Notes under the pieces: model-generated
What the model was told of the DNA's origin: nothing
Database searches by the model: none
Seen by the model: the letters and a program-made list of their open reading frames with translations, nothing else
Made by a program: the position numbers and the translations under genes
From: Cytophagales bacterium
Lineage (GTDB): Bacteria > Bacteroidota > Bacteroidia > Cytophagales > ES-bin-26
NCBI GenBank assembly: GCA_014379925.1
Contig: JACMKY010000006.1
Location: forward strand, 1-54,018
Reading direction: 5' to 3'
Length of the DNA: 54,018 nt
In this document: piece by piece, positions 1-54,018 of the stretch
Position numbering within the stretch: position 1 is the stretch's first letter
Layout of the letters: each line of letters starts with the position of its first letter

Positions 1-15
1 AAATTGCAAAATAAT

Positions 16-489
16 ATGAAAACGAACATTCAAAGTATCGTCGCATTGGTGGTCTTGGGTTGGGTATTCAACGTGGCCACTCTCTCTTTCGTGCAAGCCT
101 TTGCTTCCAGCCCCGATAGCAACCGTTTGGTTTCTTCCTCCAGCGTTCAAATGAGCACGGAGGGGATCACCCAATTCGAGGCGTTTATGCGGAAGCGGTC
201 GGATAACCCGTTCAGCAACGCCGCCGATCGGCAAACGTTTGCCGAAGTAGTGGGTCTGTACAACGCGGACCTGGGTGGGTTGGGCAAATTGTCCACCGAG
301 AAACGCAGCCAGTTCCAGGTCGTCGTGGCCAAACTCGACGCCCGGCTGGCCAAAATGAAGGGCACGGAGGCGGCCGCCTGGAGAAGCCAGGTGACCAACA
401 CGGTAGAAGCCATCAATTTTTGGATGAACTTCACCTTGTTAAACGACACCACTGAGGAGGAAGTAGCAGCCCCGATGATCGGCCGCTAA
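16..489 (+). CDS. hypothetical secreted protein
   Basis: ORF track gives 4..489. I prefer the ATG at 16 (MKTNIQSIVALVVLGWVFNVATLSFVQAFA has a signal-peptide-like h-region plus AxA). Followed by a strong terminator. No family recognised. Confidence 0.6.
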   Translation: MKTNIQSIVALVVLGWVFNVATLSFVQAFASSPDSNRLVSSSSVQMSTEGITQFEAFMRKRSDNPFSNAADRQTFAEVVGLYNADLGGLGKLSTEKRSQFQVVVAKLDARLAKMKGTEAAAWRSQVTNTVEAINFWMNFTLLNDTTEEEVAAPMIGR

Positions 490-526
490 GTTCGGCTTAG
501 AAATTTCGGCTCAGTGTTGAACGCCA

Positions 527-556
527 AGCGGTTGGAATCTTCCAACCGCTTTTTTT
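527..556 (+). terminator. rho-independent terminator
   Basis: 10-bp stem AGCGGTTGGA/TCCAACCGCT, loop ATCT, then TTTTTT. Starts 38 nt after the stop codon at 487-489. Confidence 0.8.
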
Positions 557-562
557 GCGTCT

Positions 563-1870
563 TCACCCGCCCAGGGTGCTCAAGTAGCGTCGGTATTTGT
601 CTTTGACTACCGCGGGGGTTTCGCTTTTCAAAAGATATTCCTCCGTGTTAAGTTGCAGGTACGGAAAGTTTTTGATCATCGAGCAAGCGTGCCGGGCAAC
701 CAGGCGGGGGGAGGCAAACTCATCCAGAAACCGCCCCAAAAAAGGCAGGTACCGGTTGGCGTAGGCCAGGGTCACGTCCTCCGCCAAGTGGTCGATCTTG
801 TAACGGGGCAGGATTTCAACGAAGCCGGCCGCTAGCGCGGTTGGGAGGTGCATGCCGGACCCGTGCACGCCGATGACCACGTGGCTTTCCGCGTAGATCT
901 GGCACCACTCCTTTTCCAGTTCGTCGGTCATCGCGCTCGTCCGCCGGTCGACAATGCCGGGGGGTAACCCACCGGTTCGGCCCAGTCCCACCGCCGTGAA
1001 ACGCACGCCGGGCAAGCCTTCGGCGATCAGCCGGGAGGCCCGGGCAATCAGACGATTCTGCCGGCGGACCAACCAGGGACGTACCCATTCGGTCCTCCGG
1101 AACTTGACGCAACCCTGCCAAATCAATTCCTCCCAGGGGTAGGGCAACCAGAACCGGTCCTCACGGCAGACAAACGTCACCCGCGGCAGTTGGTCGTAAA
1201 ATCGGGATAAGTCAAAACGTTTGGTGCGGGTAAACCGCTCAAGATCGATCTTGGTGCTGTCGGGATGCGTGTTCGCCGGGCATAGCCACACCCGGCGGAA
1301 CCGTTCCAGTTCGGTCTTGACGAACGAATCAAAGGGTTGAATCCACCGGTTCATTTCCCGGAGGGGCAAATCAACGCTCCATACTTCGGCCACCCCCTCC
1401 GGCACCAGCCACTTCATGAAACGGGGAACGATGACCACCAATCCGGTTTCCGTGGCCGCCAACTGGTCGAGGCAAGGCTGGGCGTTGAGCAGCTTCAGAA
1501 ACCCGTGGCCGTAGCAGTTGTCCAGGCAGTTGAGCAGGGTTATCTGGTGACACGTCCGGTAAACGACCTTATAAAGGGCGGCCTCCACGGCGGCGTGTTC
1601 GAAAAAAGAATCCAGCAGGGGTTGGGCAAACCACCCACCCGCCCGGGGAGAGTAGTAGGCTTGCCGGGGATGCCGGGTAAAAGCCACCGGAAACAGCAGC
1701 GCGTGTCCGACCGGAAGGGTATGGTAAAAGTTCAGTCCGCAAGCCCCGCAGTGGCAATCCGCCAACGTGTGCATTCCCAGGAAAAGCGCGTGGTTAGGTT
1801 GCGGACGAACCGACGCGCACGCCGGACACCGCAACTCGAACCGGATTTCGGGCTTGAGTTGAATCTGCAT
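563..1870 (-). CDS. conserved hypothetical protein; N-terminal Cys-rich zinc-ribbon-like motif, possible GT61/DUF563-like C-terminal half
   Basis: 435-aa ORF. CPAC...CHCGAC cysteine pairs in the first 50 aa. VIGVHGSGMHLP resembles the G-x-HG-[AS]-G motif of DUF563/GT61 glycosyltransferases (weak, from memory). Its ATG lies 1 nt after the metG stop. Confidence 0.6.
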   Translation of the reverse strand: MQIQLKPEIRFELRCPACASVRPQPNHALFLGMHTLADCHCGACGLNFYHTLPVGHALLFPVAFTRHPRQAYYSPRAGGWFAQPLLDSFFEHAAVEAALYKVVYRTCHQITLLNCLDNCYGHGFLKLLNAQPCLDQLAATETGLVVIVPRFMKWLVPEGVAEVWSVDLPLREMNRWIQPFDSFVKTELERFRRVWLCPANTHPDSTKIDLERFTRTKRFDLSRFYDQLPRVTFVCREDRFWLPYPWEELIWQGCVKFRRTEWVRPWLVRRQNRLIARASRLIAEGLPGVRFTAVGLGRTGGLPPGIVDRRTSAMTDELEKEWCQIYAESHVVIGVHGSGMHLPTALAAGFVEILPRYKIDHLAEDVTLAYANRYLPFLGRFLDEFASPRLVARHACSMIKNFPYLQLNTEEYLLKSETPAVVKDKYRRYLSTLGG

Positions 1871-1871
1871 C

Positions 1872-3956
1872 TCAACTTACCGTTCCGCCGTTGACGATCG
1901 GTTTTTCGGGATTCACGAAGGAGAGGGTGCCGTCCCCGTCCTCGGCCATCAAAATCATCCCCTGCGACCGGATGCCCTTGATGTCGCGGGGCGCCAGGTT
2001 GGCCAGCAGGCACACCTGTTTGCCAATGATGTCGGCCGGCTGGTGATGCTCGGCGATGCCGCTGACCACCGTGCGGGTATCCAGGCCGGTATCCAGGGTC
2101 AGTTCGAGCAACTTCTTGGTTTTGGGCACCGGCTTGGCCGCCACGATGGTCGCCACGCGGATGTCCAACTTGGTGAAATCGTCGAAGACCACTTCCGGCT
2201 TGGCGGGCGGCAGGACTTTACTGACCATTTCGTTTTGTCGCTTGTTATCCGACAACTTCCGCACCTGCGCTTCCACGGCATCGTCCTCGATCTTTTCGAA
2301 CAGAAGTTCGGCCGGTCGAAGGGTTTGTCCCTCGGGCAACAGGTCCGGTCGGCCCGTCGCGTTCCAACCGGCGGTTTTCAGTTGCAGCATCTCCGATAGC
2401 TTGCGGGCGGTGGAGGGCAGGAACGGCTCGGCCAGAATGGCCAGATTGGCCGAAATCTGCAGGCCGATGTTCAGGATGGTCGCCACCCGTTCCTCGTCCG
2501 ACTTGATGACTTTCCAGGGTTCGGTATCCGCCAGGTATTTGTTGCCCAGCCGCGCCAGGTCCATCAGGTGAGCCAATGCCTCACGGAAGCGGTAATCCTC
2601 GAGGGAAGCGGCAATCCTGCCCGGAAAGTCCACCAGTTTGTCCAGCGTCTCCCGGTCGAAATCGGTTAATTCTCCCCGCGAAGGGGTTTTCCCTCCGAAG
2701 TACTTGTGCGTCAGCACCACGGCGCGGTTAACGAAGTTGCCCAGAATCGCCACCAGCTCGTTGTTGTTGCGGGCCTGGAAGTCCTTCCAGGTGAAATCGT
2801 TGTCCTTGGTTTCGGGGGCGTTGGCCGTGAGCACGTAGCGCAGCACGTCCTGCTGGCCGGGAAAATCGCGCAGGTATTCGTGGAGCCACACCGCCCAGTT
2901 GCGCGAGGTGGAAATCTTGTTGCCTTCCAGGTTGAGGAATTCGTTGGCCGGCACGTTTTCGGGGAGAATAAAATCGCCGTGCGCCTTAAGCATCACCGGA
3001 AAAATGATGCAGTGGAACACGATGTTGTCCTTGCCGACGAAGTGCACCAGCTGCGTATCCGGACTTTTCCAGTAGGGTTCCCACGCCGCTTCATCCTCCG
3101 GCTCCTTTTTTCCGGACGAGGCATTCTTCCCCAAAAAATAATCTTTGGTGGCGGAAATGTAGCCGATGGGGGCGTCGAACCAGACGTAGAGCACCTTGCC
3201 TTCGGTGTCGGGCAGCGGCAGGGGCACGCCCCAGTCCAGGTCGCGGGTGACGGCGCGGGGTCGCAGGCCCTGGTCGATCCAGGACTTGCACTGGCCGTAA
3301 ACGTTGGTTTTCCACTCGGTGTGTCCTTCCAGAATCCATTCGCGCAGCCAGCCTTCGTAGCGGTCCAGCGGCAGGTACCAGTGCTTGGTGGGTTTGAGCA
3401 CGGGTTTTTCGCCGCTGAGCATCGAGACCGGTTGGATGAGTTCGGCGGGCGAGAGCGTGGAGCCGCAGTTTTCGCACTGGTCGCCGTAGGCGCTGGGGAA
3501 GCTGCACACCGGACACGTGCCCTGGATGTAGCGGTCGGCCAGGAATTGCTGCGCCTTCTCGTCGTAGTACTGCTCGCTCACCTGCTCCACGAAATCGCCC
3601 TGCTCGTAGAGCACCCGAAAGAAATCCGAAGCCGTTTGGTGGTGGGTGGCGTTGGAAGTGCGCGAGTAGATGTCGAAGGCAATGCCGAATTCGCGGAAGG
3701 AATCCTTCATCATGGTGTGGTACTTGTCGACCGCCTGCTGCGGGGTGATACCTTCCTTCTGCGCCCGGATGGTGATGGGCACCCCGTGTTCATCGGAGCC
3801 GCACACGAACAGCACGTCCTTGCCCCGCAACCGCAGGTAGCGGGCGTAAATGTCGGCGGGAAGGTAGGCGCCCGCCAGGTGGCCGATGTGTACGGGCCCG
3901 TTGGCGTAGGGCAGCGCCGCCGTGACGGTATATCGCTGGAAGTTTTTTTTGGTCAT
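1872..3956 (-). CDS. metG: methionine--tRNA ligase with C-terminal tRNA-binding (Trbp111/EMAP-like) domain
   Basis: 694 aa. N-terminal class-I signature [14 protein letters not shown], zinc knuckle CPVC...CENC, KMSKS-equivalent NKISTSR. C-terminal segment [25 protein letters not shown] is typical of the tRNA-binding domain. Confidence 0.97.
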
Positions 3957-4188
3957 AATGGTTAGTCCACGGACGGTGTTCCCTAGCCAGGGGCAAAGAC
4001 GGCGGACCGGGGTTGCGCGGACGGTGGATTCGGTTGGAAGACGTTGGTTAAGCCAGCAAAATTACGGAAAGTAGGGGAGAGCGCAGAATGACGGCGGTTG
4101 CTACCGGGAAAATAGCGGACTTCCCGGGGACGTTGCGGTGGGTTTATATCCAGGCGGAGCCGTGCTTCACTGACTTCCTCCGGAGACG

Positions 4189-4449
4189 ATGAATAATCAT
4201 CAGAAAAACGTTCGATCAACCGTGAAAACCAACCCGTTCCCCTCCGTCTTTCTTGCCGTTTTTCTCATCCAGGGATGTATTTCCACCAAGAACGCGACGT
4301 TGCTGGGGGCTACCGTGCAGCGGATTTCTTTTAACGTGGCCTACCACGTACCGTTTCCCGCCTTGGGACACGTGGTTTCCGTTGGCACGGGTTACCGGTG
4401 GGAGCCCGTGCCGTGGCAGCTTTCGGGTTTTCGGGAAGAACCGATGTAA
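4189..4449 (+). CDS. possible small lipoprotein (86 aa)
   Basis: The only ORF in the 3957-4658 gap with a recognisable signal: FLAVFLIQGC is a lipobox-like motif after a basic N-terminus. No family recognised; could be spurious in GC-rich DNA. Confidence 0.3.
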   Translation: MNNHQKNVRSTVKTNPFPSVFLAVFLIQGCISTKNATLLGATVQRISFNVAYHVPFPALGHVVSVGTGYRWEPVPWQLSGFREEPM

Positions 4450-4603
4450 AGAGGATAAAAGCAAACCGCCAACCCAAAACAACCAACCCAGGCCGACCCA
4501 CCCATCCAAAAGTACCGTTCCGAATGCGGGGTAACGCCTTCCGACGACCGATTCCTCGCGCAAGAAGTAACCAGCGCGTGGTCCGTCCCGATTCACGGGT
4601 TGC

Positions 4604-4656
4604 GGCGCCCAACGCCCGTCCGTTTCGACTGCCGAAGCGAACGGGCGTTGGGCGCC
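4604..4656 (-). repeat. long GC-rich hairpin just after the stop of the 4659..4997 gene (terminator-like; termini GCCCAAC/GTTGGGC)
   Basis: 16 perfect bp (GGCGCCCAACGCCCGT / ACGGGCGTTGGGCGCC), then one mismatch, then 7 more pairs (one G.U), with a 5-nt loop. Begins 2 nt from the stop codon at 4659-4661. No U-tract follows on the minus strand. Confidence 0.6.
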
Positions 4657-4658
4657 TC

Positions 4659-4997
4659 TCAAGCCACCCAAAAAGCGGCGATGCAAGCCGCCAACACCGT
4701 GAGCGCAATCAGGCTGCGGTAGGTCCGGGTACTTAGCGCGCGCGTTCGGTTGGCAGCGGTAAGTGCGGAAATGGCAACCAGGATGGCCGTTTTAGGAATC
4801 ACTTTGTAGTAATTCACCGCGGGGTAGCGCAGCCAAACGAGTAGACCGCCCGTAATCAGCAATGCCACGCCGCACCCCAGCATGAGCCGGTTGGTTCGCT
4901 TCGTTTTTTCCCGGTAGCGCACCAGCAGCGTGGCAAAATAGCGCAGAAAAGCCCCGAAGTGAACCAGGAGAACCCCGTTCAGCGCCGTCGTTTTCAT
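4659..4997 (-). CDS. small integral membrane protein (about 4 TM segments)
   Basis: 112 aa, almost entirely hydrophobic helices. 4-nt ATGA overlap with the upstream gene suggests an operon. Confidence 0.7.
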   Translation of the reverse strand: MKTTALNGVLLVHFGAFLRYFATLLVRYREKTKRTNRLMLGCGVALLITGGLLVWLRYPAVNYYKVIPKTAILVAISALTAANRTRALSTRTYRSLIALTVLAACIAAFWVA

Positions 4998-5440
4998 CCT
5001 TTCCGAGGGGCGTTTTCCGTCACTGGTTGTTTCCCCGGCGCGGGCTCACCCGAGTCGGGTCCCTTCAGCAGGAAGTACGCCAGCCCGCCCGAGGTCAAGA
5101 ACGTGAGCCCGTGAATCCACATCGCCGACGAGTTGCTGCCCGGACTGGACCACACGATGAACGCGTCGGCCGCGGGAATGAGGGAGCCGACCAGCAGCAG
5201 TATTCCCAGTGGTTTTTTCCACTGGAGGAGGGAAAAGGTCACGAGCAAGAGGCCGGTAGAAAAATCCCGGACGCCTTTGATGCGGTGGAACGCGTAGTTT
5301 CCCGCTTCATTCACCGCAATCCCGAATCCTTGTTCACCGGCTTCCGGAGCCAGCCAGAAGCGGCCTCCAATGAAGAGCAGGCCTAAGCCGATGAGCGCGC
5401 CCAGCCCGAAGGTGGCGCGCAGTGACGAGTTGATTTGCAT
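4994..5440 (-). CDS. DUF4267-like integral membrane protein
   Basis: 148 aa with 4 predicted TM helices. The GRFWLAP...HRIKGVRD pattern resembles the DUF4267 family (from memory). Translationally coupled to 4659..4997. Confidence 0.7.
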   Translation of the reverse strand: MQINSSLRATFGLGALIGLGLLFIGGRFWLAPEAGEQGFGIAVNEAGNYAFHRIKGVRDFSTGLLLVTFSLLQWKKPLGILLLVGSLIPAADAFIVWSSPGSNSSAMWIHGLTFLTSGGLAYFLLKGPDSGEPAPGKQPVTENAPRKG

Positions 5441-5609
5441 AAGAGTTGGTGTTTAAGTACGCCGCAAACGTAGCCACCCGGGCGGAGCCCGTCATGCACC
5501 TCGGTGAATAAATGGATTACTGCGTTGCAAACACCCGAAAAAATCCACGGGTGGGTTGCGGGATGGCATTGCTATTCAAATTCCCGACCACCTTCTGACG
5601 GCGGATGGC

Positions 5610-6188
5610 TCATTTGGCCAAACGGTTGCGGATACGGCTCAACGATTGGGGCTTTACGCCGACGTAGGAAGCGATGTAATACTGGGGAATGCGTTGGCCG
5701 ATGGCCGGGAAATTCTTGACGAAATCCGCGTAGCGCACTTGCGTCGGATCGCGGTAGAGGGAAGTAATTTGGCGGATGGTGTCCACGAACAGGCGCTCGG
5801 CCACCAGCCGGCCGAACCGTTCCCCTTCGCGCACTTCCCGGTAGAGCCGTTGTAATTTTTCGGGGGTGATGACCAGGATTTCCGCCTCTTCGAGGGCCTG
5901 GATGTTCTTGTGGGTAGGTTGGCCGGACAAGAAACTTTCGTACTCGGAAACGAACTGGCTTTCCTCCGAAAAAAAATAGGTTAGCTCCTCGCCTTCGCGG
6001 TTGATAAAATAGCGAAACAAGCCCTTCTGCACGAAAGCCACCTGCCGGCAGGTTTCCCCTTCCCGCAGGAAATACCCGCCCCTGGGAAGCGATTTCGGGG
6101 TGAACAAACCGTTGATGAACGCTTCTTCGTCCGGGTTGAGGGACACGAACCGCTTGATCTGGTCAGTAAGGGAAGAATACAGCGTCAT
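5610..6188 (-). CDS. Crp/Fnr-family transcriptional regulator (cNMP-binding domain + C-terminal HTH)
   Basis: ORF track gives 5610..6242. I start at the ATG at 6186-6188 (MTLYSSLTDQIKRF...). An effector-domain beta-roll region is followed by a C-terminal HTH (IASYVGVKPQSLSRIRNRL). Confidence 0.85.
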   Translation of the reverse strand: MTLYSSLTDQIKRFVSLNPDEEAFINGLFTPKSLPRGGYFLREGETCRQVAFVQKGLFRYFINREGEELTYFFSEESQFVSEYESFLSGQPTHKNIQALEEAEILVITPEKLQRLYREVREGERFGRLVAERLFVDTIRQITSLYRDPTQVRYADFVKNFPAIGQRIPQYYIASYVGVKPQSLSRIRNRLAK

Positions 6189-6198
6189 GGCACAAATA

Positions 6199-6264
6199 GG
6201 GCGAACAGCTGGTTCGGCCCCCGCTTCGACTGTGAGGTACAATGGCCGAACAGCTGGTTCGGCC
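6199..6264. repeat. two copies of an 18-nt hairpin-forming repeat (CGAACAGCTGGTTCGGCC)
   Basis: Copies at 6202-6219 and 6247-6264 are identical. Copy 2 folds as an 8-bp stem GGCCGAAC/GTTCGGCC with loop AGCTG. They lie between the kinase stop (6279) and the crp-like start (6188). Confidence 0.8.
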
Positions 6265-6278
6265 TACTTCACCCGGTG

Positions 6279-8321
6279 CTACCGGGGCAGCTTCACTTCG
6301 AAGAGGGTTTCGCCGCGGGCCTTGTTCTTGAGCGTGATGGTGCCGTTGAGCTTTTCGGTGGCGATCTTGGCGATGTAAAGGCCCAGTCCCGCTCCGTTCG
6401 ACACTTCGTTGCCCCGGAAAAACATGTCGAACACCCGCTCCGCCGTGTTGTCGTTGATACCCACGCCGTTGTCCTTGATGTGGATGAGGATGTTGCGCAC
6501 TTCGTCTTCGGTCACGTTCACCTGCACGTAGGAATCCTGGCGCGAAAAGTTGGCGCTGTAGTAAAGGGCATTCTCGAGCAGGTTTTGCAGGATGATGCGC
6601 AGCAGGTCCTCGTCGGAATTGAATTCCAGGTCGGGTTGGATGCGCACGTACACCAGGGTTTGTTTCCGTTCCGACTTCGGAATCAGGGATTGCAGCGTGT
6701 GGTGGATGATCTGCTCCAGGTCAACCTTTCGTTTCACCACGTGGCCCAGCCGGATGTCACTGATGCTCAGCAGGCGCATCAGGATGCGGTCCATGTTGCG
6801 GGCGGTGGTTTCTACTTTAGAGAAGTAGCTGATGCTGGCCTCGCCCTGAACTTCCAATTGGGCAACGTTGCACAAACCGATCAGGGTCGCCAGTGGCCCC
6901 TTGATGTCGTGGGAGGCGCGGTAGATGAGCGTGTCCAGGTCCTGGTTCACCGTGAGCAGGTCCACGTAGGCCTGGGTGAGTTGGCGGGTGCGCTCGTCCA
7001 CCTTTGCCTCCAGTTCGTTGTTGGCTTGCCGCAGGGCCAGGTTCTGTTCCTCGATGAGGAGCCGGGCCGATTCCAGTTTTTGGTTATTATCACCGATTTC
7101 GGCGTTGCGGGTTTCAATCTCTTCCTTTTGCTGCTTGATTTCCTTGTTCTGGTCCTGCAAGAGGCGGTTATCGCCCCGGATGATGCGGTAGCCGATGACC
7201 ACGACCACGATCAGCAGAGAGACCAGGCCGAAGCACGCGGTCCAGAAGGCAATCTCGGACTGGTTTTGTCTGAGCGTGCTCTCCTGCAGTTTCTGCTTTT
7301 CCCGCAGAACCTTGATTTCATTCTGCTGGGTGAGCGACTCCAGATTGGACTGCATCTGGGCCAACTGCTTCAGTTTTTCCTTGTCGAAGAGGTCATCCTT
7401 GATCTGGGTGTGCAGCAGCAGGTTTTCGTAGGCTTTGCCCGAGTCGCCTTTTTTTCGGTACAGTTCCGAGATCCGCAGGTACGTGCTGGCCGTTACGTCG
7501 AGGAGTGAAAACTCGCCGGCTATTTCCAGGGCGCGTTGGTAAGCCCGCAGTGCATTGGCATAATCGGTCAGTTGCGTCCGGATTTCGCCCACGTTGGCCA
7601 GCGTGATGGCGATTTCAATCTTATTGCCCGTCCGTTCCTTGAGCGCGAGGGATTCCTGGTAGCGCGCCAGCGCCCGGGAGTAGTTGCCCCGTTCCCTCTC
7701 GACCGAGCCGATGTCGTCCAGCACGAACGCCAGCCCCGGCGGGTCGTTGATTTCCCGCATGATTTTCAGCGATTGCCGGTAGTATTGCAGGGCTTTCTCT
7801 TGGTCGCCGAGCAGTTGCTGCAGGTTGCCCAGGCGGCGGTAGGAAATTCCAATGCCCCGGGGGTTGGCGGCCTTTCGGAAAAGGTCGAGGCCACGCTGCA
7901 GGTAGTCCGTCGCCAGCCGGTATTCGTTCAGATTGGTGTAGGAATGGCCGATGCTGCTGAGCACGTGGGCTTTGGAGAGGTCGTCTTCCGGTTTATCTCC
8001 CACCTTCAACGAGTTGAGCAGATACGCAAGGGCCTTCGTGTGATTGCCCTGCATGGCATACACGTCGCCTCGTCGGCGCAGGGCGTACTTTACGCCTTCG
8101 CGGTAGCGGATGCGGGTTGCCGCTTCGAAGGCCTGGTCAGCGTACCGGAGCGACCGGTCCGGTTCCAACCACTGGTAAAACGAGGAAAGACGATTGAGCA
8201 GATCGACTCTTTGGGGACCGGTCGCGGTTTTCAACCCGATTTCCAGGCTGTCCGCCTCCCCGCCGGCCCGTGCGCTGCACACGGCCAGCAAAAGGAAGGG
8301 CAGGACAAGGAGGCATCTCAT
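6279..8321 (-). CDS. TPR-repeat sensor histidine kinase
   Basis: 680 aa. Signal peptide, about 7 TPR-like repeats, one TM segment, a coiled coil, an H-box (ASHDIKGPLATL), and an HATPase domain with N/G boxes (LLENALYYS, DNGVGI, GAGLGLYIAK). Confidence 0.9.
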   Translation of the reverse strand: MRCLLVLPFLLLAVCSARAGGEADSLEIGLKTATGPQRVDLLNRLSSFYQWLEPDRSLRYADQAFEAATRIRYREGVKYALRRRGDVYAMQGNHTKALAYLLNSLKVGDKPEDDLSKAHVLSSIGHSYTNLNEYRLATDYLQRGLDLFRKAANPRGIGISYRRLGNLQQLLGDQEKALQYYRQSLKIMREINDPPGLAFVLDDIGSVERERGNYSRALARYQESLALKERTGNKIEIAITLANVGEIRTQLTDYANALRAYQRALEIAGEFSLLDVTASTYLRISELYRKKGDSGKAYENLLLHTQIKDDLFDKEKLKQLAQMQSNLESLTQQNEIKVLREKQKLQESTLRQNQSEIAFWTACFGLVSLLIVVVVIGYRIIRGDNRLLQDQNKEIKQQKEEIETRNAEIGDNNQKLESARLLIEEQNLALRQANNELEAKVDERTRQLTQAYVDLLTVNQDLDTLIYRASHDIKGPLATLIGLCNVAQLEVQGEASISYFSKVETTARNMDRILMRLLSISDIRLGHVVKRKVDLEQIIHHTLQSLIPKSERKQTLVYVRIQPDLEFNSDEDLLRIILQNLLENALYYSANFSRQDSYVQVNVTEDEVRNILIHIKDNGVGINDNTAERVFDMFFRGNEVSNGAGLGLYIAKIATEKLNGTITLKNKARGETLFEVKLPR

Positions 8322-8548
8322 CGGCTATTCAATGGTACGCTTGACCATTGCTTGTCGGGTTGGCTGGCGGTTGGGTACGGACAGAAACCAAAGGTAACCG
8401 GATTCGGGAAACTTGCGGGTCTGGCATTTGACTGCTCGTATTCAATAACGCGCCCGGGACGGGAAAGCGTACACCCGGCGGTTCAATTATGACCCTGCTC
8501 CGGTATTTCACCCGTTCGGATGGCCTGAATTCGAGTGTCAAAGCGAAA

Positions 8549-8669
8549 GAATGTCGAACGCCGAACAAGGAATGTCGAATGCCGAAGTAAAAGAAAAAAG
8601 GTTCAATCCTTCAACATTCGACATTCGGAATTCATCAGTTCAATATTCCCTTCCTTCCCTTCAACATTC
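8549..8669. repeat. cluster of GAATGT(C/T)GAA-containing 17-nt motifs (two direct, two to three inverted)
   Basis: GAATGTCGAACGCCGAA at 8549-8565 and GAATGTCGAATGCCGAA at 8570-8586 on the plus strand. GAATGTCGAATGTTGAA on the minus strand at 8610-8626. GAATGTTGAA on the minus strand at 8660-8669. Confidence 0.75.
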
Positions 8670-8720
8670 AATAGAATAACCGCCCGGCGTCCCCGGTGCG
8701 GGGTGACGGCGAACGCCCGC

Positions 8721-9605
8721 TTACTTCTTGCCCCGGACCGCTTTTTCGATCTCCGTCCACGCGGGGGCCGGCACCTGGTCGAGCATCGAAAACTCGCCGG
8801 CCCCGTACAACCATTCGCCCCCGTCAATGGTGACCACTTCCCCGTTCACGTAGGAGGAATAATCGGAGAGGAGGTAGGCGGCCAGGTTGGCCAGCTCCTG
8901 GTGTTCGCCCACCCGCTTGAGGGGAATGCGGTTCACGGGATTCATCTTCTCGGCCAGCTCCCGGGGAAGAACGTCCTCCGGAAACAAACGCTGCCAGGCT
9001 CCTTCCGTGGGAAAGGGACCGGGGGCGATGGCGTTGGAGCGAATGCCGTACTTGGCCCATTCCACCGCCAGTGAACGCGTCAGGGCCAGCACGCCGGCCT
9101 TGGCGCAGGCCGAAGGAACCACGTAGCCCGAACCCGTCCAGGCGTAGGTGGTCACAATGTTGAGGATGGTCGCTTTTTGTCCTTTTTCAATCCAGTCCTT
9201 GCCGAAAGCCAGCGTAAAGTTGTACGATCCCCGCAGCACGATGTCGACGATTACGTCGAAGGCCTTGGGCGTCAGTCGCTCGGTGGGACTGATGAAGTTG
9301 CCGGCGGCGTTGTTGAGCAGGGCATCCACCCGACCAAACGTTTCCAGGCTGGTCTTCAGCACGTTCTCCACTTCAGGGTAGTGGCGCGCGTCGCAGGCGA
9401 CGGGCAGCACCTTGCCCCCGGTTTCGGCTTCCAGTTCGCGGGCAGTCTGCTCCAGCACGGCCATCTTGCGGCTGGCGATAACCAGGTTGGCACCCAGTTG
9501 CAGGAAGTATTTACCCATCGAGCGGCCTAGTCCGGTTCCTCCCCCGGTGACCACCACGGTGCGGCCTTGTAAGGCATTCTCCTTGAGCATGGGTTCGTTG
9601 TACAT
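8721..9605 (-). CDS. SDR-family oxidoreductase, 2,4-dienoyl-CoA reductase-like
   Basis: 294 aa. Rossmann motif VVTGGGTGLG, NNAAGNF motif, and overall similarity to DECR-type short-chain dehydrogenases. Confidence 0.9.
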   Translation of the reverse strand: MYNEPMLKENALQGRTVVVTGGGTGLGRSMGKYFLQLGANLVIASRKMAVLEQTARELEAETGGKVLPVACDARHYPEVENVLKTSLETFGRVDALLNNAAGNFISPTERLTPKAFDVIVDIVLRGSYNFTLAFGKDWIEKGQKATILNIVTTYAWTGSGYVVPSACAKAGVLALTRSLAVEWAKYGIRSNAIAPGPFPTEGAWQRLFPEDVLPRELAEKMNPVNRIPLKRVGEHQELANLAAYLLSDYSSYVNGEVVTIDGGEWLYGAGEFSMLDQVPAPAWTEIEKAVRGKK

Positions 9606-9802
9606 CGGGAAGGCGATCAGCGGTGAATTGGTCGGCTAAAAGTAGAAGAAATTCCGGAAAAAGGAAAACCGGTCGGAATGGCGGCCAGAGCGCCGTGGTT
9701 GCGGCAAATGCTTGCGTCCTTGCCCGGGTACGCTCGCACAGAAAACAAAAAGCCGCCGCGGTTGCGCGGTGGCTTTTTGTTTTCTGCGGGGCGGGACGTC
9801 GA

Positions 9803-10444
9803 TTATTTGGCGGCCACTACCTTCAGGTCAACGTTGAAGTCGTCGTAGATCACCTTGTCGGCGGCCGTACCAATGAGACCCGAGCCGTACTTGATGTCCC
9901 ACTTGGTGCGGTCCAGGTCAAACTTGGCCATTGCGCTGGCCGAGCTACCGGAGACAGTCACCGCCGCCGGAAAGGAGATGGCGTTGGTGATGCCTTTGAT
10001 GGTCAGGTCGCCGTCGATGGTGTAGTTCGGCTGACCGGCGGCGGCTCCGGCGATCGGCACCACTTTCGTGATCTTGAACGTGGCAGTCGGGTTCTTCTCG
10101 ACGGAGAAGAAATCATCGGATTTCATGTGGCCAATGAATTTGGCGTTGGAACCCGCGTCGGTCAGGTCGGTATTGACGATGCTCTTCATGTCGATGTCGA
10201 AGGTACCGCCCATCAGTTTGTTGCCGTCCAGCTGCAGGTCTCCCTTGGATAGCTTCACGGTTCCGGTGTGCTGTCCGGTCACTTTCCGGCCCGTCCAGGT
10301 CATGGTGCTCTTGGCCGGATCCACTTTCAGTACGGCCGGTTTAGCGGCGGTTTTCTTGCCGGGTACCCCGTCGGCAGCAACGGGCTGGAGGTTCACCAGG
10401 CAGGCCAAAGCCAGGGCACTCAGGGCAATTCGGATGGTTTTCAT
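9803..10444 (-). CDS. YceI-family (polyisoprenoid-binding) periplasmic protein
   Basis: ORF track gives 9803..10504. I start at MKTIRIALSALALA (ATG at 10442-10444), which gives a signal peptide. YceI-like pattern: STMTWTGRKVTGQHTGTVKL...GHMKSDDFF. Confidence 0.85.
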   Translation of the reverse strand: MKTIRIALSALALACLVNLQPVAADGVPGKKTAAKPAVLKVDPAKSTMTWTGRKVTGQHTGTVKLSKGDLQLDGNKLMGGTFDIDMKSIVNTDLTDAGSNAKFIGHMKSDDFFSVEKNPTATFKITKVVPIAGAAAGQPNYTIDGDLTIKGITNAISFPAAVTVSGSSASAMAKFDLDRTKWDIKYGSGLIGTAADKVIYDDFNVDLKVVAAK

Positions 10445-10534
10445 ACGCAGGGTTTTGTTTTGGGTTAAAACGGTGAACGGGCAATTAAATTGAAATGTAA
10501 ACACAATTAAACGGGAAATGCAAAACGAGGCACG

Positions 10535-11647
10535 TCACGCCGAAACAGTTTCCGCCAGCGTGGGGTAGTCGATGTAGCCTTGCGCCCCGCCGCCGTAGAA
10601 AGTGTTGGAATCGGGGTTGTTGAGGGGCGCGTTCCGCCGGAAACGCTCCGGCAGGTCGGGGTTGGCCAGGAAGAGTTGCCCGAAAGACACCAGGTCGGCC
10701 GTGCCTTGGCGGATAACTTTTTCCGCTTTGGTTTGGTCGTACCCGGCGTTGGTCATCAGCGTTCCGGAATACAAGGGACGGAAATGGTCCGTCACTACGT
10801 GGATGAACCGGGCATTGTCGGGTTGCGGCGCAAACGGCTCCATCAGGTGGAGGTAAGCCAGGCCAAGTTGGTCGAGCTCCTTCACGGCGTAATCGAAGAT
10901 CAAGGCCGGGTTCGAGTCGCCCATGCTGCCCATGTGACCACTGGGCGAAAGCCGCACGCCTACCCGGTCAGCGCCCCACTCGCCAATGACGGCCCGGGTG
11001 ACTTCCAACAGGAAACGGGCGCGGTTTTCGACGCTGCCGCCGTACTCGTCCGTCCGGTGGTTGGACACGTCCTGCAAGAACTGATCAATCAGGTACCCGT
11101 TGGCCCCGTGTACTTCCACTCCGTCAAAACCGGCTTCCTTGGCGTAGGCCGCTCCCCGGCGGAAGTCTTCCACGATGCCCGGTATTTCGCGGGTCTCCAG
11201 GGCGCGCGGAACCGGCATGGGCTTCGGACCTTCGTAGGTGTAACTCTCCCCGTCGGCCTTGATGGCGGAAGGCGCCACCGGCAACTCGCCACCGTGGAAA
11301 GAAGCGTGGGAAATCCGGCCTACGTGCCACAATTGCAGGAAAATCAATCCGCCCGCCTGGTGAACGGCATCCGTCACTTTTCGCCACCCTGCCACTTGTT
11401 CCGGACCGTGGATGCCCGGCGTGTGGACGTAGCCGATTCCCTGCGGACTCACTTGCGTGGCTTCGGTGATGATGAGTCCGGCACCCGCCCGCTGCTGGTA
11501 GTACAAGGGAGCCAGGTCACCGGAAACGTTGCCTTCCTTGGCCCGGCTACGGGTCATCGGGGCCATGACCACCCGGTTTTTAAGGGTCAGCGGACCCATC
11601 CGGTAGGGAGCCAACAGGTCAGTGGTTTCTTGCGTTGAATTTGCCAT
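10535..11647 (-). CDS. Old Yellow Enzyme family NADH:flavin oxidoreductase (alkene / N-ethylmaleimide reductase-like)
   Basis: 370 aa. Motifs NRVVMAPMTR, QLWHVGR, HGANGYLIDQFL and a FGQLFLANPDLP tail are typical of OYE/NemA enzymes. Confidence 0.93.
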   Translation of the reverse strand: MANSTQETTDLLAPYRMGPLTLKNRVVMAPMTRSRAKEGNVSGDLAPLYYQQRAGAGLIITEATQVSPQGIGYVHTPGIHGPEQVAGWRKVTDAVHQAGGLIFLQLWHVGRISHASFHGGELPVAPSAIKADGESYTYEGPKPMPVPRALETREIPGIVEDFRRGAAYAKEAGFDGVEVHGANGYLIDQFLQDVSNHRTDEYGGSVENRARFLLEVTRAVIGEWGADRVGVRLSPSGHMGSMGDSNPALIFDYAVKELDQLGLAYLHLMEPFAPQPDNARFIHVVTDHFRPLYSGTLMTNAGYDQTKAEKVIRQGTADLVSFGQLFLANPDLPERFRRNAPLNNPDSNTFYGGGAQGYIDYPTLAETVSA

Positions 11648-11648
11648 T

Positions 11649-11680
11649 GTTGTCGTTGTTTAGAGTTGTCGTTGTTTAGA
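11649..11680. repeat. perfect 16-bp tandem duplication (GTTGTCGTTGTTTAGA x2) in the 5' leader of the OYE gene
   Basis: 11649-11664 and 11665-11680 are identical. On the coding strand this reads TCTAAACAACGACAAC twice, ending 1 nt before the ATG. Confidence 0.95.
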
Positions 11681-11720
11681 AATGAATAATGGGATAATCG
11701 GGAATGCTTGCTTAAACAAT

Positions 11721-11771
11721 CAAACTTAAATAATATTATGTAATTACATTAAATGTTGCTACATTAAATTT
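11721..11771 (-). promoter_or_regulatory. candidate OYE promoter (-7 box TAAGTTTG) with upstream palindromic operator candidates
   Basis: Minus-strand TAAGTTTG (11721-11728) fits the Bacteroidetes -7 consensus TAnnTTTG. TACATTAAAT occurs twice (11745-11754, 11760-11769). ACATTAAATGT (11746-11756) and ATGTAATTACAT (11738-11749) are palindromic. No clear -33 TTG. Confidence 0.4.
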
Positions 11772-11807
11772 TTGTTAAGAAAACCGGACGTGGTTCACCT
11801 CATTCGG

Positions 11808-12257
11808 TCATCCGCGCAGTTTATCCAGCAAAGTACTTAACGAATCAGCTTCTTCATCCGTCAGGTTTTCGAACGTCTTTTCCCAATCCGCGTGCAAAAC
11901 ATCCAGCTTCGCCAACAGGTTCAATCCTTCGGGTGTGATGCAAACGTCGACGGCCCGGCGGTCGTTGGGGCAAACGTGGCGCTGCACCAGTTTCTTCACC
12001 AGCAACTTGTCCACCAGGCGGGAAGCATTTGACATCTTGTCCAGCATTCGCTCCGTGATGAGGTTAACGGTCGCCGGTTTGGGATGCTGTCCCCGCAGGA
12101 TACGCAGCACGTTGTACTGCTCGCGGGTAATGCAGAACGGCTTTAACAAGCGCGTGTGCTGGGCTACCAACCAATTGTGGGTAAACATCAGGTTTACGAA
12201 CACCTTCTGATAAGGATTCGTGAAACTTGTCTGTTGAATATCCTCCTCAATGGCCAT
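11808..12257 (-). CDS. MarR-family transcriptional regulator
   Basis: 149 aa. Winged-helix region ITREQYNVLRILRG...NASRLVDKLLVKKLVQRHVCPNDRRAV is typical of MarR/SlyA proteins. Confidence 0.9.
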   Translation of the reverse strand: MAIEEDIQQTSFTNPYQKVFVNLMFTHNWLVAQHTRLLKPFCITREQYNVLRILRGQHPKPATVNLITERMLDKMSNASRLVDKLLVKKLVQRHVCPNDRRAVDVCITPEGLNLLAKLDVLHADWEKTFENLTDEEADSLSTLLDKLRG

Positions 12258-12282
12258 GGCACCCCCGAATCAAACACCGCTG

Positions 12283-12312
12283 CAAATATATGTATATACA
12301 TTTAATGTACAA
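12283..12312 (-). promoter_or_regulatory. candidate marR promoter (TTG-N19-TATATTTG) with operator palindrome in the spacer
   Basis: On the minus strand: TTG (12312-12310), a 19-nt spacer, then TATATTTG (12290-12283), 26 nt before the ATG. The spacer contains TACATTAAATGTA (12297-12309), the same core seen upstream of the OYE gene. Confidence 0.5.
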
Positions 12313-12458
12313 ACATTTTAACGTATTTTTTTTGCGGAAGTGTTTCAAGCCTTGCTGCCTGGATGAGTGAAGTGGGGGCACCCGGCACCATCCACCTTCA
12401 AGCCGCTTGCTGCCCTCAACTTACGTCGTTGCAAGGCAACGACGCTACGGATGGCTGT

Positions 12459-14417
12459 TTACCGGAACGGGATGATTTCCGGGGCGCCCACGGCCAGGTC
12501 GGTCAGGCGCAGGCTGGGAACGCCGGAAAACTGGGTGCGAAACGGCGCGCGGTTGTTGGGTACGTTGGGGTAATAGCCGAGCCGGAATTGAAAAGTGTTG
12601 AAGGCCAGGTTTTCGTTCCGCACCCGGATGCCCAAGCCGTAACCCTGGTAGAGCGTCGAGTTCCACAGCGGGTTGCCCTGGCGCGTGACCCAGCCCAGGT
12701 CGGCGTAAGCGAAGAAAGCCAGCCGGAAACCCAACAGGTTGCCAGGGGCGAAAAGGACCGTTTCCAGGTTCAACACCAGGCTTTTGGTTCCCCGCAGGGC
12801 GTCGTTGCTGATGCCCCGGAGGCCGTTGTTGTTGTTGATGTCGATGCCTTCGTTAAAGAAGCGATGAAATCCGTGCATATAGGTCACGTTGACGAATTGC
12901 CGGACCTGGAAGGGCTTCACGTTCATCAGGGGGCTGAAGTAGCGGGTGCGGAACCGGACGACTCCCTGCTCCCCGTTCCCGTTCCGGAGGTACGTTCCCA
13001 GGTCGGCACTGCCGTAGAAGTAGCCCATCCCGAGCAAATACTGCGCGTAGGCCAGCGAAACGCCGCCGTAGGCCCGGTTGCCCAGGAACTCGGTTTTTTC
13101 CAGTCCGCCCGTGAGGGTGACCAGGCTTCCGTAGGGCACGTCCTCCGTTCGGCCGAATCCGTAGATGTACACGTCGCGGAAGTAGTTGCGGCGCGAGAGT
13201 CCCACGGTCAGCAGGCCCGTGGTCCGGTCCTGGTACTGGTTGGAATCGGGTTTCACTTCGGGGCTTTGGGTGAATGCGTACCGGATCACGCGACCCGAAA
13301 GCACCAGGCGCGCGCTCTTCTGGAAATTCTCGCTGCCGGAGTAGAAGCGAAACGCCCGGCCGATCCAGAGATCGCCCAGTTTATAATCCAGGGGAATCAG
13401 TCTGGATGACTCGAGGCTATCGACCGGTTGAAGGACGGGAATCAACAGCTTGTTTCGACTCACCTCCATTCCCCCCGCGTACTTGATGGAGGGAGCCAGG
13501 AACGGCTTGCGCAGGCGAAGGGCGTAGCTGTCATTGTCCCACTCGTTGACGTACTCGGCTTCGGCGCTGATAAAGGTCCGGCCCAGGTAGGGAATCGTGT
13601 ACCGGCTCCGGTGTCCCCAGCGCTGGCTGCGGTTGCGGTCGAACCGGAACCCGGTACGGAAGTCGTGGCCCAGGCCGAACAGGTTTTTGTCTTCCAGGCG
13701 CAGGTCACCGGAATTGAAGCTGCCCACGCTACCGTCGGCGGAGATGGACCAGACATCCTGCGTCACTACCAGCAGGTCGACGGTGTCCGGGTCGTCGCGG
13801 CGCGGCTGCACCAGGATGCGGGCGTCGAGCAGGTTGGGCGATACTGTGCGCAGGATTCGTTCGTTGTTGCTGATCACCTGGTAGTCGAATCGGTTGCCTT
13901 CCTCGAAAAGCAGGTAGTTGTTCCGGATGACGTGTCGGCGGGTGTTGAAGTGGAGGCGGTTGCCCGCGCGTTCGAACCAATTTTGCGGAAGGCGCAACGT
14001 ATCGTTGACCTTCGGACCGAACACTGAAATTCGCTGGATCGAGATTTTCCCGATGGCCTTGCCGTCGTATTGTTGGTTGGGAGCGGTGGTCTTCACCACG
14101 ACGGCCGGTTGCGCCCTGGCCGGTGGCTCGGGGATATTCGATGGGGGAGGCAACTCCCGGAAAAGCAAATCGTAGACGCCCCTCAGGAATTTGGTCTTCG
14201 AAAAAAAACGCTTCAGGTTCTGGTAGAACTGACGATCCTTGGGATGGAGCGCCTTCTGATCCCCTTTCAGGATGTCGTTTTGGGTAGCAATGTCCTTGGC
14301 CCGCATCCCGTTCGTCCGCGTCGTGTCAGTTTGCTGCGCCCACGCGGCGGGAGAGGTCAGGGAAAGCAACCCGATCAACCCTCCCACCAACCAACCGAGT
14401 AATTTTCCCTTTCCCAA
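12459..14417 (-). CDS. outer-membrane beta-barrel protein, Omp85/BamA-superfamily-like
   Basis: 652 aa. Signal peptide ending AWAQQ. The C-terminal ~350 aa are rich in alternating aromatic/Gly beta-strand patterns (YGGVSLAYAQY, GYGLGIRVRNENLAFNTFQFRLGYY). The family call is from the overall pattern only. Confidence 0.65.
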   Translation of the reverse strand: MGKGKLLGWLVGGLIGLLSLTSPAAWAQQTDTTRTNGMRAKDIATQNDILKGDQKALHPKDRQFYQNLKRFFSKTKFLRGVYDLLFRELPPPSNIPEPPARAQPAVVVKTTAPNQQYDGKAIGKISIQRISVFGPKVNDTLRLPQNWFERAGNRLHFNTRRHVIRNNYLLFEEGNRFDYQVISNNERILRTVSPNLLDARILVQPRRDDPDTVDLLVVTQDVWSISADGSVGSFNSGDLRLEDKNLFGLGHDFRTGFRFDRNRSQRWGHRSRYTIPYLGRTFISAEAEYVNEWDNDSYALRLRKPFLAPSIKYAGGMEVSRNKLLIPVLQPVDSLESSRLIPLDYKLGDLWIGRAFRFYSGSENFQKSARLVLSGRVIRYAFTQSPEVKPDSNQYQDRTTGLLTVGLSRRNYFRDVYIYGFGRTEDVPYGSLVTLTGGLEKTEFLGNRAYGGVSLAYAQYLLGMGYFYGSADLGTYLRNGNGEQGVVRFRTRYFSPLMNVKPFQVRQFVNVTYMHGFHRFFNEGIDINNNNGLRGISNDALRGTKSLVLNLETVLFAPGNLLGFRLAFFAYADLGWVTRQGNPLWNSTLYQGYGLGIRVRNENLAFNTFQFRLGYYPNVPNNRAPFRTQFSGVPSLRLTDLAVGAPEIIPFR

Positions 14418-14759
14418 CCGCAGCGTTTATGACAAATGAATGAAAACCGAGAACGGCACCGCGCACCTTTGCACCCCAAGCTGGCTGATCGTCAGCCGAT
14501 AATATACGCAAAAAATGGTTTTTTAACCGTCCGAACCGGGAGAATCATCGAACCATTCCCGCGTCGCCGCCAACTGGCTAGTGGATAGTCCGCCGTCAGT
14601 AATGGATAGCCCACCGCAAAAACGAGTTAACTATCAGTGCTTTGTTAGCGAACGCACCCGTCAAGTAGGGCCGGTTTAACCATCAGTCCGGATTCAGTAC
14701 AAATTTGGTTCCCTTTTTAATGGCTCACCCCGATGGTCGATAGTCCATTGGCCATCCAT

Positions 14760-15284
14760 TCAAATCCACTTTCGCATCAGGAGGTCGGTTTGGTCCTCAT
14801 CGCCGAATGGAAACAGGTAGGCGCTGAACACCTCGAAGCCCCACTGCCGGTAGAACGCGATGGCCCGGGGATTGTGCTCCCACACGCCCAGCCAAACCAC
14901 TCCGTAGCCCTCACTCCGGGCGGTATCCAGGCAACTTTGCATCAAGCGTTTGCCAATTCCCTGACCCTTCGCGCTTGCCAATACGTAGATCCGCTGGATT
15001 TCGACGGCGTGGTACCCTTCCAATTCCGCCGGCTGCTTGCCTTGCCGCAATTTGGCGTAGCCGACGGGTTCGGGTCCGGCCAGGGCCAGGAAAAAACGGG
15101 CGCGGGGATCGCGCACTTCCTCCCCCAGTTGCGCCTCACTGAAGGCCCTGCTCACGTAAGCGTCCATGTTTTCCGGCTTATTCTGCGAACCGAATGCTTC
15201 CGTGAATGTCTGCCGGCTCAGTTGAATCAGCGTTGACAGGTTGGCGGGAGTGACGGGTCGGACGGAGAAGTTGATGGGAGTCAT
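14760..15284 (-). CDS. GNAT-family N-acetyltransferase
   Basis: ORF track gives 14760..15314. I start at MTPINFSVRP (ATG at 15282-15284). Acetyl-CoA motif A: IYVLASAKGQGIGKRLM. Confidence 0.88.
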   Translation of the reverse strand: MTPINFSVRPVTPANLSTLIQLSRQTFTEAFGSQNKPENMDAYVSRAFSEAQLGEEVRDPRARFFLALAGPEPVGYAKLRQGKQPAELEGYHAVEIQRIYVLASAKGQGIGKRLMQSCLDTARSEGYGVVWLGVWEHNPRAIAFYRQWGFEVFSAYLFPFGDEDQTDLLMRKWI

Positions 15285-15515
15285 GCTGGTCGGTCCCGCC
15301 ACCCACGCCGGCAAGCGGGGGAGATGGGTTACGTATGCCGCTTCCTGTCCGCCAAATGAACGGGCCTTTCGTTTGGCAGGCTTGTCCGAAAGGGCAGGCG
15401 GGGCGACCCCAAAGGTAAGTCTCTTTTTTGATCCGTCGCCCGGCTCTGACTGGGTTCACCCAACCTTTCGGACACGGGTGCGTAGGTGCGACAACCAACT
15501 AAATCCCGGAAAGCG

Positions 15516-16064
15516 ATGGCCAAGAGAACCCCCGCAAAGAAATACACCCGGCCCGAACTGCGCGACAAGATCAAGGAAGAACTGATGCAGTCGGACAAGG
15601 GAGGCAAAACCGGCCAATGGTCGGCCCGCAAGAGCCAGCTGCTGGTGCAGGAATACGAGCGCCAGGGTGGCGGTTACGCGGGAAAAAAGGACGAAGCGGC
15701 CCACTCGCTGGAGGAATGGACGAAACAGGAATGGCAAACCCAGCAGGGCGGCGCCAACGCCCGCGGGAGAAAGACCACCAAGCGGTACTTTCCCAAGCAA
15801 GCCTGGGAGATGCTCACCGAAGAGGAAAAACGCGAGGCGGAACAAACCAAGCAGAAAGGGTCGGGTCAGGGTGAACAATTCGTGGAATATACCCCAGCCA
15901 TGAAAAAGGCGTTGAAGCGCGTCCAGGAAGCAGGCCGTCAACCGGATGGGGACGGCGAAACCCGGCAGGCGCTCTACCAAAGCGCCCAGCAACTGGGCAT
16001 CGCCGGGCGCAGCCGGATGACCAAGGAAGAATTGCGCAAAGCGGTGGAAAAGGCGAAGCAGTAG
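15516..16064 (+). CDS. Lys/Glu-rich conserved hypothetical protein (DUF5872-like N-terminus, Rho_N/SAP-like C-terminal helix-hairpin)
   Basis: Starts at the ATG at 15516 (MAKRTPAKKYTRPEL...). Contains GGKTGQWSARKSQLLVQEYERQGGGY. The C-terminal LGIAGRSRMTKEELRKAVEKA resembles a Rho N-terminal-type motif. Confidence 0.7.
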   Translation: MAKRTPAKKYTRPELRDKIKEELMQSDKGGKTGQWSARKSQLLVQEYERQGGGYAGKKDEAAHSLEEWTKQEWQTQQGGANARGRKTTKRYFPKQAWEMLTEEEKREAEQTKQKGSGQGEQFVEYTPAMKKALKRVQEAGRQPDGDGETRQALYQSAQQLGIAGRSRMTKEELRKAVEKAKQ

Positions 16065-16369
16065 CAGTCAGCCATTGGCTGTCAGCGATCAGCTTATTGG
16101 ACAAGGGGCTGAAGATTAACAATGGTTCTGGGAAGGTTTCAGTGGAAAACCATTGACGGTCCCAATGATTCGACAACTTCTCCACTGGCTCCGACTTCCT
16201 TTTTTCCAGCCCGTTGCACATCGGCAACGCCTGCTTATTTCTCCCATTCACCTACCAAGCTTCCATCCGTCACCCCGTTGCCTGAATGCATCGAAACCGG
16301 ACAAGTACCGTCCGATTTCGTACACCGCGTTGGGACCTGACCGGCCCGTATACCGCCTGGGAGCCTTTT

Positions 16370-16507
16370 GCTGAGATCGGCAAAGCGTTTGCGCGACGGT
16401 ACGGCATACCTTTTTTCCGCGCTGCCAGTATGCTTCAACCGACGGTGGGTTTCCGGAGCGTGGAGGAAGCGCGGATGAATCCGGTGAAGTCATCGCGAAC
16501 CCAATAA
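16370..16507 (+). pseudogene. 3'-terminal remnant of a second FtsX-type permease gene
   Basis: Encodes ...TVGFRSVEEARMNPVKSSRTQ*, compared with ...TVSFQSVKAARMNPVKSLRTE* at the end of the intact paralog. DNA at 16456-16507 is clearly homologous to 18859-18910. Nothing permease-like lies upstream. Confidence 0.6.
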
Positions 16508-16519
16508 ACCAATCCAGTC

Positions 16520-18910
16520 ATGCTGCGCAACCATTTCAAAATCGCCTGGCGGAACCTGACCAGAAACAGGGTCTATTCGGTCATCAACATTTTTGGCCTG
16601 GCAACTGGTATGGCCGTTGCCATCCTCATCGGCTTGTGGCTGTACGACGAATTTTCCTACGATACCCATCACCAGAACTACGACCGCATCGCGCAGGTGA
16701 TGCAAAACCAGACGTTTGATGGCGAAGTCCGCACGTGGGACAATCAAGCCATGCAACTCGGACCCGAACTTCGCGATTCGTACGGCAACCACTTTAAATA
16801 CATCGTAATGGCGTCCGGGACCAATGACCACATTCTGTCAGCGGGCGAAAAGAGGCTAAACAAAAGTGGTGCGTACATGGAACCCCAAGTGCCCGACCTG
16901 TTGACGCTGAAGATGTTGAAAGGAACGCGGGCGGGCTTGAATGACCCCAGTTCCATTTTGCTCTCAGAGTCAGTTGCCCAATCATTTTTTGGGGATGCCG
17001 ACCCGGTGGGTGCGTTGATGAAGATTGACAACAAACTGATTGTGAAAGTCACCGGGGTCTACGAAGACCTGCCCCGTAATTCATCTTTTGCTGATCTGAC
17101 GTTCATTGCCCCCTGGGAACTGCTGATCAAAAGTGAGGAGTTCGACAAGAAGCTGACCTGGGGCAACAGTTGGTTCCAAACATTCGTCCAGGTGACCGAT
17201 CAAGCCGACATCGGCAACGTTTCGGCAGCGATCAAATACGCTAAACTGAATCGCCTCAGAAAAGAAAAAACGGATGATGTTCGATCCAAGCCGGAACTCT
17301 TCCTGCATCCTATGAGTCGCTGGCATTTGTACGGCGAATTCAAAAACGGAGTCAACGTAGGTGGCCGGATACAGTACGTATGGATGTACGGGACCATTGG
17401 GGTATTCGTCCTGTTGCTGGCCTGCATCAATTTTATGAACCTGAGTACGGCCCGCTCCGAAAAAAGGGCCAAGGAAGTGGGTATTCGGAAAGTGGTCGGT
17501 TCAGCCCGTAGCCAACTGATCAGCCAATTCTTTACCGAGTCAATCGTAGTGGCCTTGCTGGCCTTTGCCCTGTCGTTGCTGTTGGTGCCGCTCGCGTTGC
17601 CCTTGTTCAACGAGACCGCCGACAAAAAGATGGAGATGCTGTGGGCCAATCCCTGGTTCTGGCTGACCGGCATCGGGTTCAGCCTGATAACGGGCTTGAT
17701 CGCCGGCAGTTATCCAGCCCTTTACCTGTCGTCTTTTGTCCCCGTTAAAGTGTTGAAAGGCACCTTCCGGCTGGGTCGTTTGGCGGCACTTCCCCGTAAA
17801 GCCCTGGTTGTCGTGCAATTTACGGTTTCCATCACGCTCATCATCGGCACCGTCATCGTTTTCCGCCAAATTCAGTTCACCAAAAACCGGCCGGTTGGCT
17901 ACAGCCGCAACGGCTTGTTGACCATTCCCATGCAAACCGAAGAGGTTCGCCAGGGATACGAGGCCTTGCGCAACGATTTGCTCGGAACGGGGGCAGTAGT
18001 GGAACTGTCCCAATCGGAAAGCCCGGTAACCAACGCCGGAATAACGAACGGTGGTTTTGAGTGGCGGGGTAAAGCGCCCGGTATGCAGGATGAACAGGTT
18101 ACCGTTGGCGTCACGCACGAATTCGGCAAAACGGTGGATTGGAAAATCAAGGAAGGGCGCGACTTTTCGAGGGCGTTTGCCACCGACTCATCCGGTTTTA
18201 TCCTCAATGAAGCCGCCGTGAAATACATGGGTTTCGACCAGCCGCTCGGGGAGCAGGTCAAGGCTTTTGGCCGAACCTACACGGTAATCGGGGTGGTCAA
18301 AAACATGGTAATGCAATCGCCCTACGAAGCAGTGGGTCCCATCATTTTCTACATCGATGCCTTCAAACGGACTAATTTCATCAACGTGAAGATCAACCCG
18401 CGGACCAGCGTCAGTGAGGCCTTGGCGACCATTGGAACGGTCTTCAAGCAGCACAACCCCACGACGCCCTTCGAGTTTAAGTTCGCCGATGACGCTTACG
18501 CGGCCAAGTTTCGCTCGGAGGAACAGGTTGGTCGGTTGGCCCGTTACTTTTCAGGGCTCGCCATTTTCATCAGTTGCCTGGGTTTGTTTGGTTTGGCCTC
18601 CTTCACGGCTGAGCAACGCACCAAGGAGATTGGGGTTCGCAAGGTGCTGGGCGCGACGGTCATCAACCTGGTAACGCTGCTCTCCGGGGATTTCCTGAAG
18701 CTGGTATTGGTTGCCCTCCTGATTGCTACGCCGTTGGCCTGGTATTTTCTTTCCGGTTGGCTCCAAGCGTATGCGTACCGCACTGACCTGGCGTGGTCGG
18801 TATTCGCCCTGTCCGGGCTGGGAGCGGTTGGCATCGCCCTGCTGACGGTGAGTTTCCAGAGCGTGAAGGCCGCGCGGATGAATCCGGTGAAATCGTTGCG
18901 AACGGAATAA
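16520..18910 (+). CDS. ABC transporter permease, FtsX/MacB-like (two FtsX domains, about 800 aa type)
   Basis: 796 aa. Canonical N-terminus MLRNHFKIAWRNLTRNRVYS, MacB-type periplasmic domains, two 4-TM FtsX modules, and the C-terminal MNPVKSLRTE tail. Confidence 0.92.
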   Translation: MLRNHFKIAWRNLTRNRVYSVINIFGLATGMAVAILIGLWLYDEFSYDTHHQNYDRIAQVMQNQTFDGEVRTWDNQAMQLGPELRDSYGNHFKYIVMASGTNDHILSAGEKRLNKSGAYMEPQVPDLLTLKMLKGTRAGLNDPSSILLSESVAQSFFGDADPVGALMKIDNKLIVKVTGVYEDLPRNSSFADLTFIAPWELLIKSEEFDKKLTWGNSWFQTFVQVTDQADIGNVSAAIKYAKLNRLRKEKTDDVRSKPELFLHPMSRWHLYGEFKNGVNVGGRIQYVWMYGTIGVFVLLLACINFMNLSTARSEKRAKEVGIRKVVGSARSQLISQFFTESIVVALLAFALSLLLVPLALPLFNETADKKMEMLWANPWFWLTGIGFSLITGLIAGSYPALYLSSFVPVKVLKGTFRLGRLAALPRKALVVVQFTVSITLIIGTVIVFRQIQFTKNRPVGYSRNGLLTIPMQTEEVRQGYEALRNDLLGTGAVVELSQSESPVTNAGITNGGFEWRGKAPGMQDEQVTVGVTHEFGKTVDWKIKEGRDFSRAFATDSSGFILNEAAVKYMGFDQPLGEQVKAFGRTYTVIGVVKNMVMQSPYEAVGPIIFYIDAFKRTNFINVKINPRTSVSEALATIGTVFKQHNPTTPFEFKFADDAYAAKFRSEEQVGRLARYFSGLAIFISCLGLFGLASFTAEQRTKEIGVRKVLGATVINLVTLLSGDFLKLVLVALLIATPLAWYFLSGWLQAYAYRTDLAWSVFALSGLGAVGIALLTVSFQSVKAARMNPVKSLRTE

Positions 18911-18983
18911 GACCCGACCGGTGTCGGGTAGGCGCTGTGGACCAAGTAACGTTTGTCGAGTTGAAACCTGATCCCCCATACTG

Positions 18984-19661
18984 ATGAAACGAACCCTTGT
19001 TGCGATGGTCGGGCTGTGCCTGTCGGCCGGGCTGCTGGCCCCGTTACCCGCAATGGCCCAGAAGAAATCCAGCGTAACCCCTGATCTGGCCATCCTTGCG
19101 CAAGGCAAGGCAGCCGCGGTGAACCGAACGGTAACCGCGCTGGCCGAAGGCCGCCGAAAAGGGGTCCGGTTGGACGGGCGACCCGGCGAGGGAATGGTTT
19201 GGCTACCGGACGTGCAATTGACCAATGGCGTGGTGGCGTTCGACGTCCGGGGCAAGGACCTCCTGCAGCAAAGCTTCGTGGGCGTGGCGTTTCACGGACT
19301 GGATGACCAGACCTACGAGGCGATCTATTTCCGACCTTTCAACTTCCGCAGTGAAGATGCCGTCCGACGGGTTCACGCCGTTCAATACGTCGCCCAGCCC
19401 GCTTATACCTGGCAGAAACTGCGGGCTGAATTTCCCGGCAAATACGAAGCGGCCGTTGCCCCGGCTCCCGACCCGAACGACTGGTTTCACGTACGGGTGG
19501 AAATAGCGGCTCCGACGGTGCGCGTCTTCGTGAATCAAATCGCATCTCCCGTACTAATCGTCGAACCACTTGGTCAACCGGCCGGCGGCCGGCTGGGACT
19601 TTGGGTGGGGAACAACTCCGGGGGCGACTTTGCCAATCTGACCATCACGACTGTTCAGTAA
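18984..19661 (+). CDS. secreted DUF1080 / concanavalin-A-like lectin-glucanase fold protein
   Basis: 225 aa with a signal peptide. FDVRGKD...GVAFHG...WFHVRVEIAAPTVRVFVN...GRLGLWVGNNSGGDFANLTI matches the DUF1080 (3-keto-disaccharide hydrolase-like) pattern. Confidence 0.8.
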   Translation: MKRTLVAMVGLCLSAGLLAPLPAMAQKKSSVTPDLAILAQGKAAAVNRTVTALAEGRRKGVRLDGRPGEGMVWLPDVQLTNGVVAFDVRGKDLLQQSFVGVAFHGLDDQTYEAIYFRPFNFRSEDAVRRVHAVQYVAQPAYTWQKLRAEFPGKYEAAVAPAPDPNDWFHVRVEIAAPTVRVFVNQIASPVLIVEPLGQPAGGRLGLWVGNNSGGDFANLTITTVQ

Positions 19662-19739
19662 AAAGTGATCATACCATCCTCCCGGGCAGTCTTGCCATCG
19701 GACAACCGGGAGAAAGTTTTGGGAGGTTGACGTCCAATG

Positions 19740-19776
19740 GTGGACAAATTTGCATTCGGAATGCAAATTTGTCCAC
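19740..19776. repeat. near-perfect 37-bp palindrome (18-bp arms), terminator-like hairpin downstream of the DUF1080 gene
   Basis: GTGGACAAATTTGCATTC-G-GAATGCAAATTTGTCCAC. The arms are perfectly complementary. Lies 79 nt after the stop at 19661. No T-tract follows. Confidence 0.85.
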
Positions 19777-20119
19777 TACGGCCGTATCTTCAAAGGATAA
19801 CCGCTAAACACTTGCGTTGACGGCATCGCGGGGATCTAGAAAGGTTTTGTGCGAAAATCGTCGCCGAATTTTCTCCAACACCTCCCCGATGATTTTGGGT
19901 GGAAGACTTCGTTGTAGAACCTGCCGCGGCAATTGGTCAACGCCACGATGGCAATGTCGTCGACCGGGTCAACGAAGGCAGTGGAAAGCGAGGACGGAGG
20001 TATTTCCCAAGGACAAAGCACGCTCCGGTTGCAGTAGTCGGCGGCCACGCGTATTTTTTGGGTCTCCAGGCGTAACTTGCCCCTCACCAACCCATCCGTC
20101 GTCAACCTACCCATCTTCC

Positions 20120-21007
20120 ATGCAACTCCTCACGCCTGCCCATTGGCAAGCCTACCAATTGATCGATTCGGGCGGTTTCGAGAAACTGGAGCAGTTCGGC
20201 GACTACGTGCTGTCCCGCCCCGAGCCCCAGGCCGTGTGGGATAAGTCGCTGCCGGCAGGGGAGTGGGAACGGCGGGCGCACGCCTTTTTTCGCAAGGAGA
20301 AAAACAACCCCGAAAAGGGACAGTGGGAGCCCAAACCAGGGATGCCCGAACACTGGCGCTTGCCCTACCGCCACGCCGGGCTGGACTTGACGTTCAGCCT
20401 CTCGCTTTCGTCCTTCAAGCACGTGGGCCTCTTTCCCGAGCAGGCCGCCAACTGGGACTACATCTACGAGAAACTAAGGGCTATCCAAGCCCACGTGGCC
20501 CAGCCCCGGGTACTGAACCTGTTTGCCTACACGGGCGGGGCCTCGCTGGCGGCCAAACAGGCCGGGGCCGACGTCTCGCACGTGGATTCGATGCGGCAGG
20601 TGGTAAGCTGGGCGCGCGAAAATATGGAAGCCAGCCGCCTCGACCACATCCGCTGGGTGGTGGAAGACGCGCTCAAGTTCGTGAAGCGGGAAGCCAGGCG
20701 GGGCAACGTCTACCAGGGCATCATCCTCGATCCGCCCGCCTACGGACGCGGTCCCGACGGTGAAAAGTGGGTGCTGGAGGAGCACATCAATGAACTGCTC
20801 AAGCTGAGCAGTCAACTGCTCGACCAACGGCACCACTTCTTTCTCCTCAATTTGTACTCGCTGGGCTTCTCGGCCCTGATCGTGCAGAACCTGATCGACT
20901 GCTGCTTCGGCCGGGTGCAGCACCCCGAATACGGCGAGTTGTATCTGGAAGACGGCTTCCGGAAAAAGCTGCCGCTGGGCGTGTTCTACCGGTTTGCCAG
21001 TGAGTAA
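20120..21007 (+). CDS. class I SAM-dependent methyltransferase, RlmI/RlmK-type (PF10672-like)
   Basis: ORF track gives 19817..21007, but the N-terminal 101 aa are Arg/Cys-rich junk. ATG at 20120 gives MQLLTPAHWQAYQLIDSGGFEKLEQFG. SAM motif VLNLFAYTGGASLAAK and DPPAYGRGP. Confidence 0.85.
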   Translation: MQLLTPAHWQAYQLIDSGGFEKLEQFGDYVLSRPEPQAVWDKSLPAGEWERRAHAFFRKEKNNPEKGQWEPKPGMPEHWRLPYRHAGLDLTFSLSLSSFKHVGLFPEQAANWDYIYEKLRAIQAHVAQPRVLNLFAYTGGASLAAKQAGADVSHVDSMRQVVSWARENMEASRLDHIRWVVEDALKFVKREARRGNVYQGIILDPPAYGRGPDGEKWVLEEHINELLKLSSQLLDQRHHFFLLNLYSLGFSALIVQNLIDCCFGRVQHPEYGELYLEDGFRKKLPLGVFYRFASE

Positions 21008-21017
21008 CGGTCAGTGT

Positions 21018-21130
21018 TCAGCCGTCATTTATGGAACAATAATCGGGAAGTGAGAAGAGGATAAGTGTCTGAATATGAACAATTAATGCTATTTTGTTGG
21101 TGCATTTCCGTCTTACGAATTGACGGCTGA
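21018..21130. repeat. 10-bp inverted repeat (TCAGCCGTCA / TGACGGCTGA) bracketing a 93-bp AT-rich segment
   Basis: Arms at 21018-21027 and 21121-21130. Starts 11 nt after the methyltransferase stop. The interior is the most AT-rich stretch I noticed in the window. Confidence 0.7.
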
Positions 21131-21477
21131 TCGCTGATGGATACTTCCTGGCAAAGGAATACGACAAGTTCATCAAGGAAAACTTGTCGGCGCTTATCGT
21201 TCCGCTGACCCGCCAGACGCGGCAAATCGAAGCGGTCGCGTGCGAGGTGCTGCCCGACAAACCGGAACCCCCGTTGGAGGGGGTGGCCCCGCCGACTTCG
21301 GGCAGCGGATTACCACGAAAGAGGAGCAATGGGGCCGTGACTGATTACCCCATCATAAAGACGGGAAGGGTGATTTCAAAATTACGCGGCCTTGTTAAAG
21401 GCCTCCGGGATGAGATGAGTCAGCTTACTTTTGAAAGCGACCCTGAGTTTGAGCAGCTGTCGTGCTCGTTATGCTGA
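21130..21477 (+). pseudogene. ORF without an in-frame ATG; possible 5' remnant of an Rpn/PD-(D/E)XK-type putative transposase gene
   Basis: The frame is open from 21130 with no ATG; the track uses TTG at 21184. EYDKFIKENLSALIVPLTRQ resembles the YDKIFKEN... N-termini of Rpn-like proteins (recalled, unverified). The rest has no recognisable similarity. Confidence 0.25.
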
Positions 21478-21564
21478 CCAACGTTGCCCGGAACGATTCA
21501 TTCGATGTTGGATCAGTGTGCGGTGAACCGCCTCGATGACCCTCGAATCAATGCAAAAACTCGC

Positions 21565-22066
21565 CTATAGCCACGGTTTTATTCCACAAGTCGCCGGTTT
21601 CACGGTGTGGTCGAGGTAGCTGTTCATCGACTGGCTCATTATGCTTCGCATGGCTTCGTCGTTAAGCGTCTGGCTCTGCTGCTGCAAAGCGCCGCATTGG
21701 ACTTGCTCGGGTCAATCATACCCTTCATAATGGCGTACACGCTGGTCACCTCGCCCTGTGCCGGTGAAAGGTTTGCCAATTAGGCTACCCATCATGGCCA
21801 GCGGGCTGCGCTGGGTGCTGGGGCCCTGGCTGTCGTAGGCCAGCTGCAGGCCGCCCCCGTTCACCTCCATGGCGACGCGGTCGTAGGTAACTTGCAGATT
21901 CCGGGTGTTGCCGGCGGCCTGCACGGCAAATGTGCTGTCCATAGTCAGGTCCTAACTCATCTTCGCGCCCTGGGACTCCATGTTCTGCTTGGTATTTTTT
22001 AATGCGTGAAAATTGTATCTCAGTCATTTTGCTCCAATGCCATACCACTGGCGAAACTGAATACAC
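21565..22066 (-). pseudogene. multiply frameshifted remnant of a conserved hypothetical gene (DUF6263-like?)
   Basis: Coding-looking peptide continues across three minus-strand frames: ...NLQVTYDRVAMEVNGGGLQLAYDS...LIGKPFTGTGRG / EVTSVYAIMKGMIDPSKSNAAL / QQQSQTLNDEAMRSIMSQSMNSYLDHTVKP. At least two frameshifts and an internal stop. Confidence 0.4.
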
Positions 22067-22085
22067 GCAACTTCTTAAATGATTC

Positions 22086-22130
22086 GCTGTTTCCGCCTCA
22101 TGTCCAATGACTTGGTGGGCAGCGCGTTTG
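22086..22130 (-). repeat. copy A of the 45-nt cassette-associated arm (half attC-like)
   Basis: 40/45 identical to 22764-22807. Lies 35 nt downstream of the VOC gene stop (22166). Heptamer is GGTGGGC instead of GTTGGGC. No outer partner arm found. Confidence 0.6.
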
Positions 22131-22165
22131 GTTGAAACACGTTGTCTTCAAACCGACTCGGAACG

Positions 22166-22609
22166 TCATCTGCTCGGTAACTGCTCGATGCCGATGATGT
22201 TGCCGTCCGGGTCTTTAAACCACGAAACCTTGAAGCCGGTTTGGTCGCTATACACGCCGTTCTCTGTCTTCAGGTCGGGCATGTCGTATTCCTCGAAGGA
22301 AACGCTCCGACTTCGGAGGTCGGACATTACCTCATCGAGGTTCTCGACGAGGAAGGTTGCAACCGAGTATTCGGCGGTGGAGTGCTGCCGCTCGTAGAGA
22401 TTAAGCATTGTTCCCCCACCAGCTTGATAATACACTCCGCGCCTCTCGTCCGATATTGCCGCCTTCAAGCCAAGTGTTTCCTCGTAGAAACGTCGGGCGC
22501 GTTGGAGGTCAGTCGTGGGAACGGTTGCACAGACGAGCGCATTCGTGAGCAGAGTCGAAGCCTTCTCTCGTTGGGCTTCCTCATTGGCTTCGCTGTTTTC
22601 AGTTGTCAT
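22166..22609 (-). CDS. VOC-family (glyoxalase/bleomycin-resistance/dioxygenase fold) protein
   Basis: 147 aa. TVPTTDLQRARRFYEETLGLK...FKDPDGNIIGIEQ is a typical VOC beta-alpha-beta-beta-beta module pair, preceded by an acidic N-terminal tail. Confidence 0.85.
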   Translation of the reverse strand: MTTENSEANEEAQREKASTLLTNALVCATVPTTDLQRARRFYEETLGLKAAISDERRGVYYQAGGGTMLNLYERQHSTAEYSVATFLVENLDEVMSDLRSRSVSFEEYDMPDLKTENGVYSDQTGFKVSWFKDPDGNIIGIEQLPSR

Positions 22610-22682
22610 ATCGTTCTCATTCGCTCAAATGGATGCTTTTACAAAAGTGGTTTCTCTATCGGCGCATCCGGCTCAACCGATA

Positions 22683-22800
22683 GCCGCCCAACGACCGAAT
22701 TGACGCGGGTGAAACCGCCAACACGTAACATCAGGTTTAACGGACGACGTTTTTAAGAAAGTTGCTGTTTCGCCTCGCGTCCAATGACTTGTTGGGCGGC
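22683..22800 (-). repeat. 118-nt imperfect hairpin with attC-like architecture
   Basis: Outer helix: GCCGCCCAAC (22683-22692) pairs with GTTGGGCGGC (22791-22800). Then a 5x5 internal loop. Second helix: ATTGACGCG (22699-22707) pairs with CGCGTC(C)AAT (22776-22785), with one bulged C. T22775 is bulged. Third helix: GGTGAAAC (22708-22715) pairs with GTTTCGCC (22767-22774). The centre is ~51 nt and variable. Confidence 0.5.
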
Positions 22801-22832
22801 GCGTTTGACGTGGCGAGCCGCCTCCTAATTTA

Positions 22833-23111
22833 CTAAATATGCCAGTCCGCCGCGCGCTTTTGCATTTCTTCGGGCAATAGGTATTCGAGGTGCGTGGCGA
22901 AGAACCACGAATGCCCGAACGGGTCTTCCAGCACCGCCATAAAGTCGCCGTGAAACTGCTCCTCGGGCGGTCTTATCACTTTAGCTCCTGAGGTCTCGGC
23001 TTGCTGCACCAGAGCATCTACGTCGTTCACATAAATGATACTATTCACGAGCGTTCCGTCGACCGACTGCGGACTGAAAAAGTCCATCTCTAAAATCTCG
23101 TCGCGTATCAT
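22833..23111 (-). CDS. short/truncated VOC-family (PhnB/glyoxalase-like) protein
   Basis: 92 aa. VNDVDALVQQAETSGAKVIRPPEEQFHGDFMAVLEDPFGHSWFFATH is the C-terminal VOC module only. An in-frame stop 12 codons upstream of the ATG excludes a longer N-terminus. Confidence 0.6.
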   Translation of the reverse strand: MIRDEILEMDFFSPQSVDGTLVNSIIYVNDVDALVQQAETSGAKVIRPPEEQFHGDFMAVLEDPFGHSWFFATHLEYLLPEEMQKRAADWHI

Positions 23112-23222
23112 TATCGATGGCGGAAGGCCTGAATATTCAACTGATCAGCAAGCTTACCCGCCGGAGTATGAAAAACTTGAAAGATTTGCAAAAATTCGTA
23201 GTCCTCCGCGTGAGGGACCTTC

Positions 23223-24266
23223 CTACACCACGTTTACCTCGGCTTGCAAGGCAATGCCAAACTTGCCGGCCACCGAAGCCTGCACCCGTTCCGACAGCCG
23301 CTGGATCTCCGCCCCGGTTGCCTCACCGTAATTGACCAGCACCAACGCCTGTTGCGCGTGTACGCCTGCGTTGCCTACCCGCTTGCCCTTCCAGCCGCAC
23401 TGTTCGATGAGCCAGCCCGCCGGAACTTTCACCTGGCCCGCCGGCGCGGGGTAGTGGGGAACGGTGGGATGCTGGCTCCTCAACCGGTCGAACGCAGCCT
23501 CGTCCATCTCCGGGTTTTTGAAGAAGCTCCCGGCGTTGCCGATCTGGTGCGGGTCGGGGAGCTTGCTGGTGCGGATGCGGCAGACCGCCTCGCTGATGGC
23601 GCGGATGGAAAGGTTCGCGCCCATCTCGCGCAACGTGTCCGCGATGGCCCCGTAGGAAGTGTGGAAAACGGGCTGCTTGTCCAGCCGCAGCGTCACGCTG
23701 GTGATGATGTACTGGCCCTTGAGGTCGTGCTTGAACACGCTTTCGCGGTAGCCGAAACGGCAGTCCGCGTGGCCGAACGGGCGGAGCGAGCCGTCGGAAA
23801 TTCGTACCGCCTCCAGTTCCTCGAACACGTCCTTGATCTCCACGCCGTAGGCCCCGATGTTCTGCATCGGCGCCGCACCCACCGTACCCCAGATCAGCGA
23901 AAGGTTTTCGATGCCCGCGTAGTCGTGGTCGAGGCAGTGTACCACCAAGTCGTGCCAATTCACGCCCGCCCCGGCCCTCACCCACGCGTGCGCGTCGTCT
24001 TCCCGAACCGTCTGAATGCCCGGCAAGTTGATTTTCAATACCAGGCCGTCGAAGTCGCGGGTGAAGAGGAGGTTGCTGCCCCCGCCCAGCACGAGCTTGT
24101 CCATCGGCCCGTAGACGGGGGAAGTGAGCAACGCCCGCAAGTCTTCCAAGCGGGTGATCTCGGCGAAATGGCGGGCGTTGGCTTCAATACCAAACGTGTT
24201 GAAGCGCCGAAGCGAAACGTTGTCAGTTATCAATGATCCGTTATCAATTAAGCCCGACTTGCGCAT
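23223..24266 (-). CDS. murB: UDP-N-acetylenolpyruvoylglucosamine reductase
   Basis: 347 aa. FAD-binding domain (LGGGSNLLF) plus MurB C-terminal domain (GSFFKNP...AGWLIEQCGWKG...HAQQALVLVN). Confidence 0.95.
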   Translation of the reverse strand: MRKSGLIDNGSLITDNVSLRRFNTFGIEANARHFAEITRLEDLRALLTSPVYGPMDKLVLGGGSNLLFTRDFDGLVLKINLPGIQTVREDDAHAWVRAGAGVNWHDLVVHCLDHDYAGIENLSLIWGTVGAAPMQNIGAYGVEIKDVFEELEAVRISDGSLRPFGHADCRFGYRESVFKHDLKGQYIITSVTLRLDKQPVFHTSYGAIADTLREMGANLSIRAISEAVCRIRTSKLPDPHQIGNAGSFFKNPEMDEAAFDRLRSQHPTVPHYPAPAGQVKVPAGWLIEQCGWKGKRVGNAGVHAQQALVLVNYGEATGAEIQRLSERVQASVAGKFGIALQAEVNVV

Positions 24267-24540
24267 TTCGTGAAAAACATCAATATAGCCGAGAAAACAA
24301 AGTGGATATTCAGGATATATCAGCCCGTTGCTCCTGAAACGGGGTATTAAAAAACATAAAAATACTTCTATTTCGGCTAAAAAGACGCTTTTTTCTCATT
24401 ATACTCGTATCGGGCTGACCTACGATAGATTGAATGATTTTGTTGGTTCTCGCGCGGGAGTGACAATAGTAAGTTTTCACAGTAACAACGCCGACTGAAA
24501 TCAGTGAGCGGATGGATACGCAGACCGACTAAACCCGGCA

Positions 24541-27500
24541 TTACATGTTCCGTCGGTACTGGCCACCCACTTCGTAGAGGGCGTGGGTAAGTTGGCCGAG
24601 CGTGCAGACTTTGCTGGCTTCCAGCAGCGATTCGAACACGTTGCCGTTGGTAACGCAAACGCGTTGCAGCTCTTTCAGGGCCGGTGGCGCAACGGTGGCA
24701 TGCCGTCGTTGAAAGGCATCCCGACTGGCGATGGCGTAGTCCTTCTCTTCCTTCGTGGCGCGGATCACTTCCCCGGGAATGATCGTGGGCGAGCCCTTCG
24801 GGTCCAGGAAGCGGTTCACGCCGATGATGGGAAGCTGGCCGTTGTGCTTGCGCGTTTCGTACTGCAGGGATTCCTCCTGAATCTTGCTGCGCTGGTACAT
24901 CCGTTCCATGGCGCCCAGCACGCCGCCGCGCTCCGAAAGGGACTTGAATTCCGCCAACACCGCTTCCTCCACCAGGTCCGTCAATTCCTCAATGAGAAAT
25001 GAGCCTTGCAACGGGTTTTCGTTCCGGGCCAGCCCCAGCTCCTGGTTGATGATCAACTGGATGGCCATTGCCCGGCGCACGCTTTCTTCGGTGGGTGTGG
25101 TGATGGCCTCGTCGTAGGCGTTGGTGTGCAGGGAGTTGCAGTTGTCGTAGATGGCGTACAGCGCCTGCAGGGTGGTGCGAATGTCGTTGAAGGCAATTTC
25201 CTGCGCGTGGAGGCTGCGGCCCGACGTCTGGATGTGGTACTTGAGCTTCTGGGAGCGCTCGTTGCCCCCGTACTTGTATTTCATCGCCTTCGCCCAGATG
25301 CGCCGCGCCACCCGGCCCATGACCGCGTATTCGGGATCCATGCCGTTGGAAAAGAAGAAGGACAGGTTCGGCGCGAAGTCGTCGATGGCCATTCCCCGCG
25401 AGAGGTAGTACTCCACGAAGGTGAAGCCGTTGGAGAGCGTAAAGGCCAGTTGCGAGATCGGATTGGCCCCCGCCTCGGCAATGTGGTAGCCGGAGATGGA
25501 AACGGAATAGAAATTCCGGACTTGGTGGTCGATGAAGTACTGCTGGATGTCGCCCATCATCCGCAGCGCAAACTCAGTGGAGAAGATGCAGGTGTTCTGC
25601 GCCTGGTCTTCCTTGAGGATGTCGGCCTGCACCGTGCCGCGCACCGCCGACAGCGCCCCGGCCTTGATCCGTTCGTACACCTCTTTCGGCAATACCTGAT
25701 CGCCGGTCACGCCCAGCAGCATCAGACCCAGGCCGTCGTTGGTGTCGGGCAGCGGACCCTGGTAGGTAGGGTTGTTCGGGTCGGGAAGTGGGTTGGGGGG
25801 GCGGACGCCGTTGCCAAGCAGTTCTTTTATTTTCGCGGCCACCGCTTCGCGCTTTCCTTCCTGCCGGATGTACAATTCGCACTGCTGGTCCACGGCGGCG
25901 TTGAGAAAGAAGCCCAGCAGCATCGGGGCGGGGCCGTTGATGGTCATCGACACCGACGTGGACGGGTCGCAGAGGTTAAAGCCGGAGTAGAGTTTCTTGG
26001 CGTCGTCGAGGTTGGCGACGCTCACCCCGGAGTTGCCCACTTTCCCGTAGATGTCGGGCCGCCCGTCGGGGTCTTCGCCGTAGAGGGTCACCGAATCGAA
26101 AGCCGTGGAAAGCCGCTTGGCGGGCATCCCTTTGCTCACGTAGTGAAAACGGTGGTTGGTGCGTTCGGGACCGCCTTCACCGGCAAACATCCGGGCGGGA
26201 TCTTCGCCCGCGCGCTTGAGCGGGAACACGCCGGCGGCGTAGGGAAATTCGCCCGGTACGTTTTCGGTCAGCAGCCATTTCAGCACGTCGCCCCGGTCCT
26301 CGTACCTGGGCAGGGCCACCTTGGGCAGTTTCAGCCCGGACAAGGTTTCGGTGGATAAATCCAGTTCGATGACCTTATCCCGAACCCGGTACTGGTACGT
26401 TGAGGCCCGGTAGCGTTGCTGGGTGGCTTCCCAGCCGTCCAGCAATTGCTTGCATTCGTAATGAAGTTTTTTTTCGAGCGATTGATGCAGGTTTCGCAGC
26501 GCCTCAACCAGGGGAGAGGCGGGTTCCAGCAAACCGATGGTGCCTTTCAACTGGTACAGTTGGCGGGCGATGCCCGTCTGTTCCCGCACGAACCGGTCGT
26601 AGGCCCCGCTGCTCTCCGCAATTTCGGCCAGGTAGCGCACGCGGTCGGGCGGAATGATGTACGACGGAGGAGGGGACTGCGCAATGGCGTAATCAAGTGC
26701 TTGAGCGGAGGGGTCACCCTGGGCCGCGGTCCATTGTCCGTCGTTCATTTTCTCCGCAATCTGTCCCATCACCATCCTGAACAGGTGGTTGGTGCCGGGG
26801 TCGTTGAACTGGGAGGCGATGGTACCGTAGATGGGCAGGTCCTCGTCGGCCGTCTCCCAAAGTTGGTGATTGCGCCGGTACTGTTTCCGTACGTCGCGCA
26901 GGGCGTCCAGCGAGCCGCGCTTGTCGAACTTATTGATGACGATGAGGTCGGCGAAATCGAGCATGTCGATCTTTTCCAACTGCGTAGCCGCGCCGTATTC
27001 GGAGGTCATCACGTAGAGCGACACGTCGGAATGATCCGTAATTTCGGTGTCCGACTGTCCGATGCCGGAGGTTTCCACGACGACCAGGTCGTAGCCGGCC
27101 GCCTTGCAGATGTCGATGGATTCCCGCACGTACTGGCTGAGCGCCAGGTTGGACTGCCGCGTGGCCAGCGAGCGCATGTACACGCGCGGGTGGTGAATGC
27201 TGTTCATCCGGATCCGGTCACCCAGCAGGGCCCCGCCCGTCTTGCGTTTGGAAGGGTCGACGGAAATGATGGCGATGGTTTTTCCCGCCTCGCCGTCCGG
27301 CCGGTCGGGAAAAGCCAGCAGGTAACGCCGCACCAGTTCGTCCACCAACGACGACTTTCCCGAGCCGCCCGTGCCGGTGATGCCCAGCACGGGGATGACC
27401 CCTCCCCCCGACCCCCGCGCGACAAGCGGGGCGAAAGAGGATTTGGCTTGGCGGAATTCGTTGGGGAAGTTCTCGGCCAGGGAAATCAACTGACCGATGG

Positions 27501-27999
27501 CGCGCGGGTCTTTCCGGGACAAGGCGCTGAGTTCACCGTTGAGCGGGGGCGTTTTGGTGGGAAAGTCGCACTGTTGGAGCAGGTCGTTGATCATGCCCTG
27601 CAAGCCCATCGCCCGGCCGTCGTCGGGAGAATAGAGGCGGGCAATGCCGTAGGCGCGCAATTCGGCGATCTCGGCGGGAAGAATGGTGCCGCCGCCGCCG
27701 CCGAAAATGCGGATGTTGGCCCCGCGCTCCTTCAGCAGGTCGTAAGTGTACTTGAAAAATTCCACGTGCCCGCCCTGGTAACTGGTGATGGCGATGCCCT
27801 GTACGTCTTCCTGGATGGCGCACGCCACAATTTCGGCCACGGAGCGGTTGTGGCCCAAGTGAATGACTTCGGCCCCCGAAGCCTGGAGGATGCGGCGCAT
27901 CAGGTTGATGGCCGCGTCGTGCCCGTCGAACAGCGAGGCCGCGGTGACGAGGCGGATGGGATACTTGGATTTATAGGGGACAGCGGTAACCATGGTCAA
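24541..27999 (-). CDS. icmF: fused isobutyryl-CoA mutase (B12-binding domain + MeaB-like GTPase + mutase catalytic domain)
   Basis: 1152 aa. N-terminal [12 protein letters not shown] (B12 DxHxxG), P-loop [12 protein letters not shown] with NKFD. The C-terminal ~600 aa are methylmalonyl-CoA-mutase-like ([20 protein letters not shown]). Confidence 0.93.
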
Positions 28000-28156
28000 C
28001 GATGGTTTTTGGAGGGTTCTAATGGAAAAGGGTCGCAGTCCGTTCGGAGTAGGATTGTGGAAAACGCCGTTTTCGATTGACCGACCGATACCGGGGAAAG
28101 GTAACCCTGATTTGAAATCCGTGCAAAAAAAACCCTGCGGTTAATGCATTGGCGTC

Positions 28157-28180
28157 AAAAAAGACCCCTCCTGACGAGGG
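28157..28180 (-). terminator. weak rho-independent terminator after the aldehyde dehydrogenase gene
   Basis: Minus strand: 5-bp GC stem CCCTC/GAGGG with a 5-nt loop, followed by GTCTTTTTT. Lies 15 nt after the stop at 28195. Confidence 0.4.
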
Positions 28181-28194
28181 ACCCTTGATCGGCC

Positions 28195-29820
28195 TCAAAA
28201 AATAAATTGCGTGGAAAGAAATTTCGACTGGTGCTCGTTCACGATGGCATTAAGGATATCCTTGTTCTCCTCCGTCTGCTTGGCTGCCACCAGCGTGCGG
28301 ATGGAAAACGCCCGCAACGCGTCGGAAACCGAAAGCGTCCCTTCCGCTGAATCCTTGCGGCCCGTGAAGGGCAGGGTGTCCGGGCCGCGTTGGCACTGGC
28401 TGTTGATGTTGACGCGGCATACCTGGTTCACCAGCGGATCGATCAGGCGGGCCAGCCGACTCGGGTCCCTGCCGAAAACGCTCACTTGCTGGCCGTGATC
28501 CGAATCGATCAGGTACGCCACCGGCGTTTCAATGTCTTCGAAGGGAATGACGGGTATCACGGGACCGAACTGCTCCTCGCGATAGAGCTTCATTCGGTCA
28601 TTGACCGGGTACACCACTGCCGGATAAACGAACGTATGGTGAATCGTGCCGCCGCCTTCGTTGAGGATGGCCGCCCCGTTGGCCAGGGCATCGTCGAGGC
28701 AACTCTTCAGATAAGCGGGTTTGTTGGGTTCGGGCAGCGGCGTGATGAAAACTCCTTTCTCCCAGGGCATTCCGAACTTGAGTTCGTTCACCGCTTCCGT
28801 AAAGCGCTTCAAAAACGCATCGGCAATGGTCCGGTGCACGAATATCATCTTGATGGCGGTGCAGCGTTGCCCGTTGAACGACAGCGTACCCAGCAGGCAT
28901 TCCCTCACGGCCAGTTCCACGTCGGCATCGTCGAGCAAGATGGCGAGATTCTTGGCATCCAAGCCCAGGATGGCCCGGAGGCGGTTTACCTTGGGATGTT
29001 GTTTCTTCAGCTGATCCGCTACCTTGCTCGAACCGATCAGGGCCAACGCATTGATCTTGCCGGAGGCCATCAGCGCGGGCACCACGGTGTTGCCGCGTCC
29101 GTAGAGCGTGTTGACCACGCCCCTGGGAAAGGCACTACGGAAGGCTTCGAGCAGTGGATAAAAAAGCAACGTGCCGTGCTTGGGCGGCTTGAACAGCACC
29201 GTATTGCCCATGATCAGGGCCGGAATGAGGGTGGTGAACGTCTCATTGAGCGGGTAGTTGAACGGTCCCATGCACAGCACCACCCCCAGGGGTGCCCGAC
29301 GGATCTGGGCGATGATGCCCTGCTCAATCTTGAAACGCGACCCGTCGCGGTCCAGGTCTTTGAGCGCGTCGACGGTGGCGTAGATGTATTCGACCGTGCG
29401 GTCAAATTCCTTTTCCGAATCCGCGTAGGTTTTGCCGATCTCCCACATCAACAACTTCACCACTTCCGGCTTGCGGGCGATCATCCGGGCGGTAAAGTCT
29501 TCCACGCAACGGATGCGTCCGCGTACCGACATCGTCGGCCACTCCCCGCGGCCGTTGTCGTAGGCGTCCAAGGCGGCCCGCAGGGCTTCCGTGGCTGCTG
29601 ACTCGCCCGCGAGCGGGTAGCTACCAATCTCCACCGGGGTAATTCCCTCGTCGGTGCGCACGCAAACGGGCGACAAGACCGTGTGGCGCGCACCCTCCCA
29701 CTGACGGAGTTCGCCGTCTACCAGGTATTCTTTCTGGTGAATCGGCGCTTCCAGCCGGAATTCCGCCGGAATATCCCCTTGTTCGGGGAAAATATTCGCA
29801 ATTCGTTCGAGTAGGATCAC
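28195..29820 (-). CDS. aldehyde dehydrogenase family protein, non-phosphorylating NADP-dependent GAPDH (GapN)-like
   Basis: 541 aa. ALDH core with catalytic-Cys region FNGQRCTA and the EEQFGPV motif. The N-terminal pattern YLVDGELRQWEG is typical of the long GapN-like group in Bacteroidota. Confidence 0.88.
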   Translation of the reverse strand: MILLERIANIFPEQGDIPAEFRLEAPIHQKEYLVDGELRQWEGARHTVLSPVCVRTDEGITPVEIGSYPLAGESAATEALRAALDAYDNGRGEWPTMSVRGRIRCVEDFTARMIARKPEVVKLLMWEIGKTYADSEKEFDRTVEYIYATVDALKDLDRDGSRFKIEQGIIAQIRRAPLGVVLCMGPFNYPLNETFTTLIPALIMGNTVLFKPPKHGTLLFYPLLEAFRSAFPRGVVNTLYGRGNTVVPALMASGKINALALIGSSKVADQLKKQHPKVNRLRAILGLDAKNLAILLDDADVELAVRECLLGTLSFNGQRCTAIKMIFVHRTIADAFLKRFTEAVNELKFGMPWEKGVFITPLPEPNKPAYLKSCLDDALANGAAILNEGGGTIHHTFVYPAVVYPVNDRMKLYREEQFGPVIPVIPFEDIETPVAYLIDSDHGQQVSVFGRDPSRLARLIDPLVNQVCRVNINSQCQRGPDTLPFTGRKDSAEGTLSVSDALRAFSIRTLVAAKQTEENKDILNAIVNEHQSKFLSTQFIF

Positions 29821-30052
29821 AACAATACAATACTGTTTTCGAGCTGTTTTGTTTGACGGGCTGGCACTGGAAAAGGCAGCGCAGATTTAAAATCCGGGCA
29901 AAGAAAGCACGTGATTCGGCGACCGGTTGGTTTTACCCCTCACCGGGGCTTCGAACCCGTTCAGGGGGACGTACGAAGAACGCGGCGAGGCGATGGCCTT
30001 TTGGCCGGAGAGACGCCGTGCTCCCCCGGAACCAAATCGCGGGCAAATGGCC

Positions 30053-31015
30053 CTACAACAGTTTCTTTACAATGTCGTCCACGCTGATGTTTTCGGCTTC
30101 GGCCTTGAAATTCCGCACCACCCGGTGCCGCAGAACGGGAAGTGCCACCGCCCGAACGTCTTCCACGTCGGGCGAATACTTGCCGTTGAGCAGGGCATTG
30201 CACTTGGCACCGAGCACCAGGTACTGCGAGGCCCGCGGCCCGGCCCCCCACTCGAGGTACTGGTTGGCCTGCGCCGCCGCCATGGCCGTGTTCGGACGCG
30301 TCTGGTGCACCAGCTTCACGGCGTACTCCACCACGTTGTCCGCCACGGGCACCTTCCGGACCAACGACTGAAAATACACGATTTCTTCGCCGTCCAGTAT
30401 TTTGTCCACTTGGGGTTTGAATTGGGAAGTGGTGCTTTTGACGATGGCCACCTCCGCCTGGTAAGCCGGGTAATCGAGTTGGATGTTGAACATAAAGCGG
30501 TCCAACTGGGCTTCGGGCAGGGGATACGTACCTTCCTGCTCGATGGGATTCTGGGTAGCCAGCACGAAGAATGGACGCCCCAGGGAGTACTTCTGCCCTG
30601 AGATGGTAACGGCGTATTCCTGCATGGCTTCCAGCAGGGCCGACTGCGTTTTGGGGGGGGTCCGGTTGATCTCGTCCGCCAGGATAATGTTGGCAAACAC
30701 CGGTCCTTTGATGAACTTGAAGTTGCGGTTTTGATCCAGGGTTTCCGAGCCCAGGATGTCGGAAGTCGTAAGGTCAGGCGTAAACTGTATTCGGTTGAAC
30801 TGCAGGTCCAGTGCCGAAGCGATCGTCTGGATAAGCAGGGTTTTGGCCAGACCCGGCACGCCCACCAACTGGCAGTGCCCCTGGCAGAAGACGGCCGTCA
30901 GCAGCAGCCGGATTACTTCATCCTGCCCGATGATGACCTTGGAAATCTCCGCACTGAGTTTTTGATAGGATTGTTGGAGGGCGTTCGCCGCTTCTACGTC
31001 TGATTGATAATTCAC
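30053..31015 (-). CDS. MoxR-family AAA+ ATPase
   Basis: 320 aa. Walker A GVPGLAKT, Walker B ILADEINR, and MoxR-typical QFTPDLTTSDILG and ATQNPIEQEGTYPLPEAQLDRF. Confidence 0.93.
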   Translation of the reverse strand: MNYQSDVEAANALQQSYQKLSAEISKVIIGQDEVIRLLLTAVFCQGHCQLVGVPGLAKTLLIQTIASALDLQFNRIQFTPDLTTSDILGSETLDQNRNFKFIKGPVFANIILADEINRTPPKTQSALLEAMQEYAVTISGQKYSLGRPFFVLATQNPIEQEGTYPLPEAQLDRFMFNIQLDYPAYQAEVAIVKSTTSQFKPQVDKILDGEEIVYFQSLVRKVPVADNVVEYAVKLVHQTRPNTAMAAAQANQYLEWGAGPRASQYLVLGAKCNALLNGKYSPDVEDVRAVALPVLRHRVVRNFKAEAENISVDDIVKKLL

Positions 31016-31075
31016 CAGTTGAGTTGAATTTATGGGTTTAAAGTCGGTAATCCCCCCGCGTGGTCAGTGGGGAGT

Positions 31076-32437
31076 CTACTGGGTTTTGAGCACGTTGCAA
31101 TCGCTGTATTCGCCGTCCACGTCGATGTATACTTCGCTTTTGGTTTTGTCGAACCACTCGTCGAGCAGCCTGGCCTTTTTCTGGTTAAGGGTGACGGCGT
31201 AGATCTTCTGGTAATCGTCCCGGAGGCTGGCGTAGTGGGGTGGAACCTTGGTTTTGTAGTACAAGATGCGCATCGCACTCTTTTCATCGGCGGTCCGGTA
31301 GGAAATGGGCTTGGCAATGCTGCCCACGGTCATCGTGTCGATGATGAAGAACAGGGCGTTGTCCATGCTGGCGTCCAGCGCCAGTTTAGTTCCGCCGTCT
31401 TCGGCCGGAATCAAACCTCCGTTGGCGGCGGAGGGCTTGTCTTCGGAGTATTCTTTGGCGGCTTTCTCGAAGGTGAGGCTATCCAGCAGAACCAGGTTCC
31501 GGAGGCTATCCAGAAAATTGGTTACCCCCGACAAATCCAGTTCGTTGTAGTTGGGGCGCAGCAAAATGTGGCGGGCGTTGTATTCCGAACCCCGCTTTTC
31601 GATCAGCTGGATCAGGTGAAAGCCATAGTCGGATTCGACCACCTCGGACAAATCGCCGGGCTTGAGTTTCATCGCGGCCGCTTCGAAGTCGGCTACCATC
31701 AGGCCGCGTTTGGTCCAACCCAGGTTGCCGCCGTTCTTGGCGCTGCCGGGATCTTCGGAATTGTTTTTGGCCAGTTCGGCAAAATCCTCTCCCTTCTGAA
31801 TGCGTTGCCGGATTTCGTTGAGCCGCGCCCTCACCGCGGCCTTCTGCTCCTTGCTCACCTGGGCAACCTTTACGATCTGTCCGATTTCCACCTCCGTAGC
31901 CAGGTAAGGGATGCTGTCCTTGGGAATTTCGCCGAAGAACCGCTTTACTTCGCGCGGGGTGATCTTGACGTTTTTCGTAATGGTTTCCTGCATATTCTGC
32001 GCCACCATCTGTTCCTTGACGCTCTTTCGCAGCTCGGTTTTCAATTGGTCGGGCGTCTTGCCGTAAGCTTTGATGAGTTCCTCTTCCCCGCCGAATTGTT
32101 GGAGCATGTACTGCATCCGACGTTCAAGCTGGCTGTCCACCAGTTTTTCCTCCACCACCACGGAGTCAATCTCGGCTTTGGCGAGCAGCAGTTTATTGAT
32201 GAGCAGGCTTTCCAGGACCTGACACCGGGTGATGCCCGGCTGCCCGTTGGCCTGCATGCTCAGGTAGTTGGCCTCCAGTTCCGACTTGAGCACGATGTAA
32301 TTATCCACCTTGGCCACGATCTTGTCGATGTTTATTCCCCCTCCCTGCGCCCGGACGGGCGAGGAAAACAGGCACCAACCCGCCGCTGCCAACCCGAAGG
32401 TCAAGCACCGGCCGTATTTTCGGAAACGATTTTTCAT
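31076..32437 (-). CDS. SurA-like periplasmic chaperone / PpiC-type peptidyl-prolyl isomerase
   Basis: 453 aa. Signal peptide, SurA N-terminal chaperone region, and a parvulin domain (GGNLGWTKRGLMVADFEAAAMKLKPGDLSEVVESDYGFHLIQL). Confidence 0.88.
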   Translation of the reverse strand: MKNRFRKYGRCLTFGLAAAGWCLFSSPVRAQGGGINIDKIVAKVDNYIVLKSELEANYLSMQANGQPGITRCQVLESLLINKLLLAKAEIDSVVVEEKLVDSQLERRMQYMLQQFGGEEELIKAYGKTPDQLKTELRKSVKEQMVAQNMQETITKNVKITPREVKRFFGEIPKDSIPYLATEVEIGQIVKVAQVSKEQKAAVRARLNEIRQRIQKGEDFAELAKNNSEDPGSAKNGGNLGWTKRGLMVADFEAAAMKLKPGDLSEVVESDYGFHLIQLIEKRGSEYNARHILLRPNYNELDLSGVTNFLDSLRNLVLLDSLTFEKAAKEYSEDKPSAANGGLIPAEDGGTKLALDASMDNALFFIIDTMTVGSIAKPISYRTADEKSAMRILYYKTKVPPHYASLRDDYQKIYAVTLNQKKARLLDEWFDKTKSEVYIDVDGEYSDCNVLKTQ

Positions 32438-32525
32438 GCGAAAATGAATGGTTATTTCTGCTTGCCCTGGTTCAAGCGCCGGGACCGCCTCCCGCCACGC
32501 TTGAACCAGGGCGGATGACTTACGA

Positions 32526-33386
32526 CTAGTATATCTGAAATTCCCGGTTGGTTTTGGCCCGCTCGTACACGTTCTTTTCCAATTCTTTCACCAGTTGAAC
32601 CTTGCGCTGGTTGAGAACCATGCTCCGGATCTGATCTTCGGCAAAATCCAGGGGAGCCGTCTGGCCGGCCGTCCTGGCTTGCCGGATGCGCAACAGGTAG
32701 GTGAAATCCGGGTCGGTAGTTTCCACCCGGGTAGTCTGCCTGACGAACTGTGACTTGTCGGAAAGGTCCATCCAGGGCGTGCCGCTCACCAGCTTTTCAA
32801 AGTCGACCCAGGTAGAATCGTCCAGGTGATATTGCTCGGCAAACCGGGCGCAGAGGAGAGCCAGTTCTTTCTTGCTTTTGCCGTCGGCGGCGTTGAACAG
32901 GATTTTCGCGCGACCTAGCTGGGCATTCGTTTTCGCCATTTTCACGAAAAACGCTTGGACAATGGTCTGCTTGAGGACGAAGGTAGTGATATTATCCCGA
33001 TAATACTGCTCCAGAACGGGCTTTGGCAAGAGGGTGTCGAGCTTTTCCCGCAGGTACTGCCTTTCAAATTCGTACAAGGTAAGACTGTATCGGTAGTCCT
33101 CCACCTTTTTTTCGATTTCCGATTCGTCCAATTGCGCCTTGTTCCGGGCTTCATTGAGCATCAGCTCCTTCTTCACCCAAGCTTCGGTATACCGCCGACT
33201 CAGGTCTGCACTGTCGGTTTTGGACACGTTGGCGGGCAGGAGACCTGCCAGGTCACGCGGGTACAGGATTTTAGTTCCTACCCGGGCCACCACCCTCTCG
33301 CTCCCTTCGCCGGGCGACTGATCCGCGGGACCTTTTCCGCAGGCACCCAGCAAAAGGGAAGCAACCACGCAAACGTTGAATCTCAA
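32526..33386 (-). CDS. lipoprotein, SurA-N/PpiD-like chaperone domain protein without an obvious parvulin domain
   Basis: 286 aa. Lipobox LLLGAC. Sits between two PPIase genes on the same strand. Helical chaperone-like composition; the family call is tentative. Confidence 0.65.
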   Translation of the reverse strand: MRFNVCVVASLLLGACGKGPADQSPGEGSERVVARVGTKILYPRDLAGLLPANVSKTDSADLSRRYTEAWVKKELMLNEARNKAQLDESEIEKKVEDYRYSLTLYEFERQYLREKLDTLLPKPVLEQYYRDNITTFVLKQTIVQAFFVKMAKTNAQLGRAKILFNAADGKSKKELALLCARFAEQYHLDDSTWVDFEKLVSGTPWMDLSDKSQFVRQTTRVETTDPDFTYLLRIRQARTAGQTAPLDFAEDQIRSMVLNQRKVQLVKELEKNVYERAKTNREFQIY

Positions 33387-33460
33387 AGGATAACGGGTTT
33401 AGAGGTTGAACGAGCCCCCAACGGGGGCGCGACGGGCGGGGTGAAAAGTACCCCCGACAC

Positions 33461-35746
33461 TCACTTGCCAACGATTTTCTTCACTTCCTCCTCGTTGACA
33501 ACCACCGGGTGTTGTTTCTTCAATTCGTCCACCCACTGCTTTTCCAGAAAATTCTGGTAATCGGCTACCACCAGGCCGCGGGCTTCCTCAAACGTTTTGC
33601 GGCGCGGTTCCTCCACTTTCGTCACTTCCACGTAAGCCACCCGCCCGTCGCGCGAAGAAGTCTGCGAACCCACTTGCCAGGGAATGGCATCCACAAAAGG
33701 GTTTTCCCCTTTCTGGAAAATGCCCTCCGTGATTTGCAGGCTCAGCGGCGCGTTGGCATTCAATTGATTTTCCACCGCCTTTTTCGACTTCGAATACAAC
33801 TGGAAGGTCACGCGACTGTTCTTGCGTTGGTCGGTGCGGGAGACGGGCTTGATGCGGCCGAAATCCTTGACGATGATGCGCGTGAGGGAAATGCCCTGGT
33901 TAGTCAAGAAGTCCGCGGCGGCTCTGGCCCGTCCTCCCGCCAGGGCGTCCTTCTCCCGGGGGTCGGCGTGACCACCCACCTCCACGTGCAGGTCTTCGTC
34001 GCGGCTCAGGGTACGGAGCAGTGGGGCCAGCGAAGCCGAATCCGCTCCGGTCAGTGCCGTCTGGTTCTTGTCAAAATGGAGCGCCGCTATCTTCGGTTCC
34101 CGAACCGGTTGCATGGGTTGGGCCAGTAGTTCCTTGGCTTCGTTGAGTACGTTCTGGCTGGCAGCATCGTAAATCACCGCGGCGGCCCGGCGGCCCCACT
34201 GGTAGGCATCCTGGTTTTTTTCGAAGTACGCCCGGGCACCCAGCGTATCGGTGATGGCCTTGCTCCACACCTTGGTATCCATCATTTGAAAGAGCAGGAT
34301 CCCGTCGCGGTATTCTTTGACCAACGCCTGGTAGTCGGGATACTTTTCTTCCAGGTGGCTTTCTTCATAAGCAATCAGTTGCTGGTCGGCGTATTCTTTG
34401 TAAAGGAGTTGCAGGTAAAAGCCGGGGGAAAGCTTGCCTTTATCCTGCTGGTTGGCCTTCGCGTAGTCGAAAAACGGCCGAACGGCAAAGGGCGTTTGGT
34501 TGATGGTGAAAAGGGTCTGGCTCAACAGCTTGTCGGCCGGATCGAACGTCCAGGTTCCCCGGGCGAGGCTGGAGTCGGCCTTGGTCATCGCCGCGGCCAC
34601 GACGGGCGCATTTTCCGAAAATTTGTTTTCCCGGCGGAGCCGTCCGATGAGCGCGGACCGGTTCAGGTCGGAGCGGGAATCCTTCGAGACTTTTTGCCGC
34701 AGCGTGGGTTCGAGTTCCTCCAGGGATTCCAGGGGTATCTTTTCCAGCAGCTTGATCAGGTGCCAGCCGTAGGGTGTTTGCACGGGGCGGGTATAATCGC
34801 CGGGTTTCTGGAGGGCGAACGCCGCCTCTTCGAAAGACGAAATCATGTTGCCGGTTCCGAAAACGGGGAGTTCCCCTTCTTTGCTTTTGGAGCCGTTGTC
34901 GTCGGAAAACTGCTGGCAAAGCGCTCCCCACTGGCCGCCTTGGCGGAGGCGCTCGTGGATCTCGTTGATTTTTTTCCGCGCCGCCTCCGCATCTTCCTGG
35001 GGGGCGTCCGGGTTAATGCGAACCATGATGTGGGCGGCCCTTACCTTTCCCTGCGACGGACGGCGGTCGTTCACCTTCACGAGGTGATAACCGAAGCGGG
35101 TGCGCACGGGCGCGGAAACGTTGCCCTTGGGCGTTTTGTAGGCCGCGTCTTCAAACGGATACACCATTTGCAGGGCGGTGAAGTAACCCAGGACGCCCGC
35201 CGTGGTTGCGGCGTTGGGCTCCTGCGAGCTGTTTTTGGCCAGTTCTCCGAAGTCTTCCCCGGCCAAGGCCCGCTTCCGCAGCTCCAGCAGTTGGTTGTAG
35301 GCGCGCAGCGTATCGGCCGGTTCGGCCTCCGGGGGCAGCGAAATCAGGATGTGGGAAGCGTTCACTTCCTCCTGCAACCGGACGTAGGCTTCCCTGACCA
35401 GGTTCTCGGTCACGCTTTTCTCAGTCAGGTAGGGCTGCGCCAACTGCTTTTTGTAACCTTCCAGCTCCTGCTTAAACGAAGCCAGCGTATCGAGTCCCTG
35501 GCCTTCGGCTTCCAGGACCTTCAGCTTGAAGTTGGTGTACAAGTCCAGGTACTCCCGAATGCTCTGCTCGGAACTGGTGTCGGTATTCTGGGAATTTTTT
35601 TTGTAAACGTACTCAAATTCAGAAGCGTAGATGGGCGTGTTGCCGACCGAGACCAAAACTGGGTTTGGTTTTTGCGGTGGTTGGGACGCTTTGCAGCCGG
35701 CCATGGCAAGGGCGGCGGCAAAAAGCCAACGTTTACTCTTGGTCAT
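33461..35746 (-). CDS. large PpiC-type peptidyl-prolyl isomerase with two parvulin domains and an embedded OmpA-like domain
   Basis: 761 aa. Lipobox-like MAGC. Parvulin domains (ASHILI...GVLGYF...FGYHLVKV; AAHIMV...YGWHLIKL). OmpA-like segment LHVEVGGHADPREKD...GGRARAAADFLTNQGISLTRIIVKDFGRIKPV...NSRVTFQLY at about residues 575-650. Confidence 0.85.
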   Translation of the reverse strand: MTKSKRWLFAAALAMAGCKASQPPQKPNPVLVSVGNTPIYASEFEYVYKKNSQNTDTSSEQSIREYLDLYTNFKLKVLEAEGQGLDTLASFKQELEGYKKQLAQPYLTEKSVTENLVREAYVRLQEEVNASHILISLPPEAEPADTLRAYNQLLELRKRALAGEDFGELAKNSSQEPNAATTAGVLGYFTALQMVYPFEDAAYKTPKGNVSAPVRTRFGYHLVKVNDRRPSQGKVRAAHIMVRINPDAPQEDAEAARKKINEIHERLRQGGQWGALCQQFSDDNGSKSKEGELPVFGTGNMISSFEEAAFALQKPGDYTRPVQTPYGWHLIKLLEKIPLESLEELEPTLRQKVSKDSRSDLNRSALIGRLRRENKFSENAPVVAAAMTKADSSLARGTWTFDPADKLLSQTLFTINQTPFAVRPFFDYAKANQQDKGKLSPGFYLQLLYKEYADQQLIAYEESHLEEKYPDYQALVKEYRDGILLFQMMDTKVWSKAITDTLGARAYFEKNQDAYQWGRRAAAVIYDAASQNVLNEAKELLAQPMQPVREPKIAALHFDKNQTALTGADSASLAPLLRTLSRDEDLHVEVGGHADPREKDALAGGRARAAADFLTNQGISLTRIIVKDFGRIKPVSRTDQRKNSRVTFQLYSKSKKAVENQLNANAPLSLQITEGIFQKGENPFVDAIPWQVGSQTSSRDGRVAYVEVTKVEEPRRKTFEEARGLVVADYQNFLEKQWVDELKKQHPVVVNEEEVKKIVGK

Positions 35747-35971
35747 AAAGATGAAAGAACGGGTGTTTTCGAGACCGGTCGTAAAAATCCGGTCGCAATT
35801 TTAACGATTTTTCGGACCCGAATTACATACGCTTCGATAAAAATGTTTGAATATGAGTGGCGCGGGGGTTGCTTCCGGAGGGCAGAGCGGCTGGGTAACG
35901 GGGAAACCGGGTGGCCGGAGTGAGTGGTTTCGCGCGGGAAGCGGACCAAGGCCCGACGGGAAACCCGCGGT

Positions 35972-36397
35972 CTATTTCTTTGCGTCGGATATTTTCTTGT
36001 ACAAACGCCAGATGTGCTGGCTATCTTCGTTGAACACCTCCACGTTGTCCATGATCTTACGAACCAGAAACAGTCCGACACCCCCTTTTTTTCCCTGCTG
36101 GATGATGTCGTGGATGGAGGGGTCCTGGTAGCCTTTCAGGTTGAACAGGTTGTCTCCCTTGTCCACGATTTCGAACAAAATGCCTTCCGGCTGGTTGCGG
36201 ACGTTCAACTCAATGGTATCGTCTTCGTTGCCATTGTGGGCGTGGACAATCATGTTGGAGCAGATTTCGTCTACTGCCAGCACCACCTGGTTGATTTCAT
36301 TCTCGGTCAAAGACTGGTTCTTCAACACGTTGTTCACGAAATCCCGCATCCCCTTGAGATTTTCGCGCGAACAGAAAAATTTGTAATTATAGCTCAT
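35972..36397 (-). CDS. anti-sigma regulatory factor / RsbW-SpoIIAB-type serine kinase (HATPase_c_2)
   Basis: ORF track gives 35972..36436. I start at MSYNYKF (ATG at 36395-36397). N-box AVDEICSNMIVHA, G-box GGVGLFLVRKIMD. Overlaps the STAS gene stop by 11 nt. Confidence 0.85.
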   Translation of the reverse strand: MSYNYKFFCSRENLKGMRDFVNNVLKNQSLTENEINQVVLAVDEICSNMIVHAHNGNEDDTIELNVRNQPEGILFEIVDKGDNLFNLKGYQDPSIHDIIQQGKKGGVGLFLVRKIMDNVEVFNEDSQHIWRLYKKISDAKK

Positions 36398-36731
36398 TGA
36401 CAATCGACAACTTGGCTGCTTCCTTCGAAAAGGCAATCGTAAGCAGCTGGTCCAGACCCAAAATTTGAAATACGTCCAAGATCTTGCTGCTTACGCCAAA
36501 CAAAGCAATGGAAACGTGGTGATCTTCGAACTCTTGTAAATAAGACATGAACACCCCCAAACCAGCGGATGAAATATAGTTGAGTTGGCTACAGTCCACC
36601 AGAATTCGCTTTTCATTGTTGACGAACGCGTGCTTGAGGGCATTGTCCAACCCAATCGAAGAACTGGCATCCAAGTCACCATTGACCGCAATCACGTGGA
36701 ATGTATCTTCGTTCGATACCTTAATGTCCAT
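36387..36731 (-). CDS. STAS-domain anti-sigma-factor antagonist (RsbV/SpoIIAA-like)
   Basis: 114 aa. DLDASSS...LVDCSQLNYISSAGLGVFM contains the conserved phosphorylatable Ser in the ISSAGLG context. Confidence 0.88.
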   Translation of the reverse strand: MDIKVSNEDTFHVIAVNGDLDASSSIGLDNALKHAFVNNEKRILVDCSQLNYISSAGLGVFMSYLQEFEDHHVSIALFGVSSKILDVFQILGLDQLLTIAFSKEAAKLSIVNEL

Positions 36732-37004
36732 AAATTATCTACGGAGTTGAATACGTTAAATGAACGGATAAGTTACTGCATTCGGGGAAATTAACCAAGG
36801 TAACCGCGTGGTTGCCGTCGGTGTACGTAACATTGCCGCAATAAAAGCATTTTTTTCGGTCGTTTTAGGGGCAGTTGAAACAATGCCCGTGGTTCCGGAT
36901 CGGCAACTCCCGTCACCGCCCGCGTAAACCGCCCTGCCAGTCTTGGTTGAACCCGTTTGATGGTTGGGTTGTTGGAAACAGCAACCTGACCCCCCTGCAC
37001 CGCC

Positions 37005-38696
37005 ATGATCCCCACGGTACCTGACCAACCCACGGATCCCAGTGATCCTTACACCCGAACCGCCCAAATCTTTCCCAAACTCACCGACCACCAAATCAAC
37101 CGGGCCAAACCCTTCGGCGAAGTCCAATCCCTGAAGAAAGGAACCGTCCTCTTCGAACCCGGGGAGCGCAGTGTAGACTTTTTCATCATTTTGAAGGGTA
37201 GTATTGAAATCTACGAATATGAAGCGGACGAAATCCGCGTCATTACCGTTCACGGAGAACAACAATTCACGGGAGAGTTGGACTTGTTCAACGACCGGGA
37301 AATTCTGGTGGGTGGCCGAATGGAAACGGACGGGCAGGTCATTCGGATCAACAGAGCCGGGTTTCGCCGATTGATTGTCGCCGAACCCGACGCGGGGGAA
37401 ATCATCATGCAGGCCCTCATTCTGCGGCGGGTAGGACTCATTTCTCACCAGCAGGGATCGGTAACCCTGGTAGCCTCTCCGCAATCGGCCGACGCGCTGC
37501 GCATTGAGCGTTTCCTGGAACGCAATGGTTACCCTTTGCAAATCCTGGATTTTCCAGCGGCAACCAGCCAGCGGCGGCTGGATAAGTTTGCGGTTAGTGA
37601 GGGAGATTTGCCGGTGGTACTCATTCCCAGCAAAGGAGAGCTGTTGCGCAAACCATCCAACCTGGAGCTGGCGCGATCCCTGGGATTGGTGGAGCAGATC
37701 CGGCCGGATCACACCTACGACGTAGCCATTATCGGCGCGGGCCCGGCGGGGCTTTCCGCCGCCGTCTATGCCGCCTCCGAAGGATTGAGTACCATTCTGG
37801 TGGAGTCGGAAGCACCCGGCGGACAGGCCGGTACCAGTTCCAAAATTGAAAACTACCTGGGATTTCCGCTCGGCATTTCCGGTCAGGCGCTGGCCGGTCG
37901 GGCGCAGCTGCAGGCCCATAAGTTCGGTGCCACCATTGCCCTGCCCTATTCAGTGCAATCGCTGGATTGCACCGTCAAGCCCTACCGGGTGGCATTGGAT
38001 CAACCCGGTCGGATAAAAACCCGGACGGTAATTATCGCTTCCGGAGCGCGCTACCGCAAACTGAACGTAGCGCACGAAGCGCAATTCGACGGGGCGGGCA
38101 TTTATTACGCGGCCACGGCGATGGAAGGCGAAATTTGCAAGAATGAAGCGGTGGTGGTGATTGGCGGGGGCAACTCAGCCGGGCAGGCGGCCGTCTTTCT
38201 ATCGCGTTTCGCCAGCCACGTGCACATCCTGGTGCGCAGCGAAAACCTGGCCGCTAGTATGTCAGATTACCTGATCCGGCGCATCAGCGCCGCCAATCGG
38301 ATTACCCTGCATCCCTTTACTGAAGTCATTGCCTTGGGAGGAGACCGGTATTTGGAGGAAGTAGTTTGGAAAAACCACCGGACCGGCCATACCAAACATC
38401 ACGCAATCCGTCACTTGTTTCTCATGATCGGGGCCGTACCGAATACGCAGTGGCTGGGCGATTGCCTGCAACTGGATGAGAAAGGCTTCGTTAAAACGGG
38501 CCCCGACGCCGCTAACCGGGACGCCTGGCCGCTGGAGCGTCCGGCAATGATGCTGGAAACCAGCGTACCGGGTGTTTTCGCGGCCGGTGATGTGCGTTCC
38601 GGTTCCACCAAGCGCGTGGCTTCCGCCGTGGGGGAGGGCGCGATGGCAATCAGCCAACTTCACCAGGCCATTGCCGAATGGGGAGATAATCCATAA
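37005..38696 (+). CDS. cyclic-nucleotide-binding-domain protein fused to a thioredoxin-reductase-like FAD/NAD(P) oxidoreductase
   Basis: 563 aa. cNMP-type beta-roll (KKGTVLFEPGERSVDFFIILKGSIEI), FAD motif IIGAGPAGLSAAVYAASEG, NAD(P) motif VIGGGNSAGQAAVFL, C-terminal GVFAAGDVRSGS. No CxxC where TrxR has CATC (YYAATAMEGE instead). Confidence 0.9.
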   Translation: MIPTVPDQPTDPSDPYTRTAQIFPKLTDHQINRAKPFGEVQSLKKGTVLFEPGERSVDFFIILKGSIEIYEYEADEIRVITVHGEQQFTGELDLFNDREILVGGRMETDGQVIRINRAGFRRLIVAEPDAGEIIMQALILRRVGLISHQQGSVTLVASPQSADALRIERFLERNGYPLQILDFPAATSQRRLDKFAVSEGDLPVVLIPSKGELLRKPSNLELARSLGLVEQIRPDHTYDVAIIGAGPAGLSAAVYAASEGLSTILVESEAPGGQAGTSSKIENYLGFPLGISGQALAGRAQLQAHKFGATIALPYSVQSLDCTVKPYRVALDQPGRIKTRTVIIASGARYRKLNVAHEAQFDGAGIYYAATAMEGEICKNEAVVVIGGGNSAGQAAVFLSRFASHVHILVRSENLAASMSDYLIRRISAANRITLHPFTEVIALGGDRYLEEVVWKNHRTGHTKHHAIRHLFLMIGAVPNTQWLGDCLQLDEKGFVKTGPDAANRDAWPLERPAMMLETSVPGVFAAGDVRSGSTKRVASAVGEGAMAISQLHQAIAEWGDNP

Positions 38697-38766
38697 TTCA
38701 GCCGGGTTTTTGCGAATAAACCAGTGGTTACTCGTACTTTTCGGATTCCTACTTCAGCCCTTCCGG

Positions 38767-39963
38767 ATGAGCCTACCCGAAAAGATCAAGCAACTCGCCA
38801 GCCGATACGCCGCGGAAGCGGTTGCCAACCGCCGACACCTTCACCAGCATCCCGAGTTGTCTTTTCAGGAGTTCAACACGGCCCGGTTCGTGGCCCGGCA
38901 ACTGCGCGCCTTGGGTATCGAGCCGCAGGAAGGGGTAGCCAACACGGGTCTGCTGGCCGTTATCCGGGGGCGGAATCCCGACCGCCGGGTGATTGCCCTG
39001 CGGGCGGATATGGACGCGCTGCCCATCGTGGAGGCCAACGACGTGCCTTATCAATCCACCGTTCGCGGGGTAATGCACGCCTGCGGCCACGACGTGCACA
39101 CGGCTTCGCTGCTGGGAACGGCCCGCATCCTGCAAACCCTGAGGGAGGAATTCGAAGGAACGGTGAAGCTGGTGTTCCAGCCCGGCGAAGAAAGGCTTCC
39201 CGGCGGTGCCTCGCTGATGATCAAGGAAGGGGCGCTGCAGAATCCCGCTCCCAGCCGGATGATCGGCCAGCACGTGGCACCCAACATTCCGGTGGGCAAA
39301 ATCGGCTTCCGCGAAGGCATGTACATGGCCAGCACCGACGAACTGTACGTGACCGTGCGCGGCAAAGGCGGCCACGCCGCCATGCCCGAAACCCTCACCG
39401 ACCCGGTGCTGATCACTTCGCACATCGTGGTGGCCCTGCAGCAGATTATCAGCCGGAATTGCAGCCCCCGGAACCCGTCGGTGCTGTCGTTCGGGAAAGT
39501 GATCGCCAACGGGGCCACCAACGTGATTCCCGACGAGGTACGTCTGGAAGGAACGTTCCGGGCAATGGACGAGGGGTGGCGGGAAGAAGCCCACCGGAAG
39601 ATGAAACGGATGGCCGAAGGAATGGCCGAAGCCATGGGCGGTTCCTGCGAATTCACCATCCTGAAGGGGTATCCCTTCCTGAAAAACCACCCGGAGCTGA
39701 CGCGCCGCCTCCGGGAGTTTGCCGTTGACTACGTGGGAGCCGCCAACGTAGTTGACCTGGACCTGTGGTTGGCCGCGGAGGATTTCGCCTACTATTCCCA
39801 AGTGGTGGATTCGTGCTTCTACCGGCTGGGTACGCGCAACGAAGCGAGAGGGATTGTCTCCTCCGTTCACACACCCACCTTCGACGTGGACGAACACGCC
39901 CTGGAAATCGGCACGGGCCTGATGAGCTGGCTGGCCATCCGGGAACTGGAAACGGAAGGGTGA
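38767..39963 (+). CDS. M20-family amidohydrolase (N-acyl-L-amino-acid amidohydrolase / hippurate hydrolase-like)
   Basis: ORF track gives 38572..39963. ATG at 38767 gives MSLPEKIKQLASRYAAEAVANRRHLHQHPELSFQE. Metal-ligand motif MHACGHDVH. Confidence 0.92.
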   Translation: MSLPEKIKQLASRYAAEAVANRRHLHQHPELSFQEFNTARFVARQLRALGIEPQEGVANTGLLAVIRGRNPDRRVIALRADMDALPIVEANDVPYQSTVRGVMHACGHDVHTASLLGTARILQTLREEFEGTVKLVFQPGEERLPGGASLMIKEGALQNPAPSRMIGQHVAPNIPVGKIGFREGMYMASTDELYVTVRGKGGHAAMPETLTDPVLITSHIVVALQQIISRNCSPRNPSVLSFGKVIANGATNVIPDEVRLEGTFRAMDEGWREEAHRKMKRMAEGMAEAMGGSCEFTILKGYPFLKNHPELTRRLREFAVDYVGAANVVDLDLWLAAEDFAYYSQVVDSCFYRLGTRNEARGIVSSVHTPTFDVDEHALEIGTGLMSWLAIRELETEG

Positions 39964-40065
39964 TGGGTGCCAAGTGTGCGCGTGACGGAGCAATGCCCCG
40001 CTTTTCAGGCATTGCTCCGTCACGCGTTACTAAAACAGGTACCGTATTTTTTTTATTATTCCGGT

Positions 40066-41073
40066 CTAGGCCGTGTCGTGGTTCTGCAAATCGTAGAGGA
40101 TCTCCTTCAGTTTGTCGATGTGGCGCTGCATTTCATCCTGTTTTTCCACGTTAATGGCTGCCCACTGGGTAAAGCCCCGGGCCTGGTTGTCCACTTCCAT
40201 TTTTCGCAGCAGGTGCTTGCGCTCTTCCATCATCCGCAGGGCTACCCACAAGGTCGTTCCGGCCGTTTCGGCCTGTTTCACAATCAAGTCCCGTTCCGTG
40301 TACGCGTGCCCGATGTGACACCGGTAACGGGGGATCACATCGTCCTTGAGTTTCCACAATCCTCCCCCGCAATCCGGACAGGCAAACACACTTTGAGCCA
40401 CACCTATTTTCTGAACGTCGTCGATGCCGACGGCCGTGTGTTCGGCAATCTGGGATTCGGCCATCACGTCGGCCGGTACCGGCTTTTTCTCCCCCGTTGC
40501 CTGCCCGATGATGGTGGCGATCAGCGGTCCCAGGCCGGCCAAGGCCGCTACGTGGTCCACCTCCATGTGGTTGAGCACCGAAACGGGCATATCCGGGTAT
40601 TCCGCCTGATTGGGGTCTTGAACCAGGCAGGTGCCGCCGCTTCGCTTAATGGCCCACATCCCTGAGGTGCCATCATCCATGAGTCCACTGAGGATGATGC
40701 CGATGGCCCGGGAACTGTAGGCCACGGCGGCCGAGCGGAACAGCACATCAATGGAAGGCCGAAAGCGGTTCTCCTCGGGGCCGGCACCCAGGAGGAACTT
40801 GTCGTCCTTTATCAGCAGGTGCTGGTTGGGGCGGGCTACGTAAATATGGTCTCTTTCCAGCGGGGCACCGTCGGCCGCCAGACTGCACGACAAGGAGGTA
40901 AACTGCTTGAGGCGATGCACCACAAAGTCGCCGATGCCCTTCCGGGACAAGTGCAGGACAATGCAATAGGCAACATCCTGGCCCTTTTCCAAGTGGTAAA
41001 CCAGTTCGGTCAGGGCGTTCAGTCCCCCGGCCGAGGCACCAATGACGACGATGAATTTGGGAGAGGTAGCCAT
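40066..41073 (-). CDS. stand-alone CheB-type protein-glutamate methylesterase domain protein with C-terminal zinc-ribbon/helical extension (no receiver domain)
   Basis: 335 aa. VVIGASAGGLNAL (catalytic Ser), ILSGLMDDGTSG (Asp), then CPDCGGGLW...YRCHIGHAY and a helical tail. Confidence 0.88.
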   Translation of the reverse strand: MATSPKFIVVIGASAGGLNALTELVYHLEKGQDVAYCIVLHLSRKGIGDFVVHRLKQFTSLSCSLAADGAPLERDHIYVARPNQHLLIKDDKFLLGAGPEENRFRPSIDVLFRSAAVAYSSRAIGIILSGLMDDGTSGMWAIKRSGGTCLVQDPNQAEYPDMPVSVLNHMEVDHVAALAGLGPLIATIIGQATGEKKPVPADVMAESQIAEHTAVGIDDVQKIGVAQSVFACPDCGGGLWKLKDDVIPRYRCHIGHAYTERDLIVKQAETAGTTLWVALRMMEERKHLLRKMEVDNQARGFTQWAAINVEKQDEMQRHIDKLKEILYDLQNHDTA

Positions 41074-41136
41074 GGCGACTGTGTTTTAATTAACCTAAGC
41101 AGGCGTGATTTCCCGTCGGGGTAGGCGTGGGGGTTG

Positions 41137-44100
41137 TCAAAGACCTCCCTTTGCACTGGTTAGACCAAAGTGGACGGTAAAGGTGGTGCCTTCCCCTTCC
41201 TGGCTGGCCACTTCGATGCGGCCCCCGTTGTTGTCCACGATGCGCTTGACCATGTAGAGGCCGATGCCCGTGCCTTCCACGTGGTCGTGGAATCGTTTGT
41301 AAATCGAGAAGAGCTTGGCTACCTGCTTGGGGCCCAACCCCAGGCCATTATCGGCCACCACCAACACCGGCTTTCCTTCCACGATCCGGAAAGTCAGGTG
41401 CACTTCCGGTTTCCGCTCGTCGGAGCGGTATTTGATGGCGTTGCTCAGCAGGTTGTAGAGGATGCTGCGCAGGTTTTTACGGGCGTAAAGGAGGTGTTCG
41501 GTGTCAATGTGCAAGCGGATGCGGGCCCCGGACGCGGTGATCGGCTCGTTGAGGTCAGCCAAGACTTCATTGAGCAAATCCCGGAAAGGAACCGGCTCTC
41601 TTTCCACGTCAACGTCCCGCTGCACTTTGGCAATCTCGGTCAAATCCCCAATCACGCCCAGTAGTTTGACGACGGAAGCATCGGCCATTGCCAGGGCCTT
41701 GCCCGATTTTTCGTCTAACTGACCCACTAGCCTTCGGGAAAGCAGCTCCAGCAACCCTTTCAGGGTACTGATGGGGGACCGCAGGTCGTGGGAGGCCGTG
41801 TAGACGAAGTTATCCAGGTCCACGTTGGTGCGCGTGAGTCGGCCGTTGGCCAGACCTAACTCGTTGGCCAGCGCCTGGGCTTGCTGCCGGCTTTCCTCCA
41901 CCACTTTTCGGGCCTGCACCAAATCAGTGATCTCGTAGAAAGTCACCATCATCCCCTCCTGCCGTTGCTGATGGCTCAGGTAGGGCATCACCCTCACCTG
42001 GTACCACCGTTCGGTCGTGGCCTGCACCTCCCGGGTAAGCGTCTCCCCGCTGGCGAGGACCCATTGGAGGTCCTCCATCAGGGTGTCGAAACGGATGTTG
42101 TTGGTCAGGTGGTGCAGCGGCCGGCCGATGTCGTTCTCCCGGAGGTTGATGTGCTCGGCGGCAGCCGGAGAAAACTTTTTCAGCCGCAGGTCCCGGTCGA
42201 CGAACAGTTGCCCGCTCATGTTGCTGCGGAAGTAGTTGTTGAGATCGTCGTTGAGATCGCTGAGTTCCCGAATTTTCACCTGGTATTCGGCATTGATGGT
42301 TTGCAATTCCTCATTGACCGACTGCAGTTCTTCGTTGCCGCTCTGCATTTCCTCGTTGGCCGACAGCAGCTCCTCGTTGAAGGACTGCATGTTCTCACCC
42401 AGGGCTTCCATCTTCTGAGAAGCGTCCTGCAAGCTTTCCCGGCTTTCGCGGAGCGCTTCCTCCAGGTAGGCCACGTAATCCCGGGTGTGCAGGTCGACAT
42501 CAAACGGTTCGGACGCCGGGCTCCCGGTGGCCGGCAGGGAATCGGGACCCAGCAGCACCAACAGGAGTGGCTGGCCAGTCTTGGTCAAAAAGGGCTTCAC
42601 CAACAGGTGAACGGTGGCGGCTGGATGAAGGTTGTTGTGGGGGGATACCTCGTGGGGGGCCGCCCCACGGATTCCCCCGATGGCTACCGGTTCATTGGAA
42701 TCGACCGCCCGTTTGGCGGCGGTTCCGAAAGCCACCAGCAACGCCGGGGGTAAGAGCTCCATCAAGTTGGGAGTAAACAACTTGGGCAGCAGGTAGGGGG
42801 TGAGATCGCCGAAAGCCTGCACCACCCGCCGCTCTTCATCCAGGCAGACGCCGGCCTGCCCGTAGTGGCTCACCAAAGCTTCGATCACCGATTCGGACAA
42901 GTGTCGGTTCGGCGGGGTGTTGCCCGGTGCCGAAGCCGCCGTCGGCCTGGGCGGCGCGGGTGACGACCGTTCTTCGGTCTCCAGCAGCGAGAAGCGCTCG
43001 AACTGAATGGAGCGGGAAGAGGCGGTTTTCTGGTATATACGCCACTTCCGGTCAACTTCCAGCAACTGGGGAGCCAGCAACTGGGCGTTCTCGCTGGCGC
43101 CCAGAAACAGGTAGCCGTCCGGACGGAGACCGAAATGCAGCAGGTCAAATACCTTCTTCTGCAGCGTCGGACTGAAATAGATGAGCAGGTTGCGGCAGCT
43201 GATCAGGTCGATGTTGCAGTAGGGTGGATTCTTCACCAGGTCATGGTGGGCAAAGATGAGCATTTTGCGGAGGTGGTAGCGGACCTTGAAGCCAGCCGGC
43301 TCGGGGGTGAAGAACCGCTCCAGCCGTTCCGGGGTCACCTCTTGAGCAATTTTGGCGTCGTAGGCGCCCTTGGAGGCGATGGCCAGGGCGTCGTTGTCCA
43401 AGTCGGTGGCAAATATCTTTACCTCCCGTTGCTGCTGGGTTTTCTCCAGGTACTCGACCATGAGCATGGCCAGTGAGTAAGCTTCCTCGCCGGTGGCGCA
43501 GCCGGCTACCCAAATTTTCAGCGGATCACTGTCCCGGCCTACGATGGCGGGGATTATGTCGCGCTCAATCACCTGAAAGGCGGCCGGGTCCCGGAAGAAG
43601 GTGGTGACGCTGATGAGGAAATCCTTGGCCAGGGCTTCCAGTTCGGCGGGCTCCTTTTGCAGGTAAGCCAGGTAGGCATCCGGGTGGCCGAACTGGTGCA
43701 GCTTTATCCGTCGTCGGATCCGGCGGAAGATGGTGGGACGCTTGTAGTCGGAAAAATCCAGGGGGAGCTGGTGCTTGATTAATTCCAGGATGGCCACCAA
43801 GGTGCTTTCTTCCAGCGCTTCGGTCGATAATTCACTCCCCTCCGGAACGGGTTGGTGAACCGACTGACCATTGCCTTTCGCCTTGATGTGTTCCTGGATG
43901 GCAGCCGGCATGGCTTCCAGGGGCAGCACGGCGTGGACGGCGCCCGTGGCAATGGCGTTGGCGGGCATCGTACTAAAGCGGGCGGTGGCGGGATCCTGGG
44001 CAATGACCCAGCCACCAGCCTGGTGAATGGCTTTGACGCCCCCGCTGCCGTCGCTCCCCGTTCCCGACAGCACCACGCCAATGGCTTTGTCGGCGTGGTC

Positions 44101-44451
44101 GGCGGCCAGGGAAATGAAAAAGGCATCGATGGTATTGTGCGGCCTGGGCATTTCCCCTTTGTTGGTGAGCAGGAGCCTTCCCTGCCGGACGGTGAGGAAG
44201 ACGTGGTTGGGAATGACGTACACTTTATTGGCTTCCAGGGGCGTGCCGTGTTTGGCCAGGCAAATCTCCAGCCAGCTATGCTTGTTGAGCAGTTTGGCCA
44301 ACCGGCTCTGGTGTTTGGACGACAAGTGCTGGATGACCACGTAGGAGACCTGGCCGAGGGGGGTATGGTCGAAGAAGGAAAAAAGCGTCTCGACTCCCCC
44401 GGCCGAGGCACCGATGGCGATGATGTGTTGGTGAACAGTATACCTATTCAT
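41137..44451 (-). CDS. CheB-CheR fusion / PAS / histidine kinase multidomain sensor
   Basis: ORF track gives 41137..44511. I start at MNRYTVHQH (ATG at 44449-44451), giving 1104 aa. Domain order: CheB methylesterase (IGASAGGVETL), CheR SAM methyltransferase (IWVAGCATGEEAYSLAML), heptad coiled coil (NEELLSANEEMQSGNEELQSVNEELQTIN), PAS, H-box (ASHDLRSPIS), HATPase (DNGLGL, GTGIGLYMVK). Confidence 0.9.
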   Translation of the reverse strand: MNRYTVHQHIIAIGASAGGVETLFSFFDHTPLGQVSYVVIQHLSSKHQSRLAKLLNKHSWLEICLAKHGTPLEANKVYVIPNHVFLTVRQGRLLLTNKGEMPRPHNTIDAFFISLAADHADKAIGVVLSGTGSDGSGGVKAIHQAGGWVIAQDPATARFSTMPANAIATGAVHAVLPLEAMPAAIQEHIKAKGNGQSVHQPVPEGSELSTEALEESTLVAILELIKHQLPLDFSDYKRPTIFRRIRRRIKLHQFGHPDAYLAYLQKEPAELEALAKDFLISVTTFFRDPAAFQVIERDIIPAIVGRDSDPLKIWVAGCATGEEAYSLAMLMVEYLEKTQQQREVKIFATDLDNDALAIASKGAYDAKIAQEVTPERLERFFTPEPAGFKVRYHLRKMLIFAHHDLVKNPPYCNIDLISCRNLLIYFSPTLQKKVFDLLHFGLRPDGYLFLGASENAQLLAPQLLEVDRKWRIYQKTASSRSIQFERFSLLETEERSSPAPPRPTAASAPGNTPPNRHLSESVIEALVSHYGQAGVCLDEERRVVQAFGDLTPYLLPKLFTPNLMELLPPALLVAFGTAAKRAVDSNEPVAIGGIRGAAPHEVSPHNNLHPAATVHLLVKPFLTKTGQPLLLVLLGPDSLPATGSPASEPFDVDLHTRDYVAYLEEALRESRESLQDASQKMEALGENMQSFNEELLSANEEMQSGNEELQSVNEELQTINAEYQVKIRELSDLNDDLNNYFRSNMSGQLFVDRDLRLKKFSPAAAEHINLRENDIGRPLHHLTNNIRFDTLMEDLQWVLASGETLTREVQATTERWYQVRVMPYLSHQQRQEGMMVTFYEITDLVQARKVVEESRQQAQALANELGLANGRLTRTNVDLDNFVYTASHDLRSPISTLKGLLELLSRRLVGQLDEKSGKALAMADASVVKLLGVIGDLTEIAKVQRDVDVEREPVPFRDLLNEVLADLNEPITASGARIRLHIDTEHLLYARKNLRSILYNLLSNAIKYRSDERKPEVHLTFRIVEGKPVLVVADNGLGLGPKQVAKLFSIYKRFHDHVEGTGIGLYMVKRIVDNNGGRIEVASQEGEGTTFTVHFGLTSAKGGL

Positions 44452-44498
44452 ACAGCGTTGTATTGGTCGGTATACGGTGAATTGCCACCGGCAGCTAA

Positions 44499-44641
44499 CA
44501 ATGCGAATCAAGGATTGAAAAAGAACACTCCGCTAATTCCCAAAGAGGACATCAACCGCTAGGTAAAAGCCCCCTGCAAGGAATTGGAGGATAATTTGGC
44601 GTAATTTCGACGCTTTTGTTGCCAACCCTTGATTCGCATTG
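44499..44641. repeat. 15-bp perfect (19-bp with 1 mismatch) inverted repeat bracketing 113 bp upstream of the CheB-CheR kinase gene
   Basis: CAATGCGAATCAAGG (44499-44513) and CCTTGATTCGCATTG (44627-44641). The interior is AT-richer and has no convincing ORF. Confidence 0.75.
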
Positions 44642-44733
44642 CGTTTGTAAACGTTTAAAACAAATTTCTCGGAAAAATTCCGAACATCGCTCCTGATTTC
44701 CTTTCTGCTCATTCTACCGCCAACCACCGAGCC

Positions 44734-47700
44734 TCATCTCTGGAAGCGAATCCAATCCAGCACCCCCAACTGGCCGTCGGGAACCTCCGTCTTCACGAAC
44801 ACAAAATAGAGATCGTGTCTGCTACCCGGGTCCTCAATCGGGGTACTCAGTTCGGCAAACGTGTTTCGGTCACCGGTAGCGGCGTAATCTAAGGTGCTGA
44901 TGACCACGCCCTTCGGTGAGTCCACGCGCACTTCGAGGGTGGCACCGTGGTCTTTGGAAGCGTAGCGGTACGTAAGCTGGCGGATGCCCTTTAAGTCCAC
45001 ATTCTTGAACACGAAGTGGGACCGGTGCCGAAGGTTGCCCAACCGCTGCCGCTGCTTGCCAACGTTGTACAGCACATCGGCTTCTTCCGCTTCTACCTGG
45101 GCCGACCGCAACACCAGCGCATCACCGCTGGTCAACGGCGTAATGGCTCCCCCTTGGTCGGTGTAGGAAGCCGTCAGCACGTACCGGCCCGGTTCGTCTT
45201 TACCGACGTGTTCCTTCAATGCCGCCTGTCCCCGGACTGGCAGCCGGGCGTCGGGTTGCTGATTGGCCAGCGAAAGCACGTAGTTGACGATTTCAGTGGC
45301 TTCCTCCTTGGAAAGCTGCGGGTGCGCATTCATCGCGTGATCGCCCCACACCCCACCCCCGCCGGTAATGACTTTGTTGGCCAGACGGGCCGGGGCGTTC
45401 TTGTCACCCCGGTACCGCTTTGACACCTCCACGAACGACGGCCCCACCGATTTTTTGTTGGTCTGGTGACAAGCCTTGCAATCGCTGGCCGCCATGAGGG
45501 TTTTGCCCAGGTTAAAAGAACCGGTGAGTTGCTGGTGCCCGGTGAGTGGCTCACTGTTGGCCAGTTTGGGAATGTAGTTCAGCGTGACCCGCACCTTCTT
45601 CGGATCAATCACCCGGTCCTCGTTGTCCTTCACCTCCACCGCGTAGTCCAGCGGCGCACCATCGAAAAAGAACGTGCCGTTGCCGGTCGTTTTGATGGCC
45701 ACCTGCGGCAGGGTGTTGCCCACCTTGATTTCCAGCGTGTCCGTGTCGCTCTTGCCCGACGGGTCGGTTACTTTCAAAATGCTCCGGTAAACGCCGTTTT
45801 TCTCGAAGGTATGCGTAGGGTTGGGATCGGTGGAAGCCACTTGTCCCTCAAAACGCCATTCGTAGGTCAACTTGTCATCCTCGTCAAAGTCGTAGCTTCG
45901 GCGGCTGCTGAAGGCAACCTTCAACGGCGCCAGGCCAATGGTGTCCCGGGCCGTCACTTCGGCGACGGGCGCTCGGTTGCCCGGGTTGAAGTCAATCCGC
46001 ACCAGCCGGGCATCCTCGTTGTCGATGCCGTACACCGAACCGTATTCGAGCATGTAAAAAGCACCTTCCGGCCCGATCTCTAAGTCAATCGGGCGCCGGA
46101 AGTCACCCCGCGTGGGCATGAACGGCTCCAGACGCCGGAAATTCTGGTTTTCGTCCAACCGCACGGCGTACACCCAGTTGCGCATCCAGTCGTAGACGAA
46201 CAGCGCCTTGTCGTAGTAGGCCGGCAGTTTCACCCCCGACGCCAGGTTCGGGTCGTAGTGGTACACCGGACCCGCCAGGGCGCTGCGGCCACCGATACCC
46301 AACTCGGGAAATTCGTCGGATTTGTTGTAAGGATACCAGACCATCGGTTTCCGGGCCGCCGGCAGCGTTTTCGCCCCCGTGTTGTTCGGGGAAGGATTAA
46401 CGGGCACCTGGGCATCGAACAACGCACCGACTGCCTTGCTGTCGAAGTCGTATTCGTGGTAGGCTTTGTTGTCGCCCACGAAGAAGGGCCACCCGTGGTT
46501 GCCCGGCTGCTTGGCCTGGTTAAACTCATCGTAGCCGCGCGGTCCCTGCGGACCGTCCGTGCCCGAATCGGGGCCGATTTCGCCCCAGTACACGATTGAA
46601 GTGGCCGGATCTACCGAGATCCGGTAGGGATTGCGGCAACCCATCGCGTAGATTTCCGGACGCGTGCCCGCCGTGCCCTGCGCAAACAGGTTGCCTGCGG
46701 GAACGGTATACGTACCATCGGCTTCCGGGTGGATGCGGAGGATCTTGCCGCGCAGGTCGTTGGGATTGCCCGCCGAACGCTGGGCGTCGAAGGTGAGTCG
46801 TCCGGGGCGGTCGTCAATGGGCGCGAAGCCACTCGACTCGAAGGGAACAGTGTTGTCGCCGGTTGAGATGTAGAGGTTCCCGTTCTTGTCCCAGGCCAAC
46901 GAGCCGCCGGTGTGGGCGCTCACTTCCAGATCGATGGGCACTTGGAGGATCACTTTTTCCGATTCCAGGTCCAGGAAACCGTCTTCGCCCACCCGGAACC
47001 GGGAAATGTTCTGGTGGTGCTGTTCGCCCGTGGCCGCGGTGTAGAAGAAATACAGGTAGTGGTTTTGGCTGAAGTTGGGATCGATGGTCATGCCCAGCAA
47101 CCCGTTCAGGTATTTCTCCACGGCTTTCACCGGGAAGTCGCGCAGGAGGCGGGTCTTTTTGGAAGCCGGGTCGTAGACGTAGAACTTACCGGCCCGCTCC
47201 ACGAAAAACACCCGTCCGTCCGGCGCGACGGCCAATTCCATCGGCTCGTTCAGGTCGTTCGAAAGGACGGTCTTGACAAAGCGATTCTCTTCCGGGGTCT
47301 GGACCGCGTAGGCTTTGGAATAATCCAGGTCGGGGTTCGAACCGATGGCGTACTGGATTCCCCCCAATAAGTGCTTCAGAAAGTGGGGCTCACGGTAGCT
47401 TTCGTCGGTGTGTCCGCCCCCAGTGTAGAAAGCCCGGCCGCCGTCCACTGCGTGGTACCAGGCGATGGGGTGGTTGTCGCCGTTTTTGCCGCCTTCGTAG
47501 GTGGTCTCGTCGAGTTTGGCCAACACGGTCACGGCGGGGTTGATGTTTTTGTAATCGTACCATTCATCGGTGCGTTCCCAGCGGGCGGGCAAACCCTTTA
47601 CCGACGGGTGAAGGGTATCCACCACGTCGATGGTCGCCCGGCGGACGTTGGGATTGCCGGGGTGGCTGGCAAAATAAGCGCCGACGAGCCGGTTGTACCA

Positions 47701-48129
47701 GGGCCAGTTATACTCCGTATCGGCGGCAGCGTGAATGCCCACGAAGCCGCCACCGGCCTGGATGTAGCGTTCAAAGGCCACCTGCTGGTCGGGATTCAGC
47801 ACGTTCTGGGTGGTACTCAGGAAAACCACCGCCCGGTATTTCCGGAGGCTGTCTTCCGCGAAGTAAGCGGCATTTTTGGTCGTATCCACTTCGAAACCGT
47901 TTTCCCGGCCAAGGGCCTGAACGGCCGCCAGGCCACTCGGAATGGAGGCGTGGTAAAACCCTTTGGTTCGGGAAAAGACCAGGATCCGCGGCAGTTTTGC
48001 GGTCGCGGCAACCGGCTCCGGCGGACGGGTAACGATCGGCGTGGTCTTGCAAGCGTAGAAACTGCTCGCCGCCGAAACGGCCAGTAGTAGGGCAACCCCG
48101 ATTTTCTTTGGATACGTCGTCATGAACAT
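44734..48129 (-). CDS. multidomain secreted protein: ThuA-like + PQQ-dependent sugar dehydrogenase beta-propeller + PKD + cytochrome c + C-terminal carbohydrate-binding module
   Basis: 1131 aa. ThuA region (ILVFSRTKGFYHASI...GGGFVGIHAA), GSDH-like propeller (EPMELAVAPDGRVFFVERAGK), PKD (LTYEWRFEG...ILKVTDPSGKSD), haem motif CKACH, and a CBM6-like tail ending LDWIRFQR. Confidence 0.88.
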   Translation of the reverse strand: MFMTTYPKKIGVALLLAVSAASSFYACKTTPIVTRPPEPVAATAKLPRILVFSRTKGFYHASIPSGLAAVQALGRENGFEVDTTKNAAYFAEDSLRKYRAVVFLSTTQNVLNPDQQVAFERYIQAGGGFVGIHAAADTEYNWPWYNRLVGAYFASHPGNPNVRRATIDVVDTLHPSVKGLPARWERTDEWYDYKNINPAVTVLAKLDETTYEGGKNGDNHPIAWYHAVDGGRAFYTGGGHTDESYREPHFLKHLLGGIQYAIGSNPDLDYSKAYAVQTPEENRFVKTVLSNDLNEPMELAVAPDGRVFFVERAGKFYVYDPASKKTRLLRDFPVKAVEKYLNGLLGMTIDPNFSQNHYLYFFYTAATGEQHHQNISRFRVGEDGFLDLESEKVILQVPIDLEVSAHTGGSLAWDKNGNLYISTGDNTVPFESSGFAPIDDRPGRLTFDAQRSAGNPNDLRGKILRIHPEADGTYTVPAGNLFAQGTAGTRPEIYAMGCRNPYRISVDPATSIVYWGEIGPDSGTDGPQGPRGYDEFNQAKQPGNHGWPFFVGDNKAYHEYDFDSKAVGALFDAQVPVNPSPNNTGAKTLPAARKPMVWYPYNKSDEFPELGIGGRSALAGPVYHYDPNLASGVKLPAYYDKALFVYDWMRNWVYAVRLDENQNFRRLEPFMPTRGDFRRPIDLEIGPEGAFYMLEYGSVYGIDNEDARLVRIDFNPGNRAPVAEVTARDTIGLAPLKVAFSSRRSYDFDEDDKLTYEWRFEGQVASTDPNPTHTFEKNGVYRSILKVTDPSGKSDTDTLEIKVGNTLPQVAIKTTGNGTFFFDGAPLDYAVEVKDNEDRVIDPKKVRVTLNYIPKLANSEPLTGHQQLTGSFNLGKTLMAASDCKACHQTNKKSVGPSFVEVSKRYRGDKNAPARLANKVITGGGGVWGDHAMNAHPQLSKEEATEIVNYVLSLANQQPDARLPVRGQAALKEHVGKDEPGRYVLTASYTDQGGAITPLTSGDALVLRSAQVEAEEADVLYNVGKQRQRLGNLRHRSHFVFKNVDLKGIRQLTYRYASKDHGATLEVRVDSPKGVVISTLDYAATGDRNTFAELSTPIEDPGSRHDLYFVFVKTEVPDGQLGVLDWIRFQR

Positions 48130-48364
48130 AGGTGTTTTAAGCGGTAGTACGGGACGTTATTTGGTGATTGAAGGTGAAAGGTTGCATCAGTATCCAACGG
48201 TCATCATTGAGTACTCAGCAAATAAGTTATTGTTTTTGGCCCGCTAATATTTTTCTAGCTACGCAATCGAATTTCATTTTGGTGTGAGGGAAAATTTATT
48301 GGTATTATGAAAAATCTACTTGAAGATTCATGAGAAACGGATTTGTCTTTGTACGAAAAACGGG

Positions 48365-49738
48365 TTAAAAGGGGCGATGCGACGGGAATGCCGCACTACT
48401 TTTTTTGTTCGCTGCCCCGATCACCCGGGCGGTTTTTCCTTCGACTTTTTGAAGTACCCACTTGCCTACTTGCAATCCTTGTTGCCGGCCGTTGTCAATG
48501 GCATCCGTGAAATGAATTCCCCCGTAGAAACGGGACACGCCCGCTTCCACGGCCGCCTGCTGGAAGGACCCGAAACGGCGGGACGCCAGGCCATACCGTT
48601 CCTCCACCGTGTCGGTATACGGGAAGTGATCCCCGAAATAATGGGTCAGTATCACGGCGGAGGCCGAAGAAATGGTGGAATGTCCGCTCAGGTATTCCGG
48701 GAAGGGAGGCGTCTGCAGGAATGGCTTCCAGGAAGGATCGATGTACTTTCGAATGGCCGTTTCCGGACGGATGCGGTTGCTGCGGAACTTCTCGTCCCAG
48801 CAGCAAATAAACGCGTCCATTAACCCGATGGCCACGACAGTGTGGATCTTCATTGCTTCCGAAAAGCTGGTTTTCGCTTGTTGGCAGGCAATCCCGGTGA
48901 TGCCCATCCAGTGCGCACCGGGGGAAATCTTTTTCGTGCTCACCGACAGGTGACTGCCGCTCCCCAGCGCAAAGGGATTGCAGTCCCAGAAAGCCGCGAT
49001 CGTACGGTGCTCCTCCGACAAACGCTGCGCGTAACACTGCACCAGGAGTTGGTAAAAGGCGGACTTTTTATTTTTTGAAAAAGCCACGGGTGGGGCTGGC
49101 TTGAACTGAGCGCACGAATCCAGCGTGAACGCACGAACCGTGTTGAAGTACGGCTCTACCGGAGCGAAATACCCCGGCGGGGTCGGGTACCAGCTTCCTT
49201 CCCGGTTCAGCGGCGTGTAGCGGGGGTAGTTGCTGATTCGGTTGTACCGGTCGGCCTTGGCGTAGGCCAGGATCTGTTTGCTCACCGCCAGTGCGTAGGC
49301 CCGGGAATAGGCAATGACCGCTTCGGAATAGCCATTTTTCCGGCAGGAATCCAGCCACTGCTGCTGGTATTCTTCCAGCAATTTGCCCGAAGGCTGCAGT
49401 TTGCTGGCCGTTTCCAGCATCGCCAACACGGCGCTCATTGGGTAGGAATAACCGATCACCTCTTTCGGCCTTTCGACGGCGGGATACCCGTTCAGGATCC
49501 CCCGCGGGCGTGGATAGGCCCGGTTGTGCTGGGCCACTACCTCGTAGCCGGCCAGGCAAGCGTAGGAAAAAAACCGGGCCGCCAGGGGCGGGTTGGTTAC
49601 GTCGTGCACCATGATCTCGGTCATGCGGGCGATGACCTGGCTGATCTCCCGGCTGCCCAGTGGGGGAGGCGGTGGCTCCGAATGCCGTCCGCACCCGCCA
49701 ACCGCCGCGAAAAGAACGAGGATGAATGCGGTTCTCAT
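48365..49738 (-). CDS. PAP2-superfamily / vanadium-dependent haloperoxidase-like protein (lipoprotein)
   Basis: ORF track gives 48365..49918. ATG at 49736-49738 gives MRTAFILVLFAAVGGC (lipobox) and an ATGA overlap with the upstream stop. C-terminal PEYLSGHSTISSA...SRFYGGIHFTDA is the acid-phosphatase/haloperoxidase signature. Confidence 0.85.
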   Translation of the reverse strand: MRTAFILVLFAAVGGCGRHSEPPPPPLGSREISQVIARMTEIMVHDVTNPPLAARFFSYACLAGYEVVAQHNRAYPRPRGILNGYPAVERPKEVIGYSYPMSAVLAMLETASKLQPSGKLLEEYQQQWLDSCRKNGYSEAVIAYSRAYALAVSKQILAYAKADRYNRISNYPRYTPLNREGSWYPTPPGYFAPVEPYFNTVRAFTLDSCAQFKPAPPVAFSKNKKSAFYQLLVQCYAQRLSEEHRTIAAFWDCNPFALGSGSHLSVSTKKISPGAHWMGITGIACQQAKTSFSEAMKIHTVVAIGLMDAFICCWDEKFRSNRIRPETAIRKYIDPSWKPFLQTPPFPEYLSGHSTISSASAVILTHYFGDHFPYTDTVEERYGLASRRFGSFQQAAVEAGVSRFYGGIHFTDAIDNGRQQGLQVGKWVLQKVEGKTARVIGAANKKSSAAFPSHRPF

Positions 49739-52700
49739 GGCTTTTTCACCCGGTACGCCTGGATGGCTTGTTGGTTGGTACCGAACAGCCAGGTATGGTT
49801 GATGGCCAGCAAACTTCGGACATCGCCCCGCAAGTGAAAGCCCGACTCGCTCGGCGGAACGTAGGTGAAATGCCCCTTCCCGTCGCCCTTCAACAACTGA
49901 CCGTAGCTGGCATCGCACTTGCCGAAACGCAGGCGGGCCTGGTTGACGTTGCCACCCAACAGCAGGTCCTGGTGGCCATCCCCGTCGTAATCGAGGGAAG
50001 CCAGGGCGTACACCGGGGAGAACTGGACTTCCACGGGCAGCGTCTTTTCCCGGAACTTCCCTTTCGCCCCCCTTTCGAAATAGGCGGTCCGCAGGTAATT
50101 GGCCCGCAGCCGCCCGGCTCCCCGCAATTCTTCCGGGGTGAAAATGTCGGTCAGCGTGGCATCGGCGTAGCTTTTGTAATCCGGGAAACGGGTGCGCATC
50201 ATACTTACCTGGTCCAACAACTCATCACGGGTCACGTACGGATAGCTTTTGCCCTGGATGTAAAAGCACAGGATGGGGTCGACCGAACCGTTGTCGTCGA
50301 AATCCTTGTAAACCATTTCTGCCGGCTCCCGTTCACTGACTTTGCACTGGGAATTCAGGCCGAAATTGCCCACTGTCAGATCAGCCCTCCCGTCGCCGTT
50401 CCAGTCACCGACCAGGATCTTGTTCCAGAAACCCCGGTATTCCCGCTCGAAGTATTCCCCGGTTTGGTCGGTCAGTTTTCCGTTGGCGTTCACGAACACA
50501 GTGACCGGCATCCACTCCCCCACCAGGATCAGGTCCGGCTCCGCGTCTCCGTTCACGTCCAGCCAGGCCGCGTCGGTGACCAGGCCAATCTTCGCCAGGG
50601 CCGGGGCCAGGGTGGCAGTCGCGTCCCGAAAATGCCCCTTTCCGTCGTTGATCAGCAGGTAGCTGGTGGGGATTTCGGGGTAACGGCCGGGAACTACCCG
50701 GCCGCCCACGAATAGGTCCGGATGCCCGTCGCCGTTCACGTCGGCTACCCGGACGCAACCCTTGCTGGTCCGCATCGGTGGCAGGGCGTCGGTGCTTTTG
50801 ATAAAGCTGCCCTTGCCGTCGTTGAGGTAAAGCCGATCCTGAAGCAGCGGGTCGTCGGGCAGGTAAGTATGATAGCCCCCGCTGGCCACGTACAAGTCCT
50901 GAAATCCGTTGCCGTCGGCATCCAGCCACGCGGCATCCACGTCGTCGCTGCCCCGGTCGGCTTCGAAGGCGGGTACGGCTTGGGCAGCGAAACGGCCGTT
51001 TTTCCGCTGCAGGTACAAGGCGCCGGGCTGGTCCTTGCCGCCCCCGGCGTAGACGTCTTCCAGGCCGTCGCCGTTCGCATCCCCTTTCACCAGGCAGGGT
51101 CCCGAGAAAGACAACGGGTTGGGCAGCAAGGGCTGGCGTTTGAAGTCGTTCACGGGCGCAGCCCGGTGGCGGAAGGCGATGGGGGAGGCGACTTCCTCGA
51201 AGGTAGCGGGGGCTGATGGGGGGATGCGGTAGGTGGATGTTGCGTCCGCTTCCCGCAGGGTCAGGAGCCGATCGGTGGGAAGGGCCCGGAGAATTTGTTG
51301 CCGACCGCTTTGCCAGACGATGCGCAGGGAGTCCAGCGACTTTTCTCCCCCCAGCCCGAAGTGCAGAATGGGTGACACGCTCGACTGGTAACCCCGCGTG
51401 GGCATCTGTTCCAGGTACTGCCGTTGGCCTTTGACGTAAACGGTAACGTTGGCTCCCAAGCCCGCCGTGTTCTTCGCGGCACCTGCCAGTTTTATCCGCA
51501 GGTAATGATGTTGAAGTTGGTGATCGGTTTCGTTCCGGTAAATGGAAGCCGGCTGGTTGATGTTGTTGACCACCAGGTCCAGGTCCCCGTCGTTGTCCAG
51601 GTCCGCGTAGGCGGCTCCGTTGCTGTTGGCGGCCTGATCGACGCCCCACTGGGCGCTCACGTTGGCAAAGGTCAGGTCACCGTTGTTTTTGTAAAGGTAG
51701 TCGCCCACGTTGGAGGCGGGCATTTGGTGCACCAGTTCCAGCGCGTCGTTGCGCACCATCCGGCCTCCCTTCTGCTGGACAAAATCGCCCATGTACTTAA
51801 TGAAATCCATGTTGGTATAATCCCGCAGGTACCCGTTGGTCACGAACAGGTCCTTCCAGCCGTCGTTGTCGTAATCGGCAAACAACGGAGCCCAACTCCA
51901 ATCGGTATTCGAGAGCCCCGCTGCTTGTCCCACCTCACTGAAGCTGACTCCCCTCGTTTCCCCCTTCTCAAGGGGGGAAGGTAAGGAACTCTCTTTCCCC
52001 GGGAGGAGGGAGAATGATGCCCCGCTACTTCCCGCCCCGCTACCCCCTCTTGAGAAGGGGGGGCCAGAGGGGGTCCCGTTGTTGAGGTGCAGCATGTTGC
52101 GCATGTATTGGTAGTGAAAGCCGACCCGGAGGTTGAGGTCGAAGGATTCGTAGTTGTCGGGGGCGAACAACAATTTTTGCCGGTGATTGTCTTCCGGCAG
52201 CATATCGAGGGTGAAGATGTCGGGCCGGCCGTCGTTGTTAACGTCCGCGATGTCGTTGCCCATCGAAAAGTGCGAGGTGTGTCCCACGCTCGATTGCAGT
52301 TGGTTGGTGAAGGTAGGTCCGTTCGTGCGCCCGCCGTTGCGCCCATTGCCGTTGTTGATGTACAGGTAATCGGGAATGGTGTAGTCGTTGGAAACGTAGA
52401 GGTCCGGCCAGCCGTCGCCGTTGAGGTCGGCGATGCCCACCCCGAGTCCGTACGTGAGCGCCGAACTGTGCAAGCCGGCCCGCTCGGTAACGTCTTCAAA
52501 ATGCGGAGTCCCGTCGGGACCCGGGTTGTTTCTAAACAACCGGACGCCGTTCTGGGGGTTGGGTTGCTTGAGTACTTCGACCGTGGAAACGTCGTCGAGG
52601 ACGGGGAGGGGGTCCGGACTGTGGTTCAGCAGAAACGCGTCCAGGTCACCGTCCCGGTCGTAATCGAAGAAGGCAGCCTGGGTACTGGTGGAAGGAATGG

Positions 52701-53259
52701 CCAGTCCGTACTGCCCGGCCCGTTCCTCGAAACGGGGAATGCCCTGGTCATCGGTTCCCTGGTTGACGAACAATTGCTTGGTCCTTTTTTCCGGCGGCAG
52801 TTTTCCGGAATAGCACACGTAGATGTCCAGCCGGCCGTCGCCGTCCACGTCAGCCATCGTCACGCCCGTTTTCCAGGGCCCTTCCCGTCCCGATACCCCC
52901 GCCGCCGCCGTAACGTCTTCGAACCGCATGTTTCCCCGGTTCAGGTAGAGCCGATTGGCGACCATGTTGCCGGTGAAATAAACGTCTTCCAACCCGTCTC
53001 CGTTCACGTCGCCCACTGCTACTCCACCACCGTTGTAAAAGTACTCGTACATCAATACGTTGGTATTCAGTCCTTCGGTTAGCAGGTTGTTGAAATCGAC
53101 GCGGGTTTTTTCCGGGGGCAACAACGTAAAAAGAGGTGTGGCTCGTACGGGGGGAGCGCTTGCCTCCTCCGGGGAAGATTGGCAACCCGCCATCACCATC
53201 ATCCCTGCCACCCACCCCGTCCACCAGGCGCGGGGCGGGCCAATCTTCAACAAATTCAA
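49735..53259 (-). CDS. CRTAC1-family VCBS/FG-GAP repeat protein with ASPIC/UnbV domains
   Basis: 1174 aa. Many FG-GAP/VCBS repeats (GDVNGDGLEDVY, ADVDGDGRLDIY, DYDRDGDLD, DLNGDGWPDLY and others) and two UnbV/ASPIC-like regions (GANVTVYVKGQRQYLE...). Commonly found next to SusC/SusD pairs. Confidence 0.9.
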   Translation of the reverse strand: MNLLKIGPPRAWWTGWVAGMMVMAGCQSSPEEASAPPVRATPLFTLLPPEKTRVDFNNLLTEGLNTNVLMYEYFYNGGGVAVGDVNGDGLEDVYFTGNMVANRLYLNRGNMRFEDVTAAAGVSGREGPWKTGVTMADVDGDGRLDIYVCYSGKLPPEKRTKQLFVNQGTDDQGIPRFEERAGQYGLAIPSTSTQAAFFDYDRDGDLDAFLLNHSPDPLPVLDDVSTVEVLKQPNPQNGVRLFRNNPGPDGTPHFEDVTERAGLHSSALTYGLGVGIADLNGDGWPDLYVSNDYTIPDYLYINNGNGRNGGRTNGPTFTNQLQSSVGHTSHFSMGNDIADVNNDGRPDIFTLDMLPEDNHRQKLLFAPDNYESFDLNLRVGFHYQYMRNMLHLNNGTPSGPPFSRGGSGAGSSGASFSLLPGKESSLPSPLEKGETRGVSFSEVGQAAGLSNTDWSWAPLFADYDNDGWKDLFVTNGYLRDYTNMDFIKYMGDFVQQKGGRMVRNDALELVHQMPASNVGDYLYKNNGDLTFANVSAQWGVDQAANSNGAAYADLDNDGDLDLVVNNINQPASIYRNETDHQLQHHYLRIKLAGAAKNTAGLGANVTVYVKGQRQYLEQMPTRGYQSSVSPILHFGLGGEKSLDSLRIVWQSGRQQILRALPTDRLLTLREADATSTYRIPPSAPATFEEVASPIAFRHRAAPVNDFKRQPLLPNPLSFSGPCLVKGDANGDGLEDVYAGGGKDQPGALYLQRKNGRFAAQAVPAFEADRGSDDVDAAWLDADGNGFQDLYVASGGYHTYLPDDPLLQDRLYLNDGKGSFIKSTDALPPMRTSKGCVRVADVNGDGHPDLFVGGRVVPGRYPEIPTSYLLINDGKGHFRDATATLAPALAKIGLVTDAAWLDVNGDAEPDLILVGEWMPVTVFVNANGKLTDQTGEYFEREYRGFWNKILVGDWNGDGRADLTVGNFGLNSQCKVSEREPAEMVYKDFDDNGSVDPILCFYIQGKSYPYVTRDELLDQVSMMRTRFPDYKSYADATLTDIFTPEELRGAGRLRANYLRTAYFERGAKGKFREKTLPVEVQFSPVYALASLDYDGDGHQDLLLGGNVNQARLRFGKCDASYGQLLKGDGKGHFTYVPPSESGFHLRGDVRSLLAINHTWLFGTNQQAIQAYRVKKP
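51946..52075. repeat. about 130-bp palindromic (MITE/RPE-like) element inserted in frame within the CRTAC1/VCBS gene
   Basis: Terminal inverted repeats GACTCCCCTCGTTTCCCCCTTCTCAAGGGGGG (51946-51977) and CCCCCTCTTGAGAAGGGGGGGCCAGAGGGGGTC (52043-52075), about 26/33 complementary with a 13-nt perfect core CCCCCTTCTCAAG. Encodes the low-complexity peptide PSGPPFSRGGSGAGSSGASFSLLPGKESSLPSPLEKGETRGVS. Confidence 0.5.
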
Positions 53260-53406
53260 CGTCAGTGGTTTTAGTTTTACTTTGTTGGATTGAATTCAAA
53301 CACTGGTGATACTGGCTATCGCTCAGAATGACAGGGTTAAAAACGTCGATCTCAACTATCTGATTCTAATCTAACAAAGTAGCGTTAGTTGGTTCAGAAA
53401 GCAAAA

Positions 53407-53440
53407 GTCTACGCCAGTAGCTTACCCTACTGGCGTAGAC
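53407..53440 (-). terminator. rho-independent (bidirectional-looking) terminator after susD-like gene
   Basis: 14-bp perfect stem GTCTACGCCAGTAG/CTACTGGCGTAGAC with a 6-nt loop. On the minus strand it is followed by CTTTTGCTTTCT, and on the plus strand by TTTCAATTT. Confidence 0.8.
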
Positions 53441-53470
53441 TTTCAATTTACTCAAAAAACGGAACATCAA

Positions 53471-53554
53471 TAACCGGGATTCTGCACCAGTTTATCATTC
53501 CGTTCAATTCGTGTAACCGGGATTCTGTACCAGTTTGTTGTTCCGGTTCACTTC
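53471..53554 (-). repeat. tandem duplication (about 43-bp period) of the susD-like 3' end spanning its stop codon
   Basis: 53471-53510 versus 53514-53554: about 35 of 41 aligned positions match, with a 1-nt indel. The downstream copy still encodes NDKLVQNPGY*; the in-gene copy encodes NNKLVQNPGYTN*. Confidence 0.8.
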
Positions 53555-54018
53555 ATCCCGCTGGATGGGCAGGTAATACATCTTGTCCAGCCACAGCCGG
53601 TTTTCAATGCCGGGATCGATGTCAAGTGGTTTGTACACGTAGTCGTAGTTCGTGAGATCGTACTTGTACACCTTCACTTCCTTGCCGGGTTTCAGCGTGG
53701 CGGTGATGCTAATGATGCCGGCTTTCCGGCCCAGGGTTTGCGGGGCGATCATCCAACGGCGGGCGTCGTGGTAGCGTTGCTCTTCGTAGGCCATCTCGAC
53801 GCGGCGTTCGTTCCGGTACCGTTGCCGAAGTGCATCACCGGATTCGGTGAGAGCCGGCATGCCCGCGCGGAAACGGATCTTGTTGAGCCAGGTAACTGCT
53901 TCCACGTCCTGACCCAGTTCGATGCTGGCTTCCGCGTAGTTGAACATAGCCTCCGTGTACCGGAAAAAAGGCCAGGGTATTTGCTGCCAGGTGTTCTGGT
54001 CAACAATGGCCGGATTGG
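53504..54018 (-). CDS. SusD/RagB-family nutrient-binding outer-membrane lipoprotein (C-terminal part; gene runs off the window)
   Basis: The frame stays open to the window edge (...WPFFRYTEAMFNYAEASIELG...). RYTEA-x-FNYAEA and ERRVEMAYEEQRYHDARRW are hallmark SusD C-terminal motifs. Confidence 0.9.
   Translation of the reverse strand, partial: NPAIVDQNTWQQIPWPFFRYTEAMFNYAEASIELGQDVEAVTWLNKIRFRAGMPALTESGDALRQRYRNERRVEMAYEEQRYHDARRWMIAPQTLGRKAGIISITATLKPGKEVKVYKYDLTNYDYVYKPLDIDPGIENRLWLDKMYYLPIQRDEVNRNNKLVQNPGYTN

Follow-up and report, generated by a model that had tools for sequence, protein, structure and literature searches.

A probable fragment of a Pyrinomonadaceae-type integron cassette array in a Bacteroidota chromosome

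Introduction

In integrons, the bottom strand of the cassette recombination site attC folds into an imperfect hairpin. [quoted passage not shown] The canonical attC layout comprises the R′/R′′ consensus, an unpaired central spacer of 5–6 nt, and a 6-bp stem between extrahelical bases, of which the arm facing the bottom-strand AAC carries two or three; the one at position 16, within L′′, is usually a G, a T is conserved at position 23/24, and the sites range from 57 to 141 bp in length (Nivina et al. 2016, PMC5027507). Taxon-specific attC models have been published for 11 taxa, one of them the Acidobacteria (Ghaly et al. 2021, PMC8352920). Clusters of attC sites that lack an integron integrase are known as CALIN; IntegronFinder 2 calls them by default from two attC sites, and single-attC cases can be true (PMC9024848). 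Integron elements have rarely been reported in Bacteroidota: earlier, only In0 elements were known from Bacteroidetes, to which one newly found complete integron in Salinibacter ruber was added (IntegronFinder 2.0, PMC9024848).

Here we analysed a locus between murB and an rlmI-like gene, for which an earlier note had proposed an attC-like folded element and a repeated arm behind two genes of the VOC family. Throughout, "the window" denotes the whole 54-kb stretch of DNA that was analysed.

Results

The element behind the first VOC gene (attC_B; Table 1) was compared with the anatomy of described attC sites. The earlier note had given a 118-nt hairpin, of which the helices, the bulges and the centre of about 51 nt were recovered; the internal loop turned out to be 6x5 nt instead of 5x5, and the gap to the next ORF amounts to 73 nt, not 74. 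The outer heptamers, already suspected to form an attC core, match RYYYAAC/GTTRRRY and are fully paired inside the 10-bp outer helix, both by sequence and by fold. Counted from the R′′ end, the extrahelical bases C22782 and T22775 are the 16th and the 23rd base and lie on the arm opposite the AAC, so that the proposed R′′-L′′ placement of the bulges holds at the canonical positions. Because of this position of the extrahelical bases, the plus strand is taken as the bottom strand of attC_B. As single-stranded DNA, the plus strand folds into exactly the structure described here (-31.9 kcal/mol, z = -3.6; equalled by 0 of 200 shuffles), whereas the minus strand folds worse (-28.4 kcal/mol, z = -2.45). 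The site begins 32 nt, and its conserved arm 25 nt, past the stop codon of the minus-strand ORF that precedes it (VOC92).

Table 1 Features of the cassette-array fragment and its surroundings
Feature	Position	Strand	Description and basis
attC_B, intact integron attC site, 118 nt	22683-22800	+ (recombinogenic bottom strand)	sequence, DNA fold, model R1, covariation, geometry compared with PMC5027507
attC_B R′ box	22686-22692		GCCCAAC; cleavage expected between A22691 and C22692
attC_B R′′ box	22791-22797		GTTGGGC
attC_B outer helix, 10 bp	22683-22692 / 22791-22800		GCCGCCCAAC paired with GTTGGGCGGC
attC_B internal loop (unpaired spacers)	22693-22698 / 22786-22790		GACCG(A) (6 nt) opposite GACTT (5 nt)
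attC_B L box, 3 bp	22699-22701 / 22783-22785		L′ ATT paired with L′′ AAT
attC_B second helix	22699-22707 / 22776-22781 and 22783-22785		ATTGACGCG paired with CGCGTC and AAT; C22782 bulged
attC_B extrahelical bases	22775, 22782		T22775 and C22782; 6-bp stem CGCGTC (22776-22781) between them
attC_B inner helix	22708-22715 / 22767-22774		GGTGAAAC paired with GTTTCGCC
attC_B variable centre	22716-22766		51 nt
PhnB-like VOC cassette (VOC92), 3′ part	22833-23116	-	ORF 22833-23111, C-terminal 92 residues; attC_B is its own attC
VOC147 cassette	22050-22692	-	opens at crossover G|TTGGGCGGC (T22691 downward); leader 22610-22691, ORF, attC_A remnant
VOC147 ORF, intact	22166-22609	-	147 aa, VOC/glyoxalase fold
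Conserved cassette leader, 60 nt	22625-22685	-	precedes VOC147 start codon; 7-bp hairpin CTATCGG/CCGATAG
attC_A, decayed attC	22050-22125	+	inner-stem strand GGCGAAAC (22050-22057), shortened centre, R′′-L′′ arm 22086-22120
Foreign DNA, about 1.07 kb of cassette array	22050-23116		homology limits, composition; both ends off attC crossover points
murB, host gene (context)	23223-24266	-	ORF; upstream neighbour, same strand as cassette genes
Short ORF, probably decayed host gene at insertion border (context)	21712-21942	-	sub-threshold DUF6263, host-like GC

Like attCaadA7 and VCR (PMC5027507), attC_B thus combines the two boxes, an unpaired spacer and extrahelical bases at positions 16 and 23 with a 6-bp stem, and its 118 nt are within the described range; its long terminal structure resembles that of chromosomal-integron sites. 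In contrast to the canonical site, position 16 is occupied by a C, as in most members of the family to which it belongs, rather than by the usual G.

This family was captured in a covariance model built from attC_B and 12 relatives (model R1), which is family-specific and distinct from the generic attC model of IntegronFinder. The match to an attC model that the earlier note had suggested looking for was obtained with R1, on which attC_B scores 114.6 bits (E = 4e-30) on the plus strand compared to 20.3 bits on the minus strand; most array copies score 76–131 bits, a range that includes attC_B. In an alignment of 46 family copies, which was fitted to the model and thereby favours the structure, 89.5% of the cells are paired, 17 of the 25 pairs show double changes, and double-change cells number 117, where shuffles give 35 +/- 5 and slid controls no more than 30. 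The AAC on the left and the GTT on the right are near-invariant in these copies, and the bases left of the AAC vary. As read off the alignment, the extrahelical T is present in about 43 of the 46 copies, and position 16 is mostly C, sometimes G or A. A permissive search of 21000–24000 against Rfam, which holds no attC family, yielded chance-level matches only.

Arrays of this family occur in genomes of Pyrinomonadaceae (Acidobacteriota). The copies lie on the same strand at a spacing of 0.2–2 kb in six of the loci (L003, L024, L009, L008, L002 and L033), and another locus, L243, carries about 24 copies within 8 kb. Acidobacteriota account for 76 of the 80 loci listed from the second genome scan. 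Single copies of the same family were also observed in one cyanobacterium and in two Chloroflexi-type genomes. The link between arrays and integrases likewise comes from the second scan: IntI1-like genes (46–54% identity) adjoin arrays in L300, L241, L313, L288, L277 and L298, on the side and strand found in a canonical integron, and the one protein tested, that of L300, scores 462 bits on TIGR02249 (integron integrase; cut-off 265). A motif scan of the first 20 Acidobacterial loci found no tyrosine recombinase, and at the array ends inspected in eight loci an IS630-like transposase (in L003) was seen but no integrase.

In line with the earlier note, neither tblastn with IntI1 (E <= 1e-4) nor a motif scan found a tyrosine recombinase in the window. 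Hence, intI, attI and at least one attC do not occur together there; the 54 kb contain a single intact attC and, at a distance of about 560 nt, a half-site. The half-site, attC_A, begins 40 nt past the stop codon of the second VOC gene (VOC147), and its arm is the second copy of the repeat. At 22091–22130 and 22768–22807, the two arms share 88% identity over 40 nt; our own count over 45 nt, 5 mismatches and 1 indel, comes close to the 40/45 reported before, and the arms do follow the stops of the genes at 22833–23111 and 22166–22609 by 25 and 35 nt, respectively. The note's view that the second copy is decayed also stood up: it has GGTGGGC where GTTGGGC is expected, GGCGAAAC is found at 22050–22057, and the R′-L′ arm with the AAC cleavage site is missing, whereas GCCCAAC is intact at the corresponding position in two metagenomic relatives (L134 and L137). 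The score of attC_A on model R1 is 20.7 bits (E = 0.0013), and the pairs of the left arm find no match. Beyond these two, no copy of the arm or of the attC was found in the window, including a model search with filters off; the copy count raised by the earlier note is therefore two within 54 kb, each copy behind a VOC gene. A palindrome at 4602–4657 with GCCCAAC...GTTGGGC ends was considered as a third attC and rejected, as it is a perfect hairpin with neither spacer nor bulges (E = 0.43).

Both genes match the Pfam family Glyoxalase (PF00903), which bears out their assignment to the VOC family; of the first, however, only the 92 C-terminal residues out of about 154 are present. Its relatives, one of them named Pyrinomonadaceae, are full-length at 154 aa and 74–79% identical. 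The ORF lacks the first 62 codons, its Pfam match spans only profile positions 74–119 of 121, and blastn alignments with the full-length L142 and L146 begin at query position 186–187, i.e. at about 23115 in the window, so that the last 60% of the cassette remains. VOC147 has a dN/dS of 0.13 compared with L134. Its cassette DNA is 88% identical over 610 nt to L134 and 84% identical to L137, and this homology begins exactly at GTTGGGC/GTTAGGC, with unrelated sequence upstream. The sequence that meets the cassette at G|TT on its upstream side differs among the three loci: an attC of 121 nt in the window, one of 73 nt in L134, and in L137 a sequence that is not an attC; the cassette boundary is accordingly located at the G|TT crossover with differing partners. 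Three further VOC147 homologues (L128, L131 and L133; 73–83% identity) were set aside as comparators since this attC family does not flank them, leaving L134 and L137 as the informative ones.

On the minus strand, the fragment thus reads VOC92 part, attC_B, complete VOC147 and the R′′-L′′ half of attC_A. Its GC content is 0.53 and its GC3 0.66, compared to a GC3 of 0.82–0.84 in the flanking genes. Among the matches listed, the closest relatives of murB are Cytophagales MurB proteins at 58–63% identity, with 65% as the best overall. On the other side, host-like DNA follows beyond the 22050 end, and then an rlmI-like methyltransferase gene. The short ORF at this border scores 22.8 bits on PF19777 (cut-off 26.7; profile positions 3–51 of 196) and has a GC content of 0.58–0.60. 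Neither 21008–22060 nor 23112–23225 gave a blastn or tblastx match to any of the fetched loci, and both flanks were treated as host DNA on account of their GC content and the weak DUF6263 match. The VOC genes, the attC and the rlmI-like and adjacent icmF-like genes are absent from the 80 genome and 80 metagenome MurB loci listed, of which the best reaches 65% identity; the conserved synteny that, according to the earlier note, would speak against mobility was not seen around murB among these loci, all of them distant. ARAGORN found no tRNA in the window, which therefore holds no tRNA-linked island.

The leader ahead of VOC147 recurs ahead of unrelated cassette ORFs in five loci (L146, L023, L313, L297 and L236). 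The loop of its hairpin, GGATGC, is complementary to a GCATCC about 20 nt downstream, and the two segments could form a pseudoknot. The leader is rare and sporadic: a model of it (R2) gave 4 matches in 100 array loci, a small sample for covariation. Tentatively, and with considerable doubt, it may represent a structured element, not described before, that moves along with integron cassettes, a pseudoknot before the ribosome-binding site common to unrelated Pyrinomonadaceae cassette genes.

Discussion

Boxes, geometry, covariation, strand asymmetry, the arrays next to intI elsewhere and the G|TT-bounded homology together support the identification of 22683–22800 as an attC site. We consider it likely, with a probability of roughly 0.85, that about 22050 to 23116 is a broken piece of a cassette array like those in the sedentary chromosomal integrons of Pyrinomonadaceae, a type known from soil Acidobacteria. 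It would lie in the chromosome of a member of the Bacteroidota, probably one of the Cytophagales, with murB on one side and a decayed host gene on the other. The fragment ends inside a gene at one side and inside an attC at the other, off the crossover points, and is therefore a broken fragment and not two inserted cassettes. Because both ends are away from these points, the piece would have entered by illegitimate recombination, or been eroded by later deletion, rather than being inserted by IntI in exactly this form. Composition and homology, rather than an empty site, would indicate the insertion, because the best host relative shares only 65% MurB identity. Here, the fragment is probably no longer mobile: the window holds no integrase, and the loss of the attC_A arm with the cleavage site would prevent excision of the VOC147 cassette. 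attC_B alone still looks competent. The upstream neighbour on the same strand is murB, and its transcription might run on into VOC147.

Entry through an integron integrase is an unlikely alternative: the cassettes would have been inserted downstream of murB at a secondary site other than attI, and deletions would later have taken away the beginning (5′) of the first cassette and the outer arm of the last attC. Secondary-site insertion is a known activity of IntI; in L137, what precedes the G|TT of the VOC147 cassette does not resemble an attC, and the decayed DUF6263-like ORF next to the fragment indicates that the region has undergone deletions. Against this, neither of the present boundaries is at a G|TT crossover, two extra deletions are needed and the window has no integrase; this route differs from the broken-array reading only in the mode of entry, between which the available data do not separate. 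We give still less credit to a working integron of this genome, of which the locus would be the distal array end or a second cluster, with intI outside the 54 kb. The score of the intact attC_B is in the range of array copies, the visible stretch is limited to 54 kb, and CALIN clusters served in trans have been described in the integron literature. Yet the R1 search with filters off found no other copy in the window, murB flanks one side and host-like DNA followed by the rlmI-like gene the other, and the composition is unlike that of the host. Moreover, neither end is a recombination junction, as the break falls within the ORF in VOC92 and attC_A is missing the arm that carries the cleavage site. 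Of the two possibilities named in the earlier note, a CALIN-type remnant or the edge of a larger array, only the former is thus retained, given the flanks and the lack of further copies in 54 kb.

A chimeric assembly, in which reads from Acidobacteria ended up in a contig of Bacteroidota, would account for nearest relatives in another phylum, and the window may be metagenome-assembled. However, a chimeric join produces one breakpoint and not a 1.07-kb insert flanked by host-like sequence within a 54-kb contig, the GC content of 0.53 is intermediate and not the 0.39–0.45 of a donor, and the decay mutations of attC_A are not seen in the metagenomic copies, all of which makes an artefact very improbable. 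Hardly any weight is left for a reading without integrons, in which the hairpin and its repeated arm would be a transcription terminator or a repeated extragenic palindrome peculiar to the host. The hairpin is indeed intergenic and downstream of genes, and another GC-rich palindrome with the same heptamer ends exists at 4602–4657. The latter, though, is the perfect hairpin without spacer and bulges (E = 0.43) mentioned above; a T-run is missing, Rfam returned nothing, and in another phylum the arrays of this family adjoin integron integrase genes. The scattering expected of a generic REP, which the earlier note had named as a counter-indication, was not seen, since both copies in the 54 kb are behind VOC genes.

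As a piece of a broken array, the locus can be placed among described elements. From the taxonomy and our own model R1, we infer that attC_B belongs to the published Acidobacteria attC class (PMC8352920), with which it shares a family of sites of about 120 nt arrayed next to intI in Pyrinomonadaceae; unlike these, the copy in the window is in a Bacteroidota chromosome, outside arrays and without an integrase. The immediate donor may nevertheless not have been a Pyrinomonadaceae, because the L134 and L137 contigs have 56–57% GC and not the 39–45% of the Pyrinomonadaceae arrays. Like a CALIN (PMC9024848), the locus has attC sites and cassette genes with no integrase nearby, but only one attC is intact, the second misses an arm and both ends are broken inside features; IntegronFinder 2 might report it only at a lowered threshold. 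To the Bacteroidetes integrons (PMC9024848) it adds an integron-derived element in the phylum; in contrast to them, the remnant is foreign and gives no evidence for a native Bacteroidota integron. What goes beyond the earlier note is the source family, that of the sedentary integrons of Pyrinomonadaceae.

We regard the locus as a real but ordinary trace of gene transfer across phyla. In it, cassettes are seen to have left both their native integron and their phylum, as an attC family almost confined to Acidobacteriota has become fixed in Bacteroidota, and the single cyanobacterial and Chloroflexi-type copies hint at recurrent leakage. The broken ends imply that cassette genes can spread without an integrase. 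For annotation, the locus illustrates that the origin of an orphan accessory gene can be traced with an attC model specific to a taxon. The intact and constrained VOC147 suggests that stranded cassettes can be kept as ordinary genes. If the leader gives promoterless cassettes their own control of expression or translation, this would help to explain the purifying selection on VOC147 once it was stranded.

A predicted attC site downstream of the VOC genes

The two VOC genes, which encode 92 and 147 aa (the latter hereafter VOC147), both match Pfam Glyoxalase PF00903. As the earlier note had described, each gene is followed by a copy of one arm, which lies 25 nt past the stop codon in the first case and 35 nt past it in the second. 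The two copies share 88% identity, and no further copy was found within the 54 kb. The 118-nt hairpin proposed in the same note, here termed attC_B, was borne out on re-reading the sequence. As single-stranded DNA, its + strand folds into the same structure at -31.9 kcal/mol (z = -3.6, 0 of 200 shuffles equally stable), compared with -28.4 kcal/mol (z = -2.45) for the - strand.

On the attC bottom strand, the R' box reads 5'-RYYYAAC and the R'' box 5'-GTTRRRY, the central spacer of 5-6 nt is unpaired and the arm facing the AAC bears the extrahelical bases; position 16, inside L'', is usually a G and is separated by a 6-bp stem from a conserved T at 23 or 24. The sites measure 57-141 bp, and those of chromosomal integrons have long terminal structures (PMC5027507). 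Judged from its sequence and numbered from the 3' end of the R'' heptamer on the window + strand, attC_B is a canonical attC site, from which it departs solely by a C, not a G, at position 16. This C is common to most members of the family to which the site belongs. Across 46 aligned family copies, 89.5% of the pair cells hold standard pairs, and double changes occur in 117 cells; column shuffles gave 35, and sliding the partners gave no more than 30. The alignment had been fitted to the model, a procedure that favors the structure.

Features of the window and of loci from other genomes and metagenomes (L-numbers)
Feature	Position	Strand	Detail
First VOC ORF	22833-23111	-	92 aa
VOC147 ORF	22166-22609	-	147 aa
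attC_B hairpin	22683-22800
Outer helix, 10 bp	22683-22692 / 22791-22800	+	GCCGCCCAAC / GTTGGGCGGC
Internal loop			GACCGA vs GACTT
Second helix, 9 bp			ATTGACGCG / CGCGTC + AAT, bulged C22782 between
Bulge			T22775
Inner helix, 8 bp			GGTGAAAC / GTTTCGCC
Center			51 nt
attC_B numbering			GTTGGGC 1-7; GACTT 8-12; AAT 13-15; C22782 16; CGCGTC 17-22; T22775 23
Repeated arm	22768-22807; 22091-22130
Helix strand kept in attC_A	22050-22057		GGCGAAAC
Leader of VOC147	22625-22685	-
DUF6263-like ORF	21712-21942	-	76 aa
GC-rich palindrome	4602-4657		GGCGCCCAACGCCCGTCCGTTTCG...CGAACGGGCGTTGGGCGCC
Mechanical ORF	4216-4686	-	156 aa
67-nt direct repeat	16441-16507; 18844-18910
34-nt units	50709-53010		seven copies
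Integrase gene	L300:3124-4077
Adjacent ORFs, array end	L003:15-1177	-	two
VOC147 cassette	L137:1762-2420		same locus in L136, L138-L141
Leader	L146:1892
Leader	L023: ~1930-2000	-
Leader	L313:2105-2166
Leader	L297:4740-4798
Leader	L236:91-151
Leader	L271:221-282
Leader	L134:940
Leader	L136:3711
Single attC copy	L232:119-240		Leptolyngbya sp. Cla-17
Single attC copy	L231:3229-3350		Chloroflexia MAG
Single attC copy	L295:91-211		Ardenticatenia MAG

attC_B belongs to an attC family of Acidobacterial integrons

Exact matches to TCCAATGACTTGKTGGGC occurred at 47 loci in 185,579 species genomes, where by our estimate a pattern of that length would match about 35 times by chance; about 20 of the 47 carry the extended arm together with a matching partner arm ~118 nt upstream, and the taxon assigned to almost all of these is Acidobacteria, Pyrinomonadales or Blastocatellia. 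A covariance model, R1, with explicit R box, spacer, L box and bulged-stem structure, was built from 12 of those loci plus the window copy. R1 scored attC_B at 114.6 bits (E = 4e-30) on the + strand versus 20.3 bits on the - strand, and attC_A, the decayed second site, at 20.7 bits (E = 0.0013); with filters off, it gave no other convincing match in the 54-kb window. The Acidobacterial loci contain same-strand arrays at a spacing of 0.2-2 kb: L003 has nine copies, L024 six, L009 five, and L008, L002 and L033 have four each. A more specific scan with CCTCRCGTCCAWTGAHTTGTT gave at least 120 matches; 76 of the 80 loci listed belong to Acidobacteriota, mostly Pyrinomonadaceae. One complete Pyrinomonadaceae chromosome carries ~24 copies within a single 8-kb stretch and another 12 elsewhere. 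These tests show that attC_B belongs to a large attC family of another phylum. Taxon-specific attC models have been published for 11 taxa, Acidobacteria included (PMC8352920).

With an IntI1 sequence used solely as a probe, tblastn identified homologs of 46-54% identity in L300, L241, L313, L288, L277 and L298; four are full-length, that of L277 is split into two segments and that of L298 is cut by the locus end. In all six, the side and strand of the integrase gene are as expected if the window + strand is the attC bottom strand. In L300, four attC sites are followed by the first cassette ORF, a 177-nt gap and the integrase gene. Against NCBIfam TIGR02249 'integron integrase', which has a cut-off of 265, the product of this gene reached 462 bits. 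These tests show that the family is associated with intI, and its arrays are integrons. At the end of the nine-cassette array in L003, two adjacent ORFs look like an IS630-family transposase and would constitute an insertion sequence within or bordering an integron array of Pyrinomonadales.

Other repeats were observed in the window. A near-perfect GC-rich palindrome with the ends GCCCAAC/GTTGGGC is devoid of spacer and bulges, reaches E = 0.43 under the attC model and overlaps a mechanical ORF. The 67-nt direct repeat (85% identity, 2.4 kb apart) probably marks paralogous genes, and the 34-nt units (68-76% identity to the reference copy, spacing mostly 159-180 and 423 nt) suggest that an internally repetitive protein is encoded there.

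Cassette boundaries and a conserved leader

Across the family alignment, GTT on the right and AAC on the left do not change, and the bases left of AAC vary between copies (GCCC, GTCT, GAGC, TTTT, GCCG and others), as expected if they are part of the neighboring cassette. Metagenomic contigs carry close relatives of the VOC147 cassette, with 88% identity over 610 nt in L134 and 84% in L137, and both alignments open exactly at GTTGGGC or GTTAGGC. In the window the cassette is preceded by the 121-nt attC_B, in L134 by an unrelated attC of 73 nt and in L137 by a sequence other than attC. The cassette boundaries thus shown lie at G|TT. In the L137 locus, on contigs of 56% GC, the cassette sits between amidohydrolase and PTR2/MFS transporter genes; the junction to the non-attC sequence reads G|TTAGGC, and the cassette's own attC also seems to be without its R'-L' arm. 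This locus may represent a second, independent stranding of the VOC147 cassette.

At the start of the VOC147 cassette lies a conserved leader of ~60 nt, which in several unrelated cassettes begins directly after the R' box and which is found ahead of unrelated ORFs of cassettes in six further contexts. It is rare (4 matches in 100 array loci) and had no match in Rfam. The leader contains a 7-bp hairpin, CTATCGG/CCGATAG, with the loop GGATGC complementary to GCATCC ~20 nt downstream, a pairing that suggests a possible pseudoknot located 10-30 nt ahead of the ribosome-binding site. Four of the six pairs of this putative structure show compensatory changes, compared with at most one in slid controls (n = 8 sequences, from which the structure itself was derived); they occur in L236, L313 and L023, and the pairing is broken in L134.

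A truncated fragment in a Cytophagales chromosome

The host MurB has its best matches, at 63-65% identity in genome and metagenome collections, in Cytophagales (Roseivirgaceae, Larkinella, Thermoflexibacter and Runella). None of 160 related murB loci carried either VOC gene, an attC site or the window's other murB neighbors. The VOC genes are therefore not conserved neighbors of murB among relatives as distant as these (MurB at most 65%).

Both ends of the fragment are truncated. The 92-aa ORF of the first cassette aligns to residues 63-154 of 154-aa PhnB-like VOC proteins (74-79% identity), which include a protein of a Pyrinomonadaceae MAG. Since DNA homology to full-length genes begins at ~23116, and since the reading frame upstream of this point runs through unrelated sequence with stop codons, the cassette is cut inside the gene, ~106 nt past the murB stop. 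At the other end, attC_A retains one helix strand, a shortened center and the whole R''-L'' arm, its box reads GGTGGGC (intact in L134 and L137), and the R'-L' arm, which bears the cleavage site, is missing. The foreign DNA (~22050-23116) has a GC content of 0.53 and a GC3 of 0.66, versus a GC3 of 0.82-0.84 in the murB, rlmI-like and icmF-like genes. The VOC147 gene is intact, with a dN/dS of 0.13 versus L134.

Beyond attC_A, positions 21008-22049 matched no array locus. The 76-aa ORF located there has host-like GC and a sub-threshold match to DUF6263 (22.8 bits, profile positions 3-51 of 196), and is probably the decayed start of a host gene beside the inserted fragment, which suggests that the insertion or later deletions damaged this gene.

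Discussion

The taxa in which the family occurs and the composition of the fragment lead us to infer a cross-phylum transfer, and the positions of the two ends point to entry or erosion by illegitimate events. The closest VOC147 cassettes reside on contigs of 56-57% GC, versus 39-45% in typical Pyrinomonadaceae arrays; the immediate donor may have been another organism that carries this attC family. In its present state the VOC147 cassette would be immobile and expressed by read-through from murB.

No tyrosine recombinase was detectable within the window. In line with the CALIN-type reading put forward earlier, the locus resembles a CALIN; with one intact and one half attC it stands at the edge of the current two-attC default (PMC9024848). 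Because in Bacteroidetes only In0 elements had been found before one complete integron was identified in Salinibacter ruber (PMC9024848), the earlier remark that such elements are little documented there was fair.

Single attC copies of this Acidobacteria-type family, scoring 103-111 bits, also occur in genomes of other phyla, in Leptolyngbya sp. Cla-17 and in a Chloroflexia and an Ardenticatenia MAG, with no second copy in the fetched stretches. They may be further stranded cassettes, which suggests that the case described here is not unique. The locus represents a real and well-supported, documented escape of cassettes from Acidobacterial integrons.
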